Positions 1-64,000 of a DNA stretch of 64,000 bases are shown here, in pieces; position 1 is the first letter of the stretch, and each line of letters starts with the position of its first letter. A program made the translations under genes and the position numbers. Location: positions 20,973 to 84,972 of the forward strand of contig JAAOZP010000010.1 in NCBI GenBank assembly GCA_011605725.1, read 5' to 3'. Below the pieces are notes generated by a model, which worked only from the letters and a program-made list of their open reading frames with translations, had not been told where the DNA came from and ran no database searches. This DNA is from Nitrososphaerota archaeon. Lineage in GTDB: Archaea > Thermoproteota > EX4484-205 > JAAOZP01.

Positions 1-3000
1 GCCTCTTTCCCCGGGAATCTAACGTAGACTGTTAACCCTGCTTCGAAAGGTCTTTCAGGGTCCTCGAGTTGAAGCCAACCATCGCCACCAGTCATCTTGT
101 TGAAAAATATTGAGAAATATTTGTTTATTCTGTTCAACCCTTCTAGGAAAGCCTCCCTCTTTCTCCTTTCAATATCCTCCATAAACTCCTGAATGCTCCT
201 TCTTTCTTCCTCAAGTTCATTAATCCTTTCAAGAGCATTCTTATAGAAATAGACTTCTTGCTCATACTGGTTAATGGCAAGCATGTTTACTTCTTGAACC
301 TTCTCGAGCTCGCTTCTAAGTGTTTTTAAGTAATTCTCCGTTAAGATTTCCTTATCTTCTGAAACTTTAAGCGGCTCGCCGGGAATCCTACTCTTCAACT
401 CTTGAATCCTGCTTTCACTCATTTCTTTTTCAGTCAGCAGTTTCCTCTCAACGTCTTTAACCCTGTTTATCTCTTCGTTCAATCCTTCGATCTCCTTGTC
501 AAGTTTCCGAATCGTTGAAACAATATCTTTCCTCTCGTCCTCCACATCCTCGCGCGTAACCTCTATTTTCTCATCCACCTTTTTCTTCAATTCTTCTATT
601 TTTGCATTTAAATCACGAGTCAAGTTTAAAATCCCTGTATTGTCTTCTCTAATCTTAGATATTTTCTCGCCCAAAGTCTTTTCGGTATTCCTGTATTCTA
701 AATTCTTTCTACGTAGATTGCTAACTATATTCTCGATCTGTGACAATTTGTTTTTAAAAACGTTTCTTTGCTTTTCGAGTCTCCTTAACTCTTTTTCAAT
801 CAGCCTTATTCTCCTGCGAATCCTACTGAGGTTTTTCTCTCTGGCTGCGATTAACGATTTCAGCCTCATTCTTTCCTTTCCCAATAAGTGTTTTCTACTT
901 CTATCGTGTTTTCTAAATGCTTGGCTCAGTCTTCGAGACGCTTCCAGATATTCACCTGTCAGAGTGCTTAATTGCTTCTCAAGCTCCTCCACACGGGAGT
1001 CGATAGTGCTCAAATCCTCTGCAAGTCTGCTTCGAATACTTGTAGTTTCAAGTATTTGGATGCTCAAAGCCGGTCTAACATGATTATTCATGGTCTCAAG
1101 TATTCTGAATAATTCGCCAGCTTTCTCCGAGAAGTTTTTCACGACACTTCTAATGCTTTCCAGTTTCTCTTCAATGTTTTCCCTGATTAATCCCCCTTCG
1201 ACGGTGAAAACTTCTCCGTTTACAGTCGCTGCCCTGAATCCTCTTCTAGCGAAGACGAGAGCATCTTCAGCATTGCTAACAACAACGCTGTTCCAGAAGA
1301 GTTTTAAGACATGTTTTTCAATATTCTTAGGATATTTGACTAAATCCATTGCATGCTTGCCACGTTTGCCGAGTTCAAACGGTATTTCTTTCCTGCTCGC
1401 TTCCCCTTCGGAAGTTAACACTTTAACTCCTATACCTTTTCCACTAAGAAAATTCATTAAGAAAAGCATGTCTAGAGAGCTTTTGACGAGGACAGCATCC
1501 ATCCAATCGCCAGCCAAGGCCTCGACGGACTTGCTCAATTCCTTTGGAAACCAGAGGCTCTCTCTCAGGGTTCCATAGATGTTTAAGCCTTTTTTCTCGG
1601 AAACTTTTTTAACGAGGTCTAAAGCCTTTCTCCTTTTCTCATCCTGAATAGCGTGGCCCGCCATTCCGGAGGCTTTTGCGAAAAGGATTCTAAACGAATC
1701 TAAACTGTTCATCAAGATTTTAACAGTGTCCATTATCTCGTCAAGCATTCTCCTCCTTTCCGCTAAAACCCTGTCGAGATCAGTCAGTTTCTCGATAACT
1801 CTGTTTTTCCTGGTTGTCTCTATTTCTCTTCTCCTGCTTAAATGCTCTATTCTCCTTCTGAGATTATCATGGTAAGTAATGATTTCTCTAAACATTTTTT
1901 CTGAATTCTTCTCCTCGAGCACTAATCGGTCTAAATCCCTGTCGACCAGAATCAGTCTGTTCTTCAGGCTATAAGCCGTCGCCTCCTGCTGTTTCTCAGC
2001 GTCTTGAAGTCTTTTTTTCTCGTTTAAAAGATGGGTGATTCGAGTGTTGATTGAAGATATTTTTTCGAGTATGCATTTAGAATCCTCTGTAAGACTTATC
2101 GTTTTTCTCTGACTCCTATTTCTTTTTCGTCTAGTTTTAGATAGTTCTCTCTTAATAGTGTTTAGCTCGCTCCTGTTTACCTCAAGCCTTTCAAGGGATT
2201 CTTTAAGCCTTTTTTCAAGATCTCTCAACTCGTATTGAAGTCTAATTCTCTCTGAATCGGGGGTTGCAGAAGCAGCGGTTTCTAAGAGCTCCTCCATCTT
2301 CTCTATAAGGCTTCTTTTCTCAGCCTGTCTAGAGGCAAGCTCCGTCTCTAGTTTACGCCGTATAGCGTTATTCTCCTCAAGGCTTTGGGATATTTCCTCG
2401 AGTTTTCTAACAAGCTTCCAATACTCCATTGAATTGATAATCATCTGCATTCTCTCAACCTCCTTCTCAAGCATTCTTCTCCTAAGTAGAATGTTTCTCT
2501 CTCTTTCTAATTGAAGCATCCTCCTATCGATCTCTTGAAGCCTAGCCTGCACAACCCTAAGATTATTGTCCGCCAGCTGCAGGTTGTTAAGTGCTTCCGC
2601 CTTCTTCTCATCATACTGCGCTAAGCCTAGTGCCTGTTCTATCTCCTTTCTCCTCTCCACGGGATTTTTATCAGCTAGTCGTGAAATCTCTCCCTGCGGT
2701 ATTATGTTGTAGCCTCTTGCAGAAAGACCTGTTGAGGAAATAGTGTCCTCAACAACGTTTTTAGAAGTCCTTTTACCGTTGAGATAATAGGTGCTTTCCC
2801 CATCCCGCCCCATTCTCCTAGCTACTGTTATAAATCTTTCTTGTCCAGGTATTGTTGAGTCACTATTATCTATAGTTATCTTCACATAGGTTTCCGCCTC
2901 CCCGCCAGCGTTATCGTTAACTAGAGAGGTGAGTTTATCTATCCTAAGAAGCCTAGGATTATTCTCTCCGAGTGCGAAACGTATCGCATCGATTAGATTA

Positions 3001-3599
3001 CTATTGTGAACTATCAGGCCATCTCCGGTAATATATGAGCCAATGTTCTTCACATATATGTCGTATACTTCTCCTTTCCAAAATTTCTTAACGATCCTGT
3101 TTAAAACATCTAAACGCGTTTTACCCTCGTCGACAACCAGTATCCTCATGCCTTCCGATATCTGTGAAGCCTTGATCCACCTGTATGTCTCGTTTCCCCA
3201 AGCCGCCATCAGCCTGTGCTCCGGGGTTACCTCAATCTTTCTTCCGGCTGCTGTTTCAATTTTTAATACGAATCCCTCATAAGGTTTTCTGAACACGGCA
3301 CTAGCGCTTGTTTCAACACTCCTCCCTAGAAGCGTATGGTAGCTTATGAGCGGCTCCCTTCTACAAGGAATTACGTATTCCCCGTCTGTCAGCTTTATTC
3401 TTATACCTTCTGAGGACAATTCTTTGAAAAATGATTTCACGTCCAGTCCTCCCCACGGCCGTTCTATGATTGTCCAGGGGGCTATGCATTTTCCAGAACC
3501 ATTTCTACCGGTTAAAACAGTTAGGCCTCTGCTTAAGTTTATAACCTGTCTACCGCCTACTGACTTGAAATTCCTGATTTCGATCCTGGTTAGATGCAA
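1..3599 (-). CDS. smc: Chromosome segregation ATPase SMC (partial; the C-terminal about 100 aa lie beyond the left window edge); contains an intein
   Basis: Missing from the ORF track because it has no in-window stop. Hand translation of the minus strand starts at TTG 3599: LHLTRIEIRNFKSVGGRQVINLSRGLTVLTGRNGSGK-[insert]-SNLIDAIRFALGENN. A long E/K/L/R-rich coiled coil follows; its antisense gives the S/F/L-rich plus-strand shadow ORFs at 496-3606. A hinge-like segment GLNIYGTLRESLWFPKELSKSVEALAGDWMDAVLV lies at about 1500-1590. The C-terminal head begins LQLEDPERPFEAGLTVYVRFPGKE, ending at nt 3. The frame from 3599 is consistent with the frame at nt 3-5 (1199 codons). The absence of any listed minus-strand ORF here implies there is no internal stop. 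Confidence 0.9.
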   Translation of the reverse strand, partial: MHLTRIEIRNFKSVGGRQVINLSRGLTVLTGRNGSGKCIAPWTIIERPWGGLDVKSFFKELSSEGIRIKLTDGEYVIPCRREPLISYHTLLGRSVETSASAVFRKPYEGFVLKIETAAGRKIEVTPEHRLMAAWGNETYRWIKASQISEGMRILVVDEGKTRLDVLNRIVKKFWKGEVYDIYVKNIGSYITGDGLIVHNSNLIDAIRFALGENNPRLLRIDKLTSLVNDNAGGEAETYVKITIDNSDSTIPGQERFITVARRMGRDGESTYYLNGKRTSKNVVEDTISSTGLSARGYNIIPQGEISRLADKNPVERRKEIEQALGLAQYDEKKAEALNNLQLADNNLRVVQARLQEIDRRMLQLERERNILLRRRMLEKEVERMQMIINSMEYWKLVRKLEEISQSLEENNAIRRKLETELASRQAEKRSLIEKMEELLETAASATPDSERIRLQYELRDLEKRLKESLERLEVNRSELNTIKRELSKTRRKRNRSQRKTISLTEDSKCILEKISSINTRITHLLNEKKRLQDAEKQQEATAYSLKNRLILVDRDLDRLVLEEKNSEKMFREIITYHDNLRRRIEHLSRRREIETTRKNRVIEKLTDLDRVLAERRRMLDEIMDTVKILMNSLDSFRILFAKASGMAGHAIQDEKRRKALDLVKKVSEKKGLNIYGTLRESLWFPKELSKSVEALAGDWMDAVLVKSSLDMLFLMNFLSGKGIGVKVLTSEGEASRKEIPFELGKRGKHAMDLVKYPKNIEKHVLKLFWNSVVVSNAEDALVFARRGFRAATVNGEVFTVEGGLIRENIEEKLESIRSVVKNFSEKAGELFRILETMNNHVRPALSIQILETTSIRSRLAEDLSTIDSRVEELEKQLSTLTGEYLEASRRLSQAFRKHDRSRKHLLGKERMRLKSLIAAREKNLSRIRRRIRLIEKELRRLEKQRNVFKNKLSQIENIVSNLRRKNLEYRNTEKTLGEKISKIREDNTGILNLTRDLNAKIEELKKKVDEKIEVTREDVEDERKDIVSTIRKLDKEIEGLNEEINRVKDVERKLLTEKEMSESRIQELKSRIPGEPLKVSEDKEILTENYLKTLRSELEKVQEVNMLAINQYEQEVYFYKNALERINELEEERRSIQEFMEDIERRKREAFLEGLNRINKYFSIFFNKMTGGDGWLQLEDPERPFEAGLTVYVRFPGKE
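3003..3488 (-). mobile_element. Mini-intein (162 aa, no homing-endonuclease-sized insert) inside the SMC Walker A motif
   Basis: The insert begins with Cys (TGC 3488-3486) directly after GRNGSGK. It has a block-B-like TxxH (KIEVTPEHRLMA) and a block F/G-like EVYDIYVKNIGSYITGDGLIVHN ending at 3003. The +1 residue is Ser. Removing the insert restores GRNGSGKSNLIDAIRFALGE. Confidence 0.8.
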
Positions 3600-3790
3600 T
3601 CTCTAAACCCTCTCTGCATCAGTCGGCATGTGGGCATCAACCTACCGTCGAAGTGTTCTTTAATGTAACTTGTAGAAGCGTCCTTCCTCCGAAAACTGGG
3701 TGTTTTAAAGCCGCTCTGCAGCCTCATAAAGCTTAACATAAGCATCCAGGAATAAGTTTTTAAGCATTATTTTAAGAGGTTTGTGGCAGG

Positions 3791-4180
3791 TTGTCAGTAT
3801 ATCAAGGAGACATATTCAAGAGGAAGAAGACTGGTGGTAAGAGTCATCCCAATAGGGGTAAACGCAAGTATGAAATGGGGAGGCCACCGGCTCTTACGAG
3901 GCTTGGCGAGAATAACGTTGTCGAGAAGGTTAGGGTTAGAGGAGGAGGTTTGAAACTTAGGGTTGTTCAGGCTGCGTATGCTAACGTCGCTGTTGAAAAG
4001 AATAGGGTTGTGAAAGCTAAGGTTTTAGACGTGGTTGACAACCCTGCGAACAGAGAGTTCAGCAGGATGAAGATAATAACTAGGGGTGCTATAATAAAGA
4101 CTGAGGTGGGTAATGCTGTAGTGACTTCTAAACCAGGCTCCAACGGGGTTGTGAACGCTAAGCTGGTTTCTGAAGGATGA
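3791..4180 (+). CDS. rps8e: 30S ribosomal protein S8e
   Basis: TTG start. SVYQGDIFKRKKTGGK...RKYEMGRPPA...VRVRGGGLKLRVVQAAYANV matches the archaeal S8e pattern (MAIWQG..KxSGG...RELGR...RxRGGNxKVR...AxYANV). Confidence 0.9.
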   Translation: MSVYQGDIFKRKKTGGKSHPNRGKRKYEMGRPPALTRLGENNVVEKVRVRGGGLKLRVVQAAYANVAVEKNRVVKAKVLDVVDNPANREFSRMKIITRGAIIKTEVGNAVVTSKPGSNGVVNAKLVSEG

Positions 4181-4473
4181 AAAACATTTCTAAAGAACGT
4201 TATGTGATAGTTTACCCGCAGTATTTTGATTCTAGGGCTTCGCGGAAAATGGGGAGACGTGTCCCAAAGGGTCTTGCAGTCGACTCTCCGAGCCTAGCTA
4301 GGATTGCGGAAGCGTGTAAAAAGCTTGGCTTAAAGGTTACGCTGGAGCCTGACAAGGCTTATCCTAGGGCGAGCAATGTAAAGTGCGGGAGAATAGTGGT
4401 TTTCTGCAAGAATATGCATAAGAAAAGCCTTATTGAAAAAATAGGAGTCGTAATGAAGGGTGGTGCAGGTTGA
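4177..4473 (+). CDS. srp19: Signal recognition particle protein SRP19
   Basis: 98 aa. YVIVYPQYFDSRASRKMGRRVPKGLAV.PSL..I..A.KKLGL is the typical SRP19 N-terminus. There is a 4-nt ATGA overlap with rps8e. Confidence 0.85.
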   Translation: MKNISKERYVIVYPQYFDSRASRKMGRRVPKGLAVDSPSLARIAEACKKLGLKVTLEPDKAYPRASNVKCGRIVVFCKNMHKKSLIEKIGVVMKGGAG

Positions 4474-4703
4474 AACGTAAAGGAACTGTTGAAAACATTC
4501 TTAACAACAGGATTGTTTTGGTTAGGCTTGAGGGACTGGTTGGCTTAGGTTCCCTCGTCCTAAGCAGGGAGATGAAGCCGCTGGGCAGCGTTACAGACAT
4601 AATAGGTCCTGTTAAAGAGCCGTATGCCGTAGTTGTATTAAAAAGAAAAGTTAAGGGAGTTGATAAAGGTGACGTCGTGTTTTTTAAGCCTAGAAAGGCG
4701 TAG
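4470..4703 (+). CDS. gar1: H/ACA ribonucleoprotein component Gar1
   Basis: 77 aa. LGSVTDIIGPVKEPYAVV resembles the archaeal Gar1 core (G.V.DVFGPV..PY). There is a 4-nt overlap with srp19. Confidence 0.75.
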   Translation: MKRKGTVENILNNRIVLVRLEGLVGLGSLVLSREMKPLGSVTDIIGPVKEPYAVVVLKRKVKGVDKGDVVFFKPRKA

Positions 4704-4760
4704 GGTTGGAAAATCTTTATAGCTTGGAAACCTATTATAAACAATGGTGATAAAACCTCG

Positions 4761-5174
4761 GTGGTCAGAAAGGTCTCGAGAAGATACAGGCTTGAGGGGA
4801 AGGTACTTAACATCATAATGCGTTCCAAGGATGGGGTGGTTCAGACGGACCTATATAAGATGCTTAACATCTCGAGCAGAGAGGGCTCGAGAATTTGCTT
4901 AAAACTGGAGTCGTGGGGGCTGATAAAGAGGGAGAAGGTTCTTCACAAGGAGAGATGGACCTATAAGCTTTACTCGACACGCAAGATTCCGAAGATAGAT
5001 TCTTTAAAGGGTTCGCCGTGTTTTTCATGCCCACATTTCAACAGGAGTTGCTCATCAGGATCTGCAATAAGCCCTGAACGTTGTGAACTACTGGATAAGT
5101 GGATACTTACGATTGGCGTGGGGGGAGCGGACGCTGAAGTCAAAGAGGCGATGGCTTCAAGAGAGGAAGCGTGA
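4761..5174 (+). CDS. Winged-helix plus Cys4 protein, TFE-beta / RPC34(39)-like
   Basis: The N-terminal half looks like a wHTH (VLNIIMRSKDGVVQTDLYKMLNISSREGSRICLKLESWGLIKRE). The C-terminal SPCFSCPHFNRSCSSGSAISPERCELLDKWI fits my recollection of the RPC34/TFE-beta Fe-S motif PCxxCPxFxxC...G.IsPxxCxYxxxWL. Confidence 0.5.
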   Translation: MVRKVSRRYRLEGKVLNIIMRSKDGVVQTDLYKMLNISSREGSRICLKLESWGLIKREKVLHKERWTYKLYSTRKIPKIDSLKGSPCFSCPHFNRSCSSGSAISPERCELLDKWILTIGVGGADAEVKEAMASREEA

Positions 5175-5751
5175 TCCCTATTTCTTACTTGCTAAGAAAG
5201 AAGGTTACCGTAGCAGAGCATCTTACAAGCTTAAGCAAATACTGGGTGAGTACAGGCTTATCAGGAAAGGGGATTTTGTATTAGATATTGGATGTGCTCC
5301 CGGGGGATGGCTTCAAGTTGCTTCTGAAGCGGTCGGTGAAACTGGGCTGGTTATTGGAGTGGATATCAAGAGGGTTGAAAACCTAGGGTTGGAGAATATT
5401 AAGACAATCTTGCTTGACGTTTTTGATGAAGGTTTTGTTGAAAGGGTTTTAAAAGAATCTAAAAACAAGTTTGACGTGATTCTTTCAGACCTCTCACCTA
5501 ACATGTCTGGGATTTATGAGCTTGACCACGCTAGACAGATTGAGATGGTTGAGAGAGTCATCCAACTGTCGAGAGAACTGTTAAAGGTCGGCGGGTCGAT
5601 GGTGGTTAAGGTTTTCGAGGGAGAGGGTTCCGATAGGATTTACAGGAATGTTTCGAAACTCTTCAGGTTTGTTAAAAGATTTAAGCCTAAGGCTTCCCGC
5701 AGGGGGAGTTCAGAATTTTACTTGGTCGCCAAGTTTTTCAAAGGCTTCTAA
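5083..5751 (+). CDS. rlmE: 23S rRNA 2'-O-ribose methyltransferase RlmE/FtsJ
   Basis: KRRWLQERKRDPYFLLAKKEGYRSRASYKLKQI plus the SAM motif DIGCAPGGWLQV plus DVILSDLSPNMSG. The true start may be the internal TTG at 5113, because the GTG at 5083 overlaps the upstream ORF by 92 nt. Confidence 0.85.
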   Translation: MNYWISGYLRLAWGERTLKSKRRWLQERKRDPYFLLAKKEGYRSRASYKLKQILGEYRLIRKGDFVLDIGCAPGGWLQVASEAVGETGLVIGVDIKRVENLGLENIKTILLDVFDEGFVERVLKESKNKFDVILSDLSPNMSGIYELDHARQIEMVERVIQLSRELLKVGGSMVVKVFEGEGSDRIYRNVSKLFRFVKRFKPKASRRGSSEFYLVAKFFKGF

Positions 5752-6925
5752 TAATTCTAACAAGTTCAACAAGCCCGGCATCAGTCCTTATACAGTTGTT
5801 ATCGAAACCACTTCTGCACGCTTTGAAACCTTCTTTTAAAAGTCTCTCTATGATAAGGCTTCTGCTTGGAGGGTTAACGCGCAGGCTTGAAGCCAGCCCG
5901 GTTAAATCAATGCTCCCAATAATCTTCTGATTGTCGGACACTAGGATTTCAAGATTTTTGAAGACATCTTTATCCACTAGTGTTTTCTCTGTTTTCTGAA
6001 GCAGCATTTTCTCAATCCATTCTCTGGAGTATGTCTCACCTGTATAAAGTGGGCCTAACAGTAGAGAATCACTATTGCCGATTTCTTCAACGTCAACCAC
6101 GCCAAGCGGTTCATATATTTTCCCGATCCTTCTCACTTTAAGAAACTTGATTTGCGAAACGCTTTTGAAAGCATGTTTCCTACCCTTCAAAACTTTTACG
6201 AAAACTTTAACATAGTGTCTTCTTGTAACTGAAACAATAGGGTCTATTCCTCTTTCACTCCTCGCCGCAGCCTCAGCCACTGCTTTGAGCAGAACCCTGA
6301 CCCCGATCTCTCGCATGAAACCGGTTTTTAAAACATTTACACCGTAAAGCATTCTTGCAGCCCGTTTATGCACGCCGAAAAGATTGGCAGTGTCGGTAGC
6401 TGTCACGCTTAACACACCGCCGTGTTTAACAGCGTGAAAACAGGTGTCGAGAAACCCGACAGGTGTACCGAAAGGATCTAGGTCAAGCATGTCAAACCTG
6501 TTGCCGCTAAGGGAATGCGCAATATGAAAAATATTCGCATCCATTTTAGAGGCGTGCAACCTGTCTTCAAGCCTGTTCATCCTAGCATTCATAACTATGG
6601 TTGCAAAAGCTCTTCCGCTTGAGTCGTTTGCATAGGCCTCGTCCCATCCGGCCTCCGTAAGAACCCTTATCGATCTTACTCCTACGCCTGCCATAGAGTC
6701 TCCGAAACAAAGGTTCCGCTCAACCTCCCTCCTGATCACGTTGGCAACGAGAACTGTGAGATCCCTGTTCTCCTTCATTAAAGGATTGTAGAATACAGGT
6801 GCCCTGGAAGGAACGTATTCGTTCGGAGAAACCCTGTAGTAATCCAGCTTAGGAACAATTACTTCGACCATCCCCTCCCTGATGGTCATTGTTTCGAAAT
6901 CAACTTCGTTCCCGGGTTTCTCCAC
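5738..6925 (-). CDS. trm1: tRNA (guanine26-N2)-dimethyltransferase Trm1
   Basis: IREGMVEVIVPK...VFYNPLMKENRDLTV...DSMAGVGVRSIR...DLDPFGTP is the typical Trm1 pattern. The start is either GTG 6925 or ATG 6889. Confidence 0.9.
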   Translation of the reverse strand: MEKPGNEVDFETMTIREGMVEVIVPKLDYYRVSPNEYVPSRAPVFYNPLMKENRDLTVLVANVIRREVERNLCFGDSMAGVGVRSIRVLTEAGWDEAYANDSSGRAFATIVMNARMNRLEDRLHASKMDANIFHIAHSLSGNRFDMLDLDPFGTPVGFLDTCFHAVKHGGVLSVTATDTANLFGVHKRAARMLYGVNVLKTGFMREIGVRVLLKAVAEAAARSERGIDPIVSVTRRHYVKVFVKVLKGRKHAFKSVSQIKFLKVRRIGKIYEPLGVVDVEEIGNSDSLLLGPLYTGETYSREWIEKMLLQKTEKTLVDKDVFKNLEILVSDNQKIIGSIDLTGLASSLRVNPPSRSLIIERLLKEGFKACRSGFDNNCIRTDAGLVELVRIIRSL

Positions 6926-7003
6926 GTTTTTCAGTATCCGTCAACCCTCTTAAAACTGTTGAGGAAACCCTTTTAACTATCCTGAAATCTCAAAACGCCA
7001 GTA

Positions 7004-8344
7004 ATGTATGACGTATGTGTAGCAGGCGCAGGCGTGGCTGGTGCCACGCTTGCCAGGGAAGCAGCTAGAAGGGGGCTGAAGGTTCTGCTCATCGACAGGT
7101 CTACGATGGAGAAGGTTGGTGACAAGGTTTGCGGGGATGCACTGGGGTCACACCATTTGGATAGACTTGGGTTAACCCTCCCGTCTGAAACCTATTTCTC
7201 CATGTACCCAGGTATAGAGATATACTCTCCAGACATGCGTAGTTGCCTCAGCATAATTGCCGAGGGCTTAAGCGCATACGCTTTAAACAGGCTTAAATTC
7301 GGCCAGTTTCTCCTTAAACTGGCTTTAGACGCTGGATGTGAATTTAAGCCGGAGACTCAGGTTAGAGGGCTGATCGTGGAGCAGGGTTGCGTGAAAGGGG
7401 TTAGACTGGCGGATAAGAATGGTGTTAAACAGGATGTTTACGCGAAAGTGACCGTGGATGCTACTGGTGTTTCAAGAGCTCTCTGCAGAGAGCTTCAGGA
7501 AGCAGGTTTTGACCAAGAGCTTGACGATGATGAAACACTGGTGTGCTACAGGGAGATCTTGGAAACGAGGTCAACGCCTCCCATCCCAGCCATCTACCTG
7601 GATATGGGTGATGCTCCCGGAGGCTACTTCTGGGTATTCCCAGAGGGAGAGGGGAGGGTTAACGCTGGTCTAGGTGTTACTAAGGGCTCAGCGAACCCTA
7701 AGCTTCTCTTCGAGAAATGGGTCGATAAGCTTCCTTGTCTCAAGGATAATATTGTTAAAGCTATCCATAAGGGTGGGGGAATAGTTCCCGCCAGGAGGCC
7801 CATAGACTCTGCTGTTTGGAACGGGTTCATAGCGGTGGGAGACGCGGCTTTCATGGTTAACCCTCTTCACGGTGGTGGAATAGGGTCTTCAATGACCGGC
7901 GGCTTCCTTGCTGCTAGAGTTGCTGCAGAAGCTTTGGAGCAGGGTCGTGTTGACGAGGAAGCCCTATGGGGGTTCAACGTAGAGTACATGAGAAACTATG
8001 GTGTGAAACAAGCTGCTCTAGATGTTTTCAGGGTTTTCCTGCAAGGCTTGAACAATGAGCTGATAAATTACGGATTGGCTCAGGGACTTATCAAGAGCGA
8101 GGATCTTTTGGAAGCAAGCATGGGCGGGAAGCTTAGGCTTAACATCACTGAGAAGGCTTCAAGATTTTTCTCGGGCATCGGTAAACCAGGTTTTCTTCTG
8201 AAGCTTAACAGGACCGTTAAACTAATGGAGGATTTTAGACAGTTCTACATGGATTACCCGTCACGCCTGGATTTCGACCGGTGGAGAAGGAGGGTGAGAG
8301 CGTTCCACAACAGGGTTCACGAGGAAGTGGGAAAACCGTCTTAA
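7004..8344 (+). CDS. Geranylgeranyl reductase family flavoprotein (archaeal lipid saturation)
   Basis: FAD fold MYDVCVAGAGVAGATLAREAARRGLKVLLIDR, then GDKVCGDALG and a later GDAA motif (VGDAAFMVNPLHGGG). Confidence 0.85.
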   Translation: MYDVCVAGAGVAGATLAREAARRGLKVLLIDRSTMEKVGDKVCGDALGSHHLDRLGLTLPSETYFSMYPGIEIYSPDMRSCLSIIAEGLSAYALNRLKFGQFLLKLALDAGCEFKPETQVRGLIVEQGCVKGVRLADKNGVKQDVYAKVTVDATGVSRALCRELQEAGFDQELDDDETLVCYREILETRSTPPIPAIYLDMGDAPGGYFWVFPEGEGRVNAGLGVTKGSANPKLLFEKWVDKLPCLKDNIVKAIHKGGGIVPARRPIDSAVWNGFIAVGDAAFMVNPLHGGGIGSSMTGGFLAARVAAEALEQGRVDEEALWGFNVEYMRNYGVKQAALDVFRVFLQGLNNELINYGLAQGLIKSEDLLEASMGGKLRLNITEKASRFFSGIGKPGFLLKLNRTVKLMEDFRQFYMDYPSRLDFDRWRRRVRAFHNRVHEEVGKPS

Positions 8345-8396
8345 GCGCTATTTCTACGTCGATAAATACTGTGTCCAACCGTCTGCACCCGGGGAA

Positions 8397-9131
8397 ATGC
8401 TTATTACCCCTTTCTATGAAAATTTTCTCCGATTGGGTATCGCAGGCTTGAACGCTATTAGGCCCAGTAAATCGGAAGTAGTACTAACATTATTGAACAA
8501 ATACTCATGCATATACGTTGCGACTCAGACGCAAAGACTGTTATTCAACCCTTCCGAGATAAACATCGGTGGAATCGAGCCTGTAGATTACACATTAATA
8601 ACTGACGAGCAGCCTGAGCATTTCGACGAGAACCTCATAACAGAATTATGCGTTCTCAAGAAGTCTGGGAAAATAATTGCTGACGAAACAAGCTACAGGA
8701 TTCTCCGGTCACAGATCCCTAAGGAGATGCTTGTCGCAGCAAAGCCTAACAAGCTGCTCGTAAGCAACGGGTTAATCATAAAATCATACCCAAGCGAGAA
8801 CCCTGAGGCTTCTACGCCAGTAACGTACATGGTTACGCTTGAAAACGGATGTAAGATTTTCCAGACCGGTGCATCACCCGTGTCTAAAGCTTTGAAAAAG
8901 ATAACGATGGAGGAGAAACCCGATATAACGTTTATACCTGTAGGCTTCAGTCCTATGCTCAACGCTGCCTCATGGGTTGAGTCGGCAGAAAACTCTAACT
9001 CTAAAATCGTTATACCTTACCACGGCGAGGATCTTAGCCTTTTCCCACGTGTTGTTAAAAGGAAAGGCTTGAAAATAGGGGTTGTAATACTTAAAGTAGG
9101 AGAACCCTTTACGTATAGGGTCGGCCAGTAA
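8397..9131 (+). CDS. Hypothetical protein, metallo-beta-lactamase-fold-like with degenerate metal ligands
   Basis: The layout resembles Lactamase_B_3/UPF0173 (..LLFNPSE..VDYTLITDEQPEHFD...IFQTGAS...PDITFIPVG...IVIPYHGED). However, the HxHxDH motif is replaced by TDEQPEHFD. Confidence 0.35.
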   Translation: MLITPFYENFLRLGIAGLNAIRPSKSEVVLTLLNKYSCIYVATQTQRLLFNPSEINIGGIEPVDYTLITDEQPEHFDENLITELCVLKKSGKIIADETSYRILRSQIPKEMLVAAKPNKLLVSNGLIIKSYPSENPEASTPVTYMVTLENGCKIFQTGASPVSKALKKITMEEKPDITFIPVGFSPMLNAASWVESAENSNSKIVIPYHGEDLSLFPRVVKRKGLKIGVVILKVGEPFTYRVGQ

Positions 9132-9271
9132 GACAGTCTCGCATGCTGGAAGCCGTATTAGTTTCAATAGCAATTCCCTTCTTAATGGACACGATGTTTT
9201 AGAATGATATTGCCTGTTTTCCAGCTGGAAAGGCTTAAAGATAAGTTGCTATACTTAAAACGTGAAGCTAT

Positions 9272-9862
9272 TTGTATAGCCTGGTCGACCTCGTGGCAAA
9301 AACACTCGTTAAGGCAGGCGGTTTTCTAGCATGGCCTGATAAGACTGATGAAGGAGTCTTGCAACCTTTTGTACTTGACCTTACTACGATCCTAAGCCAT
9401 CCGCCTGTTTTCCTCCGGGTCGCATCCAACCTTCTCCAGGTTGTTAGAAAGAAAGCCGGGTTGAAAAGCTTCGAGTTCGTCGCGGGAGTGCCCTTGGCTG
9501 GAATACCTTACGCGTCATTCCTCTGCGTTAAAACATGTAAACCCATGTTGCTTGTCAGGGAGAGAGGCGGTGGGAAGCTTGTAGAGGGTCCTTTAAAAAT
9601 GGGGGATAGAGTACTAGTTGTTGATGACTCTGTTGTGACAGGCAGACAGATACTGGAGACTGCTAGTAAAATCGTTTCGGAGGGAGGGGTGGTTGAGCAG
9701 GCTGTCGTAATAATATGTCAGAATAAGAATGCTGTGAAAAGGCTGAAGAGCAAGGGGATAACTTTGCACGAGTTGATTGATTTCAAAAGCCTAGTTGGAA
9801 GTTTGAAGAAACTCGACGCTTTAACCGAAGAGGAATATAATTCTTTACTTTCCAATGTATAG
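9272..9862 (+). CDS. Type I phosphoribosyltransferase, divergent PyrE-like paralog
   Basis: PRPP loop RVLVVDDSVVTGRQ, with overall PyrE-like length and order (FEFVAGVPLAGIPYAS...). It lacks the F.L.SG..SPYY.D motif that the bona fide pyrE at 26799 has. Confidence 0.6.
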   Translation: MYSLVDLVAKTLVKAGGFLAWPDKTDEGVLQPFVLDLTTILSHPPVFLRVASNLLQVVRKKAGLKSFEFVAGVPLAGIPYASFLCVKTCKPMLLVRERGGGKLVEGPLKMGDRVLVVDDSVVTGRQILETASKIVSEGGVVEQAVVIICQNKNAVKRLKSKGITLHELIDFKSLVGSLKKLDALTEEEYNSLLSNV

Positions 9863-9863
9863 A

Positions 9864-9898
9864 AAACATTAGCGCGAGCGCGCGCTATACCAATGTTT
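9864..9898. terminator. Imperfect GC-cored hairpin between convergent genes
   Basis: AAACATT-AGCGCG-agcg-CGCGCT-atacc-AATGTTT. It lies in the 126-nt gap between the 3' ends of 9272..9862(+) and 9989..10699(-). Confidence 0.25.
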
Positions 9899-9988
9899 AG
9901 AACGTCGTTAGTCATGCGAGGACTAAAGGATTATGACCGTATGCTACATCTGTTACCCTTAGTTGGAAGCATTAAATATAATGTGCAG

Positions 9989-10699
9989 CTATGTTTTCGT
10001 CTTGGGTTTAGATGCTTCAGACTCCTCTATCAGCGGAATTATCTCCTCAACGCAGAACTTTATGAATGAGGCAGGGTCGATCCTGCTGAAGATCGTTACG
10101 ACAGCATCCCTAGTGATACCTGCAACATATCCTGTTTTTCTGTGAGAAATAACTAAATACCATATGTTTCCATGTTTCAAGTATTCTGTGAACAGACTTG
10201 TGTTAGCGAGCGATGGCCCGTATAGCGAGAGCTTCTTAATATTAGGTATATCAACATCGTCGAAGAAAACTACTTTGACAGCATCACTATTCGCATTATG
10301 ATAATTCAACATTACTTCTGGGGAAATCCTGGCTTCAACAATCCTGCCGCTTTTAAGAAAGATCACTTGGCTAAACATGTTGGCAACCATGTTTGCAACA
10401 GGTTTTTTCTCCAACACTATTAGGAAGACTCTCCTCCTTCTGAAAGCGAAGCTGAAAACTGAGTCAACTGTTTTAGCAACTATTTCTGTCCTATCCCTTC
10501 TCTTAATCGTCAGAGGCACATCTCTACTAATAATTCCCTCCAGCATGTTTTGGGAAGCCTTCAGCTCAGCAATCTCAGTCATCAGACTTAGGTCAACTCC
10601 CTCTAACGGTGTTTCAACCCTGTAACCCTTAAGCCTCTGGGCAATATCGCTCTGAGACAGGTACTCATCCAGTCTGAATATCTTTCCTGCAGTAACCAT
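9989..10699 (-). CDS. Hypothetical protein (236 aa), no family recognised
   Basis: Long ORF with normal composition. It is divergent from the SMC-like ATPase across a 413-bp spacer. Confidence 0.5.
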   Translation of the reverse strand: MVTAGKIFRLDEYLSQSDIAQRLKGYRVETPLEGVDLSLMTEIAELKASQNMLEGIISRDVPLTIKRRDRTEIVAKTVDSVFSFAFRRRRVFLIVLEKKPVANMVANMFSQVIFLKSGRIVEARISPEVMLNYHNANSDAVKVVFFDDVDIPNIKKLSLYGPSLANTSLFTEYLKHGNIWYLVISHRKTGYVAGITRDAVVTIFSRIDPASFIKFCVEEIIPLIEESEASKPKTKT

Positions 10700-11080
10700 T
10701 CTCTTACATAAAGCTAAGTATCTCTTTTTAACCGTTTTCAGCCTGGTCTTAACAAGTTATTCCTTGCAATGCGGTACGCGCGAAGCAGAATACAGATAGT
10801 TGGCAGCATTTTTAGCTCTAAAACACGTTTTTTAACCGGCTTAAGCCTGACGGCTCCTGATTCACTGCCGCCGAGCGTCTAAAAATGGTGGTTAAGCTGT
10901 TTCAATGTGAACGTATTTCCTCTATTAATGAATGAGAAGAACCGTTTGACATAAACAAGCATTGTCTTACTGGATGTGGAGCAGTTTGGTTTATTTTTGA
11001 AAAACTTTTCTAAAATCTGGTGGAAAGCTCCGCCTAACGATTATTAAAGGTTTACTAGCGCGTAGCCTGATGCAAAAATC

Positions 11081-11088
11081 TTATTTAA
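11081..11088 (+). promoter_or_regulatory. TATA-like box for a near-leaderless transcript of the SMC-like ATPase
   Basis: TTATTTAA lies 25-32 nt upstream of the GTG start at 11113. Confidence 0.3.
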
Positions 11089-11112
11089 GCCCTCGAAGCC
11101 TTTAAAACACTG

Positions 11113-12888
11113 GTGGAAACTACAGAGCAGGAAAAAAGTCTCCGGCTGAAAGAAGTTCGACTTGAAAACTTCATGAGTTACAAGTATGCCACTATACCTG
11201 TTCGCCCTAAGCTTAACCTTATTCTTGGTCCCAACGGGTCCGGTAAGTCGTCAATACTCTTGGCTGTTTCCGTTGGCCTTGGCCAGTCTAGGAGCGGCAG
11301 GGCTGAGAAGCTCAGCGACCTGATTAGGAATGGGGAGGATATTGCTAGGGTTACACTGGTGTTCGACAATTCTCCGGGGCAGGATGGGAAAAGGCCTGTT
11401 CCATTCATAAGGTCAGACGAGCTCGTTATAACCAGGTACTTGAGGAGAGATGGGGAGTACTGGAGCCAGATTAACTATAATCCTGCTACAAAGATAGAGG
11501 TTGAAGAAATCCTCTCCCTCTTCGGCATAGATCCGTCCAACATGCTGATAATCATGCATCAATACATGATTGAGGAGTTTGCCTCTCTTGAACCGTCTGA
11601 AAAGCTTAGGCTTGTTGAGGGTGCTGTCGGCCTGTCTGGGCTTAGGGAGAACATTAAGGCCTCGCAGGAGAGGCTTAGCAGGATTATCAGCGAGGAGAAG
11701 TCTGTTGAAGCACTTCTAAACGAGGCTCGTGAGACGCTGGGAATGTGGAGGGCGGAGTACGAGAAGCTTGTTAAGAAGAGGGAGCTCCAGGCTCTTCACG
11801 CCGAGTTGAACAGGCTTCTTAAATGGAGTATATATAGCCAGCTTAACGCTGAAAAGGCTAGGCTTGAGGAGAATGTTTATAGGCTTGAGACTAGGATTGC
11901 TGAGGGGAACCGGGTTGTCTCCCGGACTTTGGAGAAGTGTGATAAGGTTTGGAGCAGACTGAATAAGGTTAGGATGAAGCTTAAAAGAGTCTTTTTCAAA
12001 GCCTCTGAAAAAGGGTTTGACGACAGTCTTATCGACGAGTATAGTAGGCTGGATGAGGAGATAACTCGGTTAATTAAGAGCTATGTGAGGCTTAACGTTA
12101 AGGCGGAAGTCTTGAAATACAGGATCAGGGAGCTTGAAAGGGAGCGTCGCAGAATTCAGGAGAGGATTAAAGCTGTGGAAGACAGGGTTAAGGAAGTCAG
12201 GGAGCAGCTTGAAGGCGAAGCACCCAGGGAGACTGATCCTCCCGATGTCTTGGAGAAAAAGATTAACGACTGTATTATTCAAATAGCATCGCTCGGCACG
12301 GTCAGCGAGAACGCTGAAGAGCTTTACAAAAATTATCTCAATGTTTACAGTGATCTTGAGCAGAAGGTTAAGATGATAGTTGAAAACAGGAGGGCTGCTG
12401 AAAACGAGCTTAAAGACAGGATGGAAATATGGAGGAGGAAGGTTGTTGAGACGATAAGCAAGGTTAACGAAGGGTTTAGGAGAAACATGGAGGTGATGGG
12501 GGGGACAGGCGAATTAAGACTTGTGAACTTGGAGGATATTGAGAATGCTGGCCTAACCATCTTCGTAAGCTTTGGCGGCACTAACCTGACAGAGTTTAAC
12601 GCCTACACTCAGAGCGGTGGTGAGAGGAGCGCGACAGTCGTATCGTTCCTAATGGCTTTACAATCGTTAGTTCGATCAAGCATTAGAGGGATCGATGAAT
12701 TGGATGTACATATGGATCCAATGAATAGGATAAAATTTTTCAAAATATTATCGGATGTGGTTGAGAAGAATCCTGGTGTGGCGTACTTCTGTATCACTCC
12801 CGGGACTCCGCCCCCGGTTAAGGATGCTCATGTTATTGTTGTCCAGAAAGTTCAGGATGAGTCACGAATATTGGAAGTTGAACAGTAA
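11113..12888 (+). CDS. Short hinge-less SMC5/6-/Rad50-like ABC ATPase (archaeal SMC-related protein type)
   Basis: N-terminal head LKEVRLENFMSYKYATIPVRPKLNLILGPNGSGKSSILLAVSVGLG. The middle is coiled-coil-like. The C-terminal head has YTQSGGERSATVVSFLMAL and Walker B/D-loop IRGIDELDVHMDP. The protein is only 591 aa. Confidence 0.75.
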   Translation: METTEQEKSLRLKEVRLENFMSYKYATIPVRPKLNLILGPNGSGKSSILLAVSVGLGQSRSGRAEKLSDLIRNGEDIARVTLVFDNSPGQDGKRPVPFIRSDELVITRYLRRDGEYWSQINYNPATKIEVEEILSLFGIDPSNMLIIMHQYMIEEFASLEPSEKLRLVEGAVGLSGLRENIKASQERLSRIISEEKSVEALLNEARETLGMWRAEYEKLVKKRELQALHAELNRLLKWSIYSQLNAEKARLEENVYRLETRIAEGNRVVSRTLEKCDKVWSRLNKVRMKLKRVFFKASEKGFDDSLIDEYSRLDEEITRLIKSYVRLNVKAEVLKYRIRELERERRRIQERIKAVEDRVKEVREQLEGEAPRETDPPDVLEKKINDCIIQIASLGTVSENAEELYKNYLNVYSDLEQKVKMIVENRRAAENELKDRMEIWRRKVVETISKVNEGFRRNMEVMGGTGELRLVNLEDIENAGLTIFVSFGGTNLTEFNAYTQSGGERSATVVSFLMALQSLVRSSIRGIDELDVHMDPMNRIKFFKILSDVVEKNPGVAYFCITPGTPPPVKDAHVIVVQKVQDESRILEVEQ

Positions 12889-12898
12889 AGCATGTCTT

Positions 12899-14065
12899 TT
12901 ATTGCTCGTTCTCAAGGGATTTGGGCTTGAAATTGTTTATCAGTTCAATAGCATTTTTAATATCCTCCTCTTTCGCTCCAAAGCTTATTCTCACATGATT
13001 CTCACCATGAGGACCGAAGCCTTCGCCCGGAGCCAGAACGACTCCTGTCTCCCTTGCCAGTTCAAGGCAGAACTTGAAGGATTTAAACGGTACGTATGGG
13101 AACATGTAGAGCGAGCCCTGCGGCTCATAGACATTCAACAGATCCATTCTTCTAAAGCCCTGCATAAACATTCTTAGGCGCTTCTCAACATTCATCCTCA
13201 CGTATTCAGTTATTTCATCGATGAAGGGAAGTGTCTTTAATACTACGCGTTGCCCTAGTGTGTTTGACGTCAGGGAGGTGGCGTATCTAACCATGCCTGC
13301 CCTGCTTATCATGTTTTTATCGGAGGCTACGAACCCTAACCTCAAGCCAGTTATACCCATGTTTTTCGAGAAGCTTCCTATGATAATAGTGTTTTCAAGA
13401 CTGGCGTCGAAGCTTCCGGGGCTTACGGGCTTGTTTCCGTTGAAAAATATTTCTAAATAAGTTTCATCGGAAACAATTATGGAATCATTCTCCCGAGCAT
13501 GCTCAACGAGCTTCTCCATGTCTCTTGGTGGAATAACTTTTCCAGTGGGATTGTTTGGAGAGCAAACTAGGATAAGGCTACGCCTGTCTTTCTCCCCAGC
13601 AACTTGACTGCTAACTTCTGAGTCCTGACTGTAATAGTCTATCGTAACATCGTCGAAAAGGTTTGCCGCAATAGTGTGTTGGGGGTAAGTGGGATCAGGT
13701 AGAACAATCCTGTCTCCAGGATCAAGCACGGTCATTAATGATACTAGAAACGCTTCCGAAGCCCCTGCAGTCACCAGAATGTTTTCAGCTTTAACATCTA
13801 AGCCTCTGCTTTCCATCAGGTATTCGGCTATCAGGCTTCTAAGCTCATTGAACCCTTCTACCGGAGGATATGTAAGGCTGCTTTCCTCAGAAGCCTTCCT
13901 GACAGCATCCTTTACTAAAGGGTGTGGTTCTATGAAAATGTCCCCTACGCTAAGGTTCATCACGGCACTTCTCCTAGATGCTGCTTCTTTCAAAATCCTT
14001 CTGTGAGGCGGCTCGACAATCCTACTTATTCTGGAAGCTATTTTCAACCCGGTTTTCCACGACAT
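12899..14065 (-). CDS. Class I/II PLP-dependent aminotransferase (aspartate/aromatic type)
   Basis: SPNNPTG, the PLP-lysine motif GSFSKNMGITGLRLGF, and a C-terminal RISFG. Confidence 0.85.
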   Translation of the reverse strand: MSWKTGLKIASRISRIVEPPHRRILKEAASRRSAVMNLSVGDIFIEPHPLVKDAVRKASEESSLTYPPVEGFNELRSLIAEYLMESRGLDVKAENILVTAGASEAFLVSLMTVLDPGDRIVLPDPTYPQHTIAANLFDDVTIDYYSQDSEVSSQVAGEKDRRSLILVCSPNNPTGKVIPPRDMEKLVEHARENDSIIVSDETYLEIFFNGNKPVSPGSFDASLENTIIIGSFSKNMGITGLRLGFVASDKNMISRAGMVRYATSLTSNTLGQRVVLKTLPFIDEITEYVRMNVEKRLRMFMQGFRRMDLLNVYEPQGSLYMFPYVPFKSFKFCLELARETGVVLAPGEGFGPHGENHVRISFGAKEEDIKNAIELINNFKPKSLENEQ

Positions 14066-14102
14066 GTCCTGCTTTTAAAGCTTAAGCTAAGTATATGGAT
14101 TC

Positions 14103-16004
14103 TTATTTTTCTTGTTCCGGGGGAATGGGTGGCATGTAGTGTATTTCGCAGTGTCTTCCAGGAATGATGCTGCGAATCTTCTCAAGCAGCATGGGAAAAG
14201 CCTCCGGAGGGAGAGACATGTCTTTAAGAAACTTTTTTGCGAGTAAAGCTGCTTCCTGATTCTTATCCTTATCTCCAGGCAGGACTGCCGCATATTTTCT
14301 GCACCTTGTCTTTACCTTGCTTAGACTTCCGTAAACCACTTCACCATCATCTGAAACGCCGATCCAAAGCTTAAGCTCCACATCTCTAATGAAGTTCTTC
14401 TCCCCTCTTATCATGAATGCTCCTTTGGGTAGGTATTGACCAGGAGGAGCCTGCTTGCTGACCTGGTTCCCCCTAACCCAGTAGACATCTAGGGAAGAAT
14501 ACTTATTCTCCCAAGCCTTTGAGGTGTAGCATGCTGCCATGAGCGCGGCCTCTTCAAGTTCTTCCTTTGAAGGATTTTCAACATTGTGTATGGTTACGAA
14601 CGGTGCTCCTGTGAAGTCTGCATGAAACACTATGCTTCTGTCTGAAACATGCTTTTTGACGAGGAGCTCGTTTGTCCCAGAATCCTTGCCGGCTAGAATA
14701 AGGTTTCCGTTAACCGATAAGTTCCACCGAAACTTCTCAAACCATTTTCTTTCAACCCTCTTCTCAGGAACCATTTTTCTCCTTTCAACGGACGTCTTCT
14801 CCTTGAGCTGAACAATCTTATCATTAATCTCGGAGAGATGTTTCTCTATTTTCTTAGCCTCTTCAAACATGCTGGAGGCGTTTAACGCGGCTGAGGAATC
14901 CATGTTAAGCTTAAACTCTGAATTGTTAAACAGTATTTTAACGATTCTTCTTTCATAGTTGGTTTCAAGAATCTTGAAACCGGCAGGTACTTCCCTCCTG
15001 TTCTTTACAGCGTCTAAAACTGTTTGAAAGTCCGCAAGGTTCTCCATGATGATTCTGGCTTTATTCCTCAGCGCTTCTACTTCGGAGGCAAGGTTCTCCC
15101 TTATTCCAACTAGCCTGCTAAGCTCTAAAGACGATTTCTCATGCTTGACGACTTCAAACCCCAGTGTAGCATAGTATTCGTCTAAAGCTTCTGAAACGGT
15201 TTCAACCTCCTTCTGCTCCATATTCTCCAGGGAGAGAAGCCTTATTCCAGACACTTCCACCGGACGGCCATTACAATAATAGATCCGTGGCTTCGGAGAC
15301 TCCTCAGCCTCCTTGATGAGCATACGCATGGTTTCGATTGCAAGAGGAATCTTTCCTTCAACGCTTGAGTCAGGATTAAGCCCCGTCCTCCTGCATATCT
15401 CGCTCATTGTTTTAGATCCGAAGCCCAGCTTGCCTGCGATCAACCTGCTGAGTTTTTCAGAAGAATATTCCTGCAGAGCTTCTAGGTTTCCGTCAGCCAC
15501 CCTGGGGTCGAATATGTTAGACGGTGGGAAAACGTATTTCTCTCCCTCTCTCAGTGTTCTCGCTTTCGTCTCGACCCTCTGAGAAGTAAAGAGGATACGC
15601 CAGTCTTCAGAGACGAGGACGATGACGCCGCGTCTCAATCCTTCTATGATAAGCCTAGCTTTAAACCCTCTCTTAGAGAGGTTCATGATTATAATCCTGT
15701 CGAAGTCATACTGTTCCACGCTCTCAACCCTAAGGTTGCAGACTATCCTCCTCAGCTTCAATACTCTGTCTTCAGGAGTGCTTGGAACTGGGTATTCATG
15801 GCGAGTTAGAAACAATGATTCCCCAGGTATCATTACTAGCTTCTTGACAATCCCACTGTTTCTGAAAACCATCAGATAATACCCGTACTCAGGATTACTA
15901 TACACATTGTCAACCCATGCTCCCTGGAGTTCCCTGGAAAGCTCCTTGGAGAGCACTAGGTAGTCGATGCTGGAAAGACTTATTTTCATAGGTTTCAAGC
16001 TCAA
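14103..16004 (-). CDS. NFACT-family protein (RqcH/NEMF/Tae2 homolog; FbpA-N plus DUF814)
   Basis: NFACT-N-like start (SSIDYLVLSKELSRELQGAWVDNVY), a central coiled coil, and a DUF814-like ILAGKDSGTNELLVKKH...VFHADFTGAPFVTI. The start is TTG 16004 or ATG 15989. Confidence 0.8.
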   Translation of the reverse strand: MSLKPMKISLSSIDYLVLSKELSRELQGAWVDNVYSNPEYGYYLMVFRNSGIVKKLVMIPGESLFLTRHEYPVPSTPEDRVLKLRRIVCNLRVESVEQYDFDRIIIMNLSKRGFKARLIIEGLRRGVIVLVSEDWRILFTSQRVETKARTLREGEKYVFPPSNIFDPRVADGNLEALQEYSSEKLSRLIAGKLGFGSKTMSEICRRTGLNPDSSVEGKIPLAIETMRMLIKEAEESPKPRIYYCNGRPVEVSGIRLLSLENMEQKEVETVSEALDEYYATLGFEVVKHEKSSLELSRLVGIRENLASEVEALRNKARIIMENLADFQTVLDAVKNRREVPAGFKILETNYERRIVKILFNNSEFKLNMDSSAALNASSMFEEAKKIEKHLSEINDKIVQLKEKTSVERRKMVPEKRVERKWFEKFRWNLSVNGNLILAGKDSGTNELLVKKHVSDRSIVFHADFTGAPFVTIHNVENPSKEELEEAALMAACYTSKAWENKYSSLDVYWVRGNQVSKQAPPGQYLPKGAFMIRGEKNFIRDVELKLWIGVSDDGEVVYGSLSKVKTRCRKYAAVLPGDKDKNQEAALLAKKFLKDMSLPPEAFPMLLEKIRSIIPGRHCEIHYMPPIPPEQEK

Positions 16005-16009
16005 GATGA

Positions 16010-16300
16010 ATGGGCGGGTACAGATTTAAACCTGAAAGCCTCATCTACTGGACAAGGGTGGCTCTAGGAGCCCTATTGGGTGCTTTACACGCCTTCTTCT
16101 GGCGGCCTCCTTCAACGATAATAAGTGCACTCCTAAACATGTTTTTAATATACGTCTTAACCTACTATTTTTTCAAAAGAATCTACAGGAACAGGCTTAA
16201 GGATGAGAGTGCTGCTTGGAAAGAGGGTGTGGGGAGCTTTTTCCTAGCCTGGCTATTCACATGGTTCCTCCTTTATAACATTCTATTCCCCTCTGGATAG
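16010..16300 (+). CDS. Small membrane protein (3 predicted hydrophobic helices)
   Basis: WTRVALGALLGALHAFFW, IISALLNMFLIYVLTYYFF, GSFFLAWLFTWFLLYNILF. Confidence 0.45.
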   Translation: MGGYRFKPESLIYWTRVALGALLGALHAFFWRPPSTIISALLNMFLIYVLTYYFFKRIYRNRLKDESAAWKEGVGSFFLAWLFTWFLLYNILFPSG

Positions 16301-16600
16301 TTTCTCCAGAAAGTCTATCCATGCTGCAAAATATCCTTCCTCCTCCTGATTTAAGTAGTGTGTTCCAACTGTTTCCATTAGGCTTTTAACATGCTTCTCC
16401 AATTCCTTCGAAGGCTCTCCAATAATGCTTCCTTCAACAGGCTTCTTAAGCGTTTGAAGGATCCCTCTTAAGCCTCTGAAGTAGCCGACTTCATATTCGC
16501 AACTAGGTTTTAAACCATCTAACTGCTTCTCAGCCTCTTCAAGCCTTTTTCTAGCAAGCATTTCAAGTATTTTATCCGTCTGCTCCGTCTTCCTCTTCAA
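16283..16600 (-). CDS. Hypothetical helical protein (105 aa)
   Basis: ORF only. Its composition is charged and helical. Confidence 0.4.
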   Translation of the reverse strand: MKRKTEQTDKILEMLARKRLEEAEKQLDGLKPSCEYEVGYFRGLRGILQTLKKPVEGSIIGEPSKELEKHVKSLMETVGTHYLNQEEEGYFAAWIDFLEKLSRGE

Positions 16601-16687
16601 TCCCGGTTCTCTTTAAAACTTAAGCCTAATAAGCTTATCAAGCATGCTCGAAAATCTTAAAACTTTTCCAATCGTTGGGAAGAATGC

Positions 16688-17863
16688 TTGAAATACTTAG
16701 TAATAGTTGGGGACGGAATGGCTGACTACCCGGTGGAGGAGGCGGACGGTAAGACTCCTCTTCAAGTAGCGGAGAAACCCAGCATGGATGAGATAGCTAG
16801 AAGAGGGCGAATGGGCATGCTTCAAACACTTCGTCCGAATCTGCCTCGAGGTAGCGATGTTGCAAACCTCATCATACTTGGGTATGACCCTTGCTCCTGC
16901 TATACTGGGAGAGGTCCGTTGGAGGCTGCTGCTAAAGGTATAAGGGTTGGGAATGATGAGGTTGTTTTCAGGTGTAATCTCATAACTGTTGAAGAAAACA
17001 GGGTTATAGATTACTCCGGTGGCCATATTACTACGAGCGAGGCTGAAGTCTTGATATCTGAGTTAAACGAGAGGTTCAGCAGTGTCGGAAGGTTTTACAC
17101 TGGCGTCAGCTACAGGAATATTTTCGTCTCTAAGAGAGGCGGGGGGTTGAGGGCTATTCCGCCGCACGATATTGTTGGTGAAGACTACGGCAAGCACTTG
17201 TTGAAACCGGATAATGAGGATTCTAGGCTGCTTAACAGGATGATGATTGAATCTGTCAGTATTCTGTCTGAAAACCAGGTTAACATCCGTAGGCGGAGGA
17301 TGGGTGAGAGGCCTGCGAACATGGCTTGGATATGGGGGCAGGGCAGAATGCCAGACCTGGAGCCTTTCGACGTTAAACACGGCTTAAGAGGAGCAGTTAT
17401 AGCGGCCGTAGACCTTATAAAAGGGATTGGTAGGCTTGCCCGGATGTTTGTGCCTGAAGTACCGGGTGCAACAGGTTACTATGATACTAGTTACGAGAAC
17501 AAGGCGGTTTATGCGGTTAAATCTCTCGAGGAATATGACTTCGTGTATCTGCATGTTGAGGCTCCCGACGAGGCTGGTCACGAAGGGTCTTTCGAAACAA
17601 AGGTAAGGGTTATCGAAGAGATGGATAGGAGGCTTTTCGGAAAAATACTTGACACCGTTGACGAAAACGTTTCAATAAGCATTCTGGTTGACCATCCGAC
17701 GCCGGTGTCTGTTAGAAACCATACGTTAGACCCAACTCCTTTCGCTGTTATGAAACCAGGTTTGAATGGGGACGGGCTTCCTTTCAATGAGGATTCTGGG
17801 TTTAAAGGGTCGTTCGGGCTTGTCGACGGGATGGAAATCGTTAAATTGATTAAAAGGGTTTAA
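16688..17863 (+). CDS. apgM: 2,3-bisphosphoglycerate-independent phosphoglycerate mutase, archaeal type
   Basis: MKYLVIVGDGMADYP...GKTPLQVAEKPSMDEIA...GSDVANL..LGYDP and HVEAPDEAGHEG. Confidence 0.9.
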   Translation: MKYLVIVGDGMADYPVEEADGKTPLQVAEKPSMDEIARRGRMGMLQTLRPNLPRGSDVANLIILGYDPCSCYTGRGPLEAAAKGIRVGNDEVVFRCNLITVEENRVIDYSGGHITTSEAEVLISELNERFSSVGRFYTGVSYRNIFVSKRGGGLRAIPPHDIVGEDYGKHLLKPDNEDSRLLNRMMIESVSILSENQVNIRRRRMGERPANMAWIWGQGRMPDLEPFDVKHGLRGAVIAAVDLIKGIGRLARMFVPEVPGATGYYDTSYENKAVYAVKSLEEYDFVYLHVEAPDEAGHEGSFETKVRVIEEMDRRLFGKILDTVDENVSISILVDHPTPVSVRNHTLDPTPFAVMKPGLNGDGLPFNEDSGFKGSFGLVDGMEIVKLIKRV

Positions 17864-17873
17864 GTCATACTCT

Positions 17874-18203
17874 ATGGCTCCTCCTAAGAGGAAAGGCTAT
17901 CTTGCCGAGCGTAAGATCAGAATGTTTCTAAATAGACACGGCTGGATGACCGTTAGGTCCGGCGGAAGCCTTGGGCTGGCGGACCTGGTTTGCCTCAGGA
18001 AAGGTAAGTGTATCCTGATGCAGGTTAAGTCTACTAGTAAGCATTCGCTGTACGTGGAAGGACCGATGCCTAGTGAAATCGAGGGGTTTCCACTTTACGT
18101 CGTAGTGGACTTTGGATATGGTAACATAAGGGTTTTCAAACCTGGTGAAAAAATTAGTAGACAAGGTGGTGTTCCGTTAAGAGAGTTCTTGGAAAAATGT
18201 TGA
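17874..18203 (+). CDS. Holliday-junction resolvase Hjc-like PD-(D/E)xK nuclease (Gln in place of the second catalytic Glu)
   Basis: KGYLAERKIRMFLNRHGWMTVRSGGSLGLADLVCLRKGKCILMQVKST aligns with P. furiosus Hjc [47 protein letters not shown]. Confidence 0.7.
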   Translation: MAPPKRKGYLAERKIRMFLNRHGWMTVRSGGSLGLADLVCLRKGKCILMQVKSTSKHSLYVEGPMPSEIEGFPLYVVVDFGYGNIRVFKPGEKISRQGGVPLREFLEKC

Positions 18204-18325
18204 ACACGCCATGGAAAAAAGTTTTAAACCATAAGGAAAGCCTTATAGGGGTTTTGAAGCAGTGAGTACTGGTGAATTATCTGATGAAAACGTCAGGCAA
18301 TAGAAGGATGGTGAAAAGTTGAGGA

Positions 18326-19867
18326 ATGGTCACGCTGGAACGGATCATTCAGAGAACACCTTTTGAAAAGCTTGCTGGCCAAACCGTAATGGGCTATGTT
18401 GACGAGGTGAAAAGCTTCAGCGAGCTTGAGGAGATTGTGTTGAAGAACGCTTTAAGCGGGTTTATAATCGGCAGGAAAGCCCTCTCAGGACTTAAGAATC
18501 CTGGGTCCTCATTGAGGGAACTGGCTGCTTCCTACAGAAGAATCCTGGGTTTCCCCCTCATTATTGCTGCTGAGCATGAAGGCATTGGGCTTGAGGGTCT
18601 CTACCCGCCTGCAACAGAGTTGCCGAGTCAAATGGGTGTGGGTGCAACCGGGGACGTGAAGTCGGCCTACATAGCTGGTTACGTGACTGCTCTAGAATTG
18701 AGGACTCTTAGTATTAACACCAACCTGGCGCCAGTGGCGAACCTTTACTCCACCGGAATGGGAGAGAATTGCTTTGGAGATGATCCTGACGAGGTTTCTA
18801 GCTACGTGGTCAGCTACATAAGGGGTTTGAGAAACGGTGGCGTCATATCTTTTGTCAAATACTTTCCTGGAAGGTTTGAGAAGCATGTTGGCGAGGGAGA
18901 TCTTAACGGTCTTCTTAAAAGAGATTTCAAGCCTTTTCAACAAGCCTTCAAATCAGGTGTTGAGGGTGTTGTGATTGGGCACAGTCCGCTTCCAGTTGCA
19001 GGAGACATGGATACTCCATCATCATTATCGTCTAAGGTTGTTGAGAGGATAGTGAAGAGAGAAATGGGTTTTAAGAATCTTCTTGTGACGGATTATCTGG
19101 ATGATAAGCAGGTCTCGGAGAACTTTGTTCCGGAGGAAGCTGCGATAAAGGCTTTGGAGGCGGGAAACCATATAGTGGTGCCTTCGCGAAGAATCGAGAA
19201 AACACAGGAGGTTTTGAACATCATTCTTGAAAAAACTAGGGAGGATAGGGGTTTATACGAGAAGGTAAGAAACAGTGCTTTAGAGGTACTGAGTTTCAAG
19301 CTTAAAAAGTTTGAGAAATTCAAAAAAACTCCTGAGAAAACGCGTGGCAGTATTATAAACCGGACTAAAGCTTGGAAAATATTTATTCGAAGCATAGCTC
19401 TGATGAAGGGTGTCGAGGAACTTCCTCTAAGATGGTTGGGTAAGCCTCTCGTCGTCGTCACAGGTAGGTTTGAAGAAAAGCTGGATGAAACGGGTAAGAA
19501 TACCCTTATAGAGGTTTTGAGAGAAGAGCTTGGAGAGTTCAATCTTTTGGAGCGCTTCGAAGAAGTTTCCAGCAAGAAACTTGGAGAGATTTATAGAAGT
19601 ACTCCTAGCAATACGCTACTGTTAGTACTGGCTTACAATACGCAGGAAAACAGGCGGGAACTCTCTATGCTTAAAAAGCTTGTAGAGTTCTTCAGGGAGA
19701 GCGTAGTCATATCGCTCGGAGCCCCTGAGGATCTGCCACAGTTAAGCAGCGCTAAGATTTGCGTTGCCGCTTTCACCCCGAGCGTGACCGCCGTCAAGGC
19801 TACTTTAAAGGTTTTAAAAGGCAGGTTTAAACCCATGGGGAAACCACCTGTTAAAATATGGCTTTAA
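18326..19867 (+). CDS. Glycoside hydrolase family 3 (NagZ/BglX N-domain)-like protein
   Basis: FPLIIAAEHEG (cf. PLLIxxDQEGG), NTNLAPVANL (cf. NxNFAPVxDV), KYFPGR (cf. KHFPGHG), GFKNLLVTDYLDD (cf. GFxGxxxSDxxxM). The His/Asp motif after FPG is degenerate. Confidence 0.6.
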   Translation: MVTLERIIQRTPFEKLAGQTVMGYVDEVKSFSELEEIVLKNALSGFIIGRKALSGLKNPGSSLRELAASYRRILGFPLIIAAEHEGIGLEGLYPPATELPSQMGVGATGDVKSAYIAGYVTALELRTLSINTNLAPVANLYSTGMGENCFGDDPDEVSSYVVSYIRGLRNGGVISFVKYFPGRFEKHVGEGDLNGLLKRDFKPFQQAFKSGVEGVVIGHSPLPVAGDMDTPSSLSSKVVERIVKREMGFKNLLVTDYLDDKQVSENFVPEEAAIKALEAGNHIVVPSRRIEKTQEVLNIILEKTREDRGLYEKVRNSALEVLSFKLKKFEKFKKTPEKTRGSIINRTKAWKIFIRSIALMKGVEELPLRWLGKPLVVVTGRFEEKLDETGKNTLIEVLREELGEFNLLERFEEVSSKKLGEIYRSTPSNTLLLVLAYNTQENRRELSMLKKLVEFFRESVVISLGAPEDLPQLSSAKICVAAFTPSVTAVKATLKVLKGRFKPMGKPPVKIWL

Positions 19868-19915
19868 GTATTATTCAGATGAGATTAAATACTGGCTGAT
19901 ACTTTTCTGAAGACG

Positions 19916-21592
19916 TTGAAGTGGTGGAGGATACAGTTTAAGAAAGACGGTGGAGAAACCTATTCTAATGCATACAGGCTCGTAAACAATCTTGTTGAAG
20001 CAGGGTTTAAAGTTGGAAGGGTGGTGAAGCTCAGAAGCAGCAGGGACACGCATCTTAAACCTGGCGACTTCGTGATCGGTGTAGAAGATGATTATTCGGA
20101 ATGCTTGATGAAGGATCTTGGAGAGGAGTATAGTGTAGAGTTGAAGCCTTTGAAAAACGTTGAGCATCAGAGTGTTTCTTGGCTGCACGTCCCGCTAATT
20201 GGATTATACAGTGGGAACGGGGTTTCAGTATCGTACTTGAAGGAAACCGTGGAGACCTTGTTTAACATGGGTTTTAGGAGGATATCTCTCCTTCCAGGAC
20301 CTTTGACGCCTGAAGACTTGCGTGCCATAGATGTCTTAATAGTTGGCGGTGGAGATAGTTTCGAAATACTCAGGTCACTCGGGAAAGACGAAGCTAGAAA
20401 TATCAGGCAATTCGTAGAGTCCGGAGGCTTATACATAGGAATATGCGCCGGTGCACTACTTTTGCTTAAACCAGTTAACCTGCCCGTATCAGCATACGGT
20501 GAGATAGAGGCTTGGAACGAGCTTCAGATGGTTGATTGCGAACTCGTGAGCGATATGGTTTCAGAGCCTTCTTGGCCTGTTTTCTCAGGAAGACGGCTCA
20601 GCGGGATTCTAAGGACTTACCCTGTAACAGGTCTCGTTAAGTCGAGGATTACGAGAAGAGGAATGTTGACACTGGGATATAGGGGTGAGCTCACGATGTT
20701 TCACACTGGTCCGTTTGTTAAAATCGCCAGTGCTAAACAGGTTTACGCAAAAATAATGCTGCCCCTTAATAGCGTGGAGTATGGTATACCTTGCGAGGAA
20801 GCGCTGGAAACGATGGAAGGCGCTAGCAGCATTGCGTTTACTGAACATGGATCTGGAAAGATAGTCCTATTCTTTTCTCACGTGGAGAGCCGTAGAACTC
20901 CCTTCACACACGGTTTGCTCGGGAACGCTGTGCTACTGAAAGCTTACTTGAGCGGGGAGAAGGTTTCTATGCCATCTGTAGAAGCTATGGAGCAGGAGAC
21001 CCTTCGGGAAGCATCTGAATCCTGTAGGATGCTGAAGCTGATCCGAGACTCTGCGAGCAAGGTTGTCGACCAGATGGAGAGCGTCGTGCCTTGGCTTTAT
21101 GCCGCCCGACTTCCGGATAGAGCTATAAGGCTTAGCATACTTAAGCAAGCATTAGCCAGCATCCTAGAGGAAGAGGATGTTGTTCTAAGCTCGGTCAGCG
21201 AGTCTGTTGAGGCTGAGAAACTGCTTCAGGAGCTCAGAAGGAAGAAACCGGCCCTGTTTCAGACAACAGTTTTATCCAATAATCTGGCAGAATGGAAGTA
21301 TGTTATTAGCAAGACTAGAAAAGCATTAACCCCGATTCTTGAAAGAATCATGAAGATTCAGGAAATGATGGCTGATTTCTCCGCCACAGTAGTATCCTCT
21401 CCAGGGGAGGAGATCGAAAGCAAGTTCGACCTCTTATTCAACAGTATTGTCGGCGGTAGAATGGTCAGCGGGAAGACGATGATTGTTTCGCCTGGAATCG
21501 TCTCTCCGATGCTGAGCATAATGCTTAACATTCAAGATTTCCTTGAAAAAACAAGATTCTTAAGGAAGATCATAACGTATGTTCAACCCTAG
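19916..21592 (+). CDS. Uncharacterised protein with a class-I glutamine-amidotransferase-like (BPL_N-like) domain and a long helical C-terminal half
   Basis: IDVLIVGGGDSFEILRSLGKDEARNIRQFVESGGLYIGICAGALLL resembles the GATase1/BPL_N nucleophile-elbow region. The C-terminal about 200 aa are helical and I did not recognise them. Confidence 0.5.
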   Translation: MKWWRIQFKKDGGETYSNAYRLVNNLVEAGFKVGRVVKLRSSRDTHLKPGDFVIGVEDDYSECLMKDLGEEYSVELKPLKNVEHQSVSWLHVPLIGLYSGNGVSVSYLKETVETLFNMGFRRISLLPGPLTPEDLRAIDVLIVGGGDSFEILRSLGKDEARNIRQFVESGGLYIGICAGALLLLKPVNLPVSAYGEIEAWNELQMVDCELVSDMVSEPSWPVFSGRRLSGILRTYPVTGLVKSRITRRGMLTLGYRGELTMFHTGPFVKIASAKQVYAKIMLPLNSVEYGIPCEEALETMEGASSIAFTEHGSGKIVLFFSHVESRRTPFTHGLLGNAVLLKAYLSGEKVSMPSVEAMEQETLREASESCRMLKLIRDSASKVVDQMESVVPWLYAARLPDRAIRLSILKQALASILEEEDVVLSSVSESVEAEKLLQELRRKKPALFQTTVLSNNLAEWKYVISKTRKALTPILERIMKIQEMMADFSATVVSSPGEEIESKFDLLFNSIVGGRMVSGKTMIVSPGIVSPMLSIMLNIQDFLEKTRFLRKIITYVQP

Positions 21593-24500
21593 CTAGACAT
21601 ATGTTGACAGAGGTAGGTCCTTATGATACTCGTCTAAAGAGAATGGCTCCTGTTCACTGCCATTATTATTGTTTTTAAACTGTATTGCTTCAACTATTTT
21701 CTCCGCGACCTCTAGACTCGTAATTACAGGTATGCCGAATTCTACTGCTGTCCTCCTGATTGCATACATGTCTTCAAGAGTACTCTTATCCCTATGGTCT
21801 GGAGTGTTTATCACTAGGCCTATCTTGCCACTTGCTAGGAAGCTTATTGAGTCGACCCCGTCAACAGACTTTTCGCTAAGCCTCCTAACCAGTATTACGT
21901 CGTTCAAACCGTTAGAAACCAAGAAGTCTCTTGTGCGTCGAGTGGCGGCGAGTGTAAAGCCCATTTCCTTGAGGGTTGAAGCCAGTTTTAAAGCTCTAGG
22001 CTTATCCTCGTCCCTAACTGTTATGAATATGATGTCGTTCTTAGATGGCAGGCTTAGACCTGAGGCTTCCCATGCCCTGGTGAAAGTATTTATGAAGTCG
22101 TAACCGATGCACGCTACTTCTCCTGTCGACCTCATCTCTACACCTAGAACAGGGTCTGCTCCTTTAAGCCTGACGAATGAGAAAACCGGCACTTTAACTC
22201 CAACAGTCTTCTCGTTATGCTTCAACAAGTCTTTAAACTCCCTAAGCTTCCGCGTAGCAATGAGTTTTCCTGCAAGCCATATCAATGGTATGCCTCTCGT
22301 CTTGCTTACAAAGGGCATTGTTCTGCTTGCCCTAACATTAGCCTCTATAACGTAGACCTCTGAATCCTTAACCAGGTACTGTATGTTGAAAGCCCCCACT
22401 ATCCGGAGTTCCTTCGCGATTCTAACCGTGTAGTCCTTAATCTTCTCGACAACGTCTTCAGCAAGCCTCTGCGGGGGAATCATGATAGTTGCGTCGCCGC
22501 TGTGTGTTCCAGCGTACTCCAGATGCTCCATCACTCCGCCTATGAATACTTCCTCGCCGTCACTTACAGCGTCCACTTCCGCTTCATAAGCTTGTTCGAA
22601 AAACTTGCTTATAACCACGGAGTGCTCTGGGGATATTCTAGTCGCGTTGCGAATATATTCTACAAGCTCCTCCTCGTTTGCAGCCACGTTCATCGCTGCT
22701 CCGGACAGCACGTAGGAAGGCCTTATTAAAACAGGATACCCTATCTCTCTTGCTTTCACAACAGCCTCTTCCATGCTAGTTACTCTCGTCCAGACCGGCT
22801 GCTTTATGCCAAGGTTGTCTAAAAGGAGGCTGAACTTCGCCCTGTCTTCAGCGAAATCTATGCTTAGAGGAGATGTTCCAAGGATTCTAACACCATGCTT
22901 ATAGAGTTTTTGACTAATGTTGATCGGATCCTGCCCACCCATTGTCACTACAACGCCTTCAGGCTTCTCGGCCTCAACAATGTCCATTACTCTTTCAAAC
23001 GAAAGTTCTTCGAAATACAGCTTATCCGACATGTCGTAGTCCGTAGAGACTGTTTCAGGATTATTGTTCACTACAATGACCTCGTCAAAACCCTCTTCTT
23101 TCATAGACCATACTGTATGCATCGTGCAATAGTCAAACTCAACGCTGCTCCCTATTCTGTTAGTCCCTGCCCCAAGTATTATAACCTTCCTTCTGCCAGT
23201 TTCTTCCGAAATATCGGTGGCTTCATCACCGTAGGTGGCGTAAAGATAGTTTGTAACGGATTCCCACTCCGCAGCCATCGTGTCTATCAGTTTGAAAACA
23301 GGTTTAACACCATGCTTAATCCTAAAACTTCTAACATCGTCTTCACTCCAGCCAAGCCTCTTTGCTATCTGAATATCTGAGAACCCTAGTCTCTTAGCCT
23401 CCTTAATTTTTTCAACGATCTTCTCCTCATCCTTCTCTCCGCGAAGATGTTTGAGCTCAGAATCTACCCGTATTATGTTCAGTATTCTGTAGAGAAACCA
23501 TTTGTCTATACCCGTCAACCTACTTATCTCGTCTACGCTAACGCCAGACTTTAAAGCCCTGACGAGGTTGAAAAGCCTCTCATCACTGGGCTTAAGAAAC
23601 TCAGCTAAATCTGCCGGAACTCCGTCCTCCTCACCGTCATTCCCAACTACGCCAACCCTACCTATTTGAAGCATTCTAACAGCTTTTTGTAGGGCTTCTT
23701 CGAAAGTCCTGCCTATAGCCATTACTTCTCCAACGGATTTCATCATGGTTCCTACAGTTCTGTCAACGTTTCCAGGGAATTTTTTGAAATCCCACCGGGG
23801 GAATTTCACAACAACATAGTCTAACGCGGGCTCGAAGCTGGCTTTCGTAACCCCAGTAACCTTGTTCGTGAGCTCCTCTATACGATATCCTATGGCAAGC
23901 TTCGTAGCAAGGTACGCCAGAGGATAGCCGGTGGCCTTGGACGCTAGTGCACTTGACCTTGAAAGCCTCGGGTTGACCTCGATGACGATCAGCTCCCCAT
24001 TTTCAGGATTAAGGCCGAACTGAATATTGCATTCTCCAACTATTTTCAGCTTATCCACGATTCTGAGGCCAGCTTCCCTAAGCCTATGATACTCTTTGTT
24101 CGTAAGTGTCTGAATAGGAACAACAACTATCTTCTCACCAGTGTGTACACCAAGCGGATCGAAACCCTCCATCGTCGCGACTGAAACGCTATTTCCATAA
24201 TAGTCCCTCATATACTCGTACTCAAGTTCCTTCCACCCGTAGTAGGATCTCTCTATGAGAACCTCCCTATTAATGCTCCATTTCAACGCTTTTGAAACCG
24301 TCTCGTAAAGCTCATCTCGATTCCTAGCTATTCCTGAACTCTGACCTCCAAGTGTGAAAGAGGTTCTAACGAGAAGCGGGAAACCAAGTCTCTCCGAGGC
24401 CTCAACCGCCTCCTCCGGGGTTTTTGCAACACTGCTCGGAGGAACTTTCAAACCTATCTCCCACATTGCCCTTCTAAACAGGTCCCTGTCTTCAGCTGTC

Positions 24501-24871
24501 CTGATTGTTTCAATAGAGCATCCGAGTACTTTAACGCCATACTTGTCTAAGATGCCTGCCTCATGCAGGCCTATGCCAAGGTTGAGAGCAGTCTGACCTC
24601 CGAAGCCCAGAAGAATACCATCCACCCTTTCCTTCTCAATTATTCTTGAAACAGATTTAACGGTCAGCGGCTCAAGATACACTTTGTCAGCCATTCTCCG
24701 GCTCGTCTGAATGGTTGCAATGTTCGGGTTAACTATAACCGTCTCTATGCCTTCCTCCTTCAGAGCCTTAAGCGCCTGACTCCCACTATAGTCGAATTCA
24801 GCCGCTTGGGCTATTACTATCCCTCCGCTTCCTATTACGAGCGCTTTTCTTATATTGCTAATCCTGGGCAT
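21593..24871 (-). CDS. carB: Carbamoyl-phosphate synthase large subunit
   Basis: 1092 aa with duplicated ATP-grasp halves. The N-terminus is KALVIGSGGIVIAQAAEFDYSGSQA and the second half has KVIILGAGTNRIGSSVEFDYC. An MGS-like C-terminal domain is present. Confidence 0.95.
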   Translation of the reverse strand: MPRISNIRKALVIGSGGIVIAQAAEFDYSGSQALKALKEEGIETVIVNPNIATIQTSRRMADKVYLEPLTVKSVSRIIEKERVDGILLGFGGQTALNLGIGLHEAGILDKYGVKVLGCSIETIRTAEDRDLFRRAMWEIGLKVPPSSVAKTPEEAVEASERLGFPLLVRTSFTLGGQSSGIARNRDELYETVSKALKWSINREVLIERSYYGWKELEYEYMRDYYGNSVSVATMEGFDPLGVHTGEKIVVVPIQTLTNKEYHRLREAGLRIVDKLKIVGECNIQFGLNPENGELIVIEVNPRLSRSSALASKATGYPLAYLATKLAIGYRIEELTNKVTGVTKASFEPALDYVVVKFPRWDFKKFPGNVDRTVGTMMKSVGEVMAIGRTFEEALQKAVRMLQIGRVGVVGNDGEEDGVPADLAEFLKPSDERLFNLVRALKSGVSVDEISRLTGIDKWFLYRILNIIRVDSELKHLRGEKDEEKIVEKIKEAKRLGFSDIQIAKRLGWSEDDVRSFRIKHGVKPVFKLIDTMAAEWESVTNYLYATYGDEATDISEETGRRKVIILGAGTNRIGSSVEFDYCTMHTVWSMKEEGFDEVIVVNNNPETVSTDYDMSDKLYFEELSFERVMDIVEAEKPEGVVVTMGGQDPINISQKLYKHGVRILGTSPLSIDFAEDRAKFSLLLDNLGIKQPVWTRVTSMEEAVVKAREIGYPVLIRPSYVLSGAAMNVAANEEELVEYIRNATRISPEHSVVISKFFEQAYEAEVDAVSDGEEVFIGGVMEHLEYAGTHSGDATIMIPPQRLAEDVVEKIKDYTVRIAKELRIVGAFNIQYLVKDSEVYVIEANVRASRTMPFVSKTRGIPLIWLAGKLIATRKLREFKDLLKHNEKTVGVKVPVFSFVRLKGADPVLGVEMRSTGEVACIGYDFINTFTRAWEASGLSLPSKNDIIFITVRDEDKPRALKLASTLKEMGFTLAATRRTRDFLVSNGLNDVILVRRLSEKSVDGVDSISFLASGKIGLVINTPDHRDKSTLEDMYAIRRTAVEFGIPVITSLEVAEKIVEAIQFKNNNNGSEQEPFSLDEYHKDLPLSTYV

Positions 24872-26008
24872 TCAGGCAGCCCTCCTTGTTTTTTCAACAA
24901 GCTTCAGAAACATTTCGAAGTATATTTTCGCATCATAGGGGCCTGGAGACGCTTCAGGGTGGAACTGTACTCCGAAAACCGGCTTATCTTCAAGCCTAAC
25001 TCCTTCAACGGTCTCGTCATTCACGTTTACATGTGTCAGCCTTAGCCTTGAATCCTCCAAGCTTTCCCTGCTGACTGCGAAACCATGGTTCTGACTAGTT
25101 ATATAGATTTTTCCTGTTTCAAGATCTAGGCACGGATGATTCTGTCCCCTATGCCCGAACTTCAATTTGTAGGTTTTTGCTCCGAGCGCTAGCGAGATCA
25201 GCTGGTGGCCTAGACATATTCCGAAAACCGGGACACCATATTCTATTAACCCCCTTACCGTTTTGAAGACATATTCTAGAAGCGCAGGGTCACCTGGACC
25301 GTTTGAAACAACAATGCCATCCGGCTCAAAACTCATGATTCTATCTAAAACGGTGTTGTGAGGAACCTGGATCACTTTAAAGCCGAGTACTAGAAGGTTT
25401 GCGATTATGGATTTCTTGACGCCAAGGTCTATGAGAACAGCTTGAAAACCATTGTGCTTAGCTGGCTCGTGCTCAATGATCCTGCTCGTAGAAACCTCTG
25501 CAGCGAGATTCCTCTTATTCGGATCCTGGACGCGTCTCGCTTTTTCTAAAAGAGTGTTTACATCCACATTTTCATCCTCATGATAAACTTTCAAAATACC
25601 GAGTTGGGTTCCCATGACCCTTATTTTCTGAGTTAGCATCCTCGTGTCAACCCTTGAAATGCCTGGTATGGACTCCTTCTCCAACCATTCTGACAGGGAC
25701 ATCACCGAGGTGCGGTGGCTGGGCGTGTCTATGCATTCCCTTACGACGAGGCCCCTGATCTTCGGCCTGTCTGATTCAAAGTCATCAGGGTTAACTCCGT
25801 AGTTTCCAATAAGTGGATAAGTTTGAATGAGTATTTGCCCCCAGTATGATGGGTCTGTTATTGATTCTACGTACCCAACCATGCCGGTGTTGAAGACAAA
25901 CTCGCCGTCAACCTCGCCTACGGCACCGAAGCCTTCGCCGCGAACAACAGTTCCGTCTGCAAGAACTATGATTGCCTTCTTCTTATTCCCATTCTTGCTT
26001 TTTGTCAC
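24872..26008 (-). CDS. carA: Carbamoyl-phosphate synthase small (glutaminase) subunit
   Basis: GFGAVGEVDGEFVFNTGMVGYVESITDPSY, the GATase triad context PVFGICLGHQL, and GVQFHPE. It abuts carB with no gap. Confidence 0.95.
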   Translation of the reverse strand: MTKSKNGNKKKAIIVLADGTVVRGEGFGAVGEVDGEFVFNTGMVGYVESITDPSYWGQILIQTYPLIGNYGVNPDDFESDRPKIRGLVVRECIDTPSHRTSVMSLSEWLEKESIPGISRVDTRMLTQKIRVMGTQLGILKVYHEDENVDVNTLLEKARRVQDPNKRNLAAEVSTSRIIEHEPAKHNGFQAVLIDLGVKKSIIANLLVLGFKVIQVPHNTVLDRIMSFEPDGIVVSNGPGDPALLEYVFKTVRGLIEYGVPVFGICLGHQLISLALGAKTYKLKFGHRGQNHPCLDLETGKIYITSQNHGFAVSRESLEDSRLRLTHVNVNDETVEGVRLEDKPVFGVQFHPEASPGPYDAKIYFEMFLKLVEKTRRAA

Positions 26009-26043
26009 AGACTTATTCGAGGAGAGAAAGGTGCTGTCCCGCC

Positions 26044-26051
26044 TATTTAAA
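26044..26051. promoter_or_regulatory. TATA-like element in the 87-bp carA/pyrF divergent spacer
   Basis: TATTTAAA, containing the palindromic TTTAAA, lies 45-52 nt upstream of the pyrF ATG and 36-43 nt upstream of the carA start. GGTG sits 17-20 nt before the pyrF ATG. Confidence 0.3.
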
Positions 26052-26095
26052 GGTTATCCGCAAAGAAAATAAGCTGGTGTTAAGCATGAGAAGCG

Positions 26096-26830
26096 ATGTT
26101 AGAGGGCGAGTTTAGAAGGAGAATCCTTGAGAAAGCTTTTGAGAAAAAAAGCAGAGTAATCCTGGCTTTCGATGAGCATGGTGAAGACGCTGTCAACAAG
26201 CTTATCGTGCTTTGTGAAAGCCTTAAGGAACACGTGGTGGGGGTTAAGATAGGTTTGCCAACAATGCTTTCATCAGGTCTTCAAGGTCTCAGCAGGCTTA
26301 TTAAAAGGTTCAAGGAGGATTACGTGTTCATAGCGGATGTTAAAATGGCTGATGTTTCACATGTTAACAGCCTTATCTCTAGGCTTCTCTACGAGACTGG
26401 GTTCGACGCGATTATATCGCACGGCTTCATAGGCTACGAGGGTGGTTTAGAAGGTGTTTTCCACGAAGCTGAGAGGCTTGGTAAAGGAGTGATAATCGTG
26501 GTGAGCATGAGCCACCCGGGTTCAAAGGACTTCATAGACCCGGTTTCAGATAGGCTTGTTCAAATCGCTTTGAAATACATGGCAGACGGTGTGGTGGCTC
26601 CGGCCACAAGGCTCAGAATAGTAGAGGAGGTGAGGAAGACTGTTGGCAGCAGTCTTCTAATACTGACTCCTGGTGTCGGTGCTCAGGGAGCACCCTACGG
26701 CGCTGGGCTTTCAGCCGGGGCTGACTTCGAAATAATCGGGAGGAGCATAACAAGTTCCCTCAATCCTGTTGAAAAAGCTTTGGAGGTTAAGATGGAGCAT
26801 GGAAGAATACTTGGTCAAAGAGCTTGTTAA
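26096..26830 (+). CDS. pyrF: Orotidine 5'-phosphate decarboxylase
   Basis: SRVILAFDEH, VVGVKIGLP, FIADVKMADV (DxKxxD) and LILTPGVGAQG. Confidence 0.85.
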   Translation: MLEGEFRRRILEKAFEKKSRVILAFDEHGEDAVNKLIVLCESLKEHVVGVKIGLPTMLSSGLQGLSRLIKRFKEDYVFIADVKMADVSHVNSLISRLLYETGFDAIISHGFIGYEGGLEGVFHEAERLGKGVIIVVSMSHPGSKDFIDPVSDRLVQIALKYMADGVVAPATRLRIVEEVRKTVGSSLLILTPGVGAQGAPYGAGLSAGADFEIIGRSITSSLNPVEKALEVKMEHGRILGQRAC

Positions 26831-27422
26831 AGATATTTTTAGGGCCGGTGTCTTCAAAACAGGGGATTTTAAACTGACTTCAGGAGGGTTAAGCCCTTAC
26901 TACGTGGATCTGAGGACTCTCGTTTCCAGACCGAGGCTTTTCGAAAGACTTGTTGATTCATACATCGGTATGATGAAGAGCATCGGGATGGATTTTGATG
27001 TTGTAGCTGGTGTTGAAACCGCGGGAATACCCATCGCAACCCTAATATCCTTCAAGACTAGTACGCCGATGGTTTACGTTAGGAGTGGTGAAAGGGAGCA
27101 TGGGACTGGGAGATTGGTTGAAGGGGAGCTTCAGGCTGGGAGTAGAGTGGTTGTTGTTGACGATGTTTTAACAACAGGTGGAAGCATTATGAGTGCTGTT
27201 AAATCGATAAATGCTTCAGGGGGAAGAGTAGTGTATGCACTCGTCTTCCTAGACAGGCTTCAGAATGGTGCTAAAAGACTAGGGGAAGCCGGGGTTACAG
27301 TTTACTCCGTTATAAAGATAGACAGTTTTCTCAGAATACTCCTAGAGGACAAGCTTATATCTGAGCTAGAGTATGAGAGGATAATGAAATATTTGGAGGG
27401 TTTTCGAAATGTGGAGGAATAG
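26799..27422 (+). CDS. pyrE: Orotate phosphoribosyltransferase
   Basis: GVFKTGDFKLTSGGLSPYYVDLR and the PRPP loop RVVVVDDVLTTGGS. I prefer the ATG at 26799 (MEEYLVKEL) to the track start at 26769. There is a 32-nt overlap with pyrF. Confidence 0.9.
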   Translation: MEEYLVKELVKDIFRAGVFKTGDFKLTSGGLSPYYVDLRTLVSRPRLFERLVDSYIGMMKSIGMDFDVVAGVETAGIPIATLISFKTSTPMVYVRSGEREHGTGRLVEGELQAGSRVVVVDDVLTTGGSIMSAVKSINASGGRVVYALVFLDRLQNGAKRLGEAGVTVYSVIKIDSFLRILLEDKLISELEYERIMKYLEGFRNVEE

Positions 27423-28353
27423 GGATCTGATCGATTTAACAGAGTTTACTAGGAAAGATGTTGAAACTCTTTTTAAGCAGGCGGATTTATTCCTCGAAAC
27501 TAGGCTGGCACCTAATAAGATGCTTGAAGGAAAGATTATGGCTTCAGCCTTCTTCGAGCCAAGTACAAGAACCAGGCTTAGCTTTGAGTCCGCGATGCAT
27601 AGGCTTGGAGGTTCCGTGATAGGGTTCTCTTCCGCTGAGGGCACATCCGTCGAGAAGGGCGAGAGCATTGAAGATACTGTTAGAATGCTTGACAACTATT
27701 GTGACGTGATAGTTATGAGGCATCGTGAAGACGGTGTGATGCAGAGGCTTGCTCAGCTTGCTAAAAATCCTTTGATAAATGCTGGCGAGGGGCAGAGCCG
27801 CCACCCAACGCAGGCGCTAATCGACCTATACACTATTTTTAAGGAGAAGGGTATGTTGGAAGGGTTAAATTACGGCGTCATGGGCGACGTTAAGCACGCT
27901 AGGGCTGCTAGGGACTTCATAAGGGGTTTAAGCCTGTTCGGAGTCAGAGAGGTTAACCTGATAACGCCAAGGGAGCTGATGCCTGAGGAAGTTTTCGTTA
28001 AAGATTTAAACGCGAGGGGCGTTAGGCTTAACCATTACGAAAGGGTTGAGGATGTTATAGGGATGCTGGATGTTCTTTACGTTGTTAGGCTTCAAGTCGA
28101 GAGGTTTAGAGATAGGAGTGAGGCTGAAGCATTAAGGGGAAGCTACTCCATAAGCCTGAAAACGCTTGAACGCGCGAAGCGGGGGCTGCGTATTCTACAT
28201 CCTCTTCCAAGGGTCTGGGAGCTTTCAAGCGAGGTCGACGGCACGCCTTACGCTGCATACTTTAAACAGGTTTCCTACAGCATACCTGTGAGAATGGCTG
28301 TTCTAAGCTTGATACTTACTGACATTGAGAGGGTTCAAGAGGGTTTGATATGA
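27409..28353 (+). CDS. pyrB: Aspartate carbamoyltransferase catalytic subunit
   Basis: FFEPSTRTRLSFESA, RHPTQALIDLYT and HPLPRV. Confidence 0.95.
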   Translation: MWRNRDLIDLTEFTRKDVETLFKQADLFLETRLAPNKMLEGKIMASAFFEPSTRTRLSFESAMHRLGGSVIGFSSAEGTSVEKGESIEDTVRMLDNYCDVIVMRHREDGVMQRLAQLAKNPLINAGEGQSRHPTQALIDLYTIFKEKGMLEGLNYGVMGDVKHARAARDFIRGLSLFGVREVNLITPRELMPEEVFVKDLNARGVRLNHYERVEDVIGMLDVLYVVRLQVERFRDRSEAEALRGSYSISLKTLERAKRGLRILHPLPRVWELSSEVDGTPYAAYFKQVSYSIPVRMAVLSLILTDIERVQEGLI

Positions 28354-28357
28354 AGGA

Positions 28358-29167
28358 ATGAGAGGTTCACATTATTATCATGAGGCTAACGTTGTCTCAA
28401 ACATTAGGGAGACTATAAGGGTTAATACGCTGGTCCTCAGGCTTAATGAAGGATTAAACATGGCGCCCGGACAGTTTTTGATGGTATGGAGGCCGGGCGA
28501 AGGGGAGATACCGGTAACACCCTCGCTAATCCAGGGTGAGACCCTCAGCCTAACTATAGAGAAGGTGGGCTTCACTTCGAACAGGCTTGCATCGCTTAAA
28601 CCTGGTGAGAAGGTTTTTCTGCGAGGTCCCTTGGGAAATGGCTTTAACCTCAGTCTTCCCGGAAGATACTTACTTATCGGAGGTGGAACTGGTGCAGCGT
28701 CACTGACACCCGCCTACCTGAGTCTCGCAAGCAAGGGTGTTGAAGCTCTTTTCCTAGTTGGAGCAAGGGATACGGAAAACCTTGTTTACATAAGTAGGCT
28801 TAAGGAGCTTGGAGTCAGGTTCAAGGTTGCAACCGACGATGGAAGTGAGGGTTTCAAGGGAACCCTGCCAGAGTTCTTCGAGGAATTGGTTTCAAAAGAT
28901 CGCTTTGAAAACGTTCTCACGATCGGGCCTGAGAAAATGATGGTTAAGATAGCTGAGAAATGCGTTGACTACGGAATTTCCTGTCAGGTTTCACTGGTCA
29001 GGATCGTTAAATGCGGGCTGGGGCTATGCGGGTCATGCGTACTCGACCCGTTTGGGTTACGGGTCTGCGTAGACGGACCGGTTTTTTACGGCGAGAAAAT
29101 CTTAGGCTCCGACTTCGGTAGATTCATGAGAGATGAGGCTGGAAGGAGGATTGAAATTGTTCAATGA
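28358..29167 (+). CDS. pyrK: Dihydroorotate dehydrogenase electron-transfer subunit (FAD/2Fe-2S)
   Basis: FNR-like fold (PGQFLMVW..GEIP) and the C-terminal cluster motif KCGLGLCGSCV...VCVDGP. Confidence 0.85.
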   Translation: MRGSHYYHEANVVSNIRETIRVNTLVLRLNEGLNMAPGQFLMVWRPGEGEIPVTPSLIQGETLSLTIEKVGFTSNRLASLKPGEKVFLRGPLGNGFNLSLPGRYLLIGGGTGAASLTPAYLSLASKGVEALFLVGARDTENLVYISRLKELGVRFKVATDDGSEGFKGTLPEFFEELVSKDRFENVLTIGPEKMMVKIAEKCVDYGISCQVSLVRIVKCGLGLCGSCVLDPFGLRVCVDGPVFYGEKILGSDFGRFMRDEAGRRIEIVQ

Positions 29168-30483
29168 CACATTTAGAAAGGATTCTAATCGGTAGAATAT
29201 ATTACGGGGGCGACTTTATAGAGGGGTGCGTAGGTGTAAGCAGGGGAGAAATAGTCTTCATCGGCAAGGAGGCTAATGCCCCCTCTTACGACGAGAAGAT
29301 TGACTTTGGAAGACTCCTGATAGTCCCAGGCCTGATAGATATTCACGCGCACCTGAGAGACATGAGGCTTAAGCATAAGGAGGATTTCGTAACTGGGACT
29401 TGTGCGGCAGCCGCAGGGGGCTTTACTCTAGTTATAGACATGCCTAACACAGATCCTCCGACTAACAACTATCTTAGAATGATGGAGAAGATTGAGGAGG
29501 CGAGGAATAAGATAGTTGTCGACGTTGGATTCTACTTTGGTAAGCCAGACAGCAAGAAGGAGCTTGAAAGGCTTCTGAAGACTGTTGCAATAGGGATTAA
29601 GCTTTACCCTGAGGACTATTGTGGGATGGGCGACGAAGTGTCTGGAATGTTGAAGACTGTTGCGGAGTCAAGAAGTAAAATAGTCTTTCACCCTGAAGAT
29701 CTTTCAGTAATACGGGAAAGCAGGAGTAAATACCCGGAGGAGTTGAGGGGCGTTGAGAAACATGGCTTCATAAGGCCTGTTGAAGCAGAGCTTTCAGCCC
29801 TAGACCTTTTCAGAAAGATTTCGGAGCCAGGTTCCCACGCGACTCATTTAACAACCGTGAGGAGCCTAAGGAAGGCTAGGGAGAATGGTTTCACGTTCGA
29901 CGTTAGCGTGAACCATTTGGCTCTTACTGATGAAGACTTGTCCTCCATGGGAAGCATATGTAAAGTAAACCCTCCTCTTAGAAGCCCTGAGGAAAGAAGC
30001 ATGCTTATTGCAAGCCTTAACAGGGGGGAGATTCCGATAATCGTTACGGACCATGCTCCGCACACGGTTGAGGAGAAGAGTGCAACTCTTTACGATGAGG
30101 TTCCCTCCGGCATACCAGGGTTTGAAACAGCGTTCCCAGTTCTTTTAGACATGGTTAACAGGGGTTTTTTGAATCTCCACAGGGTTCTGGAAGCGTTCAC
30201 CAGGGGGCCTGCAGGCTTCCTCGGCAATGACAAACTGGGGGAAATAGTTGAGGGGAAGACTGCAAACCTTACGGTTCTAGACCCTAAGGAGGAGTGGAGA
30301 GTTAACCCTGAAGACTTTTTCACTAAGGCTAAGCACTCTCCTTTTAAAAACAGGGTTCTCAAGGGAAGGGTTAAGGCAACGCTCGTCAGGGGTGAGCTTG
30401 TTTTCCAGGGTAATGAGATAATGGTTTTGAAAGGCTTTGGAAAAATATATGGTTTTAGGCGTGAATATGGGAAGGAGGTTTAA
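29164..30483 (+). CDS. pyrC: Dihydroorotase
   Basis: PGLIDIHAHLRD, MPNTDPP and VTDHAPH. There is a 4-nt overlap with pyrK. Confidence 0.85.
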   Translation: MTHLERILIGRIYYGGDFIEGCVGVSRGEIVFIGKEANAPSYDEKIDFGRLLIVPGLIDIHAHLRDMRLKHKEDFVTGTCAAAAGGFTLVIDMPNTDPPTNNYLRMMEKIEEARNKIVVDVGFYFGKPDSKKELERLLKTVAIGIKLYPEDYCGMGDEVSGMLKTVAESRSKIVFHPEDLSVIRESRSKYPEELRGVEKHGFIRPVEAELSALDLFRKISEPGSHATHLTTVRSLRKARENGFTFDVSVNHLALTDEDLSSMGSICKVNPPLRSPEERSMLIASLNRGEIPIIVTDHAPHTVEEKSATLYDEVPSGIPGFETAFPVLLDMVNRGFLNLHRVLEAFTRGPAGFLGNDKLGEIVEGKTANLTVLDPKEEWRVNPEDFFTKAKHSPFKNRVLKGRVKATLVRGELVFQGNEIMVLKGFGKIYGFRREYGKEV

Positions 30484-30589
30484 AAAGTTTCAAACAAGCG
30501 TTGAAAAGCATTACTATGCGCGGCAAACCGGGTTAAGATGTTGAATAGCCGGCAAGGTTAATAAGGTTTAGAAGCCTTGAGAAAGATGC

Positions 30590-31513
30590 ATGAACCCTCG
30601 TATGAAGATGGAGGTTGCTAGCCTGGTTCTCAGGTCGCCTCTGATAGTGGCTTCAGGCGTATTAGGATCCTCTGGAAGCCTGATTAAAAACGTGTCAGAG
30701 AACCCTAGCGTAGGTGCGGTAGTCACTAAGACTGTAACGTATAAACCGAGAAACGGGTATGAGAATCCTACTGTCGTTGACCTCGGATACGGCTTCCTGA
30801 ACGCGATGGGTCTTCCAAACCCAGGGTACTTGGATTACAAGGTTGAGCTTGCGTCGATAAAAAGAGACCTGGAGGTTCCCTTGATAGTTAGCATCGGGCC
30901 TTCTAACGGTGAGGAGGCTGGGAAAATGGTTGAAGCGTTAAACAGTGTCGCGGATGGTTTTGAAGTGAACGTTTCATGCCCACATGCTAAGAACCTCGGA
31001 CTGGAGGTGGGTTCTGATGTGCAGACGGTTAGGAAAATCGTTAAAGCTGTCCGAGAATCCACCGGGAAACCAGTACTAGTTAAAATAAGTCCCAACGTCA
31101 CGGATTTCGTAGACGTGGCTAGGAGTGCTGTTGACGCTGGCGCTGACGCTATAACGGCGATAAACACGGTGAGAGGGATGGCTATAGATGTGAACGCTAT
31201 GAAGCCTGTTCTATCAAACCTTTACGGGGGTCTCTCGGGGAAAGCTATACACCCTGTGGCGGTCAGGATAGTCTACGAGCTCTATGAGAAGCTTGAAGTA
31301 CCGATAGTCGGGTGTGGCGGGGTTTACGATTGGAAGGATGCTGTCGAGCTTATGCTAGCTGGTGCAACAGCTGTTCAGATAGGGTCAGCCATAGCTTATC
31401 GCAAGATGAGCCTGAACGTTTTCAACGAGATTGAGAAGGGGATTATCGAGTATCTGACAACCAAAGGATTCAGCAGTATCAGGGAACTAGTAGGCTTAGC
31501 ACATAATTCCTGA
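30590..31513 (+). CDS. pyrD: Dihydroorotate dehydrogenase catalytic subunit (class 1B)
   Basis: LRSPLIVASGVLG, NAMGLPNPG, NVSCPH and GGLSGKAIHPVA. Confidence 0.9.
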   Translation: MNPRMKMEVASLVLRSPLIVASGVLGSSGSLIKNVSENPSVGAVVTKTVTYKPRNGYENPTVVDLGYGFLNAMGLPNPGYLDYKVELASIKRDLEVPLIVSIGPSNGEEAGKMVEALNSVADGFEVNVSCPHAKNLGLEVGSDVQTVRKIVKAVRESTGKPVLVKISPNVTDFVDVARSAVDAGADAITAINTVRGMAIDVNAMKPVLSNLYGGLSGKAIHPVAVRIVYELYEKLEVPIVGCGGVYDWKDAVELMLAGATAVQIGSAIAYRKMSLNVFNEIEKGIIEYLTTKGFSSIRELVGLAHNS

Positions 31514-31653
31514 CCCTGCTGTACACAGTTATCCTTCTAATCCGGTGCAGGTTTACCGTCGTGATGAAGATAAGAACGGATTTTAAATACCGCTCTATGT
31601 CTTTCATGAACACGTCTTTTTTAACTAGGCGAGTGCTTAAGTCTTTTTAACCA

Positions 31654-32574
31654 TTAAACTGGCTCAAGCCAGTGGGAATACTTCTCCAACTCTCCCCTAA
31701 CTATCTTGTAGAACTCTTCCTGTATTCTTCTTGTTATTTGGCCGGGCTTACCGTCTCCAATCTTATAATTATCCATCTCAACCACAGGCACCACTTCCGC
31801 AGCAGTCCCGGTCATGAAGGCCTCGTCAGCATAATAGAAATCAACCCTTGTAAGATCTCTTTCAACAACCTTCAAACCCATGTCTTCGGCGATGTGGAAC
31901 ACCGTGTCCCTCGTTATTCCTTCAAGGATGCCTGACGAGGTTGACGGAGTATAGATAGTGTTGTCCCTAACCATGAAGATGTTTTCTCCACTTCCCTCTG
32001 AAACCATGCCGCGGGAATCCAGCATGACTGCCTCATCATAGCCAGCCATCTTGGCTTCAACCTTTGCCAGAACACTGTTGATATATTGCCCAGTAGCCTT
32101 AACCCCTGCTGGGATAGTGTTAACGTCTATTCTTCTGAAAGACGACGTCTTAACCCTTATGCCGTTTCTAATGCCTTCATCACCCAAGTATGTTCCCCAG
32201 GACCATGCTGCTACAACAACATCCACCGGAGAGTTTAAAGGGTACAACCCCATCTCTCCGTAGCCTCTGAAGGCTATTGGCCTTATATACGCGCTCTTAA
32301 GACCGTTCTCCCTGACGACGGCTTTGCATGCTTCCTTCAGCTCGTAGAGAGAATAAGGTATCTCCATGAAGTATATTTTTGCCGAACGGTAGAATCTTTT
32401 TAAATGGTCTGTCAGCCTGAAGATCGCCGTGCCGTTTCTCGTCTCGTATGCCCTTATGCCCTCGAAGACACCGGTGCCGTAATGAAGACCATGCGTAAGG
32501 ACATGTATTCTGGCATCCTTCCAGTCGACGAGCCTGCCGTTGAACCATATTTTTTCAACTTCCCTTATTGGCAC
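31654..32574 (-). CDS. ilvE: Branched-chain amino-acid aminotransferase
   Basis: IWFNGRLVDWKDARIHVLTHGLHYGTGVFEGIRAY, and EGSGENIF, GITR. Confidence 0.9.
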   Translation of the reverse strand: MPIREVEKIWFNGRLVDWKDARIHVLTHGLHYGTGVFEGIRAYETRNGTAIFRLTDHLKRFYRSAKIYFMEIPYSLYELKEACKAVVRENGLKSAYIRPIAFRGYGEMGLYPLNSPVDVVVAAWSWGTYLGDEGIRNGIRVKTSSFRRIDVNTIPAGVKATGQYINSVLAKVEAKMAGYDEAVMLDSRGMVSEGSGENIFMVRDNTIYTPSTSSGILEGITRDTVFHIAEDMGLKVVERDLTRVDFYYADEAFMTGTAAEVVPVVEMDNYKIGDGKPGQITRRIQEEFYKIVRGELEKYSHWLEPV

Positions 32575-32647
32575 AGCTCATGCACCCGAGCAGTGAACCC
32601 GGGCGGGTGAAAATAAACTTTCCTGAAAAAGTTTCGCTAAAAATATT

Positions 32648-34852
32648 TCACGATACTATTACTTCTTCCTTTCTACGAAACGCGTATAAAAGCAGTATTA
32701 CGATGATTATGCTTCCAACGGACAAGGCTATCATAATTATGTTCAAACCAGTTTTAAGGTGGGTTGTGCTTCCACCAGGCTTCACCGTAATGGCGACGCT
32801 TTTCCCGAAAGTAGGCTGGATTATCGAGTAACTTAAGGCTTCGCTTTTCTCGCCAAGGCTGCTGGCTATAGAGTAGTCTACTTCAACCCTGATTTCGGAG
32901 CCCTTTGAGAAGAGCAGGTTAACCTCCTGACCGTTCCAGAGGGTTAGAATATTACCCTCGTCGTAAAACCTGAATGGCTCTATGATGACTCTGTTTCCTG
33001 AAAGCCGTATTCCCATTTGGTCAAGGTTTGCAACGTATCTTGAGCCGTTCAACAAGACTCCCTCGAAACTCCCATTGTAGCTGACCTCAACCCGTCTAAC
33101 GCCGATCCTAGTTTCATTCGTGAAGAAGAGACCGTTTAGTCTTAGAAAATCTTCTTCAGCCAACTCAGGCTGGAAAACAATATTCCTCCTGTTTTGAACA
33201 TCCGGAGCGAGAAGGCTGGTTCTGGCTTCGCCATACTCTATCAGCCGGAGGAACAGTGACAGCTCATCGTAAACATTCCTCAGGGAAATCACGTTTTCAT
33301 TCAAACTTTTTTGAACACTCTCTAAGCCTGAGGTGGCGTTTTCAAGCATCGGGGTAATGCTAGTAAGGTTGCCTCCCATCATCATGTTAGCCTCGCCAAT
33401 GAGCTTTAATGCTGAGCTCATCTCCGCCAGTGCCGAGGATGCTTGGGATAATGCTGAGAGGCCTGATCCTAAGCCTGAGCTCATCTTCACGATGCTGGAA
33501 CCATATTCCTCCAGCATGTTTATGAATGATCCTAGGCTTTCAAACAGAGTGTTCAGCTGAGGACCTGCTGATTCAAAATAGCTTTCAACGATGCTTAAAC
33601 GATTATAGAGGCTGGTTATTCTCCGGGTAGCGTTTTCCAGCAGGCTTATCTGACTAGGGTCGGTCAAATTTTCTCTGAGGGTCGTTAAAGTATTGTTAAT
33701 CTCTAAGAGGCTTTGTTCCGCGTCAACGATCATTCTATAAGTCTCGTTCAGGATTAAACCGGCTGACTGTCGAGAGGAGTTAAGCCCCTGCCTCAGCCTG
33801 TTGAAATCCACTTTAGAAACGTTTTCAGCGACTATCGATAGTAGCGAAGTTACTCCGGAAAGTTGAGATGCTGCCGAGCTGAGTCCGAAACTCACTGCTT
33901 TCAAGGCTTTACTAATCATAACGGTTTGATTACCAGTAGTCTCCAGAACGGAGCTCAGGTTGCCAAGCATTCCCGTCATCAGGCTAGTGAAGCTGGTGAG
34001 ATTGCTGATGGGCGTCAGAATCATATTCATCATGCGCATAGTCATGTTCAGCTCGTTTAACTGGGAAAGCACCGATTTCTTCACAGACTCCCCCATGGGG
34101 GAGGATGAGATCGAGATCGTTGTCAAAGGAATGGTGCCCCAATCATCAAATCCTTCTACAACAGCCTCCGCCCTTATCTCCGCCTCCTCCCTCAGTATGA
34201 GCATCCATGAAACAGAATCCTTCTCAAGAGGGCTAGTCATGTTCACAGGAGGATTGTAAACAATTTTTCCAAAGTACCTCTGAGGAATGTTTATCGTTAC
34301 TGAGACGAATACTGGAGGCTTCGAGGAGGTGTTTGTCAACGGGTCGAGTAGAACAGGATTATTGTTCTTAAGCCTTACCACCCATTCCGCGGAATCACCC
34401 TCTTCAGACCTTACGAAGAATACTCCATAAGCCGAAGTATAGTTTGGAACCGCCCCGTTAATCCTTAGGCTTGCTTCAACTTTTAGTGGAAGCCAAAGCG
34501 GCTTACCGCTAACCTCGAAAACGCTTGTACCAGGATTAGCCTGAACAACCCATTCGACCACGCAGAAGTCTCCTGAATCCTGTTGGATACGTGCTTCCGG
34601 CGGCAACACTAGGGTTGAAACATTTACCTTGAACAGTCTTTGAGTGAAACGGTACGGGACAGTCGACTGGCCAATATTCTTGACAGTAACAGTAGATTTG
34701 AATTCAACCGTGGAGTCCCCGGTTAACGGGTTTAGGTCCAGTAAATAAGTGAGGCTTTCGCTCACAGAAACCTGCGTCTCTTCCGGATTAGCCTTCATCA
34801 CTATAGGGATCATCAGCATCAGAATTAGGAAAACAGCTTGAACGCGTTTCAT
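32648..34852 (-). CDS. Large secreted, C-terminally membrane-anchored surface protein (beta-rich ends, long helical sequon-rich centre)
   Basis: N-terminal signal-like MKRVQAVFLILMLMIPIVMKA and a C-terminal TM LNIIMIALSVGSIIIVILLLYAF followed by RRKEE. By my manual count there are about 19 N-x-S/T sequons, mostly in the central S/L/N-rich helical region. There is a 4-nt overlap with the ABC ATPase. Confidence 0.6.
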   Translation of the reverse strand: MKRVQAVFLILMLMIPIVMKANPEETQVSVSESLTYLLDLNPLTGDSTVEFKSTVTVKNIGQSTVPYRFTQRLFKVNVSTLVLPPEARIQQDSGDFCVVEWVVQANPGTSVFEVSGKPLWLPLKVEASLRINGAVPNYTSAYGVFFVRSEEGDSAEWVVRLKNNNPVLLDPLTNTSSKPPVFVSVTINIPQRYFGKIVYNPPVNMTSPLEKDSVSWMLILREEAEIRAEAVVEGFDDWGTIPLTTISISSSPMGESVKKSVLSQLNELNMTMRMMNMILTPISNLTSFTSLMTGMLGNLSSVLETTGNQTVMISKALKAVSFGLSSAASQLSGVTSLLSIVAENVSKVDFNRLRQGLNSSRQSAGLILNETYRMIVDAEQSLLEINNTLTTLRENLTDPSQISLLENATRRITSLYNRLSIVESYFESAGPQLNTLFESLGSFINMLEEYGSSIVKMSSGLGSGLSALSQASSALAEMSSALKLIGEANMMMGGNLTSITPMLENATSGLESVQKSLNENVISLRNVYDELSLFLRLIEYGEARTSLLAPDVQNRRNIVFQPELAEEDFLRLNGLFFTNETRIGVRRVEVSYNGSFEGVLLNGSRYVANLDQMGIRLSGNRVIIEPFRFYDEGNILTLWNGQEVNLLFSKGSEIRVEVDYSIASSLGEKSEALSYSIIQPTFGKSVAITVKPGGSTTHLKTGLNIIMIALSVGSIIIVILLLYAFRRKEEVIVS

Positions 34853-35727
34853 TGCTTCACTATCAACTCCTTTTCCTCGATTGATTTTAAGGCTTTTTCA
34901 TAGGTTTCCCCCGTTATGATCCTTTTTTTGAAAAGCCTTTCAACATTCTCCCTCTCCAGTTTTAAAAGGTCGAGTTGAACCTGTTTCTTCAGCCTTATCG
35001 ACTCATCATCTATCGGAAGACCCTCGAGGAAGCTTCGGGGGGCTTCCTCAAATATTTGACCATCCTTCATGAACAGGATTCTGTTAGTAATGCGGGCCAG
35101 TTCCACGTTATGGGTCACAATAATAATCGTGTTTCCGAAACTATTAAGGAGCTTGAAAGTCGCTATTATTTCTGTTGATGAAGAAACGTCCAGGTTTCCA
35201 GTAGGCTCGTCTGCAAGTATGTAGGCTGGATTATTAGCCAGAGCCCTCGCAATAGCTACTTTCTGCTGCTGGCCTCCACTGAGTCTGCTCGGAGGGTTTC
35301 TCAACCTGTCTTCAGAGAAGCCGACCAGCTTCAGTAAGTAAAGAGCCTTCAGCCTAGCTTCTTTGAAAGTATATCTTTTCGAAAGAAGCATAGGGAGCAT
35401 CACGTTCTCCAAGGCTGAAAGATTTCTTAGAAGGTTGAAGAATTGGAAGACAAAACCTATTTTGTTTTTCCTGAAAACGGATAGTTGGTTTTCGCTAAGC
35501 TTAGTTACATCCACACCGTCAACCAGAACCCTTCCGGAAGTAGGCCTATCTAAGGTTCCAGCTATGTGAAGCAGTGTGGACTTTCCTGAGCCGGAGGGGC
35601 CGACGATAGACACGAAGTCTCCTTTCCTTATTGTGAGTGAAACGTTTCTTAAAGCTTTCACCTCTATATCTCTCCCCATGACGTAGGTTTTGGAAACGTC
35701 TATGCATTCTAAGGCTGGATTACTCAT
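34849..35727 (-). CDS. ABC transporter ATP-binding protein (MacB/LolD-type) with a C-terminal coiled-coil tail
   Basis: Walker A GPSGSGKST, Q-loop, signature LSGGQQQKVAIARAL, Walker B ILADEPTGNLD and H-loop VTHN. An extra roughly 70 aa charged tail follows. Confidence 0.9.
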   Translation of the reverse strand: MSNPALECIDVSKTYVMGRDIEVKALRNVSLTIRKGDFVSIVGPSGSGKSTLLHIAGTLDRPTSGRVLVDGVDVTKLSENQLSVFRKNKIGFVFQFFNLLRNLSALENVMLPMLLSKRYTFKEARLKALYLLKLVGFSEDRLRNPPSRLSGGQQQKVAIARALANNPAYILADEPTGNLDVSSSTEIIATFKLLNSFGNTIIIVTHNVELARITNRILFMKDGQIFEEAPRSFLEGLPIDDESIRLKKQVQLDLLKLERENVERLFKKRIITGETYEKALKSIEEKELIVKQ

Positions 35728-36898
35728 ATCTCAAAGCCTCCACAGGCCTTATCCTGGAGGCGTTCCAAGATGGAAGCAGGCTACTCAGGAAGCTCGCCGA
35801 AACCGCGATAATAAGACCGTTTAAAACAGGCTCGTAGCTGATTATGAATGGCAGATTTATCTGAAACCTGAATATTCTTGGGAGCAGATAAACAACAATA
35901 ACGTAGCCCAAGCCCATGCCTAGGGCAGATCCCAATAATCCTCCTAAAAGGCCCAGCATGATTCCCTCTACTAGGAAAATGTAAAGAACCTGTAGAGGTG
36001 AAGCGCCTATAGACTTCAAAACCCCTATTTCCCTTATCTTTTCCCTTATGCTCATCGTGATCGTGTTCATGGTTCCAACGCCGGCTACTATTATGCTTAT
36101 GGCGCTTATGGTGAATATTACTGCGTCTATCGTATCCAGAATAGCTTGGCTCTGCTTCAGGACATCCTCCTCGGTTGAGACTGAAAGACCAGGGTAAGTA
36201 GACCTTATAGCGTTGACAACGCTGCTCATGATGCTTGAATTATAAACTCTCACGAGAATCATGTCCGCAAGCCCCCTTTTATTCAGAATCCTCTCCCCCT
36301 GCTCAAGACTCATCACAACAACCGAAGCGGGCCCTGCCAGCGCAGCCTGAAAAAGCCCACCGATCTCGGAAAGACCAACAACCTTGAAAGTAACTCCCTC
36401 CTGCATGTATGATGTCACAATCCTCACGGTTGAGTTCACTGAAACACGTAGTTTCTTAGCAGACTCCTCTGGCATTAAGCATTCTCTAGCGTTTGGAGAA
36501 GAAACTCCTGAGCCGCTTAAAATCGTCTGGAACGATTTTATCTCCTCTACTGGCACAGCCAGTATGAACGCGTTGCTCGACTCAACTAGGCCTGAGCCGA
36601 TTATGACTGGAACAGCTCTTTCTACACCAGGAATATTGTTTAGAAGATGAACCACGTAGATCGACATGGGTTCACTGTTCCTAGTCCTAACTATTATCGA
36701 CGATCCCAGTAGAGTATTTATCTCACTCTCAACCCTTGCACGCATGCCGAGTGAAACTATAAAGAGCGAGACGAGGGAGGCTATGCCTATTGAAATACCC
36801 AGTATAGTAAGACCTGCCCTAAGCTTCTTGCTCGAAATATCCCGCAGAGCGTAGCGTGTCAAGTATAGTAGTGTGATCATCCCCATTCGTGCGGTCAA
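35720..36898 (-). CDS. ABC transporter permease, FtsX/MacB-type (with a MacB_PCD-like extracellular domain)
   Basis: One TM, then a roughly 230-aa extracytoplasmic domain, then 3 TMs with the FtsX-like REIGVLKSIGASP motif. Confidence 0.85.
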   Translation of the reverse strand: MTARMGMITLLYLTRYALRDISSKKLRAGLTILGISIGIASLVSLFIVSLGMRARVESEINTLLGSSIIVRTRNSEPMSIYVVHLLNNIPGVERAVPVIIGSGLVESSNAFILAVPVEEIKSFQTILSGSGVSSPNARECLMPEESAKKLRVSVNSTVRIVTSYMQEGVTFKVVGLSEIGGLFQAALAGPASVVVMSLEQGERILNKRGLADMILVRVYNSSIMSSVVNAIRSTYPGLSVSTEEDVLKQSQAILDTIDAVIFTISAISIIVAGVGTMNTITMSIREKIREIGVLKSIGASPLQVLYIFLVEGIMLGLLGGLLGSALGMGLGYVIVVYLLPRIFRFQINLPFIISYEPVLNGLIIAVSASFLSSLLPSWNASRIRPVEALRYE

Positions 36899-36970
36899 GT
36901 GAGCATATAAATTTTATAACACTCCATGTTTCTTTTTCAACAAAAATTTAACACATACCTGTTTATAATG

Positions 36971-37792
36971 CTACAGTAGGGAATATACCATGATGCCTAA
37001 AAGGCCTGCTGCAAGGTTTGAGACAAGGTTTACCGTATGATTGTCGAAACACCTAAATCCTTTCACCAAAACATATTCCCCTTGCTTCCCAGGTTTTTCA
37101 CAAAGCCTGCCGTCCGCTTTAGAAACGTACGCTCCCTGAATGGTTGCTCCAAGCAGGCTGTCCACAATCATTCCAAGGAACCCGCCTGTTACGCATGCCG
37201 CTAGTAAGCGTTGAGCATCATTAACTCTAGAAAGGATGCCTGCACCATTAGCCTGAAGCGTCAGCGCGACAAGTGCTATAGCCATGGCTCCTGAAAGCCC
37301 TGCTAAAGTACCTAATAGGGTGACTCCCCCTGAAACTCCTTTCTCAACCTTCCTGCTAAGGTTCGTTATAAGCCTCGGCTTAGAATTGCTTAACAAGCCT
37401 ATTTCAGTGGCCAGCGTGTCTGCTGCAGCCGAGCAAACACTGGTGGTGAAGAAGACGAGAAACACCTCCATCCGGAAAACATGCTCAAGAATAATAGATA
37501 CCGCAGCCGGCCCGCCGTTTGCGAGAACGTTAATCCAGCTTCTAACCCCGCCCTTCTCCTGGGTTAAAGCATCCTGCTCCTTGTCTCTACGTCGATACTT
37601 CGTGGAAGCAACGCCCAAGATTAGGAACGCTAACAGTATTATGAAGCAGTCCCAGCCTCCTAGGAAGAGTACTACTACTCCTAGAAAAATAGAGGCTAAG
37701 ACTCCGGAGAAGGTTAGGGAGTGCGAGAAATAGGTTGCTACCGCCAGCGTGACTATCACGAGCGTTTCAACGAGTATTTCGCCGAGCATCAA
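36971..37792 (-). CDS. DUF92/TMEM19-family integral membrane protein
   Basis: Polytopic. KGGVRSWINVLANGG and a C-terminal ...FDNHTVNLVSN are typical of DUF92. Confidence 0.6.
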   Translation of the reverse strand: MMLGEILVETLVIVTLAVATYFSHSLTFSGVLASIFLGVVVLFLGGWDCFIILLAFLILGVASTKYRRRDKEQDALTQEKGGVRSWINVLANGGPAAVSIILEHVFRMEVFLVFFTTSVCSAAADTLATEIGLLSNSKPRLITNLSRKVEKGVSGGVTLLGTLAGLSGAMAIALVALTLQANGAGILSRVNDAQRLLAACVTGGFLGMIVDSLLGATIQGAYVSKADGRLCEKPGKQGEYVLVKGFRCFDNHTVNLVSNLAAGLLGIMVYSLL

Positions 37793-37827
37793 AAGCTGGA
37801 GGATTCTTCTCAGAGGGCTATTTAAGC

Positions 37828-38586
37828 TTAGCCTAGGGAGGTAAGTCTCTCTATAAGCTCCTTAGCAGAGCCTAGGTTTGACAATGCTACAACTATCCCG
37901 TCAACCTTAGCTATCTCCGCGGCGACGGGGTCAAGGCTCTTAGGACCATGGAGAACAATCATTTTCGGCTTAAAAGGGTATAAGTGTATCCCAACGAGCG
38001 GGCTTCTTCCATGTTGAACATTAGTGAAGACAAGCGTCCTTATGTTCGTGTAGCCGAAAACATTAACCATGTCATACCATTTGAAATATAGTATTGCTTT
38101 AACGCTGTCGAGCACAGTGTGGCCGAAGACAAAATCGTCAAGCATGTCTGGGAATGTTTCCACCCTGCCCTCAACAGCCTCAACAACCTTCCGCATGGAA
38201 ACAGGCTTAGAATACTCCTTCATATCCAGGATTATCCCTTTAAGAATCGGCTCCGTCTTCAGCAGGTCTATTAGATGTGCACCGCCCCTTTCAGCATCGC
38301 TTTCAACAAGGTTCTGAACATAGTGTCTTAGAAAACCTATTCCAGGGTTTCTCCTCCTGCCTGTTTCATAGTCGCTTATTACTGAAGCTGAAATCCCCAT
38401 TTTGCTTGCTAAGGTTTTCTGCGAGATCCCGAACTTCTCACGCCAGTTTCTCAAAACTATGAAGGGCTGCTCAGCTAGGACAACGTCGCTGATGATCTTC
38501 TTCATAGACACCTGCTTGGCTACCGTAAGTAGTTCACTGAGATAGGGGACAAGCTCATCGCTCATAGTCGAGAAAGGAATAAACAT
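37828..38586 (-). CDS. XRE-family HTH transcriptional regulator with an archaeal C-terminal domain (COG1395-like)
   Basis: LRNWREKFGISQKTLASKMGISASVISDYETGRRRNPG is a classic cro/C1 HTH. It lies 30 nt downstream of hisI on the same strand. Confidence 0.65.
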   Translation of the reverse strand: MFIPFSTMSDELVPYLSELLTVAKQVSMKKIISDVVLAEQPFIVLRNWREKFGISQKTLASKMGISASVISDYETGRRRNPGIGFLRHYVQNLVESDAERGGAHLIDLLKTEPILKGIILDMKEYSKPVSMRKVVEAVEGRVETFPDMLDDFVFGHTVLDSVKAILYFKWYDMVNVFGYTNIRTLVFTNVQHGRSPLVGIHLYPFKPKMIVLHGPKSLDPVAAEIAKVDGIVVALSNLGSAKELIERLTSLG

Positions 38587-38616
38587 TAGCCGATACTTAA
38601 GCCTTTACCGTAATGT

Positions 38617-39033
38617 TCAGCCACGCCGGCCAGCATAGACGCGCTTAGGGTTAAAAACCCTGTTCTCAACTATCTTTAAACCACCATTCTTAAGAATCTT
38701 CCTGTAGAAACAGGTTTTATAGCCCATGTGGCAAGCTCCTGGGCCCTCCTGCTCAACTGTGAAGAGTAGAGCACTGTTTTCACAGTTGATCTTCACTTCT
38801 AAAACCCTCTGAACAAAGCCAGAGGACTCTCCTTTCATCCAGACTCTTCCTCTTCTCCTCGAATAGTAGTGCATGAATCCGGTTGAGAGGGTTTTTAAAA
38901 GAGCATTCTTATCCATGAAAGCAACCATCAGGACTTCTCCCTCACTATTCATCGTCACCACTGGGATAAGGCCGTTTTCAAAATTAAGTTTAGAAAGGAC
39001 TCGCCTGGTTTTTCTAAAGCTTATTTTAAACAC
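38617..39033 (-). CDS. hisI: Phosphoribosyl-AMP cyclohydrolase
   Basis: GLIPVVTMNSEGEVLMVAFMDKNALLKTL.TG..HYYSRRRGRVWMKGESSG and C.N.ALLF.VEQEG.GACH.GY..CFYR. Confidence 0.9.
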   Translation of the reverse strand: MFKISFRKTRRVLSKLNFENGLIPVVTMNSEGEVLMVAFMDKNALLKTLSTGFMHYYSRRRGRVWMKGESSGFVQRVLEVKINCENSALLFTVEQEGPGACHMGYKTCFYRKILKNGGLKIVENRVFNPKRVYAGRRG

Positions 39034-39649
39034 TTGCCCCGCCTCCGCAGAGCCTTAAAAAGTTTTCAAGGATTCTCAGCCCAGCCTGCCAGCTTTTCTC
39101 AGGGTGAAACTGCACGCCGAAAATGTTTCCCTTCTCAAACACAACTGGGAACTTTAGACCCTCATAGCTAGTAAAGGCGGACGCGTCTTCAGCATCATAA
39201 TCCAAGGGTGCGTAAGAGTGTACAAAATACATGTAGGCACCGTTCGCTAAGCCGTTCAGAATAACAGATTTCCTTACTATTTCTATATTGTTCCAACCCA
39301 TGTGTGGAAGCCTTCTAACAGGGATCCTTTTAACAAGACCCCTGAAAAATCCGAGGCCTTTCTCACTCGGCTTCCCTTCTTCGCTTCCATTGAACATGAG
39401 TTGCAGACCTAAGCATATTCCAAGTATAGGATAACCGTTCTCCGCAATACTCATAATCCTTTCTCTCTCTTCATCGACCTTCTCAAAAGCAGCGGAATAG
39501 CTTCCAACCCCTGGAATAACCAGGCCGTCAAAATCTTCCTCAAGAATTATTGACGAGACTATTCTGGGTTCTGCCCCTGCTTTTTTCAGGGATGCGCTTA
39601 TGCTCGCCAGGTTTCCAACCCCACAGTCGAGTATTAGTATTTTTTTCAT
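39026..39649 (-). CDS. hisH: Imidazole glycerol phosphate synthase, glutaminase subunit
   Basis: ILILDCGVGNLASI, PILGICLGLQLMF and GVQFHPEKS. Confidence 0.9.
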   Translation of the reverse strand: MKKILILDCGVGNLASISASLKKAGAEPRIVSSIILEEDFDGLVIPGVGSYSAAFEKVDEERERIMSIAENGYPILGICLGLQLMFNGSEEGKPSEKGLGFFRGLVKRIPVRRLPHMGWNNIEIVRKSVILNGLANGAYMYFVHSYAPLDYDAEDASAFTSYEGLKFPVVFEKGNIFGVQFHPEKSWQAGLRILENFLRLCGGGASV

Positions 39650-39930
39650 CTGTGCCTACGCCTTCTCTCAAGCTCTTTCACAACTTCCTCAAGCTCTACT
39701 CCGGATGCTGCCAGAACTATGAGATAATGGAAGAGTAGGTCAGCTGCCTCCGCGACTTTGTCACCATTACCCTGTACTGCTGAAGCGAATTCAAAAGCCT
39801 CTTCCCCGAATTTTCCAAGCACTCTATCCATTCCTCTTTCAACAATACTCGCGACATAGGATCCCTCCGGCTTCTCACGCACCCTGTTTTTAACGACTTC
39901 GAATAGTTCGCCCAAGTACTCGATGGTCAA
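39646..39930 (-). CDS. hisE: Phosphoribosyl-ATP pyrophosphohydrolase
   Basis: 94 aa. [29 protein letters not shown]....G......[13 protein letters not shown]. Confidence 0.85.
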
Positions 39931-40685
39931 AGCCTTACTTCAACCCCTTTCTCCATTAACCATCTCTTAATATCTAAAACGCTGTACTGATCGTAATGGA
40001 GGAGTGAAGCAATGAGTGCGGCATCAGCACCCCCTTTGGTAAGAGCCTCATAAACATGCTGTAACGAGCCGGCTCCGCCTGAAGCTATTATAGGTATGTT
40101 GACGCTTTTCCTCGCCGCCTGTAAAAGTTCAACATCGTAGCCTAACTTGGTTCCATCCGCGTCTATGCTTGTCAAAAGTATTTCGCCAGCACCCTCGTAT
40201 TCACATGTCTTAATCCATTCAAGCGCGTCCAGCCCAGTCGGTTCTTTTCCAGCTTTAACATAGACTTCCCATCCCTTCTCAACTCTCTTAGCGTCAACAG
40301 CAACCACTACGCATTGCTGCCCGAAAATACTGCTAGCCCTTCTAATCAGGCTCCTGTCCCTGACGGCTGCAGTATTGACTGAAACCTTATCTGCACCAGC
40401 CCTAAGGAGTCTTCCAAAATCCTCCACGCTTCTAACTCCTCCTCCAACAGTCAGGGGAATGAAAAGGTTTTCAGCAGTCTTCTCAACCACTTCCAACATT
40501 GTTTCCCTTCCCTTCGGCGTGGCTGAAATATCTAGGAAAACTATTTCGTCAGCAGACTGCTCCATGTATTTGACGGCGAGCTCCGCAGGGTCTCCTATTC
40601 TCTTAAGGTTTGAAAACTTGACACCCTTAACCACAATACCGTCATAAACATCAAGACATGGAATTAATCTCTTGGTTAAACCCAT
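39927..40685 (-). CDS. hisF: Imidazole glycerol phosphate synthase, cyclase subunit
   Basis: [38 protein letters not shown] and IASGGAG. Confidence 0.95.
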
Positions 40686-40690
40686 TTCCC

Positions 40691-41272
40691 CTACAAAACC
40701 CCCTTTTCACTCGGAATATTTGAACCTGTTATTGTAACCGCCTGTTTGAAAGCAAGCCCGGCAGCTTTAAAAACGGCTTCAGCCAAGTGATGCGGATCAC
40801 CGTTTCTAAAGACCAGGATGTGAAGCGTTACGCCAGATGAGTTTGAAAGGCTTCGGAAGAAGTGTGGAATCATGCTGACTCCAATGTTTCCGAGGGTTGT
40901 CTGGTTAAATCGCATGTTATGGGAGAAGAATGGTCTTCCGCTTAAGTCTAGTGAAACACATGCAAGCACCTCATCCATAGGAATAACAGAATAGCCGAAC
41001 CTGTTCACCCCTTTTTTCTCACCTAAAGCCCTCCTTAAAGCCTCGCCTAAAGCTATCGCAACATCCTCAATTAAATGGTGTTCATCGCATTCAACAATGT
41101 TCTTAGCATTCAGCCTAAGGTTGAAGCCTGAGAATCTGATCATGCTCCCAAGGAGATGATTAAACATAGGGTAGGGTGTCTCTATGGTGTGCACGCCTTC
41201 ACCGTCTAAGGTAAGCTCCAGTTCAACCACTGTTTCAACTGTTTCCCTACGAACTGTTGATGTTCTTGTCAA
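40691..41272 (-). CDS. hisB: Imidazoleglycerol-phosphate dehydratase
   Basis: [34 protein letters not shown], and [10 protein letters not shown]. Confidence 0.9.
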
Positions 41273-41994
41273 TCCTCAGCAATCCTCCTTAAATCCTCTA
41301 GGCTTAGCAACCCATCATATAAGGCTTTACCAATAACTACGCTTTCCACGCCGGTTTTTTTCAACGTCAAAATATCTTCCGGAGAAGAGACTCCTCCAGC
41401 ATAAGTGAGCTTTAAACCTGTTTCCCTAAGCATGGATAAGAAGGAAAGCGTTTCATAGCGTAACCCTGCTAACGAGCCTTCTTTTCCAACATCGGTTATT
41501 AGAATTCCTTCTAAACCTATTGTCTCATCGACTTTCAGAACCCATTTGGCGACATCCTTCTCCAAGGCAATCATGCTTTCCCTACCTATGCCTCTAAACA
41601 TGTTTCTTCCCAGATAGTCTATTCCTAGAACAATTTTCCCCAAGCCTGAGAAATCATAAAGGGCATTCGTCGAACAGGGTTTCAGTCTCACGACGACCCT
41701 TGAAGCACCGTTTAGAATAAAATCTTCAACTTGCTTCCTGCTCCTGATTCCGCCAGCGACTTGAACCGGTATCCCGACTGAGCGTATAACCCTCTTAACA
41801 ATTTCAGTATTGCTTCTTCCCGTGTTTAACGAAGCATCTATATCGACTATGTGAATCATGCGGGCACCTTTTTTCTCCCAATAAATTGCTATTGTAACCG
41901 GATCGGAGTCTTCAAGGGTCTTATTCGCAACATGACCGACTACCTCAACCCTCTTCGAATCCATTATGTCTATCGATGGAACTATTTTCATCAA
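41269..41994 (-). CDS. hisA: ProFAR isomerase
   Basis: IVPSIDI..., IHIVDIDA, VQVAGGIRS and VVIGKALY. Confidence 0.85.
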   Translation of the reverse strand: MMKIVPSIDIMDSKRVEVVGHVANKTLEDSDPVTIAIYWEKKGARMIHIVDIDASLNTGRSNTEIVKRVIRSVGIPVQVAGGIRSRKQVEDFILNGASRVVVRLKPCSTNALYDFSGLGKIVLGIDYLGRNMFRGIGRESMIALEKDVAKWVLKVDETIGLEGILITDVGKEGSLAGLRYETLSFLSMLRETGLKLTYAGGVSSPEDILTLKKTGVESVVIGKALYDGLLSLEDLRRIAED

Positions 41995-42869
41995 ATAATC
42001 ACCTTATCAATATTGAGAACAAGGATATCCCGCGCACCCTTGTTCTTAACGTTGTAAACCACTTCGAAAACCTTATCTGAATCAACGACAGTCATGACTT
42101 CCCACATGGGTTCCTTAGACTCTACTTTAGAGATCGTTGGGCCGCTCATACAGGGTAGACAGCCGACAACTTCCTTCAGACATTCTTCGGGAACATTCAT
42201 CATTAGAAGCTTCTTTCCTTGGGCCATTTGCGTTGCTTGAATAATGGATATGATGCTTCCAATAATTTGCTGCTTCTCGGAGTTTTTAAGGCTGTTCCTA
42301 TTGCCTATTAACACTGCCTGCGAATCCATAATGGTTGAAAGAACCTTCAACCCGTGTATTAGAAGCGTTGTGCCTGTGCTCATAACTGAAACTATGCAGT
42401 CGGATAGACCTAGGTTCGGCATTGTCTCAGAGGTTCCTTCAACACTTATGATTTCTGCGTTAGCATTCAGGCTTTTAAAGAAGCTTCTCGATATGTTTGG
42501 GAACTCTGTTGCTACTTTGAAACCATCTTTTTTGAGCAGATCGTTTAAGTCGTTGAACCTCGATGATGGTGCTGCAAGCACGAGCTTAGCATGACCATAG
42601 TTAAGTGGAAGGACCTCTTCAACGTCTACGCCTGACTCCTTAACGAGATCTCTTCCAGTAATACCTAGGTCTACAACACCGTTTTCAACCATCCTCGGAA
42701 TATCTGCCGCACGGTTGAACACTACCGCAAGCCCTTTTAAACGGGAGATAGCTTGGTAACTCCGATCATTAGGAAAGTAAGTTATCAGACCTGATGAGCC
42801 TAGTAGTTCAAGCGAAGGCTGGAATAACCTTCCTTTGCTGGGAAGAGCTAGGAAAACCTGGTTGCTCAA
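41991..42869 (-). CDS. hisG: ATP phosphoribosyltransferase (long form)
   Basis: LALPSKGRL, DIPRMVENGVVDLGITGRDL, and a C-terminal regulatory-type extension (292 aa). Confidence 0.85.
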   Translation of the reverse strand: MSNQVFLALPSKGRLFQPSLELLGSSGLITYFPNDRSYQAISRLKGLAVVFNRAADIPRMVENGVVDLGITGRDLVKESGVDVEEVLPLNYGHAKLVLAAPSSRFNDLNDLLKKDGFKVATEFPNISRSFFKSLNANAEIISVEGTSETMPNLGLSDCIVSVMSTGTTLLIHGLKVLSTIMDSQAVLIGNRNSLKNSEKQQIIGSIISIIQATQMAQGKKLLMMNVPEECLKEVVGCLPCMSGPTISKVESKEPMWEVMTVVDSDKVFEVVYNVKNKGARDILVLNIDKVII

Positions 42870-43855
42870 CTTGCCAGAACCCTCCTTAAAACATGTAGAA
42901 AGTATTTCAGCTCAATCATGGTTCCAACAGTGACTCTTAGAAAAGACTTCTCAATACCTCCCCATTCGGATGTCACTGAACGCACCCTTATGTTTTCAGC
43001 AAGAAGCTTTTCGAAGATTCTTTGAGCGTCTTCAACGTAGACCGGCACGTAATTCGCTTTAGAATCACAGGTTTTAACGCCGTCAAGCCTGTTCAACGCA
43101 TCGATCATGTAGGCTTTGTTAAAGGAGGTTGATTCAACAATCATTCTAAGCCACTCTTTGTCTTCAAGAGCCGCCTTAGAGGCTTCTACAGCAGGAGCAG
43201 GAACGTCGAAAGGACCCATGGCTTTCTCAACTTCTCTTAAAAAAGAGCTCTCCCCCAAGAGATATCCTGACCTTAGGCCTGCTAATCCATATGCTTTAGA
43301 AAAAGTCCTGACTAACACTAGGTTGCTGAAGTCGCGTAAAAGTGGGATGAAGCTTTTACCATAATACTCCGTATAGGCCTCATCCACTATAACCATTCCG
43401 AATTCCTCCAGAAGCCTTCTCAAAATGCTTTCTTCAACAGCCTCCCCAGTCGGATTGTTTGGCGATCCTAGCAATAGAACGGCGTTACTGTCTGAGAGGC
43501 TGAAAACAGTGTCCCAGCTTCTCCCCAGCCAGGCTGGTGTCTGCTCAACCCTGTTAAAGAAAAGCCTGGAAAACCTTGTGTACATTAAGAAGGCTGGTGA
43601 AGGTATCACGACGCGTTCATATTTCTTCGACAAGCATTGAAGTAGGACCTGTATCCCTCTGTCGCTGCCTGGGGTTGGAAGAACCTCAACGGGCTGTAGT
43701 CCTAAATGGCTTGAGATAAACTCCTTATAATCAGCGTAATCCGGATACCTGTTTAGGCGCATGGTTGTCTTATAATAGGCTAGTATGGCTCTTGGTGACG
43801 GGCCGAACGGATTTTCATTCGTGTCTAGCCGTATAGGCTTTGATGGGAACTTCAT
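42866..43855 (-). CDS. hisC: Histidinol-phosphate aminotransferase
   Basis: MKFPSKPIRLDTNENPFGPSP, SPNNPTG and TFSKAYGLAGLRSGY. I prefer the ATG at 43855 (verified by hand) to the track start at 43936, which would overlap the divergent gene. Confidence 0.85.
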   Translation of the reverse strand: MKFPSKPIRLDTNENPFGPSPRAILAYYKTTMRLNRYPDYADYKEFISSHLGLQPVEVLPTPGSDRGIQVLLQCLSKKYERVVIPSPAFLMYTRFSRLFFNRVEQTPAWLGRSWDTVFSLSDSNAVLLLGSPNNPTGEAVEESILRRLLEEFGMVIVDEAYTEYYGKSFIPLLRDFSNLVLVRTFSKAYGLAGLRSGYLLGESSFLREVEKAMGPFDVPAPAVEASKAALEDKEWLRMIVESTSFNKAYMIDALNRLDGVKTCDSKANYVPVYVEDAQRIFEKLLAENIRVRSVTSEWGGIEKSFLRVTVGTMIELKYFLHVLRRVLAS

Positions 43856-43882
43856 GGGAATGAAGTTCCATTCTGAACCCAC

Positions 43883-43892
43883 ATATTTATAA
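43883..43892. promoter_or_regulatory. TATA-like element in the 68-bp hisC / AbrB-ACT divergent spacer
   Basis: ATATTTATAA lies 28-37 nt upstream of the hisC ATG on the minus strand (leaderless geometry) and 32-41 nt upstream of the plus-strand ATG at 43924. That ATG is preceded by GGAGG at 43915-43919. Confidence 0.3.
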
Positions 43893-43923
43893 GCTTTTCC
43901 CAAGCGTCTAAAAAGGAGGCAGA

Positions 43924-44340
43924 ATGCCAAAGACATACCTGCTTAAAATAGACGATAGAGGCAGAATACTTATACCTCAAGCAGTCAGAGACCTTATGGG
44001 GCTTAGACCACAGTCTGAGACGGTTGGAACATATGATTCTGAAAGAAACGTTTTCACGTTGATGCCCGTCAGGCAAGGTGGGAACTTCGTAAGAATAGTT
44101 TTTAAAATATCTGATCAGCCAGGCTCATTAGCTAAAGTCGCTAACTCGCTTGCAGCCTCAGGAATAAACCTTGTGGCGACGAGTTCAACAACCCTTGTTC
44201 CCGGTAAGCTGGCTGAGTGGGAGGTTATTGCAGACGTCGACAAGAACTATCCTTTGAAAGAGCGTTTAAAGGGTATTGCTGATGGTCTCAGGGACATCAT
44301 GTTTGGGTTCGAAATAGAGGAGGCTAAGGTTGAAGCCTGA
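43924..44340 (+). CDS. AbrB/SpoVT-type DNA-binding domain fused to an ACT (small-ligand-binding) domain
   Basis: N-terminal LKIDDRGRILIPQAVRDLMGLRPQSETV...FTLMPV is a swapped-hairpin AbrB/MazE-like motif. C-terminal VRIVFKISDQPGSLAKVANSLAASGINLVATSS...AEWEVIADV is ACT-like. Confidence 0.65.
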   Translation: MPKTYLLKIDDRGRILIPQAVRDLMGLRPQSETVGTYDSERNVFTLMPVRQGGNFVRIVFKISDQPGSLAKVANSLAASGINLVATSSTTLVPGKLAEWEVIADVDKNYPLKERLKGIADGLRDIMFGFEIEEAKVEA

Positions 44341-44423
44341 AACCTCGTTTTTCAACGAGTATCGAGCCGGATGGAAAAGATTTTTAAGCATCCTTAGAAT
44401 ATTCTTTCCTGAATAAAGCCTAA

Positions 44424-44744
44424 ATGGTAGGGATAGAAGAAACATTAGGTGAAAGGATAAAGCCATTTGACGACAAGGAAATTTTCGAGGAGCTAAGCAA
44501 GGAGGAGCAGGTAATAACTATAAGGCTTGAAGTAACCAGGTGGAACAAGCAGATGACTATAATCGAAGGCATTGATCCTAAGGAGGTGGACTTAAACAGC
44601 CTTGCTAAGAAGCTTAAAACTTACTGCGCATGTGGAGGAACGGTTAAAAACAATGCTATTATGCTTCAGGGTGACCAAAGGCAGAGAGTGTACAACTATC
44701 TTTCTAAAAACGGTTTCTCGGAAAGAAACATAACAATACTCTAG
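44424..44744 (+). CDS. sui1: Translation initiation factor aSUI1/eIF1
   Basis: ITIRLEVTRWNKQMTIIEGIDPKEVDLNSLAKKLKTYCACGGTVKNNAIMLQGDQRQRVYNYL. Confidence 0.9.
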   Translation: MVGIEETLGERIKPFDDKEIFEELSKEEQVITIRLEVTRWNKQMTIIEGIDPKEVDLNSLAKKLKTYCACGGTVKNNAIMLQGDQRQRVYNYLSKNGFSERNITIL

Positions 44745-44843
44745 CCTGAAAGTAAGCTGAACCGCTGCGGGAGGATTTTCCTAGATTGAACTGGGCATGT
44801 TGATGGAAAACCTTATCTTCAAGAGCAAAGTTTTCTTGAAGCG

Positions 44844-45365
44844 TTGGACACGCTTGAATGCATCTTGAAAAGGAGAAGCGTAAGGTCATTCTTAAAGAAG
44901 CCAGTGCCTAAAGAGCTTCTCGACAAGGTTCTTGAAGCAGCCCTTATGGCTCCGTCAGCAGGAGACATACACCCTTACAGGATAGTTGTTGTAACGGATG
45001 AGTATAAAATAAGACAGATTGCTGAGGCAGCTTTAAACCAAGCATTCATATCTCAGGCTCCCATCGTGATAGTATACCTCGTTTCCATCGAGGAGGCTTC
45101 AGCATATGGAAAGAGAGGAGTTGAACTTTACAGCATTCTGGACGTCGGCGCATCCATGGAGAACCTTATGCTGGCAGCCACTAGTTTAGGATTGTCAACG
45201 TGCTGGATCGGAGCTTTCGACGAGAGACGTGTCGAAGAGATCCTTAATGCCCCTGAAGGATATAGAGCGGTTTCACTCACCCCCTTAGGTTATTCGGATT
45301 CTGCAGCCCGCTGGAGGCCGCCACCACCTAGAAGCACGAGAATCTTATACGAGGGGTTCCAGTAA
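44844..45365 (+). CDS. Nitroreductase-family flavoprotein
   Basis: ILKRRSVRSFLKKPVPKELLDKVLEAALMAPSAGD and CWIGAFDE. Confidence 0.8.
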   Translation: MDTLECILKRRSVRSFLKKPVPKELLDKVLEAALMAPSAGDIHPYRIVVVTDEYKIRQIAEAALNQAFISQAPIVIVYLVSIEEASAYGKRGVELYSILDVGASMENLMLAATSLGLSTCWIGAFDERRVEEILNAPEGYRAVSLTPLGYSDSAARWRPPPPRSTRILYEGFQ

Positions 45366-45366
45366 G

Positions 45367-45999
45367 ATGGAGAGCAAAAGATTCCAGAATGTGGCTGAAG
45401 TGCTTAACCGCTTGAACGAGTTAAACGAGGAGAATGCTATCCGAGTGATGGTTGCCTTGTTTAAAAAGGTTGACGCCAACTGCCTTGAAACTCTTCTCAG
45501 GATAATGAGAATGGATTTTGGTGAGGCTTCGAGGCTTATTGGTACACATTTGTTAAAGAGAATAGTTTCAGAAGCTCTAGCCAGAATAACGCCTCTTAAA
45601 CAGGATATGGTTGAAAGACTGGTGCGATCCGGAAGATTGGATGACGTGTTAAAAAGAAGGAGCAGTATACTTCTCGAAAAGGAATTGAGCATTGAGCAAG
45701 CCTATCTAGGAATGCTTGAGGCTTGTGAGATTAGCGGAAAGAGTAGTATCGCCTCCAAGGTTAAAAGCTTAGCAGGTTTACTCAATAAAGCCTCCGATGA
45801 AGAGGTTGTTCTCATCATAAACATGCTGACTGGCAGGCAGAAGCCTGTAGACGACAGGCTTATTCTAAAGGCTTTGAGTGAAGCATTTTGTAGCTCAGCC
45901 GCCACTGGGATGGGGATTATTAACGAGCAGGATTTTCAAGACATTTATAAAGTGGCGATGCAGGTAGTTAAAAATGCAGGACGGGCCGGAGCAGGGTAA
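45367..45999 (+). CDS. Stand-alone protein resembling the N-terminal DNA-binding domain of ATP-dependent DNA ligases
   Basis: FQNVAEVLNRLNEL....IRVMVALFKKVDANCLETLL and LSIEQAYLGMLEACEISGKSSIASKVKSLAGLLNKASDEEVVLIINMLTGRQKPVDDRLILKALSEAF parallel P. furiosus Lig YLELAQLYQKLEKT...LVADFLKKVPDDHLEF and [69 protein letters not shown]. The ORF stops where the adenylation domain would begin. Confidence 0.5.
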   Translation: MESKRFQNVAEVLNRLNELNEENAIRVMVALFKKVDANCLETLLRIMRMDFGEASRLIGTHLLKRIVSEALARITPLKQDMVERLVRSGRLDDVLKRRSSILLEKELSIEQAYLGMLEACEISGKSSIASKVKSLAGLLNKASDEEVVLIINMLTGRQKPVDDRLILKALSEAFCSSAATGMGIINEQDFQDIYKVAMQVVKNAGRAGAG

Positions 46000-46177
46000 G
46001 AAAGAGGATTCTGGAAGAATTGAGCAAACAATAGAGTGTGCTGAAGAATTATCCAAAATGGTTCAGAGCCTGAATACTGCTTTGTCGAGGGGAGACTTCG
46101 AAGAGTTGAGGGAAATCTTAAGGAAGGTTAAGAAACGTATACTGGAGTTGGAGAACTATCTAAATATGATTGATTAA
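45974..46177 (+). CDS. Small charged coiled-coil ORF (67 aa)
   Basis: ORF only. It overlaps the upstream gene by 26 nt. Confidence 0.3.
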   Translation: MQDGPEQGKKEDSGRIEQTIECAEELSKMVQSLNTALSRGDFEELREILRKVKKRILELENYLNMID

Positions 46178-46245
46178 ACCTGATTCCTCTTTTCCACAAC
46201 CTTTTCTAAGGAGTAAAGCTTAATAGGTTAAAGACCAACTAAAAC

Positions 46246-46527
46246 ATGGTGGTCTTAATGTCTGAAGTTGAGGCGAAGATTGATGAATGCATAGCTGAGC
46301 TAAAGCCCTACAGGATGTTCTCCTCCGAGGCGAGTAACGCTATAAAAAGCTTGGAAACGCTCAAGGAGCAGTTGAAAAACCTAACAAAGGAAAACATTGA
46401 TGAAGTTATAAGGGGTGTGGATGAAGGATATCGGGGAAGCCTAGCGTATGCGAATTTCATTCCTAAGACGGTTGAGAACCTTAGATTCATAAAGGAATAT
46501 CTTGAGAAAGTAAAGGCTTCTCTCTAG
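46246..46527 (+). CDS. Small helical hypothetical protein (93 aa)
   Basis: ORF only. Confidence 0.35.
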   Translation: MVVLMSEVEAKIDECIAELKPYRMFSSEASNAIKSLETLKEQLKNLTKENIDEVIRGVDEGYRGSLAYANFIPKTVENLRFIKEYLEKVKASL

Positions 46528-46665
46528 TCTACCAGCATAGGTTAAATTAATCTAGGTAACCATGCACTCTTTCTCCACCGCATTTATACTAGCTGGATGA
46601 CTCCAGTACGCCATGAAGCGGAATACCAGCTAATATTTTTAAGCCTGTTCTCCAGAGAAAAGTCT

Positions 46666-47709
46666 ATGAGACAAGTTAAGTTTGGTGTAGTCGGCGCCGG
46701 GGTGGGGGCCAGCTTCGCCCTCCGCGCCATGAGGCTTCTGGAGGAGAAAGAGGGAATTGTTAAAGCAGTCGCTGTATGCGACGTTGTTGAAGATTTAGCT
46801 AGAAAGACTGCTGGGGAGTTCGGGATAAAGTATTTTCTCAACCATAGAGATTTACTCGTCGAGGAAAGGGTTGACGCTGTTTTCATTTCAACACCACATT
46901 ATCTGCATTTCCCAATGGCTATAGATGCTATAGAAGCTGGTGTAAATGTGCTTGTCGATAAGCCCATGGCTATAAGCGTCAGAGAGGCTGATGAGATGAT
47001 AAGAAGGGCTAGGAAAGCTGGTGTGAAGCTTGGCGTAAACCTTCAGGGCAGGTTTGACCCCAGCATTCTAAAGGTAAAGGAGGCGGTTGACACAGGTAGG
47101 CTGGGTAGGCTTTTCTACGGGGAGGCGACTGTGAAATGGTTCAGGACGAGAGAATACTATGATAAAAGCCCTTGGAGAGGGAGATGGGCTACTGAGGGCG
47201 GTGGGGCGCTCATAAACCAAGCTATTCACACGTTAGACCAACTTGTTTGGATTATGGGATCTGTGGAGTATCTTTGGGCTCAATGTAGTACTGTTTTCCA
47301 TAATATAGAGGTTGAGGATCTGGCTGTCGCCACTCTAAGGTTTAAGAACGGCGCTTTAGGCCTTGTTCAGGCCAGCACTGCCCTTTACCCTGGCTTTCCA
47401 ACCGGGCTTGAACTCTACGGGACGAATGGCACAGCCATCATAGAGGGAGAGGTGATTAAACTCTTGGACATAAAGGGGGAGAAACCTTATTCTGAAAAAG
47501 AGGCTAAAGGCGGGTTAGAAACTTGGACTAGGCCAGAGGCTGCACCACCGTTGAACCATGCCGCGTCTATAAGGGACTTTGCTCAAGCCATCTTGGAGGA
47601 TAGAGAGCCTAAGGTTTCTGGCGAAGAGGGTAGAAAGTCTATCGAAATTATAAGCGCTATTTACCAGTCCAGTAAGAATGGTCAAGTTGTCAGGCTGCCG
47701 TTGACATGA
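46666..47709 (+). CDS. Gfo/Idh/MocA-family NAD(P)-dependent oxidoreductase
   Basis: MRQVKFGVVGAGVGASF, VFISTPHYLH and VLVDKPMA. The start is moved to the ATG at 46666. Confidence 0.85.
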   Translation: MRQVKFGVVGAGVGASFALRAMRLLEEKEGIVKAVAVCDVVEDLARKTAGEFGIKYFLNHRDLLVEERVDAVFISTPHYLHFPMAIDAIEAGVNVLVDKPMAISVREADEMIRRARKAGVKLGVNLQGRFDPSILKVKEAVDTGRLGRLFYGEATVKWFRTREYYDKSPWRGRWATEGGGALINQAIHTLDQLVWIMGSVEYLWAQCSTVFHNIEVEDLAVATLRFKNGALGLVQASTALYPGFPTGLELYGTNGTAIIEGEVIKLLDIKGEKPYSEKEAKGGLETWTRPEAAPPLNHAASIRDFAQAILEDREPKVSGEEGRKSIEIISAIYQSSKNGQVVRLPLT

Positions 47710-47738
47710 TTTAAAAACTTGTAGACGCCTGCATAGAT

Positions 47739-48656
47739 TTATTCCAGATCAAGCTTCAAAACCCTGGTGGCGTTTCTATACATGATTTTATCATAAGTTT
47801 TTAGAGATATTTTTCCTTCTTCCATCAAGTTGCGCAAGTATTTCAGTTGAGGTATGTCTTGATTCGGCATATCTAAGTCCGTTCCGAACATCAACCGGTC
47901 TTGAAACTCCTCTAAGAATTGAATTCCGAACTCCGGGTCTCTCGAGATAGCGTTATACCCGCTGCCAGCTGAAAGATCCCCATAAAGGTTTTGATATTTT
48001 CGGAATAAGTCGACGACTCTTCCTCCAGGGGCAACTCTGCCAGTTGGATAACTGTTCCTCTCCTCCGGCTTTAGGTCTCCGGATATTTCAGCCCAGAATG
48101 GTTGAGAATGTCCTATAAATACTAGGTTTGGAAACATTTTTAGACATTTTTCAAGCCTAGGCAGACCGGGCTCATCCACAAGGCCATAACATCCACCTAT
48201 GTTGGGACCAATGTGGAATAATACTGGAAGCTCCAATTCTTCACAAACCCTGAAGAGGCTCAAGACCCTTGGGTCATCAAAATATATGTTGGCCGTTACT
48301 TCACCCACTCCTCTGCATCCTTCGCTTTTATACTCCTCAATTATGAATCGTAGACTTTTTTCCGAGCCGGCGTTTAGCCTTGGATCCGGGTTGCAGAAGG
48401 GGATTAGCTTGTCACCATATTCCTTGCAAAACTCTATAGCATCGCGGGTGGCCACAGGCTCTATGGAGCTTTCCGGGCTTGGCAGTGGGAGAATAACCGT
48501 CTTGTCTATCCCTTCCTTCCTCATCCTTCTAACAAGCTCAGACACGGTTATCCACCTTACGTACCTGTTTTTAACAGGGTCGTATGAAAGCCAACCGGGT
48601 CTTGGAGAGCAGTGCGCATGAATGTCGATGATCATGCTAACTGTTCTGCGGAGCAA
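47739..48656 (-). CDS. Amidohydrolase-2 family metal-dependent hydrolase (TIM barrel)
   Basis: IIDIHAHC, VLFHIG, FIGHSQPFW and MFGTDLDMP. Confidence 0.75.
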   Translation of the reverse strand: MLRRTVSMIIDIHAHCSPRPGWLSYDPVKNRYVRWITVSELVRRMRKEGIDKTVILPLPSPESSIEPVATRDAIEFCKEYGDKLIPFCNPDPRLNAGSEKSLRFIIEEYKSEGCRGVGEVTANIYFDDPRVLSLFRVCEELELPVLFHIGPNIGGCYGLVDEPGLPRLEKCLKMFPNLVFIGHSQPFWAEISGDLKPEERNSYPTGRVAPGGRVVDLFRKYQNLYGDLSAGSGYNAISRDPEFGIQFLEEFQDRLMFGTDLDMPNQDIPQLKYLRNLMEEGKISLKTYDKIMYRNATRVLKLDLE

Positions 48657-48760
48657 GCTATTTAAGCATTCGACGAGTCGAATGCGTCGAGGTCAGGAAA
48701 ACACGCGCTCCTGATGATTAGGAGTCTCTAGGCTTTAGGATTCAAGCACCTGCTTAAAGC

Positions 48761-50134
48761 TTAGTCGCCAACTCCTCCGATCCTTAGCTTCTTGTATAGG
48801 ATTGCTACTGCAAAGGCAACAACGCATATTAGGGCCACTGCTAATATTTTAACATAGTCTATTCTCCAAACCGCTTTAATTACCTTGGATTCGTCAACAT
48901 AGATTTCTACAGACCTCTCGTCTATCACCATGTCTCTAGGCCCCAGGCCTTCAAAATGGTCGAAAACAAAGAAGCCCCAGCTTGTCGCATTCATCCTTAT
49001 GAGGGCGTAGGAGCCCTCGTCGTACCAGCCTGCGCCCAAGGCTTTTCCATACTCCGTCTCCACAGTGATATAATGCTTCTCTGAAATCAATGCGTTCAAA
49101 AGATCAATACGCCACTCTCCCTTATCCGGGTCGTAGGCTCCAAAGCCTGCGCAGAACTCCCAATAGCACCAGGCTATTCCCCTCTTCTCAGCCTCCCTTG
49201 CGACGAAACGTGTCCACCTTACCCTGGAGTCCATATCGGCTTTACTGTATGCTCCGAACTCGCCCATTAAAAGAGGAATATTGCCGTGTTGCGCTGCCCA
49301 TTGGACAGCCATGTTCAACTCATCCAGGATTGTTTTTTTCTCAGCTTCGGTTCCAAGCCATTTCCTTCCAACGGCAGGGGAAGGACTGACCCATTCTGCT
49401 CCTTGATGGGTGAATTCAAACGGTGTATAAAAATGAAAGGTGACGATAATATTATCATCCTCAGGAATCTCCAGCCCTTTAAGATTATAGATGCTGTTCC
49501 AACCCGTGGGACCTATGATTATTTTCCTCGACGGATTAGTCTCCCTTATTGTTTCAACAGCCTCTTGGACGAGCTCGTTCCACTTCTCGTCTGTCAGCTC
49601 TCCATAAGGCTCGTTCAACAGCTCGAAGTAAAGTGTTTCAGGGTAATCCTTATAGTGCTCGGATATTTGCCTCCACAATGCTATGAAGCGGTTCCTATGG
49701 TTTAAGGGATCTTGCATTATTTCTTCATAGTGGTGGATATTTATTATGGTGATGAGATTCTGCTCCAGCGACTTGTTCACAACCCAATCAACTCTCTTGA
49801 AGAAGTCCCCATCAATCCTGTATGGTGGATTAATTTCCGCGTGGGCTGACCATTTTATAGGGATCCTAACAGTGTCAAAGCCCGCTTCCTTTATTATTCT
49901 GAAATACTCGTCCCTAATGTAAACCCCCCACTCGCCCTCCCTAGGCGCCTCCAACGCGTTCCCGATGTTTATCCCCCTCCGCATCCCGGATTTTAAGACG
50001 GCTTCCTCAAGCTGATAATAAGCCGGTTGCATCTGCTCATCGTCTCCCCCTTTGCTAACCGAGTAGGATATGGTTAGGAAGAGTAGGCTCAGCAATAAGA
50101 CGTATGGTTCAAGCCTTTTTTCAAGTGAAGCCAT
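48761..50134 (-). CDS. Glycoside hydrolase family 5 endoglucanase (cellulase), secreted with a C-terminal membrane anchor
   Basis: N-terminal hydrophobic LEPYVLLLSLLFLTISY, GINIGNALEAP, FDTVRIPIKW, acid/base FELLNEP, FHFYTP, nucleophile LLMGEFGA. An extra roughly 90-aa domain follows, then the TM ILAVALICVVAFAVAILY. Confidence 0.85.
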   Translation of the reverse strand: MASLEKRLEPYVLLLSLLFLTISYSVSKGGDDEQMQPAYYQLEEAVLKSGMRRGINIGNALEAPREGEWGVYIRDEYFRIIKEAGFDTVRIPIKWSAHAEINPPYRIDGDFFKRVDWVVNKSLEQNLITIINIHHYEEIMQDPLNHRNRFIALWRQISEHYKDYPETLYFELLNEPYGELTDEKWNELVQEAVETIRETNPSRKIIIGPTGWNSIYNLKGLEIPEDDNIIVTFHFYTPFEFTHQGAEWVSPSPAVGRKWLGTEAEKKTILDELNMAVQWAAQHGNIPLLMGEFGAYSKADMDSRVRWTRFVAREAEKRGIAWCYWEFCAGFGAYDPDKGEWRIDLLNALISEKHYITVETEYGKALGAGWYDEGSYALIRMNATSWGFFVFDHFEGLGPRDMVIDERSVEIYVDESKVIKAVWRIDYVKILAVALICVVAFAVAILYKKLRIGGVGD

Positions 50135-50167
50135 CTGTAAGATCCTCTCTCAAGCTCTTTTAAAATT

Positions 50168-50536
50168 TTATTCCGGGGCGTTGAAAGATATTTTCTCAAT
50201 TCTTCCGGAGTCCGGATTGATCCTCAGATCCAGCACTATTTCTTTTTCTCCATGGTATAGATGTGCGTTAAAGCATCGGTCTGCTTCGTCGAAAGAATAT
50301 TCCGCCATCATCAGGTTTACCTTACAACCGGACTCTATAAGCCTAGCTGTAAGCCTATTGCTACCTAGTATCTGCATTATTCTCTGCCCAAGCTCGCTCG
50401 TCGTATTAATAACCGAAACCCTTGCGAATACAGCTGGCGAAACCCAAACGTTTGAGCTATTCTTTAAGCATGCTTCATCCATACTGTAAGTATACCCTGG
50501 ATCATACGGGTTTTTGGATCCGACTATCGTGCCCAC
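50168..50536 (-). CDS. Hypothetical ORF. It is in frame with the upstream ORF and separated from it only by one TAG plus 20 open codons.
   Basis: See the finding. GTG start at 50536. The frame remains open upstream to 50596. Confidence 0.3.
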   Translation of the reverse strand: MGTIVGSKNPYDPGYTYSMDEACLKNSSNVWVSPAVFARVSVINTTSELGQRIMQILGSNRLTARLIESGCKVNLMMAEYSFDEADRCFNAHLYHGEKEIVLDLRINPDSGRIEKISFNAPE

Positions 50537-50596
50537 GACATATGCTTCACCATATTTGTAAATATATACGCAGATCCCATTGGTCTTATTATTCTC

Positions 50597-51001
50597 CTAA
50601 AGGGATACTCGCAATTCTTTGAACGCGTTAGCATTAGACTCGATTCTATAGGTTTCATTAAAGATTACGGTACAGGATGCTTCAATCCCCTCAACCAGCA
50701 GTTCTATTTCCGCGTATGAAGTCCAAACCATGCTCCACTCTCCTAATTCTCCGGTTATTCTAATGCTTTCAATGACATACGCAAAGCCCTCTTCCTTAAG
50801 CCATTTAATGAAAGACTGGTTCTCCAGGATCCTGATCGCCTTATTCTTAAACTTCTCAGGCGGGTTTCTCAGCCTAGGGTAGGAGAGGTTCAGAACGCTG
50901 ATCATTGCCTCTACCGGTGAGTCGTTAAAATACAGTTTTAGTTGCTCCGCACCTTTCTTCAAATCCTTCATGCTGAAAACATGCCCTGAATCATTAATCA
51001 T
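50597..51001 (-). CDS. Hypothetical ORF (134 aa) ending at TAG 50599-50597
   Basis: ORF only. It is in the same frame as 50168..50536. Confidence 0.3.
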   Translation of the reverse strand: MINDSGHVFSMKDLKKGAEQLKLYFNDSPVEAMISVLNLSYPRLRNPPEKFKNKAIRILENQSFIKWLKEEGFAYVIESIRITGELGEWSMVWTSYAEIELLVEGIEASCTVIFNETYRIESNANAFKELRVSL

Positions 51002-51039
51002 GCTTATTCCAACCGTCTCTTCTCGCCATTCTACCTTAA

Positions 51040-51492
51040 GAAGTTCCTATTGAACTTACACCAAGGCTCCCTGAGGAAAACGAAACCGTGTTTCTAACAG
51101 AGTGTGCTAAGTTTGACGAAGAGATAATGGGGAAGATCAAAAATCATCTTGTTAATGGTGGGGACGTTATAATCACATCCGGCTTCGTGAAAGCGATGCA
51201 GAATGAAGTGAGCAGAGAGCTCGTGGAGGTTGAATATACTGGTGGAAAAATACTTGTTAAAGATTTCTCCGAGTTCTTCCCTTTCAGAGATGTTTATCAC
51301 TCAGACGTGGAAATACTCGTTCCGCATCTCAAATATCCTACTAACGATGCTTGGGAGATCTTTACGTGTTTAAGCAAGGGGAATGGATACCCCTTATTAA
51401 TGGGTACGAACTACGGTAGCGCGCGCTACGAATCCGGAGAGAACTGTTGTAATAGGACCAGCGTATTGGAATACCATCGATCACCTGGATGA
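51040..51492 (+). pseudogene. Orphan ORF fragment abutting the GH5 remnant (unrecognised origin)
   Basis: The frame opens immediately after a TAA at 51037-51039 with the internal-looking sequence EVPIELTPRLPEENETVFLTECAKFDEE. It has no convincing N-terminus or promoter and ends 3' inside GH5-homologous DNA. Confidence 0.3.
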
Positions 51493-51912
51493 GCTCAAGC
51501 TTCCAGAAGAAGATGAGAATATAATAGTTACAATTCATTACTACAGCCCCATGGATTTTACTCATCAGGGTGCTAAATGGGCTGGTCGGGAGGACAAGGT
51601 TGGGGTCGAGTGGAAAGGTACGCGGAGGAGAAGCAGGCTATTGAAAACGACTTCAAAAGGGCCCAGGCATGGTCGAAGAAGCATGGGATGCCGATTTTCC
51701 TAGGCGAGTTTGGTGTTTATGATAAGGCGGATATGGATTCGCGTGTAAGATACCTCAGCTTCATTGCCAGATTGGCTGAGAAAATGGGCTGGAGCTGGGC
51801 ATACTGGCAGTTCGACAGCGACTTCATACTCTACGATATTCCGAGCAACAAGTGGGTTGAGCCGGTTTTAAAAGCGCTCATACCGTCTTGCGAGAAGCAT
51901 AGGCAATCCTAG
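51401..51912 (+). pseudogene. Truncated, frameshifted GH5 cellulase remnant (paralog of 48761..50134)
   Basis: Frame 2 reads VARATNPERTVVIGPAYWNTIDHLDELKLPEEDENIIVTIHYYSPMDFTHQGAKWAG..VEWKGT. After a 1-nt slip near 51622, frame 1 reads AEEKQAIENDFKRAQAWSKKHGMPIFLGEFGVYDKADMDSRVRYLSFIARLAEKMGWSWAYWQF. This is collinear with the intact gene. The N-terminal half, including the NEP acid/base, is absent. Confidence 0.7.
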
Positions 51913-51964
51913 TTAGTCAAGCTTTATAACATCTTCTTGAATCATTTAATGCTGGAGTTGAAAA

Positions 51965-52972
51965 ATGGCTAGGATTCATCCGAGAAGACTGGGGAGATCA
52001 GGTATTAGAGTCAGTGCCATGGGCCTCGGCACTTGGGCTATCGGAGGGCCTTTCTGGCATGGAGACCAGCCTCTCGGTTGGGGGAGGGTGGATGATGAGG
52101 AGTCTATACGAGCTATACGTCGTGCACTTGATCTTGGCATAAACTTTTTCGACACGGCTGACGTCTACGGCGCCGGCCATAGTGAAAGAATACTTGGGGA
52201 AGCTTTAGAAGGCAGTAGGGATGAGGTGGTGATTGCAACTAAATTCGGTAATGTTTTCAATGAGGAAACTCGTCAGGTGACGGGGATAGACGTCTCGCCA
52301 GAATACGTTCGTAAAGCTTGTGAAGCCTCTATGCGTCGTTTGAAAACAGACTACATCGACCTCTACCAGCTACACGTGTGGTATCTCCCGGAGGAAAAGG
52401 CTGAACCGGTGAGAGAGGTTCTTGAAGAGCTCAGGAGTAACGATTTCATAAAGGCATACGGGTGGAGTACTGATGTTCCGGAATGTGCAAGGTTCTTTGC
52501 GGAGAAGCCTGGTTGTACAGCACTACAGCATGAGTTAAATGTCCTGGTTGATGCTAGAGACATGTTGGAGTTGTGCGATAGATTTGACTTAGCTAGTATA
52601 AACCGCACGCCGCTGGCCATGGGTCTTCTCACCGGTAAATTTACTCATGATTCACGTCTGCCCTCAGACGATGTGAGAGGCAAGGAACCGGAGTGGATGA
52701 AGTATTTCAAAAACGGGAAGCCTAGCCCAGAGTGGCTCCGGAAGCTTGAATCAGTCAGGGAAATACTTACTAGTGATGGGCGTACTCTTGCCCAAGGAGC
52801 ACTCGCATGGATCTGGGCCCGTAGCGAGAGAACGATTCCAATACCCGGCTTCAAAACGGTGAAGCAGGTTGAGGAGAATGCGGGAGCAATGGACTTCGGG
52901 CCTTTAAGCAAGGACCAGATGCAGCAAATAGACGAGATACTGGGCGAGAGAACTCCTAAATATTCTCCTTAA
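51965..52972 (+). CDS. Aldo/keto reductase
   Basis: LGRSGIRVSAMGLGTWAIGG, FFDTADVYGAGHSE and DLYQLH. Confidence 0.9.
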   Translation: MARIHPRRLGRSGIRVSAMGLGTWAIGGPFWHGDQPLGWGRVDDEESIRAIRRALDLGINFFDTADVYGAGHSERILGEALEGSRDEVVIATKFGNVFNEETRQVTGIDVSPEYVRKACEASMRRLKTDYIDLYQLHVWYLPEEKAEPVREVLEELRSNDFIKAYGWSTDVPECARFFAEKPGCTALQHELNVLVDARDMLELCDRFDLASINRTPLAMGLLTGKFTHDSRLPSDDVRGKEPEWMKYFKNGKPSPEWLRKLESVREILTSDGRTLAQGALAWIWARSERTIPIPGFKTVKQVEENAGAMDFGPLSKDQMQQIDEILGERTPKYSP

Positions 52973-53058
52973 GGCTACTATAGATTAGGCTGGAAGCTGC
53001 CTTTTCCAGCCTATTTTTAGGATAGCGGATTTTATATCCTCCTACTATGAACTGAGTC

Positions 53059-53949
53059 TTGATGCATAGAACTATGTTTCCCGCATCAGAGCCGCCCTCG
53101 CCTGAAATTGTTGCGGAGCTACTAGCCCAATGGGTAGACCCGGTTACTGAAGAACCGCCTGGTACAAGATATCGTCTTTATCCAACACCAGCTCGGGGAG
53201 CTGATACTCAAGGCAGCTACCTGATATATCTGCCGCCAAGCTATGAGCAGAATGATTCAAAGCGTTACCCAGTAATCTACTGGCTTCACGCAGGCTTTCA
53301 AAGTGCAAGACAGGGAGCATGGGCAGTTCAAAAATACGATGCAGCCATAAGGGCTAATTTAATGCCGGAAGTAATTATCGTTCTCCCTCAGGCACTTCCT
53401 GTCGGATGGTACGTGGACTCGAAAGACGGGAAGCTGCCTGTAGAGCAAGTAATCATTAAGAATCTAATTCCACATATTGATATTAACTATCGTACAATAG
53501 CCCGAAAAGAAGGGCGTGGTATAGAAGGTCATTCAATGGGCGGGTTTGGGGCTCTGCATCTGGGCCTCAAGTTTCCAAACTTGTTCGGCGCCATCTCTGC
53601 AATAGCGCCCAGTATACTGCGTAATTTGAGTGATGAACCTGTATACCGTACGTATTACACTTTTAACGGTGACCAAAACTATTACGAAGAAGTCGGTCCA
53701 TGGAACCTCGCTAAGCTTAATGCGAAGATGCTGAATGAAGAAAAAATAAAATTAAGAATACTATGTGGCGAATACGATTCGCGTCTACTACCTGCTTTAC
53801 AAGAGTATCATGAGTGGTTGAAAGAGCTAGGTATCGAGCACATATTTGTTACAGTGAAGGGTGCAGGGCATGATTATCGGGAAATATTTGAAGGCTATGG
53901 GCAAGGCGTATTCACATTTTGGTCAAACGCCTTTAAGGACTTAGAGTAA
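53059..53949 (+). CDS. Esterase (esterase-D / 'putative esterase' alpha/beta-hydrolase family)
   Basis: YLIYLPPSY....RYPVIYWLHA and the nucleophile elbow GHSMGGFGAL. No signal peptide is seen. Confidence 0.7.
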   Translation: MMHRTMFPASEPPSPEIVAELLAQWVDPVTEEPPGTRYRLYPTPARGADTQGSYLIYLPPSYEQNDSKRYPVIYWLHAGFQSARQGAWAVQKYDAAIRANLMPEVIIVLPQALPVGWYVDSKDGKLPVEQVIIKNLIPHIDINYRTIARKEGRGIEGHSMGGFGALHLGLKFPNLFGAISAIAPSILRNLSDEPVYRTYYTFNGDQNYYEEVGPWNLAKLNAKMLNEEKIKLRILCGEYDSRLLPALQEYHEWLKELGIEHIFVTVKGAGHDYREIFEGYGQGVFTFWSNAFKDLE

Positions 53950-53974
53950 GCGTATTCTAATTTTTAACGAGTGT

Positions 53975-55693
53975 TTAGAATGGGAAAACTCCTGCTGAAA
54001 TCCATGCGAACATGAGAGTGTTAAAAACAGTGCCCATGCCTATGGATGAGGTGAGCCTGTGGAGCCACCATGAGCATGCTGTTGAAATTGCGAATTGTAA
54101 TGTTATGAGTGGGAGAAACTCTATTAGGAAGCCGAGGAAAGAGGTGAGTGGCTTAACCTCGAGCAGGAACATCGGGATATACTGTAACCCCATGATGAGA
54201 ATGTATGGTGCAATCTTGATTCCGATCGTTCTACCCATCTCTAAGGCTTCCGTGAGAAACCCGCTTTCCCCGCTTTCTCCACGCAGAACATGTAGGTAAA
54301 TCCCCTCGACGTAGAAGAAGACTAGGAAGAACGGTATGAAAGTCAGAAACAGGGTGATTCTCGATAGTGTTCGGAGAACTTTGAAAATAGGCACGAAAAC
54401 CCATAGGTTCATGCCCAATAGTAGGTCAATAAGATAAACGATAACGTACAGCATTAGGAACAGGCTTACCGCGGCCAAGGCTTCCTGCCACTTGAAGGAT
54501 TCAGATATTAGTTTTCTCATTCTGAGCCTGACGCCTGAGAACCTGGGTATAACGAACAGGATGAGGAGGATCCCGGTGATAGCAACCATGAGCAGCCACC
54601 ACGCTATGGAGGCGCCGAATAAAACGGGTGGGAAAACCAGGCTTAGGCCCAGCGGGAAAGTCGGTAGGAGAAGAGCTATGCTTAGAGCCCCCCAGATGAC
54701 CATAATCTTCCAGTCTTTAATGGAACCGTGTTCTACTCTAGCAGCCTTCCTACTTGGAAGCTTCAGCAAGATGAGCGTGGAAACCGGGAAGGTTAACCCT
54801 ACTAGCGAGAAAACGCTTAGGAGCATCATTGTTTCACGGCAGGGATATGTTAAGCCTTCTTCCAACAGCTCGATTCGGCTGGCTTCACTAGGCTTGAGAG
54901 CACTGCTCATCCAGACGACTATTTCTGAAACAATAGTCGGGTCAAGGGGTTCAAGCAGATGAGTTGTAGCCGGAGCTACTAGTTTCCTTGCGGTTCCAGA
55001 GTTGAAATCACCGTATAGTCTTCCAATATAAATCTCCTGAACCCCGAAAACCGGAGGCAGCCATTCTCCAGCAACCTGGTTCAAGTTGAAAAGAACGTCC
55101 TGCCTACCTATGGCTACCAGAAGGTTCCTTGGGAAAGTAGTGTTTAGAACACCGTATTCCAACGGGCTGGAAGCCATTCCGCCTAAGCCTCCCGCTATGA
55201 GCACGGTTGCTTTAACCTCCCGGTGGGCGGCAGCAGCAGCCCTGACTGCTCCAGCCCCCAAGCTGTGCCCAACTAGGCCGAGTGAAGAAGCGTCTACATA
55301 CGGTAGTGTTTCAACGTATTCTAACGCTGCAATAGCCCCGAGGCTGGGGTCCCTAGTTGCGCCGAGCCTTCCACCGGAGTCGCCGTGGCCCACAACATCT
55401 ATAGATAATGTGACGAAGCCTCTTCGAGCAAGCTCCAAAGCTATGCTGCTCATTGATTCTTTAGCACTGCTGATACCGTGTACAAGGACTACTGCCGGCA
55501 TAGGGTTTTCCTCGGTTGCTGCACGCGGACGGTATAGTACTCCACTTATGTAGTGGTCGCCATCCGGTATTATAACAGTTTTTACTTCAAGCTTTCCAAA
55601 GTCGTTGTTTATTAGGAATGCTACCGCTGTTCCAGTGAGGAAAACAGCAGCTAAAACAATCAGTGTCAAACAGCTTGCTCTCACTTGTTCCAT
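53975..55693 (-). CDS. Alpha/beta-hydrolase domain fused to a polytopic C-terminal membrane domain
   Basis: N-terminal anchor LTLIVLAAVFLTGTAVAFL, then PAVVLVHGISSAKESM and the elbow GHSLGAG. The last roughly 290 aa contain about 8 hydrophobic helices. Confidence 0.65.
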   Translation of the reverse strand: MEQVRASCLTLIVLAAVFLTGTAVAFLINNDFGKLEVKTVIIPDGDHYISGVLYRPRAATEENPMPAVVLVHGISSAKESMSSIALELARRGFVTLSIDVVGHGDSGGRLGATRDPSLGAIAALEYVETLPYVDASSLGLVGHSLGAGAVRAAAAAHREVKATVLIAGGLGGMASSPLEYGVLNTTFPRNLLVAIGRQDVLFNLNQVAGEWLPPVFGVQEIYIGRLYGDFNSGTARKLVAPATTHLLEPLDPTIVSEIVVWMSSALKPSEASRIELLEEGLTYPCRETMMLLSVFSLVGLTFPVSTLILLKLPSRKAARVEHGSIKDWKIMVIWGALSIALLLPTFPLGLSLVFPPVLFGASIAWWLLMVAITGILLILFVIPRFSGVRLRMRKLISESFKWQEALAAVSLFLMLYVIVYLIDLLLGMNLWVFVPIFKVLRTLSRITLFLTFIPFFLVFFYVEGIYLHVLRGESGESGFLTEALEMGRTIGIKIAPYILIMGLQYIPMFLLEVKPLTSFLGFLIEFLPLITLQFAISTACSWWLHRLTSSIGMGTVFNTLMFAWISAGVFPF

Positions 55694-55811
55694 GCGTGTT
55701 CACGTTTTCCCTTAAGCCTATATATCTGTTTTCACAACGTCTCAAACCTTTTCTGCTTAGATTAATCGCACCTTTCCCCGTCTATGGTTCCCCTAAAGGG
55801 GTTTTAAGCCG

Positions 55812-56291
55812 TCAGTCCTCTGGCGTCCTTGTTTTCCTTTCAACAGCCGCTTTAGCAAGGGTTTCTCCAAGCCTCTTAAACTCAGACAAATCTTTTTCAA
55901 ACGGCGATCCTTTCTCCCTGAGCCCCCAGACAACGCCTCCAGCAGCCTTCTCCATTTTGAAAGCTGAGAAAATCCTTTCTATGCTTAATAGAGCCGAGTC
56001 GCTTGAACTGCCACCGCATGTGAATGCTGCTGCAGGTTTTCCTGAAACCTTTTCCCTTATGCTCCAAGCTCTGTCGAAGAAATCCTTCAACAATCCCGCC
56101 ATGTAGCCGAAATAGTTGGGTGAGCCGAATGCTACAGCGTCGCACGATATAAGGTCTTCAACAGTAGCGTAGTCCACGCGTTTCAGCTCAGCAGTAGCGC
56201 CTTCAATCTTCTCTACGCCTTGAGCAACCGCCTTAGCTAAGGCTTCAACGTTCCCTCCTCGAGAGTAGTAAAGTATTAAGACTCTAACCAT
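55812..56291 (-). CDS. Flavodoxin-like fold NAD(P)H:FMN oxidoreductase (WrbA/FMN-reductase type)
   Basis: MVRVLILYYSRGGNVEALA and AVAFGSPNYFGYMAG. Confidence 0.75.
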   Translation of the reverse strand: MVRVLILYYSRGGNVEALAKAVAQGVEKIEGATAELKRVDYATVEDLISCDAVAFGSPNYFGYMAGLLKDFFDRAWSIREKVSGKPAAAFTCGGSSSDSALLSIERIFSAFKMEKAAGGVVWGLREKGSPFEKDLSEFKRLGETLAKAAVERKTRTPED

Positions 56292-56405
56292 GTTCCCAAA
56301 CCTCCTGCGTCACCCTGCAATCCTAATAAAAATATTTTACTGTGAAAGCGTTTAAACTATACTTTTTGATTCCAGAACTGGTGGAAATAAAGGTTAAAAA
56401 GGCGG

Positions 56406-57596
56406 TTGAAGAAGTCTTTTCACATGGAGGACTTCCAGTTTCAATGTCCCACTAGAATCGTTTTCGGCAGGGGTGTTGAAAACCTGGTCGGGGAAGAGGT
56501 GAAGAAATACAGCGATAAGGTTCTTTTTCACTATGGTGGCGGAAGCATAAAGAGAATAGGTCTCTACGACAGGGTTGTCGAATCTTTGAAAGGTGCCGGC
56601 GTCAGGTTTATCGAGCTTCCGGGTGTTAAGCCTAATCCTCGTTTAAGCCTTGTTAGAAAGGGAATAGAGGTCTGTAGGAGTAATGGTGTAGATTTCATAC
56701 TGGCGGTTGGAGGCGGAAGCGTCATCGACTCTGCTAAAGCCATAAGCGTAGGCGTTCCCTATAGAGGTGACGTGTGGGATTTCTATGTTGACAGTGTGGA
56801 GCCGGCGGAGGCGCTGCCCGTCGGGGTGGTTTTAACTATACCTGGGGCAGGGAGTGAGGCGAGCAGCAGCTCGGTTATCACGAATGAGGAGGATTGGCGT
56901 AAGCTTTCGCTCACAACTGAGCTCATACGCCCCAGGTTCGCGCTGATGAATCCCGAGATTACTTTTTCAGTACCTCCCTACTATACTGCTTGCGGAGCAG
57001 CTGATATAATGGCTCACGTCATGGAGCGGTATTTCACTAACGTTCGGCACGCAGACCTGACTGACAGGCTTTGTGAAGCAACTTTAAAAACCGTGATCAG
57101 GAATGTTCCAATAGCATTAACCGAGCCTGATAACTATGATGCTCGGGCTGAAATAATGTGGGCTAGCACTGTTGCGCACAATGATCTTCTTGGGACAGGC
57201 CGAGTAGGAGACTGGGCTACGCACATAATAGAGCATGAGCTCAGCGGTCTATACGACGTGCCGCATGGGGCTGGGCTGGCCGTATTGTTTCCAAGCTGGA
57301 TGAGACACGTTTATAAGCACCGCTTAGACATATTCATGCAGTTCGCCGTTAGAGTCTGGAACGTTGAACCCGACTTCCAGGATCCTGAGAAAACTGCGCT
57401 CGAAGGCATAGAGAGGCTGAAAGCATTCTTCAGGCGGATAGGGCTTCCGACAACTCTAAGGGAACTCGGTGTTCGCGACGACAGGCTTGAGGAGATGGCT
57501 CTCAGATGTACTAATTCAGGAGCCTCGAGAATAGGGAGCTTCGTGAAACTGGGAAAGGAAGATGTCTTAAGTATTCTGAGAAATGCTAGGGAATAA
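56406..57596 (+). CDS. Iron-containing (group III) alcohol dehydrogenase
   Basis: PTRIVFGRG, LAVGGGSVIDSAKA, and the HxxxH region ATHIIEHELSGLYDVPHGAGLA. The start is either 56406 or the ATG at 56424. Confidence 0.9.
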   Translation: MKKSFHMEDFQFQCPTRIVFGRGVENLVGEEVKKYSDKVLFHYGGGSIKRIGLYDRVVESLKGAGVRFIELPGVKPNPRLSLVRKGIEVCRSNGVDFILAVGGGSVIDSAKAISVGVPYRGDVWDFYVDSVEPAEALPVGVVLTIPGAGSEASSSSVITNEEDWRKLSLTTELIRPRFALMNPEITFSVPPYYTACGAADIMAHVMERYFTNVRHADLTDRLCEATLKTVIRNVPIALTEPDNYDARAEIMWASTVAHNDLLGTGRVGDWATHIIEHELSGLYDVPHGAGLAVLFPSWMRHVYKHRLDIFMQFAVRVWNVEPDFQDPEKTALEGIERLKAFFRRIGLPTTLRELGVRDDRLEEMALRCTNSGASRIGSFVKLGKEDVLSILRNARE

Positions 57597-57602
57597 CCCT
57601 GG

Positions 57603-58817
57603 CTAACGCTTCTTCCCCAGGAGACCGTTCGCCCTATCGATGGGGTCCTGGTATTTTGAAATCCTGCCGTTTAGAACATCCCTGTACCTTACAGCTGCAT
57701 GAAGCTTAGCAGACTCGTAAATGGCTTCCGCTATTGCTTTCGCCCTCATCCCGTCTTCACCATCAACCTCAGGCCTTCTTCTTTTCTGAACAGCTTCAAG
57801 AAAATCGTAGCACTCCAGTGTAATCCCGTCTGTAAATCCATGTGGGAAAAGTCTGTTCCTTCTTTCTTCACCTATGCTTTTTAAGAATTCTTCTCTAAGC
57901 TCGAGCATGGTGCGTTGAGTCCCATCCTTAAGAATGAGCACAGCATTGTCGAAGGGACCGTGGAAGACATCACCCGCGTCGAGAAGACATCCTTCAGACC
58001 CATAGTAAACCACCTTCGTAAAAGAGTGACCAGGCGCAGCCATAGTCCAGCTCCATGTTCCGATGAGACCGTTTTCGAAGCTTATTAGCGCAACCCAGCT
58101 ATCCTCCACCTCGCTGTAGAAAATTTCCCCCTGCTTATCGTGAGGCCATTTTTCAAATTGCCCTACGAAGGCATAGACCGTATCAACCTCCCCAAAGAAA
58201 TATCTCATCGAGTCGCAGAAGTGGGCTCCGCTATCCATGACTAGTCCTCCCCCACTCATGTTCTTCTCGATTCTCCAATGCCACTTCTTAGTATTCAAAG
58301 GGTTGCTCCAAGAAGCATGGATCGCATAGAACATTCTAGGTTTGCCTATGAGATTAGCCTCGTTAATAAGCCAATGCATAGTTCTCTGGTTCACCCCACG
58401 GCGTATGTTTTCTGCTGTCGCAACAATCCTTCCATACTTCTTTCCCGCAGCTATTATCATCTTGCTTGCCCTTATAGTCACCCCGAAAGGTTTCTCAACC
58501 ATCACGTCCGCTCCGAACTTTAAACATTCCACAGCGACCCTGTGATGCTCACAGTGAGGGGTGCATATATCGACAGCCCCAGGTTTAACTGTCTTAAGCA
58601 TTTTCCTCGTATCTAGAAAGGTTAGGGGCCTGTAACCGAGGAGCTTCTCAACCTCGTCAGCAAAGGCATTGACAGAATCCTCCAAAACATCGTTTAAAGC
58701 AACAAGCCTGAATTTCCCAGGCTCCTTCTCGTTAATCCTTGCATACCCCTTCAAGTGTTCCCGAGCTATTCCTCCACAACCAGCAATAGCGAGGTTAACT
58801 GTCTTATTCCCTGCCAT
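57603..58817 (-). CDS. Gfo/Idh/MocA-family oxidoreductase
   Basis: VNLAIAGCGGIAREHLKGY, VDICTPHCEH and VMVEKPF. Confidence 0.85.
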   Translation of the reverse strand: MAGNKTVNLAIAGCGGIAREHLKGYARINEKEPGKFRLVALNDVLEDSVNAFADEVEKLLGYRPLTFLDTRKMLKTVKPGAVDICTPHCEHHRVAVECLKFGADVMVEKPFGVTIRASKMIIAAGKKYGRIVATAENIRRGVNQRTMHWLINEANLIGKPRMFYAIHASWSNPLNTKKWHWRIEKNMSGGGLVMDSGAHFCDSMRYFFGEVDTVYAFVGQFEKWPHDKQGEIFYSEVEDSWVALISFENGLIGTWSWTMAAPGHSFTKVVYYGSEGCLLDAGDVFHGPFDNAVLILKDGTQRTMLELREEFLKSIGEERRNRLFPHGFTDGITLECYDFLEAVQKRRRPEVDGEDGMRAKAIAEAIYESAKLHAAVRYRDVLNGRISKYQDPIDRANGLLGKKR

Positions 58818-58974
58818 GATTCCTCGTGTTCACCGCGCTTTGAAAAATATATACGCTTTTCCAGTTATGGTCTTGGCAGGGAATAAGGTCTAGCTAGGAG
58901 GACTTATAAAGCAGCGTAACCTTAATATCTACCTGCCTAACGAACCAGCATACTATAGAAAAGGGATCGAGTAG

Positions 58975-59376
58975 ATGAGCATGATAATGTTTAGAGAGGT
59001 GGATTCGCTTAGCAGGGAATACGAGGAGGCTCTCAAGCATATTGAAACCGGCAAAAACATTAAGACAGGCGGGGCTCTAGTCACGTTCCCAGACAAGGAG
59101 CGGAACCTTTGCGAGCTTTCAGCGACATACATGGTAAAACTGGGCAGGTTCTCCAAGGAGCAGAGGGTGGTAGTTACGCTCACTTTTAAGAAAGATAGTA
59201 ACGGTGTCTATTCGGCAAATATTGAAGACTCCGTGTTCCACGTGGTTCAGGAGGAGAAGGGCGGGCTGAAAGAGGTTTGGAGCGGAAGACTAAGGGAAGC
59301 AATGGATAAGCTGGGAGAAGTAGCTAGGATTCATGTAAACGTAATGTCGAATCTCTCAAGCAAGTCTTCACCCTGA
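58975..59376 (+). CDS. Hypothetical protein (133 aa)
   Basis: ORF only. Confidence 0.35.
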   Translation: MSMIMFREVDSLSREYEEALKHIETGKNIKTGGALVTFPDKERNLCELSATYMVKLGRFSKEQRVVVTLTFKKDSNGVYSANIEDSVFHVVQEEKGGLKEVWSGRLREAMDKLGEVARIHVNVMSNLSSKSSP

Positions 59377-59498
59377 TTTAAACACTAATCCTTAATGCAC
59401 GATGAGCCTCCTCCGTTTAGGCTTATTTCCCGAGATATATTAATCATTAGCGTTGGAGAATCATTACATGCTTTAAGTGGCTTTGGACAGGATCATGC

Positions 59499-59543
59499 GG
59501 ATTAGCATGTGCTATTAATTTAATATCAAGGATTAACATATGC
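59499..59543. repeat. Two 14-nt direct repeats (12/14 identical), start positions 31 nt apart, in the AT-rich leader of the ABC importer operon
   Basis: GGATTAGCATGTGC (59499-59512) and GGATTAACATATGC (59530-59543). Confidence 0.3.
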
Positions 59544-59553
59544 CTGAAGCATG

Positions 59554-59565
59554 GTTTCATGAAAC
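59554..59565. promoter_or_regulatory. Perfect 12-bp palindrome, candidate operator
   Basis: GTTTCATGAAAC lies about 210 nt upstream of the substrate-binding-protein start. Confidence 0.25.
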
Positions 59566-59744
59566 ATTAGAGGCCAGTCTCGTGTTTACAAATTTTTAAG
59601 AAAGACTTGGTTCACCTCTGAAGTCTATCCCTATATGTCTGTTCTCTTTATGGACACTTTCTGTCAATAGGTATATAATGATAATTCAATCTTCAAAGAA
59701 GATTATCTGAATCTTAATACTACGGGTTGTTGTAAGCAGAAAAC

Positions 59745-59752
59745 TTATATAT
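59745..59752 (+). promoter_or_regulatory. TATA-like box for the ABC importer operon
   Basis: TTATATAT lies 23-30 nt upstream of GTG 59775 and 35-42 nt upstream of the alternative ATG at 59787. Confidence 0.3.
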
Positions 59753-59774
59753 TTCCGTAGGACGTGCTGAAAAC

Positions 59775-62417
59775 GTGAGTGATAAAATGAGCCCGCGCTC
59801 GGTGGATTTTAAAAAATACGTTGCAATGTCAATCTTTTTGGCGACAGTAGCGCTTACTCAGTTGGCGATACCTGCTTCAGCTCAGCAAGTGCCAAACGGT
59901 GGTTGGCTGGATGAAATAATTTTCTTCAAAGAAAACGATGCAAACAAGATGTTTGACTTGATAGAAAAGGGGGAGGCGCATGAATGGCAGTGGGCTGCGC
60001 CTGTAGCTCTTATTGACAGGATAAAGGCTTCTGATAAGGTTGGATATGTTTCCTCCGCAGGGGTCTTTTACACGCTAGATGTTAATCCGTGTACTTTTAG
60101 AAGCGGCTTTAACCCGTTTGTAAACGCTAAAATGAGAGAAGCGCTAAACTACATCGTGGATAGAGAGTATCTTGCTTACACTATTATGAAGGGTGCTGGG
60201 AGGCCGAAGTATACGATACTTGTCTCCGGTTTTCCGGATTATGGTCAGATTATAGATGTTGCTAAAATGATTGAAAGCAAGTACAAGTTTAATCTTGATG
60301 CTGCTAAAGAAATAATCTACAAGGAAATGGCTGATATGGGAGCTGTTCTCAAAGACGGGAAATGGTACTATGAAGGCAAGGCGGTCACTATAAAATTCAT
60401 CATAAGGACTGAAGATGCGAGGAGAGATTTCGGTGACTTCATATCTTCACAGCTTGAAAAGCTTGGTTTCATCGTAGACAGGCAGTATAAACCAGCGTCG
60501 GAGGCCTTCCCCATTAGGTACGGCGGTGACGCGCGCGACGGTCTATGGCATCTCTACACCGGCGGGTATGAAGCAGGCTTCGACCAATCTGGGGACTTCT
60601 GGGGTTTCTTCGCGGGTGCTTATATAGAGCAGGGGGCTGTCCATGACCCGGTCTTTTCAGAAATTGCTAGAAGACTTTCCACAGCCGACTACACTTCTTT
60701 AGAGGAAAAACTAACCCTGATGAGGAAAGCATTGGTAATGTCTGTGGAAGACTCAACTTTCGTCGGTTTAGTTGATAGGCTTTCAATATTCATGGTTTCA
60801 AAGGACGTAGTGGCAGCATATCATCTTAGCGCCGGGCCTTGGAGAATGCCGTGGAGCAGAACTGTTAGGCTTAAAGACAAGGTTGGCGGAACAATAAAAG
60901 TAGGTGAACAGGACCTCCTCGTAGAGGAGATGAATCCTGTTGCACTTGGCGGATGGGTGTGGGATGCGGCTGTCTACATGCCGACGCAAGACTACGGATT
61001 CATGGAGGGTCCTTACACGGTTGCATTAATCCCGTTGAGAGTAAAGGAGTACAGTATTGAAGTGTCTAGAGGGGTAGCGATTAAGCAGACACCGGAGGTT
61101 AAAAAGGTTGACCAAGTAAGAGTTCCCCCTGACGCTATTGCTGCATGGGATGTTGTAAACAAGAAGTATGTCAATGTCGGGGAGAACAAGTATGCTAGAG
61201 CTAAGGTGACTTTAGTGTATGACTCTCCATTGGGTAAGTATCATGATAGTACTGACATAACTTTAGCAGACTTCATGTTCTGGTTCGCCCTGGGCTTTGA
61301 AAGAACAAGTAGTTCCAGCAAGATTTACGACGAGTCTGCTGTACCGGGATTTATAGCTACGATGAAGCAATTCATAGGTTTCAAGGTTATCCGTAGCAAC
61401 CCGGTGACTGTGGAAATCTATGTTAACATGACTCATATTGAGCCTACTCGTCTCGCTGACTGGGCAGCTCAACGCTTCACTCTATCAGGCTTTCCATACT
61501 TCCCATGGCACGACCTTGCTGTCGCAATTCTTGCTAGACAAGATGGAAAGCTTGGTTTCAGTGCTCTTGAAGCTAAGTCTCTTGGATGTGAAAGAGTCAA
61601 TTTTATGTACGGTCCAAGTATGACAATACTAAACGAGTATCTTGATAAAGCGATAAGAGAAAAATACGTACCTGAATGGATAAAGGATTATGTTACTCCG
61701 GATGAAGCGGTAGCAAGATACCAGAAGCTTAAAGAGTTCTATAACAAATATAAGCACTTCTGGGTTGGTTGCGGACCGTACTATTTATACTCCACCGATC
61801 CAGTGGGGAAGGTTGCAGTGTTAAAGGCTTTCAGAGAATACGTTTATAAGGCTGACAGGTTCGATTGGCTGCTGAAGGCATCAACTCCTGAAGCTTCTCT
61901 AAAAGTTCCTGAAAAGATTGTTCCAGGTATTGGGGCAAATATTACCGTAACCATTAGTTCAAAGGGAGAACCGTATCCGAGAAGCAATATAGAGAAAGTC
62001 ATGTATCTCATAACAGATCCAGCAGGCAACATGCTTTTAAGCGGTGTTGCAGGGGAAACCACTACTGAGGGGCTTTATCAAATAAGGCTTAATGAGACTG
62101 AAACTTCAAAACTGCCTCCTGGTACGCACACAGTAACCGTATATGCATTCAGCAATATTGTCGCAGTCCCGGGAAGCGGGGAAGCAACTATCGCAGTTAT
62201 ACCTCCTGCAAGCTACATAACGCTGGAGCTGAATAGGGTTAGGCAAGAGATGGAGGCAAGGCTATCCGCAATGGAAGCCTTGAACACTCAGGTCTCCAAT
62301 TTATCTTCTGAAGTAAACTCATTAAAGAGTACTTTAAACATGGCTGTAGGAGTAGGAGTTGTCGCGATAATAATTGCCATAGTGGCAGTAGTTCTTAGCA
62401 TAAGAAAGAAGCAATGA
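59775..62417 (+). CDS. ABC transporter substrate-binding protein, family 5 (oligopeptide/oligosaccharide type), with a C-terminal Ig-like/coiled-coil stalk and TM anchor
   Basis: Signal-like YVAMSIFLATVALTQLAIPASA and the family-5 motif region NPFVNAKMREALNYIVDREYLAYTIMKGAGRP. The C-terminus has EMEARLSAMEALNTQVSNLSSEVNSLKSTLN followed by the TM VGVGVVAIIIAIVAVVLSI. Confidence 0.8.
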   Translation: MSDKMSPRSVDFKKYVAMSIFLATVALTQLAIPASAQQVPNGGWLDEIIFFKENDANKMFDLIEKGEAHEWQWAAPVALIDRIKASDKVGYVSSAGVFYTLDVNPCTFRSGFNPFVNAKMREALNYIVDREYLAYTIMKGAGRPKYTILVSGFPDYGQIIDVAKMIESKYKFNLDAAKEIIYKEMADMGAVLKDGKWYYEGKAVTIKFIIRTEDARRDFGDFISSQLEKLGFIVDRQYKPASEAFPIRYGGDARDGLWHLYTGGYEAGFDQSGDFWGFFAGAYIEQGAVHDPVFSEIARRLSTADYTSLEEKLTLMRKALVMSVEDSTFVGLVDRLSIFMVSKDVVAAYHLSAGPWRMPWSRTVRLKDKVGGTIKVGEQDLLVEEMNPVALGGWVWDAAVYMPTQDYGFMEGPYTVALIPLRVKEYSIEVSRGVAIKQTPEVKKVDQVRVPPDAIAAWDVVNKKYVNVGENKYARAKVTLVYDSPLGKYHDSTDITLADFMFWFALGFERTSSSSKIYDESAVPGFIATMKQFIGFKVIRSNPVTVEIYVNMTHIEPTRLADWAAQRFTLSGFPYFPWHDLAVAILARQDGKLGFSALEAKSLGCERVNFMYGPSMTILNEYLDKAIREKYVPEWIKDYVTPDEAVARYQKLKEFYNKYKHFWVGCGPYYLYSTDPVGKVAVLKAFREYVYKADRFDWLLKASTPEASLKVPEKIVPGIGANITVTISSKGEPYPRSNIEKVMYLITDPAGNMLLSGVAGETTTEGLYQIRLNETETSKLPPGTHTVTVYAFSNIVAVPGSGEATIAVIPPASYITLELNRVRQEMEARLSAMEALNTQVSNLSSEVNSLKSTLNMAVGVGVVAIIIAIVAVVLSIRKKQ

Positions 62418-63535
62418 GAAAGCAAGATAAGAGTCCCTCCTTTTTTTCTGGCTTCTCTAAAAATGAATTTAAAAGGTTTTTAACCTACTTTGTAAAAAGG
62501 CTTTTTGCAGTACTTATATCAGTAACGATAACGTGTTACCTGACCATACTCATAGCTGAGATGGGTGGGTTTGTAGATACTGTTGTAATATCCCAGCTGA
62601 AGGATGAGATTAGAAACATGGTTAGAACCAGTCCGGAATATGCTTCACTATCTCCTCAGCAGCAGGAGGAGATAATAGCGATAAAGCTGAATCTAACTAT
62701 AAAGGAGCGGGGTCTGGACACGCCCTTCTACGTAAGATCACTCGTATACCTTAAGAATGCTCTAACATTAGATCTTGGCAGGGCAAACATACTTGTCAGC
62801 GACAGTGGCTCCAGAAGGGTGCAGGCAATAATATTTGAAAGGCTTCCTTACACCATTCTACTCTTCACAACCGCCACTGTTTTAGGCTTCTTCATAAACA
62901 TATTATTCGGATTATACTTAGCTCGTCACAGAGGTTCCCTCATGGATAGGATCATGGTTGGGCTTACATTCCTATCATCAATACCCGGATGGTTTTACGG
63001 AATAATCTTCATAATGATTTTTGCAATGTATCTCGGGGTCCTTCCTTATGGGGGTCTTGTTAGCATTCCTCCTCCCAGCGACCCGCTGCTTTATGCACTG
63101 GACATTTTGAAACATGCTCTTCTCCCGATTTTATCATGGCTTTTCTCAGGACTTTGGCTCGGGGTCTATGCGAACCGGAATTTCTTTCTCATATTCTCGA
63201 CACATGGTTACGTGACTGTTGCTGATGCAAAGGGGCTTCCTGAGAGAAGAATTCTTAGTAAATACATTATAAAGCCTGCTCTACCAACAATTGTCACGAA
63301 CCTGTCTCTAGGAATAATCGGTTCATGGATGGGTGCGATGGTTACTGAAAGCGTTTTCAACTGGCCTGGCATAGGAAGCCTAACTTACAAGGCTATAAAC
63401 CTTAAGGACACGCCAATAATAGTCGGTACAACAGTTATCTATGCTTATCTTCTAGGTTTAACTATGCTGATTCTTGATATAGTTTACAGTATTATTGACC
63501 CAAGAATAAGAACTGGCTTGTCAGGAGGGTATTGA
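62414..63535 (+). CDS. ABC transporter permease (DppB/OppB-like)
   Basis: Polytopic. LDTPFYVRSLVYLKNALTLDLGRA and a C-terminal DIVYSIIDPRIR. There is a 4-nt overlap with the SBP gene. Confidence 0.85.
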   Translation: MRKQDKSPSFFSGFSKNEFKRFLTYFVKRLFAVLISVTITCYLTILIAEMGGFVDTVVISQLKDEIRNMVRTSPEYASLSPQQQEEIIAIKLNLTIKERGLDTPFYVRSLVYLKNALTLDLGRANILVSDSGSRRVQAIIFERLPYTILLFTTATVLGFFINILFGLYLARHRGSLMDRIMVGLTFLSSIPGWFYGIIFIMIFAMYLGVLPYGGLVSIPPPSDPLLYALDILKHALLPILSWLFSGLWLGVYANRNFFLIFSTHGYVTVADAKGLPERRILSKYIIKPALPTIVTNLSLGIIGSWMGAMVTESVFNWPGIGSLTYKAINLKDTPIIVGTTVIYAYLLGLTMLILDIVYSIIDPRIRTGLSGGY

Positions 63536-63536
63536 A

Positions 63537-64000
63537 TTGTCTAAAATCAAGTCTGCATCAATGCGTTATGCGGTGTTAAGTGAACTATTTCGCTCCAAGA
63601 ATGCGATAATCGGTTTTTCTATAATAATTCTAGTTTCACTATTATCCGTTTATGCGGTGGTCCTCTATCCTCCTTCTATTGTCACTAGAATATGGAGTGA
63701 TCCTGAGTATTGGAGAGATAAACCAGTATTAGCACTACCGGAATGGTACAGCTCCCTCTTAGGACTCAACCTCCCTCCTAATATAGTTTTAGATACTAGG
63801 AAGCAGGACAGTAGGATCTTGAAATACACTGTTTCTTTAAACGAGTACACAGAGCATGAAATCACTTTTACGTTTAACTACGATTACGATGCTTTTCCAA
63901 GTGAAATAAATGCTTATGTTTATGCTAAATTCAAAACGAATCCTTTAATCGTCATGACTTTTATTCGGCCTGACGGAAGAGAAATAAACCTATGGTCAGG
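63537..64000 (+). CDS. ABC transporter permease 2 (DppC/OppC-like), 5' part only (runs off the window)
   Basis: Hand translation from TTG 63537 gives LSKIKSASMRYAVLSELFRSKNAIIGFSIIILVSLLSVYAVVLYPP..., followed by an extracytoplasmic segment. It is not in the ORF track because there is no in-window stop. Confidence 0.6.
   Translation, partial: MSKIKSASMRYAVLSELFRSKNAIIGFSIIILVSLLSVYAVVLYPPSIVTRIWSDPEYWRDKPVLALPEWYSSLLGLNLPPNIVLDTRKQDSRILKYTVSLNEYTEHEITFTFNYDYDAFPSEINAYVYAKFKTNPLIVMTFIRPDGREINLWS

Follow-up and report, generated by a model that had tools for sequence, protein, structure and literature searches.

The minus strand at the left end of the window, the 64,000-nucleotide stretch of DNA analyzed here, contains the reading frame of an SMC ATPase from a hot-spring archaeon of the Brockarchaeota clade, and this frame is interrupted by 162 residues placed between the Lys and the Ser of the Walker A motif. 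P-loops are a known hot spot for intein insertion, and the locus raises the question of whether the insert is an intein able to leave the protein by splicing and, if it is, why it has been kept in this position.

The SMC host gene and the predicted splice junction

The SMC precursor gene is located at 1..3599 (minus strand) with a TTG start codon at 3597-3599, and its 3' end lies beyond the left window edge. The window holds 1199 codons with the last ~106 residues outside; in complete orthologues the gene is one ORF encoding 1298-1305 amino acids, intein included. The translation matches the Pfam models SMC_N, AAA_23, and SMC_hinge, and after in silico removal of the insert it aligns to positions 1-1068 of the 1165-position model TIGR02169 (SMC_prok_A) with an E-value of 3.3e-107. 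The orthologue L001, having SGGEKS and FYIFDEPDAHLD at its C terminus, aligns end to end with the same model (positions 1-1161 of 1165), and the architecture thus runs from the N-terminal to the C-terminal head as in TIGR02169. The scores of 504.8 bits (spliced) and 472.3 bits (unspliced) fall below the equivalog cut-off of 729.4 bits. None of the families compared by profile outscores TIGR02169 and the best solved homologues are the Pyrococcus Smc heads; judged by these sequence comparisons, the protein is a divergent SMC.

The N-extein (3489..3599, minus strand) comprises 37 amino acids (LHLTRIEIRNFKS...LTGRNGSGK), aligns to residues 4-39 of the Pyrococcus Smc head, and ends within Walker A, the initial segment of which, GRNGSGK, lies at 3489-3509. 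The C-extein, partial in the window (1..3002, minus strand), is defined by translation and by Pfam and NCBIfam models and extends from the remainder of the head N-lobe through a coiled coil, the hinge, and a second coiled coil into the beginning of the C-lobe of the head. The hinge domain at 1257..1583 (minus strand; precursor residues 673-781) matches PF06470 with E = 1.9e-10 and 41.6 bits compared with a cut-off of 22.5.

The insert itself occupies 3003..3488 (minus strand), corresponding to precursor residues 38-199 as placed on the translation by script, and is flanked by GRNGSGK on its N-terminal side and SNLIDAIRF on its C-terminal side. The sequence-only reading had placed it between these flanks, and this proves correct to the base. 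The minus-strand translation of 1-3599 reads LHLTRIEIRNFKSVGGRQVINLSRGLTVLTGRNGSGK / CIAPWTIIERPWGG...EVTPEHRLMA...EVYDIYVKNIGSYITGDGLIVHN / SNLIDAIRFALGENN, with the slashes marking the extein boundaries. Excision had been expected to restore a canonical SMC N terminus, and the in silico spliced sequence GRNGSGKSNLIDAI indeed aligns with GANGSGKSNIGDAI of Pyrococcus Smc with no gap across GSGK-SN; the spliced N terminus matches the intein-free Pyrococcus Smc heads (PDB codes 5xei, 5xns, and 1xew) with E = 4.6e-41. The insert is therefore located within a conserved host motif that is contiguous in intein-free homologues.

The absence of the gene from the ORF list had led to the concern that automated annotation could split or miss it. 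The gene is indeed missing from that list, but the cause is not the intein: its ORF continues past the left window end, and ORFs of this type are not listed. The GenBank relatives are each called as one ORF and so are not split, and they do carry the generic names "AAA family ATPase" or "hypothetical." The intein is rejected as the main reason for this naming, since removing it in silico still leaves the protein short of the NCBIfam SMC threshold (504.8 bits, with 729.4 required). Under such names, SMC could be counted as missing in the genomes concerned.

Fold and catalytic residues of the insert

The search with intein HMMs that had been proposed for the insert returns PF14890 (Intein_splicing) with E = 6.1e-11 and 42.8 bits, above the gathering score of 35.8, and TIGR01445 (intein_Nterm) with 33.2 bits, above the cut-off of 24.5, with TIGR01443 (intein_Cterm) just under its cut-off (14.6 compared with 15.6 bits). 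A phmmer search of PDB sequences identifies solved mini-inteins, led by PDB codes 4o1s (E = 1.5e-8) and 4e2u (E = 1.7e-7), and its matches include the Thermoplasma volcanium VMA (TvoVMA), Pyrococcus horikoshii (Pho) RadA, MJ0781 (KlbA), and Mtu RecA inteins. An AF2 model calculated from a 19-sequence alignment has a pLDDT of 95.9 and a pTM of 0.88 (an earlier model from a 3-sequence alignment, with a pLDDT of 36, was discarded), and the predicted structure adopts the HINT fold. Foldseek superposes it onto the TvoVMA intein (PDB code 4o1s) with a TM score of 0.91, an rmsd of 1.6 Å, and E = 3e-11. All of the first 31 Foldseek matches are inteins (31/31), Pho CDC21-1 also superposes, and the TM scores to solved inteins range from 0.81 to 0.91. 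The Hedgehog autoprocessing domain (PDB code 1at0) is matched as well; the BIL and Hedgehog structures rank under about 30 intein structures, and assignment as a BIL or Hedgehog-type autoprocessing domain is not consistent with the canonical HN|S junction, which is present and invariant.

The active-site residues follow the order C1...TPEH...VYD...HN and then Ser, so that each element expected of an intein is in place: a block A Cys/Ser, TxxH, a block F Asp, a block G His-Asn, and Ser/Thr/Cys at +1. Cys1 (TGC, 3486-3488), the block A residue and putative nucleophile of the N-S acyl shift, is invariant both in 11 orthologues and in the 19-intein alignment. The block B sequence T-P-E-H (3216..3227) places Thr88 at 3225-3227 and His91 at 3216-3218; neither residue varies among the 11 orthologues, including one that has TSEH and so retains T and H. 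Asp143 of block F (3060-3062, in VYDIYV) and the block G pair His161-Asn162 (CAC AAT, 3003..3008, with His161 at 3006-3008 and Asn162 at 3003-3005) are invariant in both alignments. Thus C1, T88, H91, D143, H161, and N162 are all invariant in the orthologues, and the 19-intein alignment conserves the same set except for H91, the block B His being variable there. Ser+1 (AGT, 3000-3002, minus strand) is the first residue of the C-extein, the expected trans-esterification nucleophile and, as had been noted from the sequence, the Ser of Walker A GxxGxGK[S/T]; it is present in every orthologue. The Pfam, phmmer, and Foldseek E-values combined with the invariant catalytic residues in the 11 orthologues place the intein match far beyond chance.

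Pfam matches on the insert are limited to Intein_splicing and Hint, with no match to a LAGLIDADG or HNH endonuclease, and the model forms a single compact domain. The length of 162 amino acids lies within the range of about 130-200 for mini-inteins that have no endonuclease between blocks B and F. An endonuclease remnant was also considered and rejected, there being no Pfam match and no disordered linker in the AF2 model. A six-frame translation of the window searched with an intein profile specific to the clade yields no other intein, although this narrow profile could let distant inteins escape, and Rfam and tRNA scans of the window give no matches.

Family models, solved-structure homology, the fold model, the splice junction, and the comparative data described below agree with the class assigned from sequence. 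With a probability of roughly 0.9, the insert is a class-1 mini-intein consisting of a HINT domain only, without endonuclease, located directly after the SMC Walker A Lys and predicted to be splicing-competent.

Its removal would follow the standard intein pathway, and splicing is inferred here from sequence, predicted fold, and conservation. SMC would be translated as one precursor (about 1305 amino acids in orthologues) in which the HINT domain folds and Cys1 forms a thioester with Lys-1. Attack of Ser+1 on the thioester would give a branched intermediate, and cyclization of Asn162, helped by His161, would release the intein. An O-N shift would then ligate GRNGSGK to SNLIDA, restoring the P-loop and leaving a normal SMC about 1143 amino acids long. 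The precursor should neither bind nor hydrolyze ATP because its Walker A Lys and Ser are 162 residues apart.

Distribution, selection, and alternative readings

The intein is present in all clade species genomes found with this extein type (15/15) and on 9 metagenome contigs, the occupied-junction control pattern having 9 metagenome matches. The distribution was followed with an exhaustive representative scan and with junction-pattern scans of genomes, a word-index protein search having returned one close partial relative per query. The survey of alleles that had been suggested thus recovers the occupied form, and the empty form gives 0 matches in genomes or metagenomes with one exact degenerate pattern, GRNGSGKSNL[IVM]DAIRF, which would miss diverged empty alleles. 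The Brockarchaeota sequences form a recognizable type that starts CVAPWT and has GSY in block F instead of HNF/HNY.

The intein has a dN/dS of about 0.15-0.29 compared with 0.09-0.18 for the exteins. In the closest pairs of orthologues the dS values of intein and exteins are alike (0.075 and 0.088 for L001-L002; 0.130 and 0.128 for L005-L006), whereas L001-L004 is discordant (0.755 for the intein and 0.387 for the exteins), with the 162 codons making these estimates noisy. The values fit co-divergence of intein and host under purifying selection, as far as codon comparisons can indicate, and strict vertical descent is short of proof because the dS of some pairs is discordant. Intein identity is 46-77% compared with 83-96% for the spliced N-terminal 223 amino acids, showing that the intein evolves faster than the nearby head region. 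The intein is presumably immobile because it has no homing endonuclease, and would pass vertically through the clade together with its host gene. Purifying selection would keep it splicing-competent, since any defect here, or a deletion that is not precise, would cost the host an important ATPase.

The comparative data also bear on whether the insert could be an artefact, namely a chimeric assembly, a pseudogene with a frameshift, or an in-frame insertion arising by chance. Although the organism is uncultured and the gene is cut by the window edge, the same uninterrupted frame and the same junctions recur across different projects, in 15 MAG assemblies made independently and on 9 metagenome contigs, and dN/dS is well below 1; an artefact is refuted by these data and its probability is close to nil. 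It is also highly improbable that the insert is a degenerate, non-splicing HINT domain that remains part of the SMC head after maturation, as an additional domain. Such insert domains exist in principle, and an endonuclease-free, immobile, and clade-fixed element would suit one, but a non-splicing domain would have no need for every catalytic residue to be invariant or for Ser+1 in every copy. Such a domain would moreover split the Walker A Lys and Ser in a loop that needs to be contiguous around the phosphates and that is gap-free in the intein-free SMC structures.

A different matter is whether the mini-intein, if it splices, does so conditionally. It could be kept as a post-translational gate in which a cue (low temperature, oxidation, metal, or a missing partner) holds back SMC loading or compaction by keeping the precursor unspliced, and splicing would release active SMC under suitable conditions, a reading considered unlikely. 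The insertion position is of the same kind as that of the Pho RadA P-loop intein, the splicing of which is conditional, its native exteins blocking it until heat lifts the block (PMC4513877), and the Pho RadA and TvoVMA inteins are among the nearest solved relatives in both sequence and fold. That P-loop inteins may be kept for a function is also argued in general terms by Novikova et al. (2016; PMC4760082). All clade members found carry the intein, which lacks an endonuclease and is under purifying selection, and no empty allele was matched by the pattern. However, fixation and purifying selection are equally expected of a selfish element that can be lost only by precise deletion from an essential motif. 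Only 37 residues precede the intein, which could fold and be spliced out well before synthesis of the C-terminal half of the head, so that the folded head would have little opportunity to lock it. A literature search found no experimental data for any SMC intein. The redox form of the switch, one of those raised by the sequence-only reading, is rejected; a second conserved intein Cys was sought in the 11 orthologues as a redox trap, and C1 is the sole invariant Cys, the window C42 not being conserved.

The Brockarchaeota intein may have become a domesticated gate in which native exteins or a cue such as temperature hold back splicing, so that the amount of ATP-competent SMC available, and through it chromosome compaction and segregation, would be matched to growth conditions in hot springs. 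The odds are against this proposal too; if true, it would explain a fixed, immobile intein with no detected empty alleles and, were splicing conditional, chromosome organization would be linked to the environment by protein splicing.

Irrespective of any regulation, the mini-intein adds SMC to the ATPases that host P-loop inteins and gives a clean textbook case. As a compact 162-amino acid and probably thermostable Cys1/Ser+1 mini-intein, it could interest protein engineers.

Comparison with other inteins

The species-representative genomes yielded 79 fetched loci with an intein at the GK|S site of SMC, spread over many phyla of archaea and found in some bacteria as well; the intein sizes are 156-218 amino acids, 367 in one case, and about 498-546 for inteins that match LAGLIDADG_3 where scanned. 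Inteins in archaeal SMC are mentioned by Novikova et al. (2016, Mol Biol Evol 33:783; PMC4760082), the main text of which gives neither the SMC site nor the species. Because of that mention and the 79 occupied loci, the intein described here is a new instance of a widespread, previously reported kind and its site is not new as a kind. The occurrence of endonuclease-bearing and mini forms at one site makes it useful for studying how the homing cycle of inteins proceeds. The Brockarchaeota intein probably descended from LAGLIDADG-bearing inteins at this SMC site in other archaea and bacteria, a plausible history, although the large inteins are only weakly similar to it (blastp E-values of 1e-4 or weaker).

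The SMC P-loop inteins elsewhere share the host protein, the insertion point GxNGxGK | S-N-[LIV]-x-D-A, and Ser at +1. The mini forms of 156-165 amino acids in other Thermoproteota, Bathyarchaeota, and Nitrososphaerota-labelled MAGs have 27-34% identity (blastp E-values of 1e-13 to 1e-21), whereas many DPANN and bacterial SMC copies are about 500-546 amino acids long with a LAGLIDADG endonuclease, some having Ser and not Cys as the first residue.

[quoted passage not shown] Several of these are also inserted directly after the Walker A Lys (GDPG[TV]AK|C, DHGK|C...HN|TT, and GKRGSGK|C...HN|SY), but many are endonuclease-bearing or belong to multi-intein hosts. The Pho RadA mini-intein (PDB codes 4e2t, 4e2u, and 2lqm), of about 170 amino acids, is likewise archaeal and located in the P-loop of an ATPase of DNA metabolism; it shares Cys1, TxxH, the terminal HN, and the fold (TM 0.87-0.88) and differs in its host protein, with an identity of about 16-18%. 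The best match in both sequence and structure is the TvoVMA mini-intein (PDB code 4o1s; TM 0.91/0.87), which is similar in size at 170 amino acids and also has no endonuclease, with the V-type ATPase subunit A as its host and 23% identity to the SMC intein.

The SMC gene and its insert

The SMC reading frame on the minus strand starts with a TTG codon (window positions 3597-3599) and reaches window position 1 without a stop codon, its translation running from LHLTRIEIRNFKSVGGRQVINLSRGLTVLTGRNGSGK through a 162-aa stretch (CIAPWT...LIVHN) into SNLIDAIRFALGENN. The insert, placed by script, occupies window positions 3003-3488 on the minus strand (precursor residues 38-199), exactly the coordinates of the sequence-only reading. 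Its base composition is unremarkable, with a G+C content of 45.1%, against 41.2% in the gene outside it and 45.6% across the window. Spliced in silico, the SMC protein covers positions 1-1068 of the 1165 in TIGR02169 (SMC_prok_A) with E=3.3e-107, the rest lying past the window edge, and contains the Pfam domains SMC_N, AAA_23 and SMC_hinge. A complete orthologue from the genome scans, L001, has 1305 aa as precursor and 1143 aa when spliced, covers TIGR02169 positions 1-1161 of 1165 and carries SGGEKS and FYIFDEPDAHLD at its C terminus. Judged by the L001 score, which even when spliced lies under the NCBI equivalog cut-off of 729.4 (504.8 bits spliced and 472.3 unspliced), the host is a divergent SMC.

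The sequence-only reading had found the gene missing from the ORF list and feared that automated annotation might split or miss it. The gene is indeed missing, only because ORFs running off the source go unlisted, and GenBank names for the Brockarchaeota and Bathyarchaeota proteins are generic ('AAA family ATPase' or 'hypothetical protein'), but the intein is not the main cause as it costs the L001 match to TIGR02169 only ~32 bits.

The spliced N terminus aligns with intein-free Pyrococcus Smc heads (E=4.6e-41) gap-free across the junction, tgrNGSGKSNlidAi pairing with vGANGSGKSNIGDAI, and the alignment thus places the insert exactly between the Walker A lysine and serine. The Walker A serine itself would then act as the +1 nucleophile, in agreement with the sequence-only reading. 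Across the window copy and ten aligned orthologues (46-77% identity) the residues Cys-1, Thr-88 and His-91 (block B, TPEH), Asp-143 (block F, VYD) and His-161 and Asn-162 (block G) are invariant, and a serine directly follows Asn-162 in all copies. The cysteine start, TxxH block, terminal HN and following serine picked out in the window copy are all present throughout the 11 sequences. A wider alignment of 19 inteins, including those of other host proteins, has C1, T88, D143, H161 and N162 as its sole invariant columns. By sequence, these residues are a complete class-1 intein set.

The insert scores above the curated cut-offs of both Pfam Intein_splicing (PF14890; 42.8 bits, gathering score 35.8, E=6.1e-11) and NCBIfam intein_Nterm (TIGR01445; 33.2 bits, cut-off 24.5) and slightly below that of intein_Cterm (14.6 bits, cut-off 15.6). 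Further NCBIfam matches are to intein-containing Tes, V-ATPase A, PolII-DP2, aIF2, RFC and RNA polymerase A'', the sequences matched being evidently the inteins within those models. In the Pfam scan the insert matched no endonuclease family, LAGLIDADG and HNH included, in line with its description as a mini-intein too short for one. The top sequence matches among solved structures are inteins only, the best being the TvoVMA mini-intein (PDB code 4o1s, E=1.5e-8, almost full length) followed by the Pho RadA intein (PDB code 4e2u, E=1.7e-7) and those of Pho/Tli VMA, MJ0781 (KlbA) and Mtu RecA. Structure prediction from 3 sequences was unusable (pLDDT 36), and with the 19 diverse inteins as alignment it gave a single compact, mainly beta domain (pLDDT 95.9, pTM 0.88). 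In a Foldseek search of the PDB with this predicted model, ranks 1-31 are all inteins, with PhoCDC21-1, Pho RadA, TvoVMA, PabCDC21-1, TFIIB mini-inteins and Mtu RecA among the top matches, and Hedgehog and BIL domains rank next. The TvoVMA intein superposes on the model with TM scores of 0.91/0.87 and an rmsd of 1.6 Å.

Occupancy of the site in Brockarchaeota and other lineages

The orthologous loci from the genome scans are labelled Candidatus Brockarchaeota, Thermoproteota, Crenarchaeota or Nitrososphaerota MAGs. The intein is present at the same point, with the same motifs and a length of 157-162 aa, in 15 of the 15 species-level genomes of the clade (61-84% identical in their first 279 residues; masked bases interrupt one locus). 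The survey for empty and occupied alleles suggested in the sequence-only reading gave no match to an empty junction (GRNGSGKSNL[IVM]DAIRF, as a degenerate DNA pattern) in 185,579 species genomes and the JGI metagenome collection, and the occupied-junction control (VHNSNL[IVM]DAIRFA) found 9 metagenome contigs, 8 with intact inteins and 1 cut by the contig end. By pairwise Nei-Gojobori estimates the intein has a dN/dS of 0.15-0.29 and the exteins one of 0.09-0.18, and in the closest pairs intein and extein dS are similar (0.075 and 0.088, 0.130 and 0.128, 0.287 and 0.326, 0.463 and 0.445), which is consistent with purifying selection on an intein that has diverged in step with the SMC gene. Discordant dS values occur for L001-L004 (0.755 intein, 0.387 extein), window-L001 (0.643 and 1.071), L001-L007 and L002-L004; recombination may have exchanged inteins between lineages, or the 162 codons may simply give noisy estimates. 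Two loci from MAGs labelled Brockarchaeota, L041 and L044 (DRTY-1.bins.18 and JZ-2.bins.136), differ strongly from L025-L039 both in their SMC, which is of the GPNGSGK type, and in their inteins, which have 27-34% identity to the window intein; this points either to a label that takes in deeply branching lineages or to more than one invasion of the site.

When 1.84 billion representatives were searched exhaustively with HMMER, the intein profile had 88 matches at E <=1e-3. Among these, mini-inteins of 156-164 aa lie at the same SMC point in proteins of other lineages (P0012, a Thermoproteota MAG; P0056, clustering with Bathyarchaeota GenBank OYT65179.1; P0015, P0035 and P0017). The remaining close relatives interrupt MCM (at the P-loop and at Walker B), aIF2 and KaiC-like ATPases, and several of them immediately follow the Walker A lysine, as the SMC insert does. 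A genome scan with two junction patterns, TG[PR]NG[SQ]GKC and [VIF][VLI]HNSN[LIV][IVL][DE]A, confirmed 96 relatives, and loci were fetched for 79. The archaeal labels are Brockarchaeota, Nitrososphaerota, Bathyarchaeota, Mnemosynella, Odinarchaeota, Aenigmatarchaeota, Woesearchaeota, Micrarchaeota, Iainarchaeota, Nanoarchaeota, Parvarchaeota, Thermoplasmata, Methanomassiliicoccales and Methanosarcinales; the bacterial labels are Rubrivirga, Chlorobiota, Omnitrophota, Myxococcales, Pseudomonadota, Roseiflexaceae, Actinomycetes and Desulfurobacteriaceae. Eight bacterial SMC loci (L064, L072, L076, L077, L078, L081, L083 and L098) are occupied at GK/SN by inteins of 193-500 aa where both junctions are visible.

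Same-site inteins with both junctions in the fetched DNA fall into two size ranges, 156-218 aa and 498-546 aa, apart from one of 367 aa, and many more pass the 1.5-kb flank and so exceed ~480 aa. LAGLIDADG_3 domains are present in 3 of 3 large forms scanned. As mini and LAGLIDADG_3-bearing forms share one point, the site appears to host a normal intein population of mobile endonuclease-bearing and decayed mini forms. The large inteins are only weakly similar to the Brockarchaeota type (blastp E 1e-4 or weaker), and their common descent is likely. In L055, L056, L065, L071 and L089 (Aenigmatarchaeota and unclassified archaeal MAGs) the same-site inteins (532-538 aa) start with serine (GPNGSGK/SVRADTEI...), so that the precursor retains a seemingly intact GxxGxGKS Walker A and could escape motif-based checks; L055, the single member of this set that was scanned, has a LAGLIDADG domain.

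Surroundings of the gene

Genes for ribosomal protein S8e and SRP19 (window 3791-4473, plus strand) are found immediately upstream of the SMC start, in divergent orientation, followed by genes for an FtsJ-like methyltransferase and a Trm1-type tRNA methyltransferase. A second, short SMC-family ATPase of 591 aa (window 11113-12888, plus strand), 7.5 kb from the SMC gene, has SMC_N, AAA_23 and AAA_15 domains and matches TIGR02169 in two stretches (E=6.5e-58); it falls far short of the SMC, Rad50, ASRP and arcadin-4 cut-offs. With an uninterrupted P-loop (GPNGSGKSS), this paralogue has no intein at the homologous site. No kleisin (ScpA/ScpB) gene was found among the scanned neighbors, a subset of the ORFs. 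Other genes seen are housekeeping genes, glycoside hydrolases (GH3 and GH5), carbamoyl-phosphate synthase and an NFACT protein. Three ORFs have no Pfam match at E <=1e-5 (734 aa, window 32648-34852, minus; 236 aa, 9989-10699, minus; 196 aa, 9272-9862, plus), and no tRNA genes or Rfam families at gathering score were found in window 1-64000.

Splicing, persistence and known P-loop inteins

The best-supported reading, from sequence and the predicted fold, is an ordinary, splicing-competent, immobile mini-intein; the original observation is confirmed and its core interpretation supported. Excision would be needed to rebuild Walker A, and the element would persist by being harmless when splicing and losable only by exact deletion. 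An assembly artefact is scarcely credible with the insert in many independent assemblies, and the invariant catalytic set argues both against it and against a non-splicing domain kept in the mature protein, itself very improbable. The conditional splicing switch proposed at the outset is more plausible than either and still unlikely. Position and fold are analogous to the Pho RadA P-loop intein, which native exteins lock and heat releases (Topilina et al. 2015, PMC4513877), and the intein is fixed in the clade, but selfish persistence predicts fixation equally well. The 11-copy alignment shows no pair of conserved cysteines that could form a redox trap, and with only 37 residues preceding it the intein can probably act well ahead of the synthesis of the head's C-terminal half.

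Full-text literature searches found no detailed description of any SMC intein. The chief by-products here are the survey of where the SMC P-loop intein allele occurs and the observation that such SMC genes are under-annotated. Archaeal SMC inteins are mentioned by Novikova et al. 2016 (PMC4760082), with site and species in the supplements, and the same authors note that inteins have entered the P-loop repeatedly in DnaB, MCM, RFC and other ATPases; Topilina et al. 2015 regard the P-loop as the commonest intein site. The window intein would add one more to these reported SMC and P-loop inteins.
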